Source: Sarea resinae (lineage: Eukaryota). From it: a stretch of 64,000 bases of DNA. The DNA lies in contig JAPEUD010000015.1 of NCBI GenBank assembly GCA_026026165.1, positions 248,001-312,000 on the forward strand. The letters run 5' to 3'. How positions within the stretch are numbered: position 1 is the stretch's first letter; every line of letters begins with the position of its first letter. The translations under genes and the position numbers were made by a program. The notes beneath the pieces are model-generated. The model saw only the letters and a program-made list of their open reading frames with translations. It was not told the DNA's origin and ran no database searches. Below, piece after piece: positions 1 to 64,000 of the stretch.

Positions 1-3000
1 GCTATATGTTCTAGGCCGCGGTATTCTTATACGTCTCGCCAAGAAAAGTGGTTGGTCTGTTGGATGGGAGAGTCTAGGAGATGGATATGCCGAGAAGGGT
101 GCGAACTTCGAGGAAGTCAATCTCGAGGGGACCGATACTCCCGTCCCAGAAAAATCTCGGGATGCCGTTCCCACGGAATACACTCATAGAGGGGTACTGG
201 ACAAGACACTCGGCGCCGCACTTTCTGGGCGGGACGACTTTTTTGCGCTTTACGAAGTGAGGACCCTTGTACTCAGATTGAATCTAATACTGATGAGTGT
301 TTTAAGGTCCTCACCGATATGGCTCTGAGACATTACACTGTAGCTGATCGGAGTAAATCCATCGAACAGCTTCTAGCCGATATGGCTGTTCATAAGTTGT
401 GAGATGTGCGGCCCCTCTTCTGCAACTAGACTAATTCTCTTTAGCTCTCTAGGAGACTATGCAAGTGCTGCAGCGTACTTTCATCGACTGGCTTCTGCAT
501 ACGCTGAGAGTCGATGGAATCTACTTGAGACATCTATGCTGAAGATGTACGCAAAGTGCCTCAAGCATCTGCATCGAAAAGACGAATATGTCCGTGTGGT
601 TTTGAAACTACTCGCTAAAGCTGCTTCCAGAGAGAAGAGAGAGATAACTCGTAGAGGAAGTTTGTATAAAGGAGCCCACCAAGACAATAACATGGACGAC
701 TGGCTGGACGACGATGCCATCGATATCGAAGGGTACCTGGAGGATATTACTATCCACGCTCGGGAGCTACCGTACGAGATATCTGCCCCAATGGAGCAAT
801 ATTTTGCGCATATCAATGTATCCCAATACCCTCAGCATTACGAAGACCATGACGGTTTTCAATTACAGCTCGAGTTCCGACACATTTTGAGAGTGACCCT
901 CGAGATTACTAGCGCAAGAGTGAGGCTTGTTAGCGCAACAGGGTCCCAGAGCCAAGAGATATGGCTTGAAAGTGAAAAAGAGACGATTGCAGCACCCGGG
1001 CTGGTGAAATTGCTAATTGGTGCAAATGTGAGTATCTTGATCTCCTTGTACAACATATGCTGACCGTCACAGGTCACGACTCTGGGAAATTACACTGTCG
1101 ATAAGATTGTTCTGCAATCTCACAATCTCACGTTCGTCTACGAGGCTCCCTCGAAATCTCCAAGCTCAACACCGATAAATATCTCGGGTTCCACATCTGC
1201 TGCTCTTGTCGGTCTGGCGAAGAGAACTCGCATCTTACTGTATCCTCGGCCAAGCGCCCTCGAAGTCAGGGTAACGCCCTCTAAGACACTTCACATTGAC
1301 AAGCAGAAACCGATAGAGGTTGAAGTATCAGCCGGCTGGAACACAGTCATCTCTGCGGAACTTCGCATACGATCTGCTTCCGCCGGGTTGAGACTTCGAA
1401 CGGCTGATACGTTCCTGCTGCATGATGGCGGTCCTCGCATCACCGACAAGTTGCAAGCTGGCCTCGTCAGCTTTGGAGAACTTCGTGCTGGGCAAACCAT
1501 GAGGATGACGATTCCGTACGACCTGGAGAATGATCTCAACGAGCTATCATTCAAGATAGAGGTTATTTATACCACCGAGAAGGGCAGGTTCGTCTACCTT
1601 TGCAATCCCACTGTTTCGATCATTCTTCCCCTTGGTGTCAGCGTCCAGGACGTGTTCAAAAGTAGCGCGCTCTTCTCCCGATTTACGATCAGCGCTGGTG
1701 CCATCATTCCTCTCCAGATCCTGGAAACAGAGCTGAAAGGCTCGGAAAGCTATTCTGTCACCTGCGGACTTCCCGTACCATCTACATCACTGGTGTTCCC
1801 CAAGCAGGCCCTTTCACTTGTGTACAAAATTACAAGGAAACAGAATACGAAGCATTCTACATCTCCCACGGCGTTGGCACTAGCAATCGACTACAGCTGC
1901 TTGGACGAAGACGCTCTTCTCTCAGTAGAGAACAATTTCACAATGGCCGTTCAAGATAGTCCTTTTATAGATTTGTCACGTCTCCTCTCGACATCGCTGC
2001 GATCCGGCTTTCGGGAGAGACTAGTTGCACACGAGCTTGAGGCTTTCGGCTTGACGGGCGAAATACGGCTAGGCGCATACGAAGCTTTGCGGTGGGAGGA
2101 AACACTATCAGGCCTTCAGAAAGACGTCCGAGATGGTGTCCGAGAGTGGCTTACGAATTGGCACGAGAGCAATCCTTCGATCCCACTATATCCTCCTACC
2201 TCTAACCCTACGGCTACCTCGAGTTCCACCGGCTCCTCTGCTCTAAATACCCCAATCACAGCCCCCTCATCAACCCGTAGAATCACCATCCCGGTGGAAA
2301 TCCCCCAGATTCATGTCCTGCACATTGCAGACCTGCACCTGATTTCCTCGCACGACCCTCCCGACTCCCAAAAACCTCTGGTTTCCACATCTACCTCTAT
2401 ATCTGCATCACCACGAGGACAACCGCCATCCTCCAAATTGGCAACAGCAGGCCAGATGCTGCCCGCCGAACTGCGAATCCGGCACACCCGCCGCTGGGCC
2501 CCCCATCCATTCCTCAAGAATGGTACGACCGAAAGGGGCGATGCAGCAATGCCAGCAGCAGAAGACACAGGGGCCCAGCATGCAAAAGATGCCCCTATCG
2601 ATTTCACGTACGAGATCCACGCCAACCCGGACGTGTGGCTGGTCGGCGGGCGACGAAGAGCGCGGTTCACTGCTCGCGAGGGCGAAATGCTTTTGTTCCC
2701 CATTACGCTGCTACCGCTGCGTCCGGGCCATCATCTTCTGCCTAGTGTTGAGATACGCCAGCATTTCCATGTGGCTGCTCCCGTGCCGGATTCCTCTGGT
2801 GCTGGTGCTGGTGCTGAGAAAGGCCTTCCTCAGTCTCAGTCTCAGTCTCAGGCGGCCGTCGGCCTGGGCATCTCCTCCCCTCTTTCTTCCCCATCCCCCC
2901 AAAGCCAAGTTCAAAACCACCAAGACAACCGACTCTCGCCACCAGCGCCTCATCTTCAACAACAGCAACAGCCAAATCAGCAACCACTCACGTGCGAAAC

Positions 3001-3190
3001 GCACCTCGCCTCCCAAGCAGACGTCGTCCTCGTGCTCCCGGATCTGGCCTCCACGACCGTCGGGCTCGATCCCGGCGGCGCGGGCAACACGACCTGGCTT
3101 GTCGAGTCCAAGGGACGGAGCGTAGGCGTGAGCGACCTGGGCGAGGTGGGCGCCGATGTCGGTGTCGGTGTCGGTGTCGGTGTGGAGTAG
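1..3190 (+). CDS. TRS130: TRAPP II complex subunit Trs130/TRAPPC10 (TMEM1 family); 5'-truncated by window edge, multi-exon
   Basis: ORFs 404-1063 and 1388-3190 join through short introns (e.g. gtgagt..ctgac..cag, about 1028-1072). Recognisable motifs: 'Y..SRWNLLETSMLKMYAKCLKHL.RKDEYV', 'LPLGVSVQDVFK', and the C-terminal 'YEIHANPDVWLVGGRRRARF..LLPLRPGHHLLPSVEI'. Confidence 0.85.
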
Positions 3191-3422
3191 AATTTCGTGT
3201 GCGGAGCTGTGCGGATTTTTCGTGGAGTGAGAGGATGGAGGAGGATAGAGGGAGAGTGCCGAGGAGAATCGCGCAGCACTTGAACCATCACAGTGTGGTG
3301 TCCTGCTAAGATCTATCTATCTATTTATACAGCCAGCCATTCGCCAAACGTGACAAGCGTGTGGCCGGATCTGATTCCATTCGACTCATCGATAGAAAAA
3401 TCAAGGGGACCTACGACACTCA

Positions 3423-3660
3423 TCGCATGGTGGAGGTCGTCGAAGTCGAAGTCGAAGTCGAAGTCGAGGTCGAGGTCGAGGTTGAGGTTGAGGTTGAGGT
3501 TGAGGTCGAGGTCGAGGACAGTAATGAGAACGAGGATAACGACGACGACGATGACGATGATGATGATGGGTGTAGATAAGTCTTCTATATCCATATCCAT
3601 AACCATATCCACATCCATAACCATGACCAAAACCATATATCCATACCCATAACCACAACC
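3423..3660. repeat. Compound microsatellite: (GTCGAA/GTCGAG/GTTGAG)n, (GAC/GAT)n, (CCATAT/CCATAA)n
   Basis: Hexamer and trimer tandem repeats directly visible. Confidence 0.9.
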
Positions 3661-4249
3661 ACCTTTGTCAATGAAGTGAACCCCCCTTTTCATACCCCCA
3701 CAACCTAACCCGACCCTCATCCATATGATAGATAGATAGATATCCGAATGTTCCAATCTTTCGTTCTACTGTTCTTCTTCTGTTTCATCTTCCTTCCCAA
3801 TTTATCTTCAAATCTTCATCTTTTGATTTCATTCATTGTCAAATAGCTACCCTGCCTTACTTACCTTGTCTAATTTACCCTATCTTTACTTAATCTATCT
3901 CACTGACCTTATCTTACTTGCTCCTCTTCCAACGCGACAAATCACGTGACTTTTTTACAAACGGCTGAAGCCCATTCGAGGCAATTCAGTCGGATCAATG
4001 ACCATTCTATAGGTACGAATGAAACAAACAAACAACACACGGTCCTTATCAAATCCGATCAACTGCAAGCGCATCATATTACATCACATTATATCACATC
4101 ACATCACATCACATCACATCACATCCAATCAAGTCAAGACCATATGAAGAGAAAGAGAACAATCAATTAAACTTGTAACGAAAAAGCTATCTCCAAAACT
4201 CCAAAAAGAACAAAACAAAACCAGTCCCCCTACAACACCCAAAGCCCCC

Positions 4250-4675
4250 CGAGCCTTTCAGCTATCACCGCGATCCAACCCAGGACACACCGTCCGTTCA
4301 CGTATTCTTGGCCAGAGAACACGATCCCGTCGGCAACACCCTAAGAAAGACCGCCTCGACCTAGCCGCCCTGACCTCTACGGCCCTCCAGACTAACCATG
4401 GGAACAAGACAAACCTCTTATAGGTTGGCCCCCAGAGCTAGCCATAGTTTCAAATCCTGCGGTCCACCTACGACCCTTACCCCTCGAGCCTTTCAGCTAT
4501 CACCCGCGATCCATCTCAGGACACACCATCCGTTCACGTATTCTTGGCCAGAGAACACGATCACGTCAGCAACGCTCCAAGAAAGACCGCCTCGACCTAC
4601 CGTCCTAACCTCTACGGCTCTCCCGACTAACCATGGGAACAAGACAAACCCTAGAGTTGGTCCCCAGAGCTAGCC
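4250..4675. repeat. Imperfect direct duplication of about 190 bp (copies about 4250-4443 and 4485-4675)
   Basis: Shared text 'cgagcctttcagctatcacc..ccgttcacgtattcttggccagagaacacgatc..aagaaagaccgcctcgaccta..gactaaccatgggaacaagacaaacc..ccccagagctagcc' occurs twice. Confidence 0.9.
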
Positions 4676-4845
4676 GATCCCCACCTCATCCTGACCGGAT
4701 GGCCGTCCTTGCTCCATCACGACAAGCCGAGGGGTGCACCTCCTCGACCCGAAGGATGGAGCCTTCCCCATAATCCAGGGCTGTTGTCAGCTGATAGTAC
4801 CACACAAGGAAGAAGGAATGGGGAGTAACAACGCAAAGGGAACGA

Positions 4846-5126
4846 TCCACCCGAAAGCCTCCGGTACACTCGAAAGTTTCCAGACAAGACTCCCCTTAGG
4901 GTGGACGTATGTAACGACGCGAAAAGCAAAGAAGATCGTTGCCTGAAGGCCCACCCGAAAGCCCCCGGTACACTCAAACGTGTCCCTTTGAGACTTTCCT
5001 TAGGGTGGCCATATGGGGATCAGCCACATGGGGGGAAGGAGGGGGTGCAACAACGAAAGAACCATAGACACACCCGAAAGCCTCCGGTACACTCGAAAGT
5101 GTTCAGTCAAGACTCCCCTTAGGGTG
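4846..5126 (-). repeat. Three copies of a hairpin-forming element of about 58 nt (4846-4905, 4951-5008, 5071-5126)
   Basis: Each copy reads CACCCGAAAGCC(T/C)CCGGTACACTC..AGACT(CC/TT)CCTTAGGGTGG and has terminal inverted repeats CACCC/GGGTG. Confidence 0.85.
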
Positions 5127-7399
5127 GACATATGGGAAGAATGGGGGTGTAACAACGGGAATCAAAAATCAAAAAGAACAAAAGAAAGCGCACCATTTTT
5201 AGCATGATTTTATCATTATCTGGGTTTTTTTGGCTTTTGTGTTTTCTGGGAAGTGAGAAGGAAAAAGGAAGGGAGACAAAGCAAAGAAACACGAATACTC
5301 ACATGGTGATTACCTAAAAGACGTCAGCAAAGGGATGAGAGCGAGAAGACTTACCGTTTTGTAGTGATCGATGGAGTCGAGACCGAATCGTATGCGACTA
5401 GAGAGAAGGGAAGACATGTTAGTGATGATGGAAGAGAAGACACATCGTGATGGTGGAGGAAGAAAGTACTTACATATGTATGTTGACAACGAATGTTGAT
5501 AGAAGGCGATGTGGTCGACGCGTCCGATAACGACGGGGAAGAAGGGACCTAATCTATATCACGATGGTAAAGCAGTACCAACACTCCTTACCTATAGGAG
5601 TCTGACGATGATAAAGGAAGAAGATACTTAGCTGTGTATGATGGCAGCGATGGGAGACGAGTACTAAATGTATGTCGGCCATGGCACGAATGCGTGGTGG
5701 GTGAAAGAGATGGCTTACCTGAATAGAAGAGAAACATCACAACGAGGTAAACAAAGCACCAAACCGCGTCAACAAAACAACACCGCAGCAAAGACAACAT
5801 CATCTTAACAATACGAGAAGGGAGTCGAAACAAGCCCAAATCTCACAATGTCTTCGATGAAGTCACCTATACCATGATGAAGTCTGATGATTGATAGAAG
5901 AGGGAGGGAGAGAGAGGGAGGGAGGACTCGATAGGTGGAGAAGCTCGAGATGCAGCGACCGGTTGATCAGGCCGGCCACCTCACTCGAGTTGCTCAGGGC
6001 GGTAAACAAAGATACAGAAGGCAATGAAATCAAAAGAAGAGGAATGAGAGTAAAAGATAATAAGAATGATGACAGTGATGAAGAAGAGAATGATAATGGG
6101 CACAAGCAATGATCCGAACGGACTTAGGATGAAACCCCATTGCTGCATCCCCAGGCGGGGATGTGTGCCTGGAGGAGAGAAAACAAAAGAGGAAGAGAAT
6201 TGCCAGGACGGGCGACGCAACCGGGGTATTTACGTCCATCGCCCCATCGCCCCATCGCCCCAGCGACCGAGGTCCTGACTGGATGAGTCAAATATTCACC
6301 GCGTGTATCTTGTTGACGATGGTTGCTGGGCGACGGTCGTGTTCGTGAGGCCAGAGAGTGAATGAGAGCTCAAAGTGGAAACGGGGTCCTTCCAAATTGG
6401 GTATGTTTGGAGGGGACCGTGACGAGTTGGGACAACAAAGCCTCCTTCCAAATAGGCGGACAAGCGTAGAAGGGCTCAGAAGGGGCGTATATGATTGGGA
6501 GATGCGCCGGTTACCTACGAGATCTGTCACTGGAAAGGGAAGCCATATGCAGAATGTGGCTTCCAGATTCGTTGTAAATAAGTTCATAAAACCCGAGAAC
6601 CCTATCATTGGCAAAACCATCCGTACATCCAGTAAGGTCACCCAATAAAGGAATCAAAATATAACTCGCATCGCTCAGTACAGCGCCTGCCAATCCACAA
6701 GACGTACCGCACGCATATTGAAAGCAAATGGAAAATTCCTTTATTACTCCTCTATACAAAGGGAGAAAGGGCAGTATTATTGCGAGTGGCAAGGGCATAT
6801 CAACATGGCAAACAACGAAGACCGTAGGTGCATTTATTATACGGCATCATCGTCTACTCTGGATGAAAAGGACTAACCGAAACAAAGGGGCGATGTAAGG
6901 AACAAAAGCTGCTAGTTGGCTAGCTGCCTTTTATTAATGTCTAAGTATATAGATCAAGACAAATTTAAAGAGACAGGGTCAGAAAAGAACGACCAAAATA
7001 TCTCCTGAAACAAAACAAAGACAGACTCCTGAACCCATGATGCCCAATAGAGGAAAATATAATACAAGATGATATGGTACATGGCAAGACGATGAAACCA
7101 AATGGAGCGCCCTGCTGACGATGCTGGATAATTTACAAAGAGTGAGACAAGAAGATGGTAAATGGACAGGTGAGAGGAAGGAGATAGATCAAAGGAGTGG
7201 GCGGGCCGGAAGAACAATGAATACTATGCTATGCTATCGCCGCTGCATCTACGACGCAAAATCAAAACACAGACACGTCAGCATACGGGACCAAGAACCT
7301 ACCGACAAAATCCAAAGCCAAAAAAAAGACAAGCAAAAGACCACATCGCCAACGAAAAAGGTATGGCTCAAAAAAAAGACAATACACCAGGAGCGATAT

Positions 7400-10300
7400 T
7401 TATCTCACCATCGAAGCGTTGAAAAGATGTCTCTGTTTATTCATCCATCCATGAGGCATATCTGTCCTACGTTGTAAAACCACGTTGTTAGTCTGCAGCC
7501 GGCTGCTGAGATCGTACCACGCGGTCGAGATGAATGCGTTTTCGCGCTGTAAATTCTCAATCGCTTTTTGGCGGTCGTCCTACAGAGAGAGAAGCTCGTT
7601 AACGGACAAGACTACTGCACACGACCAGCGTATGCTACGGACCTTGAGCTCTTCGGTCCGCTCCAATCTTTCCTTTTCAAGTTCACCATCTTCGGCACGC
7701 TTGAGCTTGTCTTGGAGTTCAGCGGTGAGGGCTTCTAGTTCTTCGATTTTCTGTACATGCATATTCTAGTCAGCCAGGGTAACGGAAGAGAATGAACTTA
7801 AAAGAGAAAAGCGCTTCGAAGCCCGCCTCGAGGTCTGTTTCGAAAGATCGCGATTCAGGATAGGCGATTGTGGCTCTGAAACATGGAGCATAGGAAAGAT
7901 GCTAGAGTATACCTCTGAATTGGCCGCGAGTCTGGAGCGAAGCTCGACGACTTCAGAAGCCAGTTCTGCAGGAGGTTCCGCATCGAGATCTCTATCGCCG
8001 CCAGAGGAAGCTTTGAGGATGTCGAATGACGCCTTGAGCTCGGTCTTTTCCTTGTCGCTTTCGTGTAGGAGATCCTTTGTGGTAGCGAGGTTCTTCTGGA
8101 TGGCATCCTTGTCTAGGAGAGTCGTGTTTAGCAGAGACTTATGGACATCTACTTCATCCTGTAGCTCCTTGCATCGTTTCTTCAGATGTTCGAAGTCGCT
8201 CAGAAGCCCAGCATACTTGCTAGGATTGGCCTGCTTGAGTTCCTCAAGTACGTCCAATTTGTCTTTATCAACGAGGGACACTGTATAACGTTAGCTGAGA
8301 ATCAAAAGGAAAGGAAAGGGGATATAATTACAGTCAGACTCCTTAGCGACTAGATTATGCTTGACGCTAGAAAGATTGGTCTCAGCCTCTTGTAGCAAAT
8401 TCTTCGTTTTGGCAAGCTCTTCCTCTGCTTGTTGAAGCTTCTCTCGGGTTTCTAGCAGGATTTTGGAACTGTTGCTTTTAGCTGTGAACACTTTCCCATT
8501 CCACAGTCCGGAACCATACCCCTCAGAAGCAGTGTCATCATTCACCGCTTGCAATTGAGATTCTAAGACGAGAACCTGCTGGTGGGAATCCAAATACTTC
8601 TTTTCGAAATTTGAGGCCTTCGACTTTGCGTCGTCCAGGAATTGCTGGAGCATGAAACCTTCGGCACGAGGCTCGGTCTTCAGCTTCTCGTTCTCCGCTT
8701 TAAGAGATAAATTTTCCGCTTTCCTAAAATTACTTAGCAAACGAACCCAGTAGAGAACATTATCCTGAGCAACTTGCAGGTCAGAGGCTGCTTTCTCGCT
8801 GGAGTCAAGCTCCGAATCCAAACTCCCATTGACTTGGTTCGGGACGTGGTCCGATTCTAGCTCGCGCAGGCGTTCTTGTTGTTCGTTGATGATGTCCTGG
8901 TCTCGAGCCATCTTTTCGTTGATGCTTTCCCATTTTTGAGTGTAGGCCATGTTATCGAACTCCAGAGTGCGTTTTATCTTCTGTAGCTCATGGATTTCTT
9001 GCTCTAGCATTGGTAGATTCTTCCTATATTCTTCATTGGTGAGTTGAAGACCATCACATTGATGCCTTAAGCCGTCAAGCTCCTTTAGGCGTTCATTGGA
9101 TTCATCGAGCTCAATGCGAAGCGTTTTGATCTCCTTTTCGAGATCTTTACCCGCCTCGAGTTTCTGCCTGAATCGTTCAGCCATATTGGCTTTCTTCGCG
9201 AGGTCATCTCGTTCGATCTTGATCTCGTCAAGCTCGTCCCGAAGTTTCTGCGCACTGTTGGCAGAAGCTCTAAATGATTCGACCTACAAGTCGTTAGCAT
9301 ATTCCTGAGCTCTTGCAGTGGCGTACTTACAGTCTTTTCTAGCGTTTCAGTTTTAGACTCTGCGATGGAAAGCTTGGCTTCTTGGTCGGCTATGGTATCT
9401 GCCTGCCGTTCGCTGCATAAATTTTAGCTATGTCTTGTCACTGTTGGACGAGTGTACTCACATTTTGAGATTCAGCTCCCTTATCTCGGGATCATGAGGC
9501 CCTCTTGTAGATTTGAGGCTATCCTCCGCTTCGGTCAACTGCTTTTGTAGAGTATCCTGCAAATGTTAGCCTTGAGCTTGATAACTCGATCTGGAAAGTA
9601 CTTACATTATTCTGCTGCAGGTGCTCCAAACGCTTGTGCAGGTTATTGATGTCTTTTTGGAGCCCCTTGTTGCCTTTCGCCAAGTCATCCTTCTCTCGCA
9701 TGACCTTTCCAAGACGTTCTTCAAATTCGAGCTCTGGATCCATGGCGGGTGACTTGACATCTGACCTTGATGTCATTTCAGGGGAAGCACTAGACGCAGT
9801 ATCTTCGTTGGTGGCTCCCATCTGTTAACGTTAGCGAAAAGCCCAATAGACCTGTACTGCAGGGCCAGTATGACTTACATCCTCTATAATGTACTTGATC
9901 GAAGTCTGCGTCGGAATGTCCAAAGAGGCCAATTTCTCAATGTTTTGTTTATTTGTCTTCGGCGAGTTAATTGCTGCCATAAGGATAATTTTGAGTAGCT
10001 GGATAACACCGGGATTGTTAGCTCTTGTTCTCTGTAGTGGAATGGGGCCTACCTTGGTGGTTTCCTTCGGAGACCCCTCCATCGCGATGGCTTTTAGGTC
10101 CGGTAAACCATCTTCAGGCTGATGAAGCGCATCGTCGCACTCATCGCGGATATAGCAGGTGACGGATTTGCTTATCCGTTTGACTGTAAAAGTGTTAGCG
10201 GGGTTAAAGAGAATGGAACGAAACCTACGATTTTGCCATTTTGGCAACCAATTTGTAGAAGTTTTGGCCTCTGGCAATTCGCCTTTGAAGTATTCAGGGT

Positions 10301-10571
10301 CGATTTGGCCTATGTCTTCCGTTAGCAGCACTCTAGCCACAAAGGGCTCAGACCCTCTGGAATCTCCTGGCAACTCACTCAAGATTGCCCATAATATAGA
10401 TCCATCGTTCAAACCGCCCAGTGTATCGACCTCCTCCGGTAAGGGAAAAGTATTGACCTAGTTTGCGTATCGAGTCAGTCATTGGGATCAGAGCAAGCCT
10501 GTGACGCGCTATCTAGCAGAGTTACTTACCCATTGCAGGAGCGCTGAACCAGCAGCGGGGTCAGACACCAT
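7400..10571 (-). CDS. Hook family microtubule/dynein-endosome adaptor (HookA/Hok1-like), multi-exon
   Basis: Start MVSDPAAGSALLQW, then a Hook domain ('LNDGSILWAIL..IDPEYF..NWLPKWQN'), long coiled coils, and the fungal Hook C-terminus 'LQRENAFISTAWYDLSSRLQTNNVVLQRR'. Stop at 7400-7402. Confidence 0.85.
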
Positions 10572-11336
10572 GATCGCGACTAGATTTGAGGATTGCTGAA
10601 GTTTGTCAAACTATTTGAGAATCAGGCAGGGAAATGGAAAAAGAAATGGCATAGTGAGGGGATGCGGTGTTTGGAGATAGGCAGGCAAGGACGTAATTAT
10701 ATTCCGGAGGCCATAGTCGCGACTCGACAAGACCCCTGTTCAGCAAGCTCGGTGGAGCCGAGGGAACCGCCACGGGTACAAAGAACGATTGTTATGGTGA
10801 TGGCCGAAGGACAATAGCAACAATGACATTCTCTCTATTCATAGAATTGTAGACAATACGTAATTGATGGTCCTTTGCCCAGGCTGCTGAACAATACCAT
10901 TGTCGTAGAAGGACTACAACAAAGAACTAATGGAGCGCCTTGTCCGAGCTGATTCGATACGTGCGCTGGGGTGTTCAATGTCTGAACAGAGGATTATCAC
11001 ATCTTGTTCATCGAAAGATGAAGAACACGGCCAACATGCGCATAGCATAGACGTGCAAATATATGTGTAGAAATGAGTGATGACTCTATAAACTGTTTCG
11101 TCCAAAGTAACACTATCAAGAAGATGACCCTAGAGAGCGCTCGCCCTGCCAGCCATATCCAATTTATACCTCTGTACTCCGATAGCGCCTCCCCTTTCAT
11201 TCCGTCTAACCCTCATCGTCCTTCGAATCCGTTTTTCATTCCAAAATTATCCCTCATGAAACATCCGAACGCACCGATAAGCCAACAGGCTTCGAATCGC
11301 TTCAGGCCTGTGGGTGAGTGCCCACGGGACCAGCGA

Positions 11337-11817
11337 TCAGTGTCCATCATTTGCGATATACATCGTCTGATCCTCTTCGATGGTTGGGTTGTATTTCGTA
11401 TTCAGCGTAGAGACGGTCTGCAACGCTTGCGCCGGAGCTTTGGCGGCAAAAGCCCTGGATGGTATTATTAGCATACAAGCGGCTGGCACACTCCCTTGGG
11501 TGGGTGTCTCGTCGCATACTTGATGAGTTCTGCGGAAGACGTTAGTCACTGACTGTCATCGGAGCGAGCTTAGCGGATCACTTACTGTATTCATGTGTGA
11601 TTACGCCTCCCTGCGCGGTGATCTGTGAGCTTCGATAGTCCTGCAGCCATATCGATGGTAGTTTGCTTACTGCAGATCGGATTGCATCCATGGCTTGCGC
11701 CATCACAGAGGATGGAGTGTCGTTTGGATAGGTCACGATAACGTCCTTCTGCGATGCAGAGCCAGACACGGCGACCGCGAGAAAGGCGACCAGACAGAGT
11801 AGGAAGACGAGCTTCAT
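11337..11817 (-). CDS. Small secreted peptidase inhibitor I9 / subtilisin propeptide-like protein; 4 exons including a 10-nt micro-exon (11520-11529)
   Basis: Signal peptide MKLVFLLCLVAFLAVAVSG, then spliced 'DVIVTYPNDTP..AIRSA|GGVITHEY K|LIK|AFAAKAP..TIEEDQ', which matches the I9 pattern. Confidence 0.8.
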
Positions 11818-12877
11818 GGTGGCCGGATATATGATGCGGTATCTATGATCTGAGATAGAGATATGTATCGATGGGTATGAGGAGGAAACGAGGATGGGGA
11901 GTCTTCTTGTGATCGTAATGCGATTGTATAGGTGTGGTCGTGGGGTGAGAGGAGCAGGAGAGCGCACGGAGAGAGCCTTGAAGGCGGCCGGCCGGGCAGC
12001 CCTGGAGCTGGAGGGCAACTTGAGACTGTTTGCGGATGACGTCCGAAGCGATTGGGTTAGTACTATGGAGTACAAAAGGAAGTACCACTTACGTACTCGA
12101 GTACTGCAGTACGCCGTAGACGGTGCTGACTCATCATCAACCTCTCGCCTCGCTTACTCCGGTAGACGCCTTTGATGATTCTCTTGGCATTTCGCATCTC
12201 GCATTGTCTTCAACCGCCAGCTAACCTCCAGCTTAAGTAAGGTGGTCGGTCGTAGCAGTACTGCCCTGCAGCCATCGCCAACTTTCTTTGCCTCTCTTGC
12301 CTTCGTCGCCATCACTTCTCCCCTTTTCTCCTCTACTTTTCGTTCTGAATACGTGCACACACACTCTCGCTCTCCCTCCGTTCAAGACTCCCTTGCTGTC
12401 TGATCTTTGACACCATCCACCTCCCACGACTGCCACTATCTAGAACTCCATCTCTCTTCTTCCGCGGCTGGGCTGGGTCTTGGGGGACGGGACTGTGCAA
12501 AGCTTGACGGGCTGATTGACGAGCGGTTGGTCGCCTGGTCGCACTGTGTGGGCTGGAGGAGGAAGTCTTCGTCGCTGCTTTGAGATCAACACTGGTGTCT
12601 GTGCTTGTGCCGTTCTTTATCGAGCCTTTTGAACTTAGTTAGCTACGATTCAAAAAGCATCTTGATATTTGTCCGTGAGAAAGAGGAAGGGCTCTCAGTC
12701 CCGGTTTCATTGAGAGAGCGAGAGCGAGAGAGACAAAGAGAGCGCGCAGAATCAAAATCACAGCGCATAGCTAGCGACCGTTCAGAATCCTTCATCTGAT
12801 CCAACGGGGCTTTGACTTGAGCTTTCTGCCTCGATATTTAACCTCTAGCCAGTGCCTGAGATAATCTACAGCCCATC

Positions 12878-15229
12878 ATGTCTTCCGGACTTCCCTCAGA
12901 TGAAGTGGCCGAGGACTACAAGAACTCTCTTGAAGACCTGACGATGAATTCAAGATACGAAATTAGCAATCTAACAGTCATTGCGAAGGAGAATACAGAA
13001 CATGCGATGGCCATCTCGAGGGTTCTGGAGAACCACATTCGCAACGTAAGCCTCCCTAGATGCTGTTCTATCATGCTCACTTTCCTACCCAGTTTCCTGT
13101 CTCCAGCTAGATCCTCGTCATGGAAGAAATTATTTACTGATGCGAGATTGCGAGATTCAGGCGCCCCCCAATCGAAAGCTGCCAGCTCTCTACGTGCTCG
13201 ATTCTGTCGTCAAGAACGTCGGCACACCGTATACCCTGTTCCTTGGAAGGAATCTGTACCAAACATTCATGAATGCATATACTCTAGTTGATGGCCAGAT
13301 CCGGAAAAAGCTGGACGAGATGCTGAAAACTTGGAAGGAGCCAGTCCCAGGGTCGATGGACACGAGACCAGTGTTTCCTGCGGAGATCACACGCACTATC
13401 GAGAATGCTCTGATAAAAGCTAAGACGGCCGCCGTGCAGCAACAACAACAGCAGGCCAAGAGTCAGCAGGAGTTATTCGGTCGTGGACGGAGCACAGCGA
13501 CACCGCCCGTTACATGGCGGAACACACCAACGCCACCACAGAACCTCTCTCGATTTGCTCCTCCGTCAAAACCTCCGGGCTATGTTTCACAGTCGCCGTA
13601 CGGGACGAACGGCACTAATCAATATCAAAATCACCAGGTAAGATTACGAATTTATGACCATAGCCCTGATTGCAATACTGACTCAAACCTAAAGTCTACC
13701 CCTGCACAATTCCCATCACAGTATCCGTCTCAGCCCTCACCCTTATCGTATCAACGGCCGGCTGGATATATGCAAATACCCCAGCCAATGGAATCATTAG
13801 ACACACTGAACAATGACATCTCGAACTTGATCTCCAATGCGAGAGCTGAATTTGCCCTGAATCCGTATGATCAAGGCGTTCAACAGAAATTGAAGGCGCT
13901 TCTAGACTTGCAGAACATTCTACAGAGCCAACAGCTACCTCCCGATCAGATTGGTCTCATCAGGGCTCAAGTTGCACAGCTATCGACACCGGTACAGCCC
14001 ACACCGGCACCGCTTCCTGTGGCCGCACCAGCCCCGCTGGTACCGCAGCCAACAACGCAGCAGAGCAGTCAACAATGGCCGGTAAACTTGCAATCATTAT
14101 TTTCTAGCAATGCTCTGGCCGAACTTCTTGCCTCTTCGGCTAGGTCTCAACAGCCTACGCCATTACCCCCGAAGCCGCCGATGCCTGTACCGCAACCAGC
14201 AGCTCCCATCAATCAACGATATTCGACTCCGACCCCTGCACCTGCTGGTGGGGAGAACTCCCTGCTCGCTTCCTTACGAGCGGCAGGAATGTTGCCCCCA
14301 GCTACTGGTACACCAACCATTACTCCAGCTTTACCTGCTAATCTCCCCTTTGCATTGCCTGTGGGAACCCCGAACTTTCCAACTCCTCCTGTTCCAATTG
14401 CTGCCCCAACACGACCTCCATTGGCGGACATCCAAAATGACGTTGACCTGACTTCCGCATCTCTCAAAGTGTAAGCGTATCAGCAGACAATCTTGGCTGT
14501 TGAAGGTGCTAACTAGTTTGAGCAGACCACGGCCACAACTTATCAATTCACTCTACGAAGCCCAACCTAATCAATGCACGACATGTGGACGTAGATTTGT
14601 TGCTAATCAAATGGGGAAGGAGAAGAAGGCAAGGCATCTTGATTGGCATTTCCGGACTAACCAGCGCATGGCGGACGCTGCCAGACGTGGACAGAACCGA
14701 AGCTGGTATCTTGATATGACGGTACGTATTTGATATTGAAGCAAGCATCATGATGCTAATATAATTTAGGAGTGGATCAATTCGCGTGAGACGGATGAAG
14801 GCCAGGAGAACAGTGACGGGCTAGGGAACGCAAATGCGGATTTGGCCAGCCAAGCCAATGCAGCTGCAAAGAACGATCCGAAGAGTCGATATATCCCAAC
14901 GCCGAACGATCCCGCTTTGGCCAATTTGCATTGTCCGATATGCCAAGAGAAATTCGAGACAGTGTGGCATAGCGAAGCTCAGGAGTGGGTTTGGATGGAT
15001 GCAGCTAAGGTCGGGTCCCGCATCTACCATGCAAGCTGTTACGACGAAGCTAGCAAAGAAGGGGGTGGCCTAGCTGCGAGGGGCCTGACTCCGGAGCCGG
15101 TTCTAGGGAAGAGGAAGGCAGAGGTAAGGTTTACTGCGAACTAGGTATCTATTATTTGACTGACTTCTGTTCCAGGATGGTGATCTCAATGCGCTGAGGG
15201 CGAGATTGAAGAAGGAAGTCCTAGCTTGA
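12878..15229 (+). CDS. PCF11: mRNA cleavage/polyadenylation factor Pcf11, multi-exon
   Basis: CID domain ('DYKNSLEDLTMNSRYEISNLTVIAKE', 'KLPALYVLDSVVKNVG') and zinc-binding motifs 'QCTTCGRRF..HLDWHFRTN' and 'CPICQEKF..WVWMDA..IYHASC'. Confidence 0.93.
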
Positions 15230-15850
15230 AGCACGAAGGTCTTTTCTTTTTGTGCTCCCAGACATGGGGCCTGGGAGTGGACAACTGCACGCGATCATTT
15301 TATTGGCATTTCACACGGTTTCAGAGGATTCGACAGCATCATGCATAGCGGGGGCGGGATATCCATCACATTCATGGGGACGGCGTCTGAAATTTCCACA
15401 CAGGCAGACTGTGTGACGTTGGGGAGCGAAAGGGATCATATTGGAGTCATAGTCGATACGTATGATAAAATCTCAGTGCTGTACAATAAATTAAGAAATC
15501 AAGAAATGAAGAAGCAATCCACTTAGCGGCGCGGATAGCGGCAATTGTCCATGGGCCGTGATTGCCGTAGAAATGGAGTGAGGATGACCACCAAAAGTTG
15601 CACGACGTCGAAGGTCGTAGGTATGACTTCATTCATATACGGACCTGAGTACTAGCCCGAGACCTCTTCGACTCGCCTATCGGAGGCCGATGATATAAGG
15701 ACATTCGACCCCGCCAACAACATCCAATCTGCCACTGGTCAAGTTGCAATCTTTCTATACTCTTACCCGTCAAATCTCAGGTCGTGTAGGCCTTGCCGCT
15801 CACTGTTTCTTGAACTTCTCAAGGAAATCTAGGAAAGGAGCCGATTTAAA

Positions 15851-17361
15851 ATGGTTGGAAACCCTCCCTTCGCTGTCCGATGGGGCATCCTAGGTAAGTA
15901 AACACCCCACCAAGCCCAAGTCCGTAGAACCTTACCTTCCAAACAGCATCACTAACAAGCGTCTAGCTACCGGAGGAATCGCGCAGAGTATGTTCCCTTT
16001 CAAGCATTGGACTCCGCAATCACGCAATTGATCAATCGCCGCAGCATTTACGAAGGACCTCCTCCGCGACCCCGCGACCCGCAATGTCTCAGACGTTCAG
16101 CACATCGTCGTGGCCGCCGCCTCCTCGACCTCAAAAGAGCGAGCCGCCCAATTCCTCAAAGATTGCGGCGCCCCCTCTAGCGCGGTAGCCTATGGCTCCT
16201 ATAAGGAACTCGTGGCTGACCCCTCGGTCGACATCATCTACGTCGCCACCCCTCACTCGCACCACTTCCAGAACGCCATGTTGTGCCTCGAAGCCGGCAA
16301 GCCCGTGCTCTGCGAGAAGGCCTTCACGGTCAATGCGGCGCAGGCTAAACTGCTGTGCCAGAAGGCCAAGGAGAAAAACGTCTTCCTCATGGAGGCAGTC
16401 TGGACGCGGTTTTTCCCCTTGTCGAAGCAGATCCGGTCGTTGGTGTCCGAGGGCAAGCTCGGGACCGTGCATCGCGTGATAGCGGACCTCAGCTTTGGGG
16501 AGGACGTCGAGGAGAAATGGGGCACGAAGCATCGCATGACGAATCCGGATCTTGCGGGCGGCGCGCTCTTGGATCGTGCGTTTACTTTCTTATATTCCTT
16601 ATGACCTCTTCCACCACCTTACAGGAACTTCCCAAGCTAACCACTGACCGTCTCTTCGCAACACCACAGTCGGCATCTACCCTCTAACATGGGTCTTCCA
16701 AATCCTGTACCACCTGACGCCGCCGGCCCTCCGTCAAGCACCGACCGTAACCTCCAGCGCAACCAAATACCACCTGACCGGCGTCGACGAGACCACATCC
16801 ATCATCCTGACCTTCCCGCCGCCCAAGCCGTCTTCCTCCTCCTCCGCAACCACAACTACAAACACAAACACATCTGCCATCTTCCCCTCGCCCACGCACG
16901 GCATCGCAACCACCAGCATGCGCATCTCGACCGACCCCACCGGCCACGGCGCCACCGGCCCCGCCATCCGCATCCAGGGCACCAAGGCCGAGATCCAAGT
17001 CGACCACCCGGCCTTCAGGCCCACGCGCTACCGCTTCATCCCCCGCGTCGCCGGCATGGAAGGCGTCCAGGGCGGCAAGGGCGGCGCGCCCGGCACCCTT
17101 GGCGATGGCTCGAGCTCTTCCGGCACCACCGACGCCTCCACCGGCGTCCGCGAGGTCGAGATCCCGATCCCCGGCCAGGGCATGTTCTGGGAGGCCGACG
17201 AGTGTGCGCGCTGTCTGCGCGACGGCAAGAAAGAGAGCGACGGGCTGGGCCACGCCGAGAGTATCGCGTTCATGGACGTCTTGGACGAGGTGCGCCGGCA
17301 GAACCACTTGAGCTTTCCCGCGAGGATCGAGAGCACCGAGTTTCCGCTCGAGGGGTTTTAA
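15851..17361 (+). CDS. Gfo/Idh/MocA oxidoreductase (D-xylose 1-dehydrogenase / dimeric dihydrodiol dehydrogenase-like), multi-exon
   Basis: 'VRWGIL|ATGGIAQ', 'DIIYVATPHSHH', 'VLCEKAFTVN', 'LMEAVWTRFFP', 'AGGALLD|GIYP', 'MFWEADECARC'. Confidence 0.9.
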
Positions 17362-17742
17362 AAGGGGGGTAAGATTATCTTCTTTTGTTTTTTAGGCATC
17401 TCATGAGTCAATCCGTCAACCAATCAATCAATATGAGCAAAGAATGATGAGGGGAGGGAGAGAAGGTTTTGTCTTTGGTTTTGGAATCGGCTAGACTCTA
17501 GTCCCAGAGGGTTCCGCTCGTCGCATAAGAAAGTCGTATCTCCATGGTTTCCCCTTTCCGCCCGCTCCCTCCAACCTCTAAGTTACCACCCACCGCCCGC
17601 CTTCTCCTTGTCTTTCAAAAGAATCCCATCATAGTCTCAAAAGAGCCTCGTCATAGAAACATATCATACACCATGCCCACTCTTAACCTCACCCTCATTT
17701 CACCTGCCAACCCCCCGTAACCCCCTCACGATCGCCGCCACT

Positions 17743-18831
<1,089 letters not shown>

Positions 18832-19765
18832 TGCGGCTGCTGTGAGGGGAGGAGGAAAGAAGAGGAAATGGAGGTGGTGAGAGTAGAGAAGGGGGGTGTT
18901 CAATTGAAAGAAAGGGAAAGAGAAAGGGTGGTGGTGGTGGAGGTCGTGGAAGTGAAGCTGCCGCCCAGAGAGAGTGAGAGAGCTTCGAGAAAGAAACAAG
19001 TTCGGAGGCAGGCAAGTTATTATTGCGAGGTTGAGCGACAGAAGTTGGGGTAAGGTACCTAGGTAGGCATGTTCGGTAGTCGGCAGGAGTAGAGAGCACC
19101 TCAGACTCGTGCACACCTGATGCCAGTGTACAGGTAGAAGGTACACGGCCTCGCTTGGAAGGCGATCATGGTCGGAGGATGGTGTTGCATCACGTTGCAG
19201 CCCTTCATCCGAAAGACGGCCGCTCCGACGCTGGATGGAGGCGAAGTCGGTGAGAAGTGAACGGAAGGGGACAACTATTTTCTCGGGCAGGCTGGTTGTG
19301 ATCGTTCGTCTCTTCCATCTCCTCCGGAGGTACAGATGATGCTGCTTTGGCCAACGACATCGGTCACGTGAACGGCGAGATCGCTCTCCGCGAATACAGA
19401 GTCGAAGTACCTGCCTACGTCTGCGAGCGACCTTAGTCATCAATGGTCCTGGAAGAGTGATACGGCAAGGCACGAGAGCCGGGTCCGCCCTATCCCATGT
19501 CGCAGGTGGACTACGTCGTGCGGCAACGACCGCCACGGTAGCGACCGACTACGTACTATCCCTCTACCACCTTGCTGAGCACTGCAGACGGAAGAGAGCT
19601 CTCCCACTCTCCCACGACGGCCACCACAGCTTCCCTCTCGACTGCGTACCAGATCCAAGCGCACCTCCACATCTCATCCTCTCATCTTCCCATCTGCCCA
19701 TCTGCCCATCTCCATCATACATCCACGGCACAATCGAAGAACATCCCCATCCTCGCCCCTTCGCC

Positions 19766-20954
19766 ATGCCGGCGACCACTGCAGAGACGCTCTCCCTCGT
19801 CACGCGGAACGTCTCCGTGGCGCCTCTGGTCCTACTCTCGGCCGCTGACCACTATGGACGATCCGCCAAGGGCACGAGGAAGCGCGTCGTCGGTGTGCTG
19901 CTGGGCCAGAATGACGGCAAGAACGTGCGGGTGTCGAACAGCTTCGCTGGTATGTTTTGTTTTGTGGCCCCCAATCCTGGCCTCGATGTCCCGCTGACCG
20001 ACCTTGCAGTGCCCTTCGAGGAAGACGACAAGGACCCTTCGGTCTGGTTCCTGGACCACAACTATGTCGAGTCGATGAACGACATGTTCAAGAAGGTCAA
20101 CGCGAGGGAGAAGCTAATAGGATGGTATCACTCCGGCCCGAAGCTGAGGGCGTCCGATCTGGAGGTCAACGAGCTATTCAAGAGATATACCCCGAATCCT
20201 TTACTGGTCATCATCGATGTGCAGCCCAAGGAAGTTGGCGTACCAACGGATGCGTACTTTGCCGTGGAGGAGATCAAAGATGTATGTCACCGTTCTGTTC
20301 TCGCCCAACTAAGCACTCACATGGCCCTAGGATGGCACCACCACCACCAAGACCTTCGTTCACACGCCGTCGGTCATCGAAGCCGAAGAGGCAGAAGAGA
20401 TCGGCGTTGAGCACCTGCTACGGGACATCCGCGACGTCGCCGTCGGCACTCTCTCCACCCGCATCACCTCCCAGCTCCAATCCCTACAAGGCCTGCACCT
20501 CCGATTACGAGACATCGGGCAGTATCTCCAGAAAGTCATCGACGGCGAATTACCCGTCAACCACGCCATCCTCGGCAATCTCCAAGACGTCTTCAACCTC
20601 CTCCCCAACCTCTCGACGCCGAAGACGAGCGAAGTCAACGGCACCGCCGCCGAGCCCGCACCTATCGACAACGACGAGCTGGCCAAGGCGATGAGCATCA
20701 AGACCAATGATCAACTCATGACCATCTATCTCAGCAGCCTGATAAGAGCCATCACCGCCTTCCACGACCTCATCGAGAACAAGATCCAAAACCGGCAGCA
20801 GCAGGAAGAGCAGGAAGCCAAAAAGGACGAGGCCGCCAGCAGCAACAGCAAAGACGGCAAAGACGCGAAGAAGGCGAACGGAGTCGTCAACGGCGGAGAG
20901 GCGGGCAAAGAGGACGACAAGGGCAAAGAGAAGGACGGCAGTAAGAAGAGCTGA
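19766..20954 (+). CDS. RPN8: 26S proteasome lid subunit Rpn8 (MPN domain), 3 exons
   Basis: '[57 protein letters not shown]' and '[19 protein letters not shown]'. Confidence 0.96.
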
Positions 20955-21847
20955 AGCTGAATTTCTATGCTTCTTCCTCCGTCCCTCTCATATCTTCTCG
21001 TCACTCGCGGGCACGGCCAAGCTAGGCAAGCGGGGGTTGTGTCGTCCTCACTTTTACCTTACCTCGTACGTTTCATTCAGGGGCTTCTTTGGGATCGGAG
21101 AAGGCGAGCTGGCTCTGAACGCTGTTGTCTGGACGCCATCGTCATCGTCATCGTCATCATCATCATCATCATCATCGTCTGCAGCATCTTTTCTGGCTTG
21201 CTTGGCTTGGCTTGGGCTTGGCTTGGCTTGGGCTTGGCTTGGCTTGGGCTTGGCTTGGCTCGGCTTGTGCCTTTCTCATTCATCTCCAGCACTCTGGTCT
21301 GTATCATAGAAATGGCATGCTTTCTTGCGCGAACGCGCGCACCCTGGCACAGACACCGCACAGACTGTCATAGGAATATATGAATCCCCGCCCTCCCCCC
21401 CCCACATCTTCCCCCAATCCCATCATTGCTTCTGCGTCGTAAGTCAGGAACTAGATCGATCTATCGATCATCCATCCATCCATACACGCATGTACACGCC
21501 ACTAGGTGAGTTGGTCCCGGCTAGTCCCCATCCCAATCCCAATCCCAATCCCTCCCGTGCTGTCCCCTGTCCCATCTTAGAGCGTAGACCGTACATGGTA
21601 GATGGCAGATCATGACTTTCTCGGAGCGTGATCCGAGATGCTCAATCAATCGATCGCACCAACCAACCAACCAACCAACCAATCACCCAATGGTCTCATG
21701 AAAAGAAAAGTCCGTCGGTCCTCTGTCTGCTCTCAGTCCCCTCTTCCCCCCTCCCATCAGTCCCCCTCTCCTCTCCCCTCGGTCCCCCTCCCCTCCATCA
21801 ATCAGCCACCCCCCCCTCTCCTCTCAACTAATCAACCAGCCAACCAG

Positions 21848-23005
21848 TCAATCCCCCCACCCAGCGCCCCACCCCGCAGCCTCCTCCGCCCCGACTCGTC
21901 GCTCCTGCACATAGGCGCCCAGGCTCCCGCATCGCTCGGCTAGGACGCACGCGAGGAGGTGCTTGCATATGGGTGGGCCTTGGGCGCCTTGTGTGCCTCC
22001 AGTGCCATCTTCGTTTGCGGGTATGGTTCCGGGTATGGGTTTGGGTTCGGAGCCGGGCTCGGGCTCGTCTCGGCCGAGACCGCCGAAGATGAAGGAGGTT
22101 TCGGCCGGGTTCGGGTTCTGGTACTCGTCTGGCACGGCGGCCGTGGTTGCGGTGGTGGCTGAGGGGGCGTGGCTGGTGCTGGTGCCCGTCGTACTGTTCA
22201 CAGCGGGAGTGGTGGTGGTGGTGGTGCTAGTGGTGGTGCTGGCAAAGGCGGCAAAGGCAAAGGCGGGACAGCTGCAGTTCCAGGCCCGCGGTCGGACTTC
22301 GTAGTGCTGCGCTCCTTCTGTATCCCCCCCTTCTCCTTCTCCTCCTGCTGCTGCTGCTGTTGCCGCTGCCGAGGACATTCTTGAGGCAGCATCCGTGGCC
22401 CTCGGGCGCGAATACCAGTTTGGCCGCGTAGGCCGCGCGCTACGCACATAGTAGACGGCGCTCTGCTGCTGTGCGGTTATATCCCCCTTATCTCTGGGAC
22501 CCGGCGCGCATGTTTCTGTCTCTGGGCCGCTGTGTGCCCCTTCTTTTTTTTCTCCCACTCCTTTCTTGGCTCCGGACTTCGATTCTCCGCCATCGCCTTC
22601 GCCGTCGCCGTCGTTCGAGGCACGCGATACACCCTGCCACTGCTGCTGCCGCCGCTGTTCCGATACGCTCGCTTCACGCGGCAACGGAGCGGGGAGAACG
22701 ACGAGCCTGGTGACGAGACCGCGGTCTAAGAGGTCGAGAGCTGGGAGGAAGAGCGCGGGGAAGATGGCGTGCAGGGTCACGAAGAGCTTCTTCGTCTGCT
22801 CGCCGTTGTCGGTGTTGGCGTGGGCGAGAGATTGGAGGAGGTTCACGGGAGGAGGGTCTGGGGCATGGCCAGGGTTGGAGGGCGTGAGAGGTGCGTTTGG
22901 GGTGGGCGCCGATGGCAGGGCGTTGAAGAGCGCTGTCAGTATGGTTCGAGGCGTTGGCAGTGGAAGGGGCCGAGGCCGAGGCCGAGGCCCAGGGGAGGGC
23001 GACAT
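21848..23005 (-). CDS. SWS1: SWIM zinc-finger protein of the Sws1/ZSWIM7 (Shu complex) type
   Basis: 'LFVTLHAIFP..LPALDLLDRGLV', 'VYYVRS', and a SWIM finger 'YEVRPRAWNCSCPAF...PPICKHLLAC'. Single-exon ORF with low-complexity insertions. Confidence 0.75.
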   Translation of the reverse strand: MSPSPGPRPRPRPLPLPTPRTILTALFNALPSAPTPNAPLTPSNPGHAPDPPPVNLLQSLAHANTDNGEQTKKLFVTLHAIFPALFLPALDLLDRGLVTRLVVLPAPLPREASVSEQRRQQQWQGVSRASNDGDGEGDGGESKSGAKKGVGEKKEGAHSGPETETCAPGPRDKGDITAQQQSAVYYVRSARPTRPNWYSRPRATDAASRMSSAAATAAAAGGEGEGGDTEGAQHYEVRPRAWNCSCPAFAFAAFASTTTSTTTTTTPAVNSTTGTSTSHAPSATTATTAAVPDEYQNPNPAETSFIFGGLGRDEPEPGSEPKPIPGTIPANEDGTGGTQGAQGPPICKHLLACVLAERCGSLGAYVQERRVGAEEAAGWGAGWGD

Positions 23006-24469
23006 CGTGGGCTTTTTGGGCCGATGCTGCCGCTACTGATATTGCTGCGATCTGGGACAGGGCAGGGAGGATGCATGCTGTCTGAATCGAAAAGAACTAT
23101 CATGAGCAGCAGCCGGTATTTTGGCAGTGAATCAAGGCGAACGCGTGGGTAACGGTTCTCTGTGATGATTATGATGTAGCCCAAGGTTTATATTGGGATC
23201 CATGATGGTATGGACTGTAATGATCGAGCTGGGTCGTAGGGTATTTCAGATGATTGGATTAGATTAGATTAGATTGTGCTAGATTAGATTAGACTGGATG
23301 AGACGCGGACCGCAAAGAAGTAATACCCACACATCCATGGATGTAATCATGAGCACAGGTGGAGAGTGCACTGCAGAATGATTGAGATACTGACTCATCA
23401 CTACAGATCAAGGAATGTAGGATATCCAGTCAAAGAGAGTCAAGAAACGGATGCAGTCATTGCCAAGGTCGTTAGTTGGATATAGGCGATTTGATACGTC
23501 CGGACCACTCCATAAGGTTGAGTCCACGACCGTTAGCCGATAGGTCCGGAACCTTGAACCCGGCTACCTCATCTTTCTCGGCCCCTTTTCTTGTCTTTCG
23601 CCCCCTTTTCTTCTCTCTCGCCAGCTCTAAAGTCACATCAACGGTGGTGGTTGGCTTGCTTGCCCGTCCGCCTCCCCGCTAGGTGAATGGGCCCAGCAGC
23701 GGGACGCGGGCGTTACCGCCATAGGGCTGTTCGCCGCTGGGCTGGGTAAACGGAACGAGGATCCGTCTACCAGTCGGGGTGGACGGCCATTGAGGATGAG
23801 TGGATGGATATGTGCATGGGATACGTGAATGTGATCCGTGGGATGTGCTTTCCGTGGTTGTTTGTTTCTGGCCTGGGGGAGATGGATATTCCTGGGAGGT
23901 GAAGAGGTGGGGTTGGTCAATACCTTGCTTGACTCTATTCAGATGCAGCGCCTACTATGTAGTGCCCTTGCCTGTTCCCGACCGACGACGTCTGGGATTT
24001 GGGAATTGCATGCGGTTCCCACTGCAGCTGCATGTACTGCGCAGTGGGGTTGTGCATCCTGGTAGCACGAAACAGATGGGATTCATGGTATGGCGGGAAA
24101 TATGATAGGTGGTAAAATCGGTATGATGGTGCCGGTCCTGAACGAAAGTATCGACTTTTGACATGTGCATCCTGCAATGGCTGACCTCGCCACGACCGTT
24201 GCCTGCCAAAATCAAACCCCAAAAATCCAACAAGCTAAGGGAGGCAGGTATCCGTACAATCGAGATCACTGATAGCCACAACCCTCCTCCATGGCTTTGA
24301 CAGTAAGAAGTGTGGCTATTTGCTAAGATTAGCAACACAGCTTACATGGTACGGGCGTCCTGAATCCCAATTCCTTGCGTCGTGACAGCCGTCGGCACCC
24401 TTGCCCTGCTCCGACCTTGTATTTTGCATTGCAGCGCCAACGGATCCTCACGAAAATCTCCCCTCCCAA

Positions 24470-25420
24470 TCAGTTGTTTTCGAACATTTATCGTCGAACG
24501 TCTCCAGCTTTGACGGATGAGCTTCCCGTCGAATGGGATACGCAAGAAACCAACCCTATCACTGGATATGATATGGGAGGTGCTTGGTGGAGGGGCAACG
24601 TCGTTAGGTAAGACAACAAAGGGTGTGACCTGGCTTTATTTCGAACATTTATCGTCGAACGTCTCAATTTCTGACGGGTGAGCGCCCCGTCGAATGGGAT
24701 GCTTGATATACAGACGTGTTCGGCTCAGGGCAAAAGCCCCAGGGGCAAAGCATGTCAAACATTTATGGTTGAACGCCTCAATTTCTGACGGACGAGCGCC
24801 CCGTCGGATGGGATACATGATAGGTATACAGAGGATTTCGGTGAAGGGCAACATCCCCGGGGGCAAAGGACGTGATCTGGGCGGAATCAGTTATTTCGAA
24901 CATTTATCATCGAACGTCTCAATTTCTGACGGGTGAGATCCGGTCGAATGGGATGCTTGATACACAGGGCAGAGATGTTCGGCGAAGGGCCAAATCCCTG
25001 GGGGGCAAAGGACGTGATCTGGGCGGAATCAATTATTTCGAACACATTTATCGTCGAACGTCTCAGTTTCCAACGGACGAGCGCCCCGTCGAATGGGGTT
25101 TGTGAGGAATGAATTTGGATACGAAATGCCGTAGGGTTTTCGGAGAAGGGCAAAGCCCCGGGGGGCAAAAGGATGTATCTTGGGTGGAATCAGTTATTTC
25201 GAAGAATTATCGTCGAACGTCTCAGTTTCTGACGGGTGAGATCCCGTCGAATGGGATGTGCAAGAAATCAACCCAGGAATGATATACAGAAGTGTTCGGT
25301 GACGGGCAAGAGTGCCGGGGGTGAAGGTTATAAGATGGGTGGAATCAGTTATTTCGAACAATTATCGTCGAACGTCTCAGTCTCGGACGGACGAGCACTC
25401 CGTCGAATGGGAGGTGCAAG
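24470..25420. repeat. Degenerate tandem array: 7 copies of a conserved core of about 60 bp at 114-161 bp spacing, plus partial copies near 25947, 26087 and 26191
   Basis: Core TTCGAACATTTATCGTCGAACGTCTCA.TTTCTGACGG.YGAG...CCCGTCGAATGGGA starts at about 24479, 24640, 24754, 24895, 25037, 25198 and 25353. Confidence 0.9.
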
Positions 25421-27764
25421 AAATCAGCTCGGATATGATAGACAGAGGTGTTTGGCAAAGAGTAAGGATTTGCAGGTGAGAAATTGTGTAAGGAAAGAGT
25501 TGACGAAGGTCAATCGCGCCGTGTCCGTGTTGTGAGCTCGAATCCCGGCCGCCGTGGCCTTGGTGGCGGGGCTGACCGCCAAGTCTTTTCCACCACATTG
25601 CTCTGGGTGGAAACTAGAAGGCGTGGCGGAGGACCTAGTGAAAGTTCCACTCACATGGATGCCTCCAGCTTGCCTTCCAATTCGCGAGATGTTACCCATT
25701 ACGCTTTCATAGATATCGAATTCGAAAACTCCTATCATAATACAGAAAATGTAGTGCAAACATGAATTTCCAATGTACGAAGAGCATTTCACCGAGAAGA
25801 TCACCGAGCTTCTCCAATTCGGGGAGTCGGGGCCCGATCCGCCATAATTGTCGTATTTCTAGTCAAACCTCAGTACTGAAGATTGTCTACTTGCAAAGTT
25901 AGCTCGCAAGTCGAGGTATCAACCACTCGAGATCGCGATCCTGGGTTTTGAACAAAATATCGTCGAACGTCTCACGGTTTCGGAGGGATGCTCCGCTCTC
26001 TTCACGGCGGAGACGGAGTGCAATCTGAGCTGAGAATTGCCCACTAGGTCGACTCTCCACCTACGTCCGACATCAGGACCCATGTATTTGAGAAATATCG
26101 TTGAACGTCTCACGGATTCGGACACAGTCTCCGCCAATTCCTATGGGTCCTCGTCGATGCATTGACCATTGAGCATCACGATCCAGCGTTTTCAAACAAA
26201 GATTCTCCAACGCCTCACGTAGTGCCGCGCCGGAGTTCCTCGCCATCTGTATGTGGGTACATATCTTAATAGCCCCTGTTCAATCAGTAGGAAGCCATAT
26301 CCCCGGATATATCAGGTGGAAGTTTGTTATGTTGATATCCTACATGTCCAATCTCCATTCGTAAGTTTGATTGGTCTCGGGCGGCTGGTCCCATCCATGT
26401 TCATAGCCGTGGCTTTCGATCATCTTGAGAAGATGTGTCACCCAACCGGGATCGAGTAGAATATCCGGACTCAATTACAATCGTCAGTTAGTCAACAGCA
26501 CGATCTATCCTGAGCAAAGGAGACTGTCATGATGGTCAGGTGTCTCATTGACGCATACCCACGGGGCCGTCTTCTGCAGCTTCCCATATGGGGACCGCAT
26601 AATCGTCTAGAGGGAGTGAGGATCCAAGCACTGAAGCTGGCACCAGTGCAGGCCTCGGCTCAAGGTGCTCCAGCGACTGAGCATCAAGCGTTTTACTGCG
26701 TAGAGTAAGGGCTGCTCTTTCGTCGGGCCGACGCCCGTTAGACGCTCAGCCGGAAGCGGGCCGTAGTCGATGAATTGAGCAGTCCCCATTTTGTTCCCGC
26801 AAATAACAGGTCGAGGTTCGAGAATTCCGTGGTCGATCGTCTCAATCACCGCCCGGCCAGGACCACCGTCGGCGACGATTCCGACTCCGCGCGACCCGAC
26901 TCCGCGCGACCAAGCATCGCATGGCGGAGTCGGACGCGTAGCCGTCGGGACTTGCTAGCTATTGCCTCTGGTCGGGTCTTCGTGACGCCACCAAGAATGT
27001 GTCGTACTCGCCGAGTAGTATCTCCTTCATCGCTCTTGAGATTCCTTTCTTCATCCAATATGTTGGCCAGAAGATGGCAATTCATTCGACGTCTCGTTCC
27101 CGACAGTCTTGAAATTCGCAGCCAATCAGCGAAGCCACTAAAGGACCCTATTGGTAGAATAGACGACGCGGCCACTCTCATCCTATCGACTGTTTTCCAG
27201 GCAAGGCATTCCACTATATTAAGTTTCCATCCGAGCATTGTGGTCCTTGGATGCTGCATTCCAGCTTACCCTGCAGTGCTCCAGCTGTGCTGTGATGGCT
27301 CGCCTCTTATCAGTTCGATCTCTGCCACCCTGGAGGCAGCGCTCTGGCGTTTTTCGAGTCCTGTACTGATCATCAACATTTTGAATTGGCAACCTGAGGT
27401 TGCAATGAGCAATTATTCTTGCACCAGATTGAAGACCGAGAAATCTTCTCGAAATGCATCATAGAATCCTAATTAATTGTGTTCCGCGGAATGAGCCTGA
27501 GATGTGATTCCTTGGCGGTTATCGCTAGGTACTGCGTGTTCCCTAGCGGAGACTGCTCCGATCGGCACGGGGAAATACGCCCATGGGGGGAGTAAGGTAG
27601 CAGTCGTCTTTTTTTCCATTTCTCGGCTCCCGCATAGCTGTGTTGCGCATCAAACATCAACCTGTGATTGCGATTAGCCCATCAGAGCCCTGCTTGGAAC
27701 TCTTGTAATCGTCCTGATTTATTACCCACCATCCAACAGGCGTCTCGCATTCTCTCGTCTTTCG

Positions 27765-29009
27765 ATGGCTCCCTCTATCGTGCCGACCCCGGGGGCTGGG
27801 TCTGCAGCCAAGGACTTCAAGAAGGAGTCGACCTCGGCGCGGTTGCTTGGTTCAGGTGAGTTGCAATCGATCCCCTCGCGATGAGAATGCATTGCTGATA
27901 GAATGAACAGGATCTGCTGGTATTGCGGAGCTTGCAGTGTTCCATCCTGTAATGGGATTGCTTCACCGCCGTATCGACTTGCGCTGACATTACCTAGGTT
28001 GACACCATAGCCAAGCGGTTGATGAGCAACCAAGGCAAGGTGATTACACTGAAATATATTACTCTAGTAGAGCTGTAGCTGACATCTGGTAGATCACGTC
28101 CGTCGCCAAGCTCAATACTGTCATATTCCGAAACACGGCGGATGCTGCCCTTGGCAAAAAGTTCTTCTCCCTCTTTCCAGGTCTGGGATATGCCGCGGGC
28201 TACAAGGTGTGTAGCACACCAATCTGTTTTTCTTTTCCATCGTCTCTGACCGGAATCGGCAGGTCCTCCAAAGAATCTACAAGTATGGTGGACAGCCATT
28301 CGCTCGTGACTATCTGGCGAAAAACCACGGAGACAGCTTTGATCGCACTTTTGGGAAGGGCACAGGAAAGGCAATCATGCACGCGACCGCTGGAAGGTTT
28401 GCCATCTCAGACATTATTGGTTTTTCACTTCTAATCAAGACAGTTTGATCGGCATCGGCGAGATCGTCCTTCTTCCTCTGGACGTTCTGAAGATCAAGCG
28501 ACAAACAAACCCCGAGGCCTTCCGGGGTCGCGGCGTTTTCAAGGTAGTTGCAGACGAAGGCTTTGGTCTGTACAGAGGCTGGGGCTGGACGGCTGCCCGC
28601 AATGCCCCTGGTTCATTTGCCGTAAGTTCCTTAACTCAACCGCCATTCCGTACCTCACTAAATCAACGTCTAGCTCTTCGGTGGTTCTGCTTTCGCCAAA
28701 GAATACATCTACTCGCTCTCGGACTACAACAAGGCGTCATGGTCGCAGAACTTTGTCGCATCCATCTGCGGTGCCAGCGCCTCCCTCATCGTCTCGGCCC
28801 CTCTTGATGTCATCAAGACCCGCATCCAGAACCGCAACTTCGAGAACCCCGAGAGCGGCTTCCGAATTGTTGGCAGTATGATGAAGAACGAGGGCATCAC
28901 GAGTTTCTTCAAGGGTCTGACGCCGAAGCTGCTCATGACCGGTCCTAAACTTGTCTTTTCGTTCTGGTTGGCGCAAACTTTGATCCCGGCTTTCGATAAG
29001 GTTTTATGA
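27765..29009 (+). CDS. GGC1: Mitochondrial GTP/GDP carrier (Ggc1/Yhm1), multi-exon
   Basis: 'KKESTSARLLGS', 'VDTIAKRLMSNQGK', 'SLFPGLGYAAGYK|VLQRIYKYGGQPF', 'IGIGEIVLLPLDVLKIKRQTNPEAF', 'LTPKLLMTGPKLVFSFWLAQ'. Confidence 0.93.
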
Positions 29010-29667
29010 TGAACTTTGTTGATGTCTAGAATGGTAATTGAGCGTTAGAATCTGGACGGGAGTGCATTACGCCAGCGACGCACAACGCCTTTCCCTGCTC
29101 TCGAGAAATCAAGGCGGACTTTCTCATGGATGATAGAATTCTTTTCTCCTGTGTATGTATATTACACGATCCCTCAACGAGGCTCGTGTGCATTTTGGTC
29201 TCGCTGTCGGCATGTAAGATATCTATCTATATCTGGTTTTGATGGAAGCTGGAGTCCGCAATTTCCCCCAATGATACTCAACTCTCCTCTCCACGAATGA
29301 ATGAAGACAAAATAAGAACAAATCTGCGCCCACGGGATATGCGCCCTGAAACTATCCTCTCTCTCTCTCTCTCTCGTAAACGTGTACTTTTCAAGAGTAG
29401 AAGAAACGCGGTTTGGCAATCTGAGTCTGGCCATAAACGGGTCTGAACGCCGAGCTATATCGCACCGGCAGTTCCCGTCCCGCGATCTTTTCACCTCCAC
29501 CTCCAGCTCGAAGCTCTAATTTGTTTCCAATCACCCTACCTCATATCTGTCCGTCAGCTTCAGCTCCCCACAATATATATTCGGCGCACCCCTTCCGACT
29601 CTGAGCAATCAAACCTCACGTACTTGACCACGCCCCAACGCCTAAGAAAAGACACCAATCGTCGAAA

Positions 29668-30096
29668 ATGTCGGCGCCGCAATACAGATACATCATCTCC
29701 AAGTACGTCTGCCCCTGCCCCTCTGCCCGTCTGCCTCTCGATCTCCATCCCTCTCCACATCCTTCTTCCCCTCCCTCTTCCCTCTTCCCTCTTCCCACTC
29801 CCCACTTCCTCGACCTCTCATTCCCTCCCCCTTGGCCTTGGTATACCATTACCAACCCCCACCCCGAACCCAGCATCCTAATAACGCTCTATTACCCACA
29901 CAGATCGCTCGACCCCGTCTTTGCCATCGCAGTCGGGTCCCTCGCGGCCGGCGTGCGCATCCGGCGCGAAGAGCGCGAGAAACATGATCGAGACATGTGG
30001 GGCATATTGGACGTGGGCTTGAGACGGGTGGGCGTGGGCGAGGAGACGAGGAGGAGGATCTTGGGTGCGGGTGCTGGTGCTGGTGCTGGTGCCTAG
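29668..30096 (+). CDS. NCE101: Non-classical export protein 1 (Nce101 family); one intron 29703-29903
   Basis: Spliced 'MSAPQYRYIISR|SLDPVFAIAVGSLAAGVRIRREE' matches the Nce101 pattern 'YLIS..DP.FA....G..A...R..RE'. Confidence 0.8.
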   Translation: MSAPQYRYIISKYVCPCPSARLPLDLHPSPHPSSPPSSLFPLPTPHFLDLSFPPPWPWYTITNPHPEPSILITLYYPHRSLDPVFAIAVGSLAAGVRIRREEREKHDRDMWGILDVGLRRVGVGEETRRRILGAGAGAGAGA

Positions 30097-30720
30097 GCAG
30101 GCTTAGCTTGGCTTGGCTTGGCTACGGGGATCACGTAGGGGGGACGCGGTGTATGGTGATGGTGGGGAGGAGGGCGCGAAGGGAGTGAGAGTGAGAGTGA
30201 GAGTGAGAGTGGGAGTGGGAGTGGGAGTGGGAGTGGGAGTGGTGTCGCTCTCTCTTCTGGTCTCCTCTCCTCTCCTTTCCTCTCTTCTCCTCTGTATTCC
30301 GCGCGTGTAGCCCCGGCCCGGTCCAGGCTTTGCACTATACACACATGTCACCTTGCCGAGCCCACCGACCCACGCCCTCATATAGCAGGTCGAGTCCAAA
30401 GTCCAGGCTGTCTGGCGGCTCTGGCAGCTCCTAGGCAGGGCGGTGGTGGAGTGGCCGAGGGGCAGAGCCGGGCAGGACGGCAGGCCGACAAAGCAAGAGC
30501 AAAATCCCAACCCCCTCTACCAACGACTCGACTAGCCAACACACACGACAATACGACCTTGTCACCACATCCACGCAGTTCCGCACAGCACCTAAGCACA
30601 CGAAACCATTCCTCCCACCAACCTTCCTCCAAACTTTCCATCCACGACCAGCTCACCACCAGCCGTAAGCAGAGACGGAGAGACACGAAGAAGGGGGGGG
30701 GGAGGAAGGAAAACAAGGCA

Positions 30721-30737
30721 GAGAAGAGAGAGAAGAG

Positions 30738-30826
<89 letters not shown>
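30721..30826. repeat. (GA)n microsatellite, about 40 units
   Basis: Directly visible. Confidence 0.97.
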
Positions 30827-30828
<2 letters not shown>

Positions 30829-31710
30829 CAGACACACACTACTACATCATCGTCGTCGTCGTCGTCGTCGAATACAGACGTCGAATTGAGAAGAGACGGG
30901 CAGAAATCGCGTGCCCTACGTTCTACGTACCAGTGGCCGAGAAGCCGTGTTCGGTCTGTGCGCTACCTTATTCATCTCGTTGGGTTAGCTTGGGTTGAGT
31001 TGGGTTGGATTGGGGCTGGTGTACAGTGTATAACATAATATAATATTACTTGATATACCCTTTCATGTTCAAATTTTTTTTTAGCTTTACCCGGGAACAA
31101 TATCTGCAGTATAGATAGATACCTACTCGTCTAGTAAGAGTGGGCGAGTGGATGAGTGGAGGATATTGAGCCCAAGGTTCACAACGAGAAGGTCGTGGTT
31201 TGGGGGATGAGGGCCTTGAATTGATTAATCCGAGATATCAAAGGCAGCAGAACAAGACAAGACGAAACACGAGAGAGAGAAAAACCCCAGGAGAGATCCA
31301 TCAAATTGCATCCAGCCATTCATTCATCCAATCCATCCGTCACGACCTTGATTTGCTTGATTTCAAGCACGAAGAAGGGTGTGGTATTATCTTGTCATGC
31401 CGTACGCAGTGGCATACATACATATGCCATCCCGTCCCGTCCCGCCCGGGCGCAGCAACGATCGTAAGGCCCGTCAGCGGAGATGATAGTGTAGGACCGC
31501 CACCAATCTTCGTTCACTTATTCGGTACCAATCAATCTCGGCCCATCCGTTCATCGATCCATCCATCCGTCAAGAGGAAACAAAACCATCGGAGATAACA
31601 CGCAAGAAACATTTCCTAATCACCTAGCATTCCCATACGCCCAAACGACAAAAACCCGTCATCGTGGTGGAAGCAGTGCAAAGCGGGTGTGAAGCGGTTG
31701 AAGTGGGAAT

Positions 31711-32363
<653 letters not shown>

Positions 32364-33496
32364 CTCGAACGATACTATGGAGATGGTTGTTGCGGTTGAT
32401 GAAGTGGAAACGCGGTGGTTGTTGCTGTTTCGATGGTGATGATGGTATATGGTGGGGTAAGGGAAGGTTGGAGGATGGAGGTTGGAGGTTGGAGGTTGGT
32501 GACTGATTGACGAGAGGAGGGCGATGACAGCTATGCGAGGTGGCCTGGAGATACGGGGGGAGCTGGTGATATGTGAGTACTGGAGAGTGACTTCGAAGGT
32601 GCGCGAGAGAGGCGTGGCAGGTGAAGTCGCTGCTGGTCGATGACGCCTTTGGCTAGCGGGTAACGAGCGAGTGACTGAGAGGCGAAGGCGAAGGCGACGG
32701 CGAAGCGGCTGCTGACGAGTCGAGGCGGTGGAATGTGAGTCAGGGTACTTGGCCGCAAGTAGTGTCTGGCATCCATCACCGGAGAAGGGACTTGATATCG
32801 AGTACTCCGTCGTCCATCAGGCCCCTACTACGCAGTAGGCTGCCATGACACCGTTATCAGCTGCACCATTGCATGCGGGCCGTGGGCACGATCCCTCATC
32901 CTCTTCGCGAAACGTGACTCTGTTCCAATCTTGGCCGTGCAGGTACAGTTGCTCCTCATCCAGCGATGATCCGTCACCGACAGCCATGTTCTATCTCTAT
33001 GAACTCTGTATCTATTGTAGGTAATACTGTAGCAACGATATCCTCCATCTCGGCTGCCCATCCTCCGCAGTGTGAGGTGGTGGACTGTAATGGATGGGAA
33101 GTGGAAGTACATGGATATGTGTACCTGATGCCCTTCGGCGGAATAGATTATCCGATGCAGCATCTCTCCGCATTGATGAATGCCCGGGCACTGCACAGTG
33201 CAGTCAGTACGAGGGGTGCAGGCCAGTGCAGCTGGAGGTCGAGGGGCCAGATCCATTGGATAGCTATCTCATCAATCAACGTCGTATCAACATCATCACT
33301 TTCGGGCCACCACTTCGCTCGGACAGACATCTGCGGTCGAAAAGGGTCTTCTCGTCGAGGAGCCGGTGAGCGTGCAAGTCGGTGAGAGTGGTACCTGACA
33401 GCATCATCATCTACCGGGCACCGCTATTCCCAACAGTTATCACCTTCAATAATCCAACCCCATCCATTGGCTCTCGAGTCGATCCGTGTGGTCAAG

Positions 33497-34964
33497 ATGG
33501 CCCCCTCCAGACCCTGTCTCTATCGCATGGCCGGGTCCATTGCGGCTGCCGGCGCACGATCGAGATGCTCAGGAACGGTCATCGCGACAACACCACCGCT
33601 GCGCGACATTGCTGGGCTCCGAAGCCAAAAAGCACCCCATCTCAGTTCATCACGCATCGTACGACACTTTGCCGAGACCAGATCCTCCCCTCCACGCGAT
33701 ACCTCCAATGGTAGGAAACTTCCAAAGAGACCATCCCAGGGAACAGTCTGGGCACCCTATCTTAGAATTTCCGTCGGCGTCGTATTTGTTGGATCGCTCA
33801 TATATTCCATGGTGCGTGCTTTTTTTTTTCTTCTCGCCTCTCCCACTGATACCACTTCCTCGACAACATTGTAATCCGGCCAATTGACTTCATTGGGCCT
33901 TTGATCAACCAGCTAGACTGCCTGCTGACGCATTTTCAAAGATGACGGGAAAAGTAGAGCAAACGGAACCGCCAAAGATCGCCGAGCGCGATGAGCTCGC
34001 CAAGCGTGAAAACGGCGTTACCCCGCAATCCTCGATGCGGCTCCGAATGGAACAATTCATCAAGGAGCAGCAATTGGAGATCGTAGCGGGCCTCGAAGCT
34101 GTCGATGGCAAGAAATTCCGCCTCGATTCCTGGGACCGACCCAATGGCGGCGGCGGCATCAGCGCCGTCCTGCAAGAAGGCAACGTGTTCGAGAAAGCCG
34201 GCGTCAACATCTCCGTCGTCTACGGAACTCTGCCGCGCCCGGCCATTGAGAAAATGCGCGTCAACCACAAGGCCATGGACCCGGATGTCGAAAGCCTGGA
34301 ATTCTTCGCCGCGGGCCTGAGCATGGTGCTGCACCCGCGCAATCCCATGGCACCTACTGTGCATCTGAACTATCGCTATTTCGAGACCGCGTCTGCAGAC
34401 GACGGCAGCCCAACCGCCTGGTGGTATGGCGGCGGCTGCGATCTCACCCCCTCATATCTCTTCGACGAAGACGCCATCCATTTCCACAAGACCATCAAAG
34501 AGGCCTGCGACAAGCACGACAAGGCCTACTACCCGCGCTTCAAGAAGTGGTGCGACGAATACTTCCACATCAAGCACCGCGGCGAGTCGCGCGGCGTCGG
34601 CGGCATCTTCTTCGACGACCTCGACGAGACCGAAAAGGACCAGGAGAACCACTTTGCCTTCATCCAGGACTGTCTCAAGGCTTTCCTGCCGTCGTACGTG
34701 CCCATCATCGAGCGCCGCAAGAACATGCCTTTCACGCCCGAGGAGAAGGAATGGCAGCAGATCAGACGGGGCCGCTACGTCGAGTTCAATCTCGTGTACG
34801 ACCGTGGCACCGCCTTCGGCTTGAACACGCCGAGCTCGCGCACAGAGAGCATCTTGATGAGCATGCCGCTGACGGCCGAGTGGAAGTACATGCACGAGCC
34901 CGAGAAGGGGTCCCGCGAGGAGCGGCTCTTGAATGTTCTGAAGAACCCCGTCGAATGGGTCTAA
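33497..34964 (+). CDS. HEM13: Oxygen-dependent coproporphyrinogen III oxidase with N-terminal extension; intron 33812-33941
   Basis: '[22 protein letters not shown]', '[18 protein letters not shown]', '[11 protein letters not shown]', '[10 protein letters not shown]', '[16 protein letters not shown]'. Confidence 0.95.
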
Positions 34965-35320
34965 AGAAAGCAATGTAGCACACCTATGTCGGCATTTTGC
35001 CAAAAAGGAAGGAGAGGATTGGATCGCTGCGGAGGAAGACATGTTCAAGGAACATGGATTAGATAGAGAGGGACCGAGGACACAACAGCTTGTCGGGCTG
35101 TTGTTTCGTCCTTGTCCAGGAGGGCTGTATTATACGACATTCCGGATATGCTGGGTCTGGCGCCATGACATGCACAGAAGGGGTTACTATCATCATCACC
35201 ATCAACATCATCAACAACATCATCAATATCAACACCACCACGAGATCAATCTCTACATATCTCCCCCTCTCCCCTCCTCTCACTCTACCTCCGAGCATCA
35301 TCATCTCAGGAGACACATCG

Positions 35321-35351
<31 letters not shown>

Positions 35352-36464
35352 ACCATCCTACTTACTCATCTCATCTCAACCTCCCACACAAAAGCAAAAG
35401 AAAAAGAAAAAAAGAAAAAAACGGCTTCTTGAAACCCCCCCCCGGGCCTATCAGAAACCCAACATGGGACGACGGAATCGGGCCCATAGACAATGGACGT
35501 TTCACGTCGGCGGACTCCTCTTCGAAGAAGAAGAAGAAGAAGAAGAAGAAGAAGAGAGGGAGGGGGGAAAAACAGCCAATGTATCCAAAAAGCCCAAGCA
35601 AGCATAAAAGTACCGATATATATATCAATCCATGTCGAATGCAGATCAAACAAAACTCTTTTAGATATTCCTTTTTTTTTTTTCTCTCCCCTTGACTTGT
35701 CTAGGTAGTCAGTAGTAAGTAAGTAAGGAAGGAAGGTAGGTAGTAAGTAGTAGTGAGTACGCAAAAAAGCGCAAGGCCCCTTGGGTAAACATTGAGCTAC
35801 CTACCTACCTACCTACCTACCTTCCTACCTTAGACTTCTATACCCGGCCGGCCGGCCGGCACCAGCAAGGCGATGCCTGTTTGCTTGCTTGCTTGCTTTC
35901 TTGCTACTCAGCAGCACGAGGGTAGAATGTCATATTTCTCTTTTGGATTCGCTTCTGTCACTCTCATACTCACTCGACTCTATCCCCTCTTCCTCGTATC
36001 ACATCAGGAAAAAGAGAAAAAAAAAATTTAAGAAATAAAGGTTTCCCCTGCCGTGGACACATGGCTTTTTTGGGTTCGTGTTTGTGTATTGTGGTTTCAT
36101 CACCTGAATGCTTTGCTTTTGTCTCTGCTTTGCTTACTTCTAGCCCTTTTCATCATATCAAAGCATAGGTAGAGTGGGCTGTCTGGGCTCCCGTGTGCGT
36201 TTTTTTGGTGTGATCACCCCCCCGTGGAAGATAGAAAAAAAGAAAATAAAGAAAACAAAAGATACGTCTCGGCCGAAAAAGATCATACAGAGAAAAATAA
36301 ACCCCTTCATGCTGGCTGGCCCCACATCCCGGTCGTGCGCGCTCGATGGGTAAACTTCGCTGCGTGCGAGGATTTAAGTCAAGAAAAAGCGTAATTCCGA
36401 AGATGATCAAAAACGGCCCCGCTCGCTATCAACAGAGCGGTATCCGAGGCCGATGGAGAGAACT

Positions 36465-37739
36465 CTAGTTCGGGCACGCAGCCTGGACGTGTCCGGGTTG
36501 CTTGCACTTGTAGCAGACACGTTCTGACGACACCTCAGACGGGCAGTCACGGCTCAAGTGGCCGACCTCGCCACCTATGAAACGGTTAGCGACGAAATCC
36601 CTCGGGTGAAGTAAAAACTTACAGTTGTAGCACTTTTGGCCCTGGGTGCAGTCTCTCGACATGTGTCCGTATCCGCCGCACGAATAGCAGGTCTGGCCGC
36701 GGCCTCCGTATCCGCCACCACCATAGCTCTGGCTGTTTCCAAAGCCACCTCCGAAGCCGCCTTGAGCTCCTGCCTGAGTGCAATTACGAGCAATGTGGCC
36801 AACTTGACCACACTTGTAGCATTCCCGGCCGTTGCTATCGCCTCCGAAACCACCAGCAGCTTGAGCGCCGTTTGCCTCGTTGGTGCAGTCGCGAGAGATG
36901 TGACCGGCTTGACCGCAACGATAGCATGTCTTCTCCTGAGCACGGTTGGTGCAGTCACGGCCTGGAAAAGTCTTAGTACTCTGGCAATGGCTGTTTTCAA
37001 GCATGGAAACTTACTCATGTGACCCTCCTCTGTGCAAATCATACTGTTAGCTTTACCGGAACAAATTACAGCCACTCCAAGCTGAATGAATAGCACACAT
37101 ACGACCACAGTTGTAGCTAAGAGATGTCAGGGCTGTCTATTTCAATTTGTAAGGCAGTGTCTTACCAGGTACGAGCTCCGCTAGCTCCGCCAGCAGCAGC
37201 ACCCTTGGTGGGGCAGTCCCGGGCCTTTTATTCTCGTCAGGACCATGGCGACGCAGTCAAGTTCCAGAACTGTGAAGAAAACTTACTTGGTGAGTAGTGT
37301 CACCGCCTAGGAAGATACAATGTCAGTGGTACGACAGACACCCTTCGTCATTGTCATTGTGGCAGAGCAGGAACGAGAAAAGAGAGCAAAGATTTTTTTT
37401 GATGGCTGAAACAATCACGGAAGCCAGACGGCATTGAAGATAACGTCTGGGAAAGCTCGCAGGCTTTGCCATTGACTACCGAGCAGAAGGTCTCTATCGA
37501 AGAAATGTTTCGATCGAATTTGTGAGTCGCACGCAGGTCTGAAGATGAAATGGAAGATGGCCGATGTGGATCGATTTGGAACTGAGCGTCCTGGGGACGT
37601 CCACGAACGTGGGAAGAATATCTCGGAAAAGTGTTCAAAGGTGCGCAGTCAAAGCAAACAGGGCACAGCTATTCTCGAAGCAAGTTTGAGACTCACAGGT
37701 GTAACACCCACGGCCTCCAGCAGCATTGCCATAATCCAT
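36465..37739 (-). CDS. GIS2: CNBP/Gis2/Byr3-type zinc-knuckle RNA-binding protein (7 CCHC fingers), 7 exons
   Basis: Spliced MDYGNAAGGRGCYT|CGDTTHQ|ARDCPTKG..RTC|YNCG|QEGHM|SRDCT.. followed by further CxxCxxxGHxxxxC repeats, ending 'CYKCKQPGHVQAACPN'. Confidence 0.92.
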
Positions 37740-38070
37740 TATGAAGGTTTGAGGAAGTAGATTGAGCGCTGCAGAAAGTCGCCGTCAGCTCTGGGCCCGA
37801 GAATGGCGGTCGAGGAAGACTCACAAGGTAGAGAGCTGAATGTGTCCAAAGGAGCAAAGTTCAAAGAGATGATGAAGTCGAAATGTCGAGGTTGCGGGTG
37901 GAAGAAGTTTCGTGAGAGTCGAGTGAAGTTGAAAGAGAAAGAGAGCTGAAGCCGGTCGAGCACAAATTTCGAGGTTTCGAGTGTGGATTGACTTTTCGCG
38001 CTTAGGCTAAGGTGTATTCGTCGTCGTGTAGGGAGTAGTGAGCAGTAGTTTCACCGCACCGTGAGCAGTT

Positions 38071-38123
38071 TCACCAAGTAGTCACCAAGTAGTCACCAAG
38101 TAGTCACCAAGTATTCATCAAGT
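38071..38123. repeat. 11-bp tandem repeat (TCACCAAGTAG) x4-5 upstream of GIS2
   Basis: Directly visible. Confidence 0.9.
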
Positions 38124-38953
38124 CACTTTTGGCGGGCACTTCAGGTCGACGGCGTCACTACATACCTAAAGGGAACGTAGTCGATCATGGATGGGATATC
38201 CTTTGGGTGGCTTTTCAGCCGGATTCCACCCTCGTTCACGGCAGGAGAGCAGCTCGGATGCTCTCAGCGCAAGCACAGTGAATAAGAGGAGGCACAGGTG
38301 GGACACTTGGGACCGTGGGACACTTGGGACCGTGGGACTCGCAGAACCCTCGTGAGGTGCGAGTACCTGGGGAATACCTCGATTTTGCCCCCACCCTTGC
38401 CCCTGCCCTTCCGCCCGCCCTCGTCTCTTTTTATCGATAACTGAACCCTTTCATGAGTACGTCTTACGTCGTTGCGGGGAATTCGCCGATCAAAGCCAAT
38501 CACAGATTTCATCGTGAGATATTCCGGACCGTCACAGGCGGTAACCCAGCCTCACATCACCCCACATCCGTCCATCTGTCGGTGCTCGAGATGTGTGGTT
38601 TGCTCCTATCTTGTGCCTGCCGTTCAGGAACACTTTGCTTTTTACCCGCCTGTTTCGCCGAGACACGGCACCGAAAGGCCGCCTATGCGTGTGCAGGATC
38701 AGATGGTGCCCGGAATAGAAACTCGGCTCGCTACCGAATGGGAACTCCATGTACCGCAGTAATTCGGCACATACCAAGCTCAAACACTGACATCTTTGAA
38801 AACGAATTCGCCGATGGGATGGCTTGGGTCTTGACGGTCGTCAAGTCCGAGTAGATTCATAGCTCCAGCTTGAACGCTATATATATAAGAAAACCCCTTC
38901 GCCATAGAAACATCATGTAAACCGCGCCTGGGACACCGCCGTTGGATCGTGCC

Positions 38954-40665
38954 TCATGTGAAATCATAAACTACCAAAGCTTGACTGCCCTGCTGTCTCT
39001 CCTGCAATACCACAACGTTCTCCTCGTCGAAGCTCACCCAGCCCTTGCTGACGGACATTTCGTCCATTGCGCAACTAGCAGTACCAGGCGCCACACTTCG
39101 TTGTCCAAGCGCAGCGGTGACTAGGTCGAGACCAGAGCCTGCTATGTCGTCCTTCTGTTCGGGCCGGATCTGAACACTCATCTCTCCGTTCGTCTGTCGT
39201 TTCCGCGTAGAGGAAAATGAGAGACCGCCTTCGAGCTCCCAGATACGCAAGTCATCGCCGCGGGAGCTGACCGACACTGCTCTGCCTCGCCCTCCCACAT
39301 GCGCACCTGATACCGATGATGTATGGCCCCAAAGACGACTCCCCGAGCTGATGGAGAGACGACTGGATGTCGATTTGACCAGATAAAGCGTCAGAGTGTT
39401 GTCAGGGTGAGATGCTAAAAGGTAAGGATGCGTGTATGATAAAGACGTCGGCTTCGTAGGTACACCACCCGTATTTATTTCTGAGCCTCTCAAACCAGAG
39501 GATGATGATGGAGGGACGGATGACGACGGTATTGCCTGGAATCCTTGAGGCACAGCAGAAGCAAGGCGAGATTCCGCAATATCGCCTTCAGTAGTGATAC
39601 GTAGCTCCTGAACTCCTACGGACCATCCAGAAAGATAAGTGGGGAAAGCATAAGCTATAGACGCGACGATGGTGTCCTGCGAGGGTCGAAGAGAAAGGGA
39701 TAATGGTGGCCAAACCGTGTGAGACTTGAGAGACGAAAGCAAGCGAGGCGGGGCCAACTGGTCCTCGGACACGATTTCAGGAGTGACGGCGAACCGATAT
39801 AAGGATAACAGCTGCGCTTCAGTCATCGTTAGGAGATACGGAAACGCAAACGCAACTGCTGTAATCCGGCCATTTGATGAAGGGGAATGAGTATATTGGT
39901 GAACGAAGGCACCGGAAGATTTCTGAAGCTTGAATATGCTGAAAGAGCCATTCTGGAACCCAACGACAACATTGGAGTCTTCGCCATCCGTAGTTTTGAT
40001 ATCGACTCCAAGAGACGTAGGCACATTGTCATCAGAGTCCGAGTCTAGGGTGAGGGAGACGCTTGCAATTAATTTTCGCTCGCCCTTCATAGCCCAGGCA
40101 CGAAGTCCTGCACCCGTATCGATCGTGAAAACCGTCCCGCCATGTAATCGGACTAATAGAGGAGGTATTGGAGGACTTTCCGTGACTTGGATTTCGGTCG
40201 TAACGCAGCTGCCTCTGGCCCAATTGTGCCGCAGCTTGTACTGTCTTTTCCAATTCGTCTGGGTACCTCTTCTGACCAAGTCATCATCATCAAGCCATTT
40301 GGAGATCCGCGAGGAGTATGAGAGGCTATCTGGAGGAGCGTTTTGACCTCGAACCCCAGGTATTCGAGATGCCCTCGGCCGCACAAAGCGGTTATAGTAT
40401 GCCGACTTCCACAGTTGAGAATCCCCAGCAATGCTGCAGAATCGATGGGATATCCTAGATGATGTGAGTTTGGGGCCACATACAACATTCAAGAACGAAG
40501 CACCTACCTCTGGCATAGCACAAGCGTTGAAGTGGGAACATGCGATAGCACTCTTAGAAGAAGCTCGTCGCTCAAGCGCGATATCATATCCAGAGGGCCT
40601 GCTTGTCGCAGACGCTTTGGGGAGCGCGGACCGGCATCGTGTTCATCCCGACGGCGTTTCGGCAT
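38954..40665 (-). CDS. F-box protein with C-terminal WD40-like/beta-propeller region, 2 exons
   Basis: Exon 1 MPKRRRDEHDAGPRSPKRLRQAGPLDMISRLSDELLLRVLSHVPTSTLVLCQR gives an NLS-like segment plus F-box. Exon 2 has 'ISHRFCSIAGDSQLWK', 'WKRQYKLRHNW' and 'LWGHTSSVSGAHV..LRIWELE'. Confidence 0.82.
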
Positions 40666-41002
40666 GGCTGGAGAGACTTATGAGTGCCAGAGAGCCTCCA
40701 AAGAGCCTCCAGAGCAGTACGGTGCAGTGTCAATGGAAGTATGGGCCTTTCTGTGCCATCTCCTCCACTGAGATCCCCCAAATTGCGGGCTACATAGTAT
40801 GATAGCGATAAAGTTGCCACTGTACGTAGGGGTACATTCGTTTATACGCTACTCGCAGCAATAGTCGAAGTACCTTATCGCTGCCCTAGGCCATGACGCT
40901 TGACCCCTTTAGGTCGTATCACAACTACGCGGATACCTCCAACGCGTCAACCATGACACCGTTGGCACGCCTTGACTTCACTGAATACCCAGTGCGAGGC
41001 AG

Positions 41003-43819
41003 ATGACAATAGACCATGGCAAGATGGATACCTTTCAAAAGCACCGTGTATCGCTGTTCAACGCGTTTACAAGAGAATTCAATGAGCTCGATAGAGACTT
41101 GAGGGATGAGCTCGCTCGACGTAAGTGCTACTGTTGGAAATGCCTTTCGACCCTCTTCGTGCTAAACAGTTCAACCTTCTCAGGGGTCTCAATCGCTGAG
41201 GACAACCAAAAAAATGAGCTTCAATCCGAGATCGAACGCCTACGCGAGAAGGCTTCTCAGGCGGAAAAGCTTGAGCAAGAGAATCAACAATTGCGGGCCA
41301 GCTTGGAATCCTTCAATGGCGATACAACAAGCCGCGGGGGCCAACCGGAGAAGAGAGACGCATCCATACAGTCGTGTTCTGGTCGCTGTAAAGATTATGA
41401 TCAGCTGCAAGCCAGATGTCAAAGGCTAGAGAAGGATTGTGAAACACTCCGGACTGGGTATACAACGTACCGAAAGAGATGGGACTGGCAAAGGAAGGAA
41501 ATGGCTAAATGGAAAAACTATGCAAAAGATTGCGAACAATCAAGGCAGAAAAAATCAGCCGGCAGTCGGGATAACATCATCAGGAACAGTCCAGCAGGCA
41601 AGGATAGTGGAAACGTAGCTTCAAAGAGTTTGATGGGAGCTTCTCCGCCGAGTGAGATCGGCTTTCCCAAATCTCCTTCAAATTCTCCACCAACAACACC
41701 AAACACGCCCCACTTTCTATCCAAACCAACCTCTACTCGTCCTTCCATCCATGCCACCATGAAACCATCAATCGCAAGCAGTAATCATACTCCAATAGAG
41801 AGAAATCGCCAGGCTCCGCCTCAGCAAACCTCTAACCCTCAGAACAGTGTTTCCGGGAGACTTGTTCGACGGTCGGCGCCTGTATATGAACACTCTAGCA
41901 CACCTTCATTCGACAATGCGATCAAGAATGACTCCGCAGTTGCCAAGGCCGTTCAGAAAAGTCAGTTGACACGCGATAAACAAGCTAGCTCAGATGATGC
42001 GACTCAAGGAGAGCCGGAGAGCGAGCTAGGAGGTGAAGACGTGAAGGTCGAAAGTCCAGATGAAGGTTCTGAATCACCTTCTGATATTCCAATACTGGTA
42101 TCAGAGCGCTCATTGAAACGCAAGCGACCTTCTGATCGCTCAGGGTTTATTATCCATGGTGAACGAGCTGGGCCAATTGGCAGTGCAACAAAACCAATAC
42201 GGATCAAAAGCGAACACATTTCAAACAGTCCCACTGGCCCATATGATCTCTCTATGCTCCAGGAGGACAACCTCGATTTAGATGAAGTGGGACAGCAAGT
42301 GGACACTCCCAAAAAAAGAAGAGCATTACGAAGGTTCCAAGAGTTCTCTGCACAACGTCCTTTACCCCTTTCTGCGCTTAAACATCGTCTCGGCCGCTCG
42401 TCACACAGCTCTCACACAGCTATAGATGCAGAAGGCGCAGACGACCGAGTAACCGTGAAGGATGAAGACAGTCACGAAGGGTCGTCTCGACATCCTTCGA
42501 TCTCTTTCGATGCCGCTGCGCCAGTCAACGGCACCTCCACCACAAACACAGCTCAAAGTAGTCGTGCCAACAATCTTCCGGATGCGAGACTTGTTCGCTC
42601 ATTCAATGGTGTGGATTTTGAAGGGCCCCCCGCGATCAGCTCACGCCGTTCCTCTTCACCTGCAGGTCGCCCACTTCGTTCTTCGAGCGCGCCTATTGAA
42701 GTCGACTCGAGCGAAGAAAAGGAAAGACGGCACGGTGCGAGGAGTAGAAGGTCTATCAAAGACGCTCTTCAGCCCAAGAGCACGAACATACAAGTCCTCC
42801 CACGCACGAGCCATCCGCGCGCAAAGTGCAAGCCTCGTCGACTACGAAAAGACCGCGATCATGGCGTTTCGGCCATCCATTTGTTGACCGAGGATGGGCA
42901 GCGATTTGCTGTTGACCCTAACGAGTCGACTGCTAATTCGAGCCGCCTGGAAAATCGGCCTGTTCCGTTGGACCAGGAGAACGCGCCAGACAGAACAAAT
43001 ACCCGTTCTCGCCTGGGATCTTTACTTGAGAGGCCGAGTCCAGAGAAGCGGACTCTCTCTCCAGCGAAAACGCCTCTGCAACGGCTCAATTCGCCTAGAC
43101 CCACGAGCTCGTCTCGAATGCCCAATGAGAGCTCTCGGACTGCTCGAAATCGCAGCAAAGATGGCCTCGGCTCAAATAAGAAGCAGGTTTCGCATCCATC
43201 GGAGCTCCTTACTCCCATTCTCTCGCATGAACGATCACCTCGACCAGCTACCCCCAATGAGGAACCCTTTCGATCCCGACCCCTCCACCGCCTGGGTCTC
43301 GAGCACTTCAAAGTCAACCCCAACTACAACCAAGGTCTCGACTACGCTTTCACGGAAACGATCCGCAACCGCGACCAACGCCGCTGTCTCCCCGGCTGCA
43401 CGCGCCCAGAGTGCTGCGGCAGCACGTTCCGCAAAGTCGTCGAGCTCGCCGGAGGCCTTCCTCCACGCGTCCAGCAGGGCCTCTGGGACTCCTCCCCAGT
43501 GGACGACGAAGACCAGCAGGTCCTGGAAGAGTACCTCGGCGACGATTTCGCCCGCCGCACGGACGGCATCTCGGACGCGGATAGGCGCGAATTGCTCCTC
43601 CAGGCGCGCACGAAGCAGTTTGCGGACATGCATGGCAAGCATCGCCATGCGTTCGAGAGGCGCGCGACGCCGCCGGGGTTCTGGCGCACGGATATGCCGT
43701 CGACGCAGGAGCAGAAGGAAGATCAGGAGGAGGCGAGACGGATGGAGAGGAGGAAGGTGGCCGAGAGACATGCCGAGGCTATGAGGTCCGGGGGCCGCTG
43801 GCTCTTTAGGGACGAGTGA
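41003..43819 (+). CDS. SAE2: DNA end-resection factor Sae2/Ctp1/CtIP homologue (probable in-frame intron 41121-41183)
   Basis: N-terminal coiled coil, disordered middle, and a C-terminal SAE2 domain 'FKVNP..R..R.CLPGCTRPECC..GKHRHAF..ATPPGFWRTDMPSTQE'. Confidence 0.88.
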   Translation: MTIDHGKMDTFQKHRVSLFNAFTREFNELDRDLRDELARRKCYCWKCLSTLFVLNSSTFSGVSIAEDNQKNELQSEIERLREKASQAEKLEQENQQLRASLESFNGDTTSRGGQPEKRDASIQSCSGRCKDYDQLQARCQRLEKDCETLRTGYTTYRKRWDWQRKEMAKWKNYAKDCEQSRQKKSAGSRDNIIRNSPAGKDSGNVASKSLMGASPPSEIGFPKSPSNSPPTTPNTPHFLSKPTSTRPSIHATMKPSIASSNHTPIERNRQAPPQQTSNPQNSVSGRLVRRSAPVYEHSSTPSFDNAIKNDSAVAKAVQKSQLTRDKQASSDDATQGEPESELGGEDVKVESPDEGSESPSDIPILVSERSLKRKRPSDRSGFIIHGERAGPIGSATKPIRIKSEHISNSPTGPYDLSMLQEDNLDLDEVGQQVDTPKKRRALRRFQEFSAQRPLPLSALKHRLGRSSHSSHTAIDAEGADDRVTVKDEDSHEGSSRHPSISFDAAAPVNGTSTTNTAQSSRANNLPDARLVRSFNGVDFEGPPAISSRRSSSPAGRPLRSSSAPIEVDSSEEKERRHGARSRRSIKDALQPKSTNIQVLPRTSHPRAKCKPRRLRKDRDHGVSAIHLLTEDGQRFAVDPNESTANSSRLENRPVPLDQENAPDRTNTRSRLGSLLERPSPEKRTLSPAKTPLQRLNSPRPTSSSRMPNESSRTARNRSKDGLGSNKKQVSHPSELLTPILSHERSPRPATPNEEPFRSRPLHRLGLEHFKVNPNYNQGLDYAFTETIRNRDQRRCLPGCTRPECCGSTFRKVVELAGGLPPRVQQGLWDSSPVDDEDQQVLEEYLGDDFARRTDGISDADRRELLLQARTKQFADMHGKHRHAFERRATPPGFWRTDMPSTQEQKEDQEEARRMERRKVAERHAEAMRSGGRWLFRDE

Positions 43820-44116
43820 TGATGTTGGGGGACGTTGGGACTTTGGGACTTTGTTTGAGGCCTTTCTTCGTGCGGAGATGGACGGTTCGATTTCTTACTA
43901 TATGCGAGAACATGGAACACTCCCTTTCTGTCTGCCTATCTGTCTGCCTACCTGTCAGTCTATCCGTCTTTCTATCCATTTCTCTACCTCTCCACCATGC
44001 CACCTAGTCCCTCTCAGCCCGTAATAATCCAAACACACATACTCAGACCCGTCCCGGAAGTCTCCAGCAATCCATCCTACCTATCGATCCTATACTATTG
44101 AACTAAACCCTGGTCC

Positions 44117-44117
<1 letters not shown>

Positions 44118-44164
<47 letters not shown>
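44118..44164. repeat. Poly-C homopolymer, about 47 nt
   Basis: Directly visible. Confidence 0.95.
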
Positions 44165-44165
<1 letters not shown>

Positions 44166-47100
44166 CCCCGAGGAAACAGACAACGCGTTCCGCACTTCTT
44201 CCCCCACAGAAGAGACGGAGAGGAAGAGAAATTGGTGTCGAGAAGAAAAAACCCCAAAGAACCGCGGAACTTGTACACTCTTTCTCCTGTAAGATATGTA
44301 AGATATGACGGATTACACGTTTGCTTTGCTGGGGCCTGGAAGGTTAGGTACGGGAGATAAGTGAGAATGCATATGTTTTCATATAGTTATCTATAGACGC
44401 GCTCTCTCTCTCTCTCTCTCTCTCTTACATTCAAGGACTCCAGAGTCAAAAAGAGAAGAAAGAAAAGAGAAAGGACGATTTAGATTCAGTCCTCTTCCAA
44501 CCCCATGAATAAAAGGTTGGAAACCCTGAGAACTGCGGGCGTTGTACGATAATGCTGGCACCGATACCGACACCGATACCAATCAATGACAACGGTCTGG
44601 TTAGTCAGACTACGTGCGTATGAATGAATACGTATTTGTGCTGGGCAGGTTCGTGGTAGTGGTGGTAGTGGCGGCTAGAAGGTGGTTTATGATATTACAT
44701 AAAATATACAGATCATAGCTTGACTCTACATTATCGTTCATGGATGTCTCTATCAATTCTCCAAGCTGTAAGCCTTCCAACTGCAGATCATTGATGCGAC
44801 ACCGTGGCCGTCGAACATGACCTCCATACCTGAGATAGCTTCTATAGATGTGAAAGTACTGGGGGTCCTATTACGTGGCTGAAGTGGCTGAGGAGGCTTA
44901 GAGGCTTGGGAGGCTCAAGAGGACTGGGGCTCGGGCTGGGTTTCAGGCTGGCTGCATACGCGGCGGCGATTACGTCTGCAACTCTCCACGTTTTGCGTCA
45001 CTACGGACGAGAGAGAGGGGAGAGAGAGAGCGAGATCGATCACTGCTCGGCCCGGGTACCTTGGATAGGAGGCAGGGACTTGAGCTTGGATGAGGGTCGC
45101 TGATAGGATGTCTGGGGGTGGATGGATGGATGGATGGATGGATGGATGGATGGATCAAATGGATGTCGAGTACCTACTGCGCACTCGTGCATGTGCGCAT
45201 GTGATGTGCGTCATGCGTGATGCCGCCGCCGTCGCCGCCGCCGCCTTGATGCGTGAATGCGTGAATGCATGAATGCGTGATGCACTCCATAAGGCGTGCC
45301 CTACACCGCCCTGCTCCTCTACTGCTCGTCGTCTTGCTTGCGCCAGCGAGGGTCGTGCTATAGGTTGGTCTGGTTGATCGCAGACCCTGCAGGAGCCTGT
45401 GTCCCCGGCGCATGTCCTGCCTTGTCTTGTCGGGTCAGGTTGTCTGGTCTCTTTTCCTGGTCCAGCTCCGGCTGGACAAATCCTCGAAACTGGATCGAAT
45501 AGCCAAGCACGGGATAAGACCACGTACAAGAGCTCGACAAGAGACGAGACAAGCAGAGAGCGTAAGAGGGACGTGGAAGGGACGTCCAAGAGACGTAAAA
45601 GGGGCGTAGGTAGACAGCTAGACAGCTACTTCGTCTCAAATCAACTCGTGCATGTGAAAGTCGTGCCCTCCAGCTGCTTTTCCCCGACATAGCCCAAGGT
45701 ACCCACCCACTCGCCCGCCTACCCGCCTACATGACCTGCCTCACACCCTGGCTGGCTGATTGACGAGAGTTGAAGCAGGCAAGTACGCATCCATACCTCA
45801 CCCAAGGTAGTCTATCCCGTATCTCCTCTCTCCCCCGAAATCCGTCATGTGTCTCGTCCTCCGGGTTGGTCGGTCAGAGAAGCAGACAGACAAACAGACA
45901 AGCACGCAGTGGGGAGCAGGTAGTGGAAGGACTCAACCCCGCAAGCCAAGCAAGCACCCATGTGCCTAGAGCAGAGGGTCCGTGGATACCTAGGCAGGTG
46001 GTGGGGGAGGGGGAGGGGGAGGCCGCGACGTTCTCGAGACCCTGCAGGCGCCTATCTTCGCACTGGGGCGTCGGGCACGAGCACGAGCCCGGGCACGGGC
46101 ACCTGCGGAGCGGCTCGGTTGCATCGATGTCGATCTTGTGCGGCATTGCAGCACATGGATTCTCTTATCGATAGCCAGGTTTGTGATGTGCGGATGTGCA
46201 TACCACTCGAGTAAGTGCTCGGGGTATGTGCTCAGGAGTGTGGGTGGGTGGGCGGGATGTGAGACCATGTTGGGGGGGAGCACGACGCCGTGAACAACAG
46301 GATGAGGAGTGCAGAGTGCAGAGTGCGGAGTGCGGAGTGGGGATGACTGGGGTGGACATGTCACGGACAAACCTGGAAGGCTACTGCGCAGTAGGCGGCT
46401 ATGGGGATGGACATGGACATGGACATGGATGGCCAACGTCAAGGTTATCGATAAGGAAGAACGTCGTGCTACGGTAGGTGCCCGATCGAGCATCTCCAAT
46501 CACCTATGATGAAGTCTTCCAAGTTGTGAGAGATGCTCAACTGCCTCACTGCGCAGTAGACCTGCAAAATCTACTGCACCAAGTCTTCGCATCTGACCGG
46601 CTAGACAGAGACTAGAGTCATGATATTGTTCAATCGAGAATTCTGGAGGGTGTTGCGCAACGTCGAGTCGAATTGACGACTTCGACGCAAGATCTTCATC
46701 GGCTCATAGCTATGATGACGGGCTAGTGCATGAAAAAGGCGTTTGTATTCTGGCTATAGTCGCATCGTTTATAGTACACTTGAAAGTATATGAGATGAAT
46801 GACTGAATCCCAGGATACATTGGAGCGGTTCTCTGTATACTGCGATGAACCAGCCAACCACGCCCAAGGTGCAGAAAACAGCCGCATCGTTCTGTGATAA
46901 AGGATATCTGCTGATAGAGAGTGACTTGGACGTTTGACTTTTCATAATGCTGTAATCCCACGGGACATATTCCACTGATCATGATATTGGCTGCTGCTTT
47001 TTGTCCTGCGAAAAATAGTGCCCTTCATCGTCTTGTATTCAAACCAACTTCCTCTGGCCCAAGCCGGAACAGGGCTCTACTTCTGCCGCAATTATCTCTT

Positions 47101-50100
47101 CGTCTTCCCTTTGCAATACCATTGCCATTGACTCTCTCCCCTTTGAGCTTGCGGGCCAGACAGGGTTCAGCAAGATGGCAGAGGACGTTCACATCAGCTT
47201 GTTCTGATGTAGATGTTCGGCACGGACCTGAAAGAGAAAGCGGCTCATCTGGACATTGTTCCGTGATATTGATAGCTTGCCGTGTCATAGAAGTCCCCTC
47301 TGAACGAATTTTAGTGTGGTTTTGAATGTCCTCCGTGACGGGAATATTTGCTCGCCTCAACGGATCTAGTAGGGGCGTCCACCCCGGAGCTCAGGCAGCG
47401 AATGCTTGCATGCTCGTCCAAGATCATGCGCAGAAGAGGGCATCGAGATGAAATTTAACTTTAGATTGAACTTGTCACGGTCGAGAAAGAGGTAGTTGTA
47501 AAGACGGAGAATTCAAATCAGTGCCGACATGTAACAGAATGGATATTTCTAAAGTTGATCTAGATGTTCATACCTTGGCACTGAGTCGTGCGTCAACAGT
47601 GTAGGCGCTGGATAGTGACAACAAACAAGCAAGACAGGACGCCTTCTAGTAGTGAGACAACTTTGTTCTTGGAAATAAGAGCGCCATCATAGCATGGAAA
47701 AAGCTGTCGAGGCTTGGAATGGCAAGCGCAATGACTCTTGGATAACTTGAAGATCGACAAACACGGTATTTATGGAGATATGCTCCTCGTAATCTTGTAC
47801 CTTGCTCGTTCTCAATGCCATAACTCTCGATGAGCCCCATTGATCTTTTGGTCGATAAGACAACTGCACCAAGTGAATTACAAGCAAAAACGCTTGTTTG
47901 ACCGCTCTGACTGTGGTACCATCAGTTCACAACAATTCGAAAGACGAACCTTTTCGATATGCTGGATCGGGTGTTTGAATGTAAATACGTCGTCCATGGT
48001 GTCATAAGTGATCCACCAAGGACGTGGAGATTGGACTACTCGATTCAATGCTCTTGGTTTGATCCGAGCGTTCCTTGCAGACTCTCCAGAAAAATCTCTA
48101 GCAACGGCTCTTCATGGAAGATCAGACGGAGAATTGCAATCGCGCGAGGCAATGATCATGTCTTGTGCAAATCCGGTAGCTTGTGACCTGGGTTCGAACC
48201 CTGAGAAGTTGAAAATGGCATTCCGTGCCAAAGACCGGCTCATCCTCGGAGAAGGATAAGGGTCCAGATGAGCGATAAGGATATGGAAGGAACCCTTCCA
48301 ATCCGCAATCTATCGGAGGGGGTGAAGATAGATCTGTCATCTGGTTCGGGTAACGGCGGGTGGAAGTCTCCAGATTCGATCTCAGGTGATCTCACTCACT
48401 GAGAGGGTGTATGGACTCGCGAAGCCGCTATCAGCAGACCAGAACCCTGACCAACATCTCGACAGGGAAATGAGCACTCGCTGAGACGCTTGTTTGAGAG
48501 ATTCTGGTTGCCATCGGTTTGCCACCGGCGGTAGCTACGGCCACTGCTGTGCGATATCTTGATGTTTGGCGGTGGTGGATGGACTCTATGTCTCTCTGTC
48601 TTCCAGGGCGTTGATCATGTGTCCTGCCCCCGGATGAGAACGTGAAGGGTACGAAGTACCTAAGTAAGGTACCTACTCTACTACCAGTAGACCCTAGCTG
48701 TGCGGCGGTGGGGGCTGATATCAGGATCGTATCAAGATGAAATGGTGGGGAAAAGCCAATTGATCATCTGTCGATAGTGAGAACCGTGGAATTGAGGCGG
48801 TAAACTCGGGTCTAGACATTGAGGTCCGTGACCCGCTGATGTTCATCTACGAAGTCCTCGACCCCTCTTGCGGATAGGGTTCCGATAGCTACCTTATCCA
48901 TGGATACGAGTACAGTAATGACGCTGAGACGATCTCAGATGGCCAATTCAAACTAAAATGGCAAGCCGGACATCTAATGCCGGAGTCAGACACCCGCCGG
49001 CTCCTCCGCCGCCCCGAAAGTGCAACATTTGCATCATTTGCGTAGTCGAAGTTACTGATGGACTGGGTGTGTGTACGAAATACGGAGCCAGGCCGGCGGT
49101 CGGGCATCCAGTCTATCAAGTTACTCCGTACTCAATTCGCAGCCCTTGTCGAGATGCATAGATATAGGAACGCGCGCGAATTGAACTGGATGGGTGACTC
49201 TAATTGGAGGCGCAGATGACTCTGGCGAATGGGCTGTGCTGCAGGTTTGGCTGGATCGATTCAGGGCTGACTCGGACCACGTAATAAAGGATCATTGATG
49301 GATGGATGGACGGATGGCTGTACGAAGTATTCGTACATAGTCCGTAGTACGCCATTGTACCTATTCTACGCACTGTTGATGATTACTCAAGGCTTTTGTT
49401 GGCCTTTGTTGGCCTCCAGCTTGTTGGCCATCTCACGTAGCAGGGTCTCGCATTACTTCCATTGCCTACCAGGTACCTACCTTAGTCCATTCAATCGCAA
49501 CAGATGGAAACGGGCTTAGACTTTTGCCATAGAGGAGGGGAGGTGCGGCAGGAAGTTGGACACAGTCAATTGCCACAGCAAAGAACAGCCGTCGTGAGAG
49601 CAATTGACCCCTTTGGCAGACGAATCTACAGAGTAAATAGAGCCATTGAGCGGTCATAGAGTACGCATACTCGTACTCGCCGCCTGAAGGAGAAGATGAT
49701 ACCTTAGGTACCTGAGATAGAGTGCTACCTGATGCAGATGCCGGGCTGCACTGGAGCACAGTCCACGATGACGATGATTGCTGATCAGCTGGGATGATGC
49801 CTCGCACCCGGTGCTAATGCGCGCTCGCTCATCCAGAGTCCCATCCATCTCCGCAGGCTCTCAATTGTAGAGTACGAGTACGAGTAAACGATTGATGATG
49901 AGTGCAACTGTGTACGGTAGCTTAAGGTACCTACACCTACCTAGTACCTTAGGTGCTCGGTGTTGTGGACTTCAGGCATTGACTGTCGGGCATTGGGTCT
50001 GTAGCCCGTCAGGGATGGAGATACCGGCCTGGGCCCAGGCAGGTACCTAGACCTAGGTGGATACCTCGATGCTCGTACCTTCAGGGCATCTCGGTAGAGG

Positions 50101-51614
50101 CAAGGACCTTTGAAGTCGTATCGTCAGTCGTCGGGAAGGTACTTGACAGGATCAGGTAAGGTACTCTGGCCTTGAGGTACCTGAGGCAACGCCGTGGGGC
50201 GCAGTCTCCCATTCGCCCCAACAGGTTAAAGCGACGAGTGACTTGCCGTTCAGCCCAGCCCGGCTTGCCCTTTCACGTATTCGTCCATTCCAGGGCTGGC
50301 CACCTCCCAGCTCAGGGCTGCCTGCTGCCTTCTGGCTTCTTCTTCGCTCGCTTCTTTGATGGATGATGCCCTTTGACCTCCGGCTCCCTCCCACTCCCAC
50401 TCTGCCATCTTGCTTGCTCATCCCGAAACACCCTCCTGGACCTCTGAGTGACTCAGATGATGCGAATCGACCAGGAGGACACTGCACTGGTCATTCACGA
50501 GCTTCCCATCAGTCGCCCATTCAGTCACTCACACTCCAATACCGACCGTTCTATACCCGATTCTCCCCTTCTCTCGTCGCTCTCTCCGCTCTCTATTCTA
50601 CTTAGTTTCGCTTTGGCTCAACGCGCACTCCAAAAGTGAACACCTGTCTGACACTACTCCCTCTACTAATCTGCCATACTCACTCCCAGTGCACATAGAA
50701 TCAAACCCCCATTTTTGCCCTCCACTTTCCCCTCCCCCCCCCTTCGTCTTCCTATCTGATTCATCAATCGGCTTCGGGCTCACAAGACTCTCGTTCGATT
50801 GACCAATAACTAGCATCAGCTGCCCTTTTCGGCCGTGACCACTTCCAGTGCCTTCGACAAGCCGCCGCGCACCACACCTCTTTCATCATTCGCCGCCTTC
50901 CTCCCACCCCCAACCTTCCGCTTGTCTCCCATTCACGGTCCGCAGCGCTTACTATTTTTCGAACCACGCCCCTTACAGGCTTGATCCTTTGTTCTTGCGA
51001 CACACTTGTCTCGCAGTCATCGTTCGCTTTGGCTGCCCCGGGTGCCCAGTGCCCCCATAGCCGTTGTTGCCTGTTGCTACTACAAAATACTACTATATCA
51101 AGTGTACACCTACACCTGCTAACCACCTGTTCCCGCTGACGCATTCTTAAACCCACCACCACCCACGCCCCAACTTACGCAGCTTCTCACCAAATCCTCT
51201 AGGCTCCTCCATCCTACACAAATACAAATCTGCTGGTCAGATTCGAACCTTGTTATATCAATTGACTCACAAGGGCTCGCATCAGACTTGACACATTCAG
51301 CGTCGTCGGCTGCTGCTGCGTAATCATCGTTCATCACCAGACGAGGCGTGCTTACGCATTGGTCACTCGTCAGAGCGACACACCTAAACTCCGAGTTTCT
51401 GTCGCCACTCGTCGGACTTTGCGCGACACAACACACTTACAAATCCATCAACGCAACCCATTGACTTCCACTGTCTTCCATTAGTTGTTATATCTTTCTT
51501 TCACCGTTGACTTCTTCTACAATTCAATTCACTTTCTGCTCCTTGCAACTTTCTCATCAACGATTTACTTTTCTCACCATCAACAACCGGCGAAGTACGC
51601 CCATTCGAGACAGC

Positions 51615-52739
51615 ATGAATCGTCTACCGCCCGTATCGAGTTTGATCTCTCCTCCAGAGGCAAAACCATACGACAGTTTCTCATCAATTCGTGAAACGAT
51701 GGGGGCACCACGGTCGCAGTACTCCTTTGCGCGGGAGAATACCCTGCCTCCCATTTCTGGGGATCGATGCCAATACTCGACGAAGATGGAGGTTTTGCCT
51801 TCGCCCCCCGTTTCGCCATGGTCTTCCGGAGTCTCAAGGGTGAGCAATCGGGAGGACACTGTCGAGATAACGTCACCGCGAGGCAGTTTGAGAGACCCGC
51901 CACTGTTCTCGAGAGCCAGCAACGATGTAGCGCTCTCTGCTGATGTGCCTCTATTTCCGCCACCGAATGTCGGATACCGCAACGATCTCGTATCTCAGCA
52001 TATGGCTCAATCACATGGATATGCTACGAAACCAACCCGCGAGGAATACTTGTTAGCTCTGTCGTGCATCCCCAAAGTGTCGGAGGGCTACAATCGTGAT
52101 CCTCAGAAGTGGCTTCAAAGGGAGCGCGAAATCATCGACGAGCGCTTTGGGCAAGCACATCGAGTGTGGAAGCGGCCTGTGGCCAATGGGCTTGCGAAGA
52201 TCGCTCCGGCTCCGACCACAAATGCCTCGAGTCCACCAACTCGCGTGGCTCGTACTACACGAGTGCTTCCTCGCACCCCAAAGAGGACGCCACCGACCAA
52301 GAATTATGACTCATTCAGTGCAATGCCTGCCAGCTCCCCAAAGCAGCGCACCATCGGTGCTACTCGAGAGGATACCGATTATAGATCGCTTCCTGACTAC
52401 TCTCCACCACTTTCTACTTTACCGAAGAACAACCCAAAGGTTCTCAAGGCCGACTGGCGCGGCCAGATGCTCGACCTCTCGGACGATCCAGACAGGCACA
52501 TGCTTCACGAGGCTGAGATCAATCTCGCTGCCACACTGCGTCTCTCGTGCGCCACGTACCTCTGCAGCAAGCGACGAATTTTCGAAGCCCGCATTCGGGC
52601 TCTTCGCATCGGGAAGGAGTTTAGAAAGACAGACAGTCAGCAGGCCTGCAAGATCGACGTCAACAAGGCCAGCAAGCTCTGGACAGCATTCGACAAAGTT
52701 GGCTGGTTCAAGCCTGATTGGTTCCAGCAATACATCTAG
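51615..52739 (+). CDS. SWIRM-domain protein (Fun19/YOR338W-like)
   Basis: C-terminal SWIRM 'LHEAEINLAATLRLSCATYLCSKRRIF..FRKTDSQQACKIDVNKASKLWTAFDKVGW'. The first ATG in frame is at 51615. Confidence 0.88.
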   Translation: MNRLPPVSSLISPPEAKPYDSFSSIRETMGAPRSQYSFARENTLPPISGDRCQYSTKMEVLPSPPVSPWSSGVSRVSNREDTVEITSPRGSLRDPPLFSRASNDVALSADVPLFPPPNVGYRNDLVSQHMAQSHGYATKPTREEYLLALSCIPKVSEGYNRDPQKWLQREREIIDERFGQAHRVWKRPVANGLAKIAPAPTTNASSPPTRVARTTRVLPRTPKRTPPTKNYDSFSAMPASSPKQRTIGATREDTDYRSLPDYSPPLSTLPKNNPKVLKADWRGQMLDLSDDPDRHMLHEAEINLAATLRLSCATYLCSKRRIFEARIRALRIGKEFRKTDSQQACKIDVNKASKLWTAFDKVGWFKPDWFQQYI

Positions 52740-53782
52740 GCCAAACTCATGTCAGTATTTCTGATTGGCCGTTGGCTTGAGGATCAAGTCCGCATTACGC
52801 AACGATACGAAGATTACGCCTCATTACTTATCACGACCAACATCATATTTGTCCACGACGTTGAAGGAGTTTCCCGAGGCATTGCATCATCCCCATTTTG
52901 CTTTCAGTCTTACCGGCTTCGGTGTCATAATGGCTTTTTTCTTTTCATCGCGTTGGGGATAGTTTTCGGTGTTTCGGTTACGCCCTCTCGAATGTTTGAT
53001 TTGCATTACTTTACATGGTGTCATGACCCGCATCCACTTAGACTGGTTAATATCGGATGGTCATAGGACGGAGTGCTGTATGGATTTCCGTTGAACCGGA
53101 CCCTGCATGACGGATGGATGGTCTCATGTGTTTTTCCTGTATCTCCTCTCTGATACCCCCAGCATACAATGCTTGCACTTTTCATAGGAATTGGATTATC
53201 TAAATTGATCAATGGCTTTTGGTGTGAAATCCTTGCAGCAATTGGTGTCCATTATTGATCCATTACGTAGTCGCAATCAGATATCCTATCCATAACTACG
53301 TTTATAACTCTACAGGGTCGGGTGGCTTGTAGTGGCTTGCGAAGTTATGACGCTCGCTCCTTTGATTCACACTGCATAAGGCACGTATACTGGATCGTCG
53401 ACAAAGATGCATGGCAGTATTCTTTTCCCAGCGAGTATGAATTCCCAAACCTATCATCCTGACAGGTAGGAATGCCAATTGGATGAAGTATATACCTCTT
53501 CAAAGATGACTTTGCGCTGGCAATCGCCGTCAGGCTCTGCTAATTGAGCGCATCTACTTCGTAGAACGTGGCAGATGGGCGAGGCGGTGCAGGTGTCGAT
53601 ACGGTATTACGTAAGCGTCAGAGAGACAAGCCGACCTTGGCTTACCTTATTTTGGAACAGCACGGAGCCGACGAAAGCACCTTACGACGACGGACAATCA
53701 TTACAGGTCGCAACCTCAGATTGCTCGAATCTTGGCTAACCACACGGAGATCTAATTGTCATCTGCAAACTTCACAGTCAAG

Positions 53783-55374
53783 ATGTCCCAGACCGGGCTC
53801 CCCCATACCGATTCGATCTCGGAGCTAGATCCTCATGCCGGAGATCCAAAGAAGGCAAAGAGTCGGAGGCCAGCAAGTATGGCCACTCGAGCTCCATGCC
53901 AAATATCATGAACTGCAGGGCTGACATACTGGTTCATTCTCTCAGATACCGCTTTTAGACAGCAACGACTCAAGGCCTGGCAGTAAGTGGCCGTTGCGCC
54001 ATTGTCTACTCGAGGCCAGCATGAACGAACTAACCAAACTCCAGACCTATCCTCACGCCTAAAACCGTCTTGCCACTTTTTTTCGCCATCGGAATTATAT
54101 TTGCGCCCATTGGCGGAGTGTTGATATGGGCCAGTGCTCGGGTCAGTGGCGTTCAATCCCTCGCGAAGACGTTATTGAACATTGGATCCTGAGAGCTTTC
54201 AAGCTGACAATTTTCCACTGAACCAGGTTCAAGAGATCGTCCTAGACTATTCAGATTGCTTCGATAAAGCGCCGAATGGAACCACTATCTCAGACTTTGC
54301 GCCCATGCCCGATGGAAAATACTCCTCTTCGTTCCGAGCGTCTTCAAACACCAGTATCGACCAGGGACCTCCTACCTGGAGGCGAAGCTCGAAAATGGTC
54401 CACTATCAACCTGGCGTTGACATTGACACTCCAGTCTGCTCTATCCGGTTTCACATTCCCAATGATATTGGCCCTCCTGTTCTCTTCTATTACCGACTCA
54501 CCAACTTCTACCAAAATCATCGCCGATATGTCAAATCACTCGACACTAATCAGCTCAAGGGTGATGCAGTATCCAATTCAACTATTCATTCGGGTCTCTG
54601 TGATCCATTGAGACTAGATCCCCATGGCAAAGCTTACTACCCATGCGGTCTAATCGCGAATTCTGTCTTCAATGACTCTTTCAGCAGTCCAGTCCTCGTC
54701 AACGTACAGCACAGCGACACCGACAACAAAACTTATCCGATGACTGACAAGGGAATTGCCTGGTCCAGCGATCAAAATGTTTTCGGTATCACGAAATACT
54801 CAGTTGATCAGATTGCGGTGCCACCGAACTGGGTTAAGAGATGGCCCCATGGTTATACAGAGGAGAATCCTCCACCAAACCTAAAGGAGGACGAGCATTT
54901 CCAGGTCTGGATGCGAACAGCTGGTCTTCCGAACTTCAGCAAACTCGCACTACGAAATGATAATCAGACAATGTCTGCTGGCATCTATCAAGTCGATGTG
55001 GAGCTCAGTAAGTTCTAGCTGTGGGACCATTACCTTTGCAAATGCTAAGGCGCCATAGACTTCCCCGTCACGGTCTATGGAGGAACAAAGTCGATCGTCA
55101 TCTCTACCCGCACAGTGATGGGCGGTAAGAACCCCTTCTTAGGGATCGCCTATGTCGTAGTTGGTGGTATCTGTGTGGTCCTCGGAGTACTTTTCACTAT
55201 TACTTCTCTGATCAAGCCGAGGTAAGCCTGCATAATCTTCCTAGCCAGCATTTTCAACTGACACGTGCCAGGAAACTCGGTGATCACACGTATCTCAGTT
55301 GGAACAACACAGATACGCCGAGCACTGCTATCGCGTCAGGACGGGATGTCAGACCGGGAATTAATGCGGCATGA
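53783..55374 (+). CDS. CDC50: Cdc50/Lem3 family P4-ATPase flippase subunit, multi-exon
   Basis: '[29 protein letters not shown]', '[17 protein letters not shown]', 'YPCGLIANS', '[11 protein letters not shown]', '[12 protein letters not shown]'. Confidence 0.93.
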
Positions 55375-56024
55375 AGTATTCGATTTTTGCGTTGTATTTC
55401 TTAATGAGTCTGGTGTTGGCGAACAGGTCTTCTATTTTGCCTTTCTATGTCCTTGCCAACTGCCGATATCATATTCGAGGCTGGACAATCATACGATCAT
55501 TTTCCCTCCGATACTTCAAGATACTGAGATGCGTCACTTCTGAATACTTTTGAGAATGTGCATGATACAATGGTTCCTGGACCTAGTAATAGTCGTCCTG
55601 CTGCGCGCGCGCAAGGAGCTGGCTAAACTTGATCAACGGGACCAAAGGACTGAAGCTGAAACTTTCAAAGTTCGTGATAGCCCTAAGTGAGCACCTCCAC
55701 TGACTGGACAGATGTGATCGCCGCGCCTGGGCTGTTGCCTTGGCTCTCCCCTGACTTGTCACTCTAAAGCTTGCCCCTGCTGTTTCCCTAGGTAGTGCCT
55801 TCCCTTCACAGAAGGGAGTAAGACCATATTGTTATTGCCGCTCAATACCAGCGTTTCTCGGCTCTGCTTCAGCTTCATCAATCACGTCCTGATTTGCAAT
55901 CGCTGCGCGCAAACCATCACGTTGTCCGCTCAATCATCCGTGCGCGGCATATCTTCCTTTAGTTCGGGTGCGTGCAGTCTGGCTTATCTATCAAGCCGTA
56001 TCCAAGCACCACGCGTTGTAGACA

Positions 56025-57073
56025 ATGAAGCGACTTTCATTCGTGTTGTTGCTAGGCTTTGCCTTTCACCTAGTGTCTACTTTTGCACAGATAACCTTTC
56101 CTGACCTGAAACCGTTTCAGTGTGGCACCTTGCCACCAACCGTGGATGCACTGGCAGCCTTTGAAGAGTTCTATGAGAATTCTTTACATCACCACACTGA
56201 TGGGGCTAGGGCTGGTGGAAATGCTACGAGCTCCGTTGTTGACACCGCTCTTGGATACCTGAATGGAAACGGTTTGCATATCGATGTCTATTTTCATGTC
56301 GTTCGGTCGGAAAGGGGTGGGGCGAAGGACATCACGCATCAGCAACTCCTGGAACAGGTTTGTATCTCTCATCCGACAGAAACACTGGCAAAGATCCAGA
56401 GTTGACATTCCATCTAGTTCGATGTCCTCTCAGCCATATACAAACCATACAACGTTCACTTCACTTTGATCAAGACGACGTATACAAACAACACTTCTTG
56501 GGCGTACGGTTGGGCACAAGAAAGTATGGGTCGGGCCCTTCGTCAAGGCTCATACAGAACCTTGAACATCTTCTTCCAAGATTGTATCAATTGCGATCAG
56601 CCCAAAGGCGTTGCCGGTCTCTGTTCTATACCACACAGAATTGAGGTGCGCCGCGATTTCTACGTGGACGCTTGCTACATCCACTATAGCACCCTGCCCG
56701 GTGGTCTCGACGAGAGATACAACTTAGGCTATACCGCGGTCCATGAAGTGGGCCATTGGCTTGGGCTATTGCATACCTTTGAGGGATATGATTGTGAAGG
56801 CCCAGGGGATCTTATCATTGATACTCCGCCGCAGATGGAACCAACCAATGGTTGCCCGAAGAATGCCACCAAGGATACCTGTCCAAATGAGGCGGGGTAC
56901 GACCCGGTGGAAAACTTCATGGACTACTCCTACGACGAGTGGTGAGTTAGCCAGACGTATATCTAGCTACTGGGGTTAGCTGACGATGAGCTCTTTTGAG
57001 CATGACTGGCTTCACGCTTGGACAGGTAGTAAGGATGCACGAATCATTCAATCGATTTCGAAAAGGCAACTAG
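56025..57073 (+). CDS. Secreted M43 (pappalysin-like, MEP1-type) zinc metalloprotease, 3 exons
   Basis: Signal peptide, 'IDVYFHVV', zinc motif HEVGHWLGLLH, and Met-turn 'NFMDYSYD'. Confidence 0.9.
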
Positions 57074-57757
57074 GGCCATGAGATGGGTCTAGAATATTAT
57101 CGAGAGCTTGGAATGCTGCGAAGCGTGAAGGATAGCTTCAGTTGTCTGTTGTGCAAAACTTTGTTTCTTTGGCACGCTCCTTTGTCTCTTGGTATGGGTT
57201 CATTAACGTTAAACGGACTCTTGGAAGGCGTATTAAATTCAGGACAGCAATTGGGAGATAGAGGAACCGAACTATGTTCTGAGGGTAGAGTCTTCGGGAT
57301 TTCTCTCTCACACTGGATCCGTTACAATGTGCCTCTTTTCGGTAGCTAAACGACTGACGAAGAAAACTGATACCACCTTGCTTTTACTTAACTCCATTAC
57401 CGTAAATAGCACTTACGGCCACGGTCACATGTGAAGAGATGATGGGGACTACGGTTTGATAGCTGTCTGCTTTATCTGCCTTAGGTGTATTGATGAGAGA
57501 GAACTCTATCAAAACAAGATGAAGGATGGGTGCTAAGATTTCAGTAGGCTTCTCGAATCGTTGATCTGGAGGCTGTTGACGTGTGTGCAAAGACCAGACG
57601 CCTTTGTGAATAGGAGAAGCTGTGAATTGGCTCTCGTCGACAGTGCAACCAGCTAGAAAGGGAAGAAAAAGTTAAGATTGACTGTGAAAGATATTCACCG
57701 AGAGAAGAAATGAAGTGTTACTGTCTATCTTGAGAGGTGGTTTTCAGGAGACTCACT

Positions 57758-57764
57758 TATAAAA
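57758..57764 (+). promoter_or_regulatory. Candidate TATA box (TATAAAA) 130 bp upstream of the Gag-like ORF
   Basis: Perfect TATAAAA followed by a pyrimidine-rich leader before the ATG at 57888. Confidence 0.5.
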
Positions 57765-57887
57765 CCGTCACGGCCATCTTCACCTTTACCGTCACCATCC
57801 TTCATCATCATTATCAGACGATAGTCTCAATCATATCGTCTGATCAGCCAGATTACTCCAATTCATCCCGGCTTATCATCATTGCCC

Positions 57888-58490
57888 ATGTCCGGCAGCT
57901 CCCATCCTGACATGGCATCTGGCATCCAGAGCAGCAATGGCCTTTACAACACCAAGAAGCTCAACGGGACTTCAAACTACGAGATGTGGATGACAGATAT
58001 GAGGACTGAGCTCTGCCGCGAGGATGTATGGGGCATAGTCGACGGGAGCGAACCTAGGCCCACTCTGGTCTCTCAAACCGATTCGACGACCGCGGAATAC
58101 GACAAGCTGCTTGAGGACTTCAGCCTCAAGAAAGTCGAGTGGAACCGCAAGAACCAGAAGGCCCGTATTTGTCTAGTCCTTTGCCTCTCGGAGGCGCCCA
58201 GGAAGGAAGTACAAGCACTCGATGACTCGGCCGAGATCTGGGCCCGATTAAAGAAGCTCTACCAGCCGAAAGGGACAGGCCAGAGATACACGTCTTTCGT
58301 CGCTCTCATGGAGGCCAAGCGGGAACACCACGGCTCCATCGAGGCATACAAGTCTCACATGGCTGAGCATGCGAAGGTGTGTGCGCACGTGGGAAGCCCG
58401 ATTCCGGACTGGGTGATGGACTCGCTCGTCCGCCATGGTCTGCCAGACAACTATCGTGGTTCCACCGGCTACGAGCCCAGCAAGACGTGA
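57888..58490 (+). CDS. Stand-alone Ty1/copia-type Gag (capsid; Retrotran_gag_2/UBN2-like) protein, about 200 aa
   Basis: Copia Gag pattern 'KLNGTSNYEMW..M...L....VWGIVDG.E.RP', 'W.RKNQKA..L.L.LS', 'SAEIWARLKKLY', 'SIEAY', 'L.HGLPDNY'. No zinc knuckle, protease or pol follows. Confidence 0.8.
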   Translation: MSGSSHPDMASGIQSSNGLYNTKKLNGTSNYEMWMTDMRTELCREDVWGIVDGSEPRPTLVSQTDSTTAEYDKLLEDFSLKKVEWNRKNQKARICLVLCLSEAPRKEVQALDDSAEIWARLKKLYQPKGTGQRYTSFVALMEAKREHHGSIEAYKSHMAEHAKVCAHVGSPIPDWVMDSLVRHGLPDNYRGSTGYEPSKT

Positions 58491-59030
58491 GGGAAGCGGA
58501 GATGCTCGTGGTGGCCACTGGCTCAAAGGTCGCAAGGTGAGCTTCATCACGACGGACTAGGTCTGCCTTGGCTTGCCGCTGCGGCCGTTCTGATGCTGTC
58601 TCTGCCGCCTTGTTGCATTGGGGAGGAAGTGTTGGAACAGAAGCCAATTGATGCGCTGTTCTTCCTTTGACCAGATGTCTATACTTGGTACTACATCATC
58701 TAGCCATAACAAGAAAATGTCTCCGCCGATGTAGAAGACTTGAAGCTGTGACTCTGTTGAAACTTCAGACTGTGCAGCTGTTGTGGTTGTGAATAGTGAA
58801 TTGACGCGGTTGCTTGCTATCGCTTGCCCGGCCAATCTTTATCGTATTGCCCCACGTCACGTCAGAGCTTGAGCTGTTCATGCGAGCTGCCCCAGTCCTC
58901 CAGGAACGTCATTGTCGCGCCCTCACCAAAGCTCTATTGCAGTACCAGTTTGCTGCTCCATCAAGCTTCCAACTCTGACGAGACTTCCTCGGGCTATAGC
59001 TTCAATTGTCGCAGAGAATCAGACAGAAAA

Positions 59031-61218
59031 ATGTTCAAAAAGAAGCCCAATGTATGCAAACAAAGACCGACGGCTACCCCTCCAGACGGGCACTAACGAA
59101 TGCGAAGATCAAACCTCTTTCGCCAATCAGGTCTTCTGATCGTCGAAGGATCGCAGATCAGATCATACTGGACTGCAAGCTCAAGCCGACGCCTAGCAAT
59201 GAGGCCGATCCTCAAGACAAGGCCGCCGAGGTCGCCGCAATTTCTTCCCTTCGAAACGCTCTGCTCCCTGAGAGCTGCCTCTCTGCAAGGTTCGAGACGA
59301 CAGCAGGACCCGATTTGAAGCGTGTCTCTGGAACAGTCTATGTTGGCGCATATGCTGGGAAAGAGCAGCGGGTTTTATGGGTGAAGCTCAATGAGAGGAT
59401 GTACCCGACAGGTAAGGCCTTTGGACAATGCATTCGATCAAGCAGCTACTGACACTGCTGGATCATGGTAGTGTATACATTATGGCACAATCCGGGAATT
59501 GTTCCTCTCCTCCATACGCCAGAACCAGTCTTGCATAAACTACAAGGAGGTGCCGATCTGATGACGCCCGGTCTTGCGGGCCCACCTTTTCCGTCTGGCG
59601 CAACGAAAGACTCCATCGTGGCCGTAGCGAGCCTCGAAAATCCCAGCGTTCCAAAGTTTGTTGGCGTTTGCGAGATTGATGTCAGTTCCCTGCAGGCCGT
59701 CCAAGGCGTGAAGGGCCACGCAGTCAGAGGAATACACTGGGATGGGGACGAGCTCTGGGCATGGAGTACAGCTGGAAAGCCTGGAGGCATTGCGCCTCCG
59801 CATATTGAAGGATGGGATCAAGCGAATACGGAAGATCATCAGCTTGAGGATGGAGCAAGCAGATTGACCATTGGCGAGAATGGCGAAGATAGTCAAGCGG
59901 ACGGTGGAGTCGTACTGGATGCCGGGTCGAAGAACGGGCAAAGCCAAATTACTACGAGCGCTGGGATGAGAGAAGAAGAAGAAGAAGAAGAAGAAGAAGA
60001 GCCTTTCGAGAAAGTACAGATCGAGGATAAAGAATTATCTACAAAAGGTACAGCATCCCCTCGACCGAGTGAGATGCAATTTCTAATACGAGCAACTTGC
60101 CAGAGATCGACGACGCTTTCCGAAAGGCGTTCATCTACGGACTTTATCATCACAAAACTCAATACAAAGAACAGCCTAGCTTTGGTCTCGAATTTCCTCT
60201 AACGCAGTCTTCTGTCATGTCTACTTTAGTCCAGCCCTTTCTGCCAGCATTCACAGCCGCGCAAACGGCCTCATTGCAGATGAAAAAGACTAGCTGGAAG
60301 AACATCAAGAAATTCATGAAATCTTTGGATAAGCAAGGACTTGTCAAAACCAAAGACAGGGACAAAAATGAGGTCGTCATCTTGGACGTCGATTTCGACG
60401 ACCAGGCGATCAATCAATTCGTTCCTTACAGATTACCGAAAAGGGAACCTACTAGCACTACTGGAGCAACGGGTAACAAGGCCAGCACTGGTGATGCTCC
60501 GGCAGACGGCGAAATCGGCCAGAAACTTACCAAGGCCAATCTGTATCGGCCGACTGCGAAGCTAGGGGCTCTATTTGAAGCCGCCAATGCTGGGTAATTT
60601 GCACGTCAATGTCTTGAGGGAGACCGGCTGACTTTCCTTAGAATTAAATCCTTGTATTTGGCAAGTGAGATCCGGACCGTAGTCACAGCTTACGTCGAAG
60701 CAGAGAATCTCGTATCCAGCACGAACAAACGTCTAGTCTCACTGAACCCCGTTTTGGCAAATGCAGTCTTCGACGGAAAATCTGCCATGGATTCGGAGGT
60801 CATAAGCAAAGGGAGCGTGCCGCGAGATAGCCTCGTCGAGCGCGTCATCCAAGCCTGTTCGCCGTTCTGGGCGATTCTTCGCGGCGATGAAACGAAGGAC
60901 GAAGTGAAGCCAAAAGCAGGCGCGGCACCTAAGATCAAAATCCTCTTGGAGACAAGATCCGGAAATAAGACGGTTACAAAGGTATCAGGCGTAGAGGCGT
61001 ACTATATCAACCCGCAAACGTTGGCGGATGAGCTTCGAAAAGCATGCGCAGGGTCGACCAGTGTTGATCAATTGGTGGGCAGTAGCCCTAAAAACCCGGT
61101 AATGGAGGTCATGGTACAAGGACCCCAGAAAGAGATTGTCATCCGAGCGTTGGAGAAGCGGGGTGTCAACAAGCAATGGGTCGAGGTGGTCGATAAAACG
61201 AAAGGGAAGAAAAAATAG
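59031..61218 (+). CDS. TMA64: eIF2D/ligatin (Tma64) translation re-initiation/recycling factor, multi-exon
   Basis: 'MFKKKPN|IKPLSPIRSSDRRR', PUA region 'VYTLWHNP..KLQGGADLMTPG', 'KKTSWKNIKKFMK', and SUI1 domain 'ETRSGNKTVTKVSGVE..ELRKACAGSTSV..EVMVQG'. Confidence 0.92.
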
Positions 61219-62234
61219 ACACAAAAGGGGCAAAGCATGTTTCAGGAGTATGCGATTGGCTAGCCGCCAATCGAGTTTGAATAGGAGTAGAAATCCAGAA
61301 ATGTCCAGCAAAGTCATGGACGACAGTAATTGCAGTTTCAATTTCCAAAGCGTGACATTTGCGATTTTCTCCGTCGCGTGTCGGACGAGCGTTCCAATGC
61401 TTTTTTTGCTCTGGGCGCCGCGTCGCTTTTATTGATTGATTCTTGTGGGAGACTGGTGTAGCGTGAATGGGAGCTCCTGGAGGGGTTGCGATGTGGCGTT
61501 TCAGGGCCGAGAGCTTCGTTGGACCCCTGTGTTCTGTTCGCTTCGATGTTGGCGACGACGATCATCAGCACAGGAAATGCTTTGTGATGATGATGATGAA
61601 GTTGCATCCCTGACCTCGACTGCAATCTCATCTCACCACCACGGCAGCTGTCAACGAGTTTCGATACGATCGATCTTCACTGGCGAACGAGATCAATATT
61701 CATGATCTTGATATCCTCATCTTGGCCACGGTCGCGAGCAGAGAACGAGCAAGGCCAAAACAGTTGACGTAAAATTGGCCGAGTCCCTTTACCCCCGTCT
61801 CTCCTCTCCTCGCAGGCCTCTCGTACTCGCCACAATGATGCACACCACTGGACTCGACACCCTCGAGCGGCGCATATAGTACTCGCAGTTGGCTGGATTT
61901 GTAGACATCATCGTCGCCGTCCAATACCGATTATTGTCGATATATCGCAAAGGCCGAGGCATCTGCGACGATTGCGTTACTTACTAATCTGCTGGTGTGG
62001 TCTCCCCTTCGCTCGAGCGTTTGCGAGACACTGCTCTGCGACCTTGCTGCCCCACCGTTCGCTGGGCAATTGGCTACAACATCGATCGCAGAGTGTCATT
62101 CAGCCTTGACACCTAAAAGTGCGTCTGGCGCGAACGGATGGCTCTTTACACGTACCAGAATACCCCGATCATCGTCAAAGTTCTGATAAGTTTTGTCAAG
62201 TAGACGCGCATTCAAGACGAATGCGCACTTAGAG

Positions 62235-64000
62235 ATGGTAGATGGAAACGGCGAATCCAGGTACGGTCCTCGGCCATCTTCCCTAATAGCACATCTGATG
62301 TTTGATAGGCGGAAATTCTCCGCATCGTCGGGTAAACAAGCCTCTAAGGATGGAGGACGATTGCAGAACAACTTGGGACGCGCGCCCACCTCTTCATCTG
62401 CCCAACGAGTAATATCTACTTCCTCCAGTCGATCGAGTCTGGCCGTGTCATCTCCCAAGTCGAGCTCCACTCAGGTGATGGGTTCACTCGACTCCGAATA
62501 TGGGCCAACACCACCGACATCGAGCAGCGGGTCGATAGGCTTCCGAACAAATATATTCCGTTCGGGCAGGGAGAAGGCGGGTTCGATTCGAGAGGAAGCA
62601 GAGAATGACGTTCCGGAAACTACGCTCACGGCTTTGCCTGCTCCAGGAGGCGAGACTGCTGCCTCTCGCGGAAGAGCACGGAAAGGGTCCAATGCCAAGT
62701 TGACGAGAAAGCCCAGCAACAAGGACCGAGGAGCGCCTTCGAATAGCCCCACCCGGGGAACGTCGTACGAAAGCGATAGTTCAGAAGGTCAGCAGGATGT
62801 GAGAAGGGGTTCTGTGATAGGAAAGGTTGCACAAAAGGCAAAACTGGTTCTACCGTCCAAGCGGAATCAGAGGGAAGCTGGTGGCTTGAAGATAGCCACC
62901 AAATCCACACCTTCGTCGCCTTCGTTACAGAGCTCACCTGCGATGGAAATGGCGTCACACGAGGCCGATTATTCCTCGGAGAGTAGCGACGACGGGCGCA
63001 ACGACTACAAATCTATCCGATCATATAAGGGAAAGCAAGACGACCGACAGTCGATTCGAGGCAGCTCTCGACCACAATTGGCCGGCGCGTATAATAGCTC
63101 AAGGGAGAAGGATCTGTTCGGCAGTGTCTCGCCTCGAGATGGGAACATTCTGGACGCTGAATCCATCCTGTCGAGGAATATCACTGCAGAAATGACGGCG
63201 CAGAACAGAGGACAAGCTTCTACGACGAAACCGCCTCCCAACGTTAAACGAATCGAGAAGATTATGGATATGTCAACGCTTAGTTTGGACGAGGAAAAGA
63301 AAACCCCAGATCGGCCCTCTTCCGCAAAGCCAACAGATGGATCAAATGCCGACAAGCCAAAAGACGCTGCTTCGGGTTCTTCTTCGGGAAGAATGCCCAG
63401 TTCAAGGTCGAACGATTCACTATCAGGAATCTCGACTCAAATGCATAAATCGCGCTCAACCGAGAAGATCTTAAATCGTCCAGCTGCACCGAGATCGACC
63501 TCAGCTATCAAGCTTAATTCTTCTGCATCGACCTTGGACGGGCACGTCGCAAGAGCAGAGACGGCACCATTTAAACAGAGGCGTTTGCCAATTTATTCTC
63601 CACCAATTCCAGATCCAGAGAAGGCTCCAAAGGTAGAATCTGCACCGCCAAGTGGGATGTACTGGGCTCGTCCTCAAACATGCGGATACGACCACTCGGC
63701 ATTTCGAGCTCATACTACTAGCCTAGTCGGCAGCAACATTTTCGTCTTCGGTGGTTGCGACGCCAAGTCCTGCTTTAATACCCTCTACGCTTTTGACGCA
63801 GATTGCCTATTCTGGTCGCAGCCACGCTGCACTGGCGAGAAACCGCCTCCCTTGCGAGCCATGACCACGACGGCTGTGGGCAAGAAACTCGTCATCTTTG
63901 GCGGCGGAGATGGTCCTACATACTACAATGACCTCTACGTCCTCGACACCGTCAATTTTCGCTTCAGAAAACCCAAAATCAATGGAATCCTCCCATCAAA
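62235..64000 (+). CDS. Kelch-repeat protein with a long Ser/Arg-rich disordered N-terminus; 3'-truncated by window edge
   Basis: Frame is open from ATG 62235 to the window end (probable 48-nt intron 62261-62308). Kelch repeats: 'RAHTTSLVGSNIFVFGGCD..FNTLYAFD', 'PPPLRAMTTTAVGKKLVIFGGGDGPTYYNDLYVLD'. It is absent from the ORF track, presumably because the stop lies outside the window. Confidence 0.85.
   Translation, partial: MVDGNGESRYGPRPSSLIAHLMFDRRKFSASSGKQASKDGGRLQNNLGRAPTSSSAQRVISTSSSRSSLAVSSPKSSSTQVMGSLDSEYGPTPPTSSSGSIGFRTNIFRSGREKAGSIREEAENDVPETTLTALPAPGGETAASRGRARKGSNAKLTRKPSNKDRGAPSNSPTRGTSYESDSSEGQQDVRRGSVIGKVAQKAKLVLPSKRNQREAGGLKIATKSTPSSPSLQSSPAMEMASHEADYSSESSDDGRNDYKSIRSYKGKQDDRQSIRGSSRPQLAGAYNSSREKDLFGSVSPRDGNILDAESILSRNITAEMTAQNRGQASTTKPPPNVKRIEKIMDMSTLSLDEEKKTPDRPSSAKPTDGSNADKPKDAASGSSSGRMPSSRSNDSLSGISTQMHKSRSTEKILNRPAAPRSTSAIKLNSSASTLDGHVARAETAPFKQRRLPIYSPPIPDPEKAPKVESAPPSGMYWARPQTCGYDHSAFRAHTTSLVGSNIFVFGGCDAKSCFNTLYAFDADCLFWSQPRCTGEKPPPLRAMTTTAVGKKLVIFGGGDGPTYYNDLYVLDTVNFRFRKPKINGILPS

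Follow-up and report, generated by a model that had tools for sequence, protein, structure and literature searches.

Between an M43 metallopeptidase gene and the eIF2D/TMA64 gene lies a stand-alone copia-type gag ORF (57888..58490 (+); ATG start, 200 aa plus a stop codon) that encodes capsid (CA) sequence only, namely the N-terminal domain (NTD) and the larger part of the C-terminal domain (CTD). Nothing else of the Ty1/copia LTR retrotransposon from which it stems can be detected within the 64-kb window (the whole stretch of DNA analysed); besides pol and the two LTRs, the zinc knuckle has been lost. We tentatively consider that this ORF has been kept as a host gene and acts as a capsid decoy, which appears to be the best explanation as a whole.

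A solitary copia-type gag ORF and its surroundings

The stop-to-stop frame around the gag ORF (57825..58490, 221 codons) is uninterrupted, and the assignment of the ORF draws on the ORF list, Pfam, HMM searches and an AlphaFold2 model. Its protein matches Pfam PF14223 (Retrotran_gag_2) over aa 38-189 (E 2e-16, 60.4 bits, cut-off 27), a score inside the range obtained for 16 relatives (38.8-177.9 bits), and in a six-frame hmmsearch with an HMM of nine copia polyproteins the ORF corresponds to HMM positions 5-174 (E 1e-37). Residues N30, W34 and W48 occupy nearly invariant columns of a 71-sequence alignment, and a profile of the gag ORF with 70 relatives matches the solved Drosophila Copia VLP protein (E 1.4e-31). 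The DUF4219 motif (aa 25-51) reached 22 bits (E 1.3e-4), under the cut-off of 27, and so of the two Pfam families proposed for checking in an earlier first-pass annotation only Retrotran_gag_2 scored above its cut-off. ESM Atlas matches were generic copia-gag clusters, mostly from plants, and brought no gain over Pfam.

The upstream neighbour, the M43 metallopeptidase gene (56025..57073 (+), exon pieces; Pfam Peptidase_M43, E 1.7e-9), has a last exon that ends, as read from the translation, at a stop codon at 57071-57073. The downstream neighbour, eIF2D/TMA64 (59031..61218 (+)), begins at a putative ATG at 59031 and encodes a winged-helix eIF2D domain (Pfam WH_eIF2D, E 1.1e-18) and a SUI1 domain (E 8.6e-22); the N-terminal peptide starting at this ATG is one that we take to be typical of TMA64. 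The gap between the two genes measures 1,957 bp. A TATAAAA motif located by motif search (57758..57764 (+)), 130 bp upstream of the gag ATG, is a candidate core promoter. Further 3', but still ahead of the ATG, RNA folding of 57758-57900 places an inverted repeat in the putative 5' leader; its 11-bp arms pair perfectly around a loop of 10 nt (57813..57844 (+)).

Other parts of an element were sought throughout the window with hmmsearch --max (all 2,285 pieces of its six frames), using the HMM of nine copia polyproteins. Neither protease nor integrase nor RT/RNase H was found in the window, where no pol match was better than E 0.12. The gag ORF itself has no CCHC zinc knuckle, and the only other match in the window, to the knuckle, belongs to an unrelated host multi-CCHC gene (36468-37010 (-)). 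No LTR pair was detected in 55000-62000, the longest direct repeat there being 23 nt at 74% identity. As possible starts of a primer-binding site (PBS), only two TGGT occur in 56951-57888, neither of which looks tRNA-complementary when judged by eye and without the host initiator tRNA sequence. Up to this point the first-pass annotation is borne out: it had claimed an uninterrupted ORF of ca. 200 aa with Ty1/copia Gag identity, placed in a gap of ca. 2 kb between the M43 protease and TMA64, preceded by a TATA box 130 bp upstream (TATAAA at 57758) and accompanied by no CCHC knuckle, protease, integrase, RT or LTR pair.

The GC content of the gag ORF at the three codon positions (GC1/2/3) is 0.54/0.44/0.73, and when set against 11 host ORF pieces from the window it ranks third of 12 in both GC3 and CAI (0.823), a CAI that is ca. 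5 sd above a uniform-synonymous null (0.754 +/- 0.014). Inside the ORF, GC3 stays at 0.70-0.75 from the first to the last of five 120-nt bins, compared with 0.40 just before the ATG and 0.57 directly after the stop. Over 58488-58607 the gag-frame third position falls from 0.75 to a GC of 0.57, and the first position in the same bin shows 0.70 vs. 0.57 and 0.57, a difference without significance over 40 codons. Such a strong codon-position bias from ATG to stop agrees either with a maintained gene or with a remnant of very recent origin; in the latter case the same signature would also be seen if the parent element had this codon usage already. The RIP indices of the gag ORF (TpA/ApT 0.55, (CpA+TpG)/(ApC+GpT) 1.26) are like those of the whole window (0.64 and 1.23), so that no RIP signature is apparent, in agreement with an earlier statement that RIP damage is not obvious.

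Copies were counted in the Logan contigs of run X1, the likely source, at a threshold of 80% likeness, i.e., in a read set and not in a whole-genome assembly. All six records aligned from this run were collinear with the window and at least 99% alike, and one contig of 3,026 bp bridges 56972-59962 at depth 353, with neighbouring contigs at 383 and 336. A second copy at 80% likeness or above was not seen in these reads, and the copy count suggested beforehand thus returned a single copy at that threshold. Two further runs of the same study (X2 and X3) were considered as a source of synteny and rejected as unrelated organisms, as they yielded only scraps of 32-80 nt at 80%.

Predicted capsid fold and its truncated end

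The AlphaFold2 model of the gag ORF (pLDDT 90.3) predicts a two-domain retroviral-type capsid fold that lacks the end of the CTD. The NTD (57960..58262 (+), ca. aa 25-125) contains the weak DUF4219 motif and consists of the predicted helices H31-44, H48-52, H68-98, H102-108 and H114-125, followed by the truncated CTD (58272..58472 (+), ca. aa 129-195) and a tail before the stop codon. The two best Foldseek matches of the model are Copia capsids. In structural alignments with VIA, residues 18-197 align to residues 3-162 of 8vvw_A (Z 12.3, 156 residues aligned), and a second Copia capsid, 8s41_A, gave Z 10.1, so that the structure prediction proposed in the first-pass annotation came out as a capsid. 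Within the CTD, residues 129-194 of the model are aligned with 261-327 of Ty1 Gag (7nlh_B, Z 6.6), and Drt2 (9rxy_B) is matched with Z 7.4 (rmsd 2.3, 64 aligned). The matches to the PEG10 CTD (7lga_A, Z 7.7), dArc1 (6s7x_B, Z 7.2) and PNMA2 (8rb3, Z 6.7), the latter two over 131-140 residues, have Z values in the tool's range common for helical proteins. A homodimer prediction with two copies (alignment unused) scored 0.48 and one control 0.29, and says nothing for or against a dimer.

The stop codon had been described as falling just after the capsid-like region, which does not hold, as it falls inside the domain. The Retrotran_gag_2 match of the gag ORF covers profile positions 1-137 of 172, whereas all 16 relatives tested reach positions 164-171, and the model aligns to residues 3-162 of a Copia CA domain that is defined as residues 1-186 (PMC11835246). 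The last ca. 24-35 residues of the capsid domain are gone, and the 11-residue tail that precedes the stop codon matches no family. No remains of a gag C-terminus were found 3' of the stop in any frame of 58491-59030 (copia HMM, E 10). A stop inside a conserved domain, together with an unrelated 11-residue tail, is exactly what a random deletion endpoint would give.

Host gene, capsid decoy or remnant

Relatives of the gag ORF are distant. An exhaustive HMMER search of 1.84 billion representatives gave none that was more than 34% identical, a level at which substitutions are saturated, and a word-index search found no ortholog among 40 near-length candidates and, among 312 longer ones, a single related sequence, a distant copia polyprotein (24% identity). 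None of 45 pattern matches in JGI metagenome DNA (protein query) was a relative, and the exact protein sequence had no match in the protein collection searched. Gene calls from the source contig are present in that collection, e.g., HEM13 (P0155, 100% identical), and the gag ORF is not called among them. In a tree with 70 relatives it falls in no supported clade and sits on an end branch of 1.48 changes per site, compared with a median of 0.73. The named records among the 20 matches looked up were Lecanoromycetes (Umbilicaria, Lepraria and Lasallia), none of them Xylona. By a housekeeping gene, the nearest named relative of the host is Xylona heveae (HEM13 only 86% identical). An ORF confined to one lineage would be just as much the expected picture for a dead remnant. 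Metagenomes provided 55 eIF2D loci, with over 3 kb of upstream sequence at 23, and gag, M43, CDC50, Kelch and SWIRM were found near none of the 55 (tblastn, E 1e-3). As no flanking gene is kept at these loci, synteny is already lost there and the comparison is blind to gag.

We postulate that the gag ORF is a kept host gene and not a dead fragment, that its transcription may be driven by the sequence ahead of it (TATA at 57758), and that its most likely mode of action would be that of a capsid decoy. On its own it would be unlikely to build RNA-packaging particles, since it lacks both the knuckle that binds RNA and the last part of the CTD; the same two features (ca. 24 CTD residues missing, no zinc knuckle) weaken the capsid-like particle put forward in the first-pass annotation. 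Ty1 p18/p22 and Drt2 bind full-length Gag through a surface formed by helices alpha1 and alpha3, on which lie the Dimer-1 residues 266, 270, 312 and 315; Dimer-1 residues carry the restriction by p18m and Drt2m, and Dimer-2 is not needed for it (PMC12530519). The Dimer-1 range lies within the aligned Ty1 Gag 261-327, as a structural counterpart in which the residues are not conserved (16-17% identity). The gag ORF keeps this counterpart of the alpha1/alpha3 surface and, as a decoy, would thereby mix into the shells of related copia elements while these assemble and poison them, and as the NTD is kept, unlike in p22 and Drt2, it would be a near-full-length capsid decoy. Owing to the retention of the structural counterpart of the Dimer-1 region in the model, the alternative role named in the first-pass annotation, an anti-retrotransposon factor, is still a possible one. 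Its broader claim of a host-retained copia Gag stands in part, in that the ORF is in a gene-like state (intact, single at the threshold of at least 80%, free of RIP, with codon bias and without element parts). A cognate copia element that could serve as target is not known in this genome, which speaks against the decoy. The proposal in its fullest form is unlikely: a host gene specific to an isolated lineage of Pezizomycotina, whose nearest named relative is Xylona, that derives from a copia capsid and is directed against copia elements as a near-full-length decoy, with the NTD and a truncated CTD but no NC.

A neutral remnant, which would be an ordinary find, is a realistic if doubtful alternative. 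A low-copy (perhaps single-copy) copia element would have inserted between M43 and eIF2D, and one or several deletions would have cut away gag's 3' end along with pol and the LTRs, leaving a functionless 5' gag that has not yet acquired a stop or frameshift. The frame that ends at position 137 of the profile where all 16 relatives continue, a tail such as would arise by read-through past a deletion joint, the lack of an ortholog in the protein and JGI metagenome searches, and the missing gene call in a collection that holds HEM13 of the same genome all agree with this. Compact fungal genomes often carry element families at one or two copies, and a single copy therefore does not demand selection. 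However, enough time for LTR, PBS, knuckle and pol to vanish completely should also have cost a remnant its frame and codon-position bias, whereas the high GC3 persists through all five bins and ends at the stop, with a CAI in the top three of 12. If the remnant were young, a parent or sister copy would be expected, but none was seen at 80% or more in the reads or above 34% among the 1.84 billion representatives. Deletion instead of decay can reconcile both points, so that these arguments are not decisive, and an intact solo gag is indistinguishable from a young deletion remnant without the genome of a close relative or RNA data.

Two further readings take the product to be something other than a decoy or a relic. 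That the host kept a capsid which self-assembles into particles or oligomers with a cellular role other than restriction (transfer or scaffolding, as for Arc/dArc1/PEG10/PNMA) draws on the confident prediction of both capsid domains, on the alignment of the model to dArc1 and PNMA2, and on a figure legend that describes solved dArc1 capsids without bound RNA (PMC11835246). We consider it quite improbable, as ca. 24 CA residues and any RNA-binding domain are absent, and as the match to Ty1 Gag ends at 327, inside the Dimer-2 patch (F323, Y326, Y329) where the substitution F323S lowers retromobility about 100-fold (PMC12530519). It is conceivable, although only barely so, that a longer spliced gene begins with the gag ORF as its first exon, gag being fused to downstream sequence and the stop at 58490 not being the true end: a GT across the stop codon (GTGAGG, 58487), another at ~58536 (GTGAGC), and a CTGAT branch-like motif plus AG at ~58590-58625 can be picked out by eye. 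Yet none of the three downstream frames (58491-59030) matches the copia HMM, the codon-position bias does not run on past the stop, and just 540 bp are left before the eIF2D ATG.

If the gag ORF is indeed kept by selection, it would represent an independent and recent capture of a copia capsid in a poorly sampled fungal lineage. Only three deep gag co-options, together with DRT2 in yeast, have been described in fungi so far. If in addition it acts as a decoy, it would be a restriction factor of an architecture other than that of the CTD-only p22 and Drt2, and the first such in a filamentous fungus.

Comparison with known gag-derived systems

The gag ORF shares family and fold with the Drosophila Copia Gag/capsid (8vvw, 8s41; PMC11835246), at an identity of 18-19%. 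Copia Gag is part of an active LTR element and comprises a complete CA (1-186) and an NC with a zinc finger (186-270) (PMC11835246), whereas the gag ORF reaches no further than the equivalent of residue ~162 and has no NC, pol or LTRs. Arc/dArc1, PEG10 and PNMA2 resemble it in being stand-alone host genes with a two-lobed retroviral-type CA fold, but they are animal genes derived from Ty3/gypsy, with a complete CA and particles that have been shown, while the gag ORF is copia-derived and its CA incomplete.

Ty1 p22/p18 and Drt2 (7nlh, 9rxy) are gag-derived, devoid of NC and of Ty1/copia (Pseudoviridae) origin, like the gag ORF (PMC10951436, PMC12530519), DRT2 being the yeast precedent of gag co-option (PMC10951436). 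The CTD of the model superposes on them with Z 6.6-7.4 and rmsd 2.3-2.6 over 64-66 residues. These restriction factors consist of the CTD alone, which they retain complete (Gag 259-351) (PMC12530519), whereas the gag ORF has the NTD too, is without the CTD beyond the counterpart of ~327, and is 16-17% identical to p22 and Drt2. Drt2 has a known target, Ty1', and its restriction has been measured; for the gag ORF both target and restriction are hypothetical. Should it prove to be kept, the comparison of an NTD-retaining decoy with p22 and Drt2 could show which capsid surfaces suffice for restriction.

The first-pass annotation assumed that such cases were known only in animals and yeast, a premise that is out of date, as two copia-gag co-options, Crtg12 and Crtg13, were described in filamentous ascomycetes in 2021 (Wang and Han; PMC8321522). 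According to that description both are single-copy, stand-alone Retrotran_gag_2 genes like the gag ORF, in Dothideomycetes, and Crtg12 has ca. 217 codons with Retrotran_gag_2 as its only domain, compared with 200 codons here. Synteny that spans families and dN/dS (0.115 for Crtg13, 0.996 for Crtg12) served to define them (PMC8321522). The criteria for such genes comprise synteny shared among host taxa or a gene tree matching that of the hosts, dN/dS below 1, a single genomic copy and expression. Crtg12 adjoins a gene with an AbiEii domain and Crtg13 lies between PTZ00376 and ACPS (PMC8321522), whereas the gag ORF lies between M43 and eIF2D. Membership of the gag ORF in either was thus rejected by locus, on the differing flanking genes, the comparison being one of loci. 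Its host is closest to Xylona (HEM13 86%) and not to the Dothideomycetes, in which Crtg12 and Crtg13 occur. Copia-gag co-option in fungi having already been described (Crtg12/13, Drt2), the gag ORF is, at best, a new lineage-specific case.

A copia-type capsid frame that ends early

As the first-pass annotation had described it, the stand-alone copia-type Gag frame (gag ORF) runs uninterrupted over 200 codons from ATG to stop (57888..58490, +); it lies inside a stop-to-stop frame of 221 codons (57825..58490, +). Its copia-type Gag identity was likewise upheld by Pfam, where Retrotran_gag_2 matches residues 38-189 (E 2e-16, 60.4 bits, gathering score 27 bits); the DUF4219 motif, also named at first pass, reaches 22 bits, slightly below its cut-off of 27. 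One point had to be corrected: the frame was said to stop just after the capsid-like region, and it stops inside the capsid's last part, with the alignment ending at profile position 137 of 172 vs 164-171 in all 16 relatives scanned. The 11 residues that precede the stop have no counterpart in the gag family. The rest of the initial observation stands, and the structure prediction it proposed returned a confident AlphaFold2 model (mean pLDDT 90.3, input alignment with 70 relatives) nearest to Copia capsids. A profile of the gag ORF and 70 relatives matches the solved Drosophila Copia VLP protein (8vvw, E 1.4e-31; 8s41, E 7.7e-23), the same two entries are the top two in Foldseek, and VIA-align places model residues 18-197 on Copia residues 3-162 (Z 12.3, 156 residues, rmsd 6.9). 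Given that Copia CA is put at residues 1-186 and NC, including the zinc finger, at 186-270 (PMC11835246), the gag ORF encodes a capsid N-terminal domain plus most of the C-terminal domain, with ca. 24 CA residues and the entire NC missing, and the Pfam end point agrees with this structural one. An antisense ORF of 99 codons (58248-58547, -) lies partly over the 3' end of the gag ORF and is most likely a side effect of GC3 being high in the sense frame.

Surroundings, element parts and copy number

Genes lie densely in the window, as is ordinary for ascomycete chromatin, and include TRAPPC10, HOOK, a JAB/MPN subunit, coproporphyrinogen oxidase, a pof12-like F-box protein, SAE2, SWIRM and CDC50. 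The gap housing the gag ORF, first put at about 2 kb, measures 1,957 bp, between the last-exon stop of the M43 peptidase gene (57071-57073, +) and the putative ATG of the eIF2D/TMA64 gene (59031, +), all three being on the + strand. Motif search also recovered the TATA motif reported earlier (TATAAA, 57758, +), 130 bp upstream of the gag ATG. Between motif and ATG, in the putative gag 5' leader, lies an inverted repeat with perfectly matched 11-bp arms and a 10-nt loop (57813-57823 / 57834-57844), and the entire 143-nt stretch folded (57758-57900) has an energy of -25.9 kcal/mol; the hairpin could be a leader hairpin from the ancestral element or a regulatory stem. The window's only tRNA gene, a tRNA-Arg (TCG) at 22035-22129 (+), is 95 nt long, which suggests an intron.

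An HMM from 9 copia polyproteins, run with all filters off against 2,285 six-frame pieces of the entire 64 kb, matched the gag ORF (E 1e-37, HMM positions 5-174) and, apart from it, only zinc knuckles in a host gene unrelated to it (36468-37010, -). No protease, integrase or reverse-transcriptase remnants were found in these six frames and no LTR pair in 55000-62000, where no direct repeat exceeds 23 nt (74% identity); the first reading had likewise seen no pol domain in the gag ORF and no LTR pair. Several CCHC zinc knuckles were recognised in this host gene piece (Pfam zf-CCHC, E 5.5e-34, three stretches), which presumably resembles a CNBP/GIS2-type protein and showed no further sign of transposon origin. 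At 57371-57383 the + strand reads GATACCACC, whose reverse complement resembles, at its start, the primer-binding sites complementary to tRNA 3' ends in some copia elements; since it lies on the wrong strand for the gag ORF and ca. 500 bp upstream, the likeness is probably chance.

Copies were counted, at a likeness threshold of 80%, in the contigs of a public sequencing run (run X1), the likely source of the window, which cover the whole stretch. A 3,026-bp contig spans 56972-59962 at depth 353 (adjoining contigs, 383 and 336), and the records aligned at no less than 80% likeness (six of six) are collinear with the window. The copy check suggested at first pass thus gave no second gag copy at that likeness among contigs passed by a search filter that may omit records. 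A stretch of consecutive Glu codons within eIF2D (59963-60006, nine E in translation) coincides with a contig break of run X1 and a repeat skipped in the contig alignment. Loose contig ends at 54349 and 57001 carry 19-nt sequences, which we take for library adapter remnants, i.e., an assembly artefact and not biology.

Gene-like signature and distant relatives

The gag ORF has normal RIP indices (TpA/ApT 0.55 vs 0.64 in the window; (CpA+TpG)/(ApC+GpT) 1.26 vs 1.23), as expected from the earlier remark that RIP damage was not obvious. Its GC1/GC2/GC3 values are 0.54/0.44/0.73, and both GC3 and CAI (0.823) rank third of 12 when listed with 11 host ORF pieces from the window, the CAI lying ca. 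5 sd over a uniform synonymous null (0.754 +/- 0.014). In 120-nt bins, GC3 is 0.70-0.75 in all five bins of the gag ORF, vs 0.40 before the ATG and 0.57 after the stop. A fragment that had drifted enough to lose LTRs, primer-binding site, knuckle and pol should also have lost frame and periodicity; thus, their survival suggests that the gag ORF is either maintained, or young, a remnant that lost its other parts by deletion rather than decay.

Judged by a coproporphyrinogen oxidase exon, Xylona heveae comes closest to the host among named relatives (86% identity), followed by Cirrosporium (81%), hence the collections lack the genome of a close relative. Word-index searches gave no near-length protein relative among 40 candidates and, for longer proteins, one copia polyprotein among 312 (1,431 aa, 24% identity). 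Exhaustive HMMER against 1.84 billion representatives returned 495 matches at E <= 1e-3, 27 at <= 1e-10 and none at <= 1e-30, the best being 34% identical. Named records among the 20 matches looked up were Lecanoromycetes only (Umbilicaria, Lepraria, Lasallia), and a close match (record P0003, 32% identical) is a knuckle-bearing Gag-protease-integrase fragment. In a maximum-likelihood tree with 70 relatives the gag ORF falls in no supported clade, on an end branch of 1.48 changes per site vs a median of 0.73. Scanning JGI metagenomes with the gag protein found no relative; the SUI1 domain of the neighbour found 55 loci (23 with > 3 kb upstream), none of them near M43, CDC50, Kelch, SWIRM or gag, so that across this distance the order of genes has already broken up. 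A HEM13 call from a contig of this genome is in the protein collection (record P0155, 100% identical), and no protein there matches the gag ORF, which shows only that one pipeline made no call there.

A possible capsid decoy and its precedents

We consider domestication of the gag ORF plausible and partly supported, and lean slightly towards its being kept by the host, in which case the protein would most likely act as a capsid decoy. The Ty1 CTD-only p18/p22 and Drt2 restrict elements by exchanging into Gag dimers via Dimer-1 (helices alpha1 and alpha3; residues 266, 270, 312, 315), and Dimer-2 (F323, Y326, Y329) is dispensable for restriction and important for Gag function (PMC12530519). The CTD of our model superposes on Ty1 Gag 261-327 (7nlh, Z 6.6) and Drt2 (9rxy, Z 7.4, rmsd 2.3, 64 residues), which suggests that the Dimer-1 counterpart is retained and that the domain is missing from inside the Dimer-2 patch on. 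By fold, at 16-17% identity to Ty1 and with no cognate element known in this genome, the protein would bind related Gag, and would neither complete a shell nor package RNA.

Host maintenance together with decoy action we propose tentatively, at somewhat under an even chance. Its main rival, that the gag ORF is what deletion left of a low-copy element and has no function, is a real if rather doubtful prospect: the intact frame and periodicity would suit it if trimming was recent, and speak against slow decay. Less likely than such a remnant are two others. A particle-forming cellular role appears unlikely, with ca. 24 CA residues and the RNA-binding NC missing; that the gag ORF is part of a longer spliced gene is very improbable, nothing in the 540 bp after its stop matching the copia polyprotein HMM.

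Co-option of copia gag in filamentous ascomycetes is already published for Crtg12 and Crtg13 of Dothideomycetes, both single copy (Wang and Han 2021, PMC8321522); Crtg12 has ca. 217 codons and Retrotran_gag_2 only, and for Crtg13 that paper found no closely related retrotransposon. Crtg12 adjoins an AbiEii-domain gene and Crtg13 is flanked by PTZ00376 and ACPS, whereas the gag ORF sits between M43 and eIF2D/TMA64; compared by locus, it is not their syntenic ortholog. In yeast, DRT2 offers the precedent of a restriction factor derived from a Ty1-family gag (PMC10951436). If true, domestication of the gag ORF would be a new, lineage-specific case of an already known kind of co-option.
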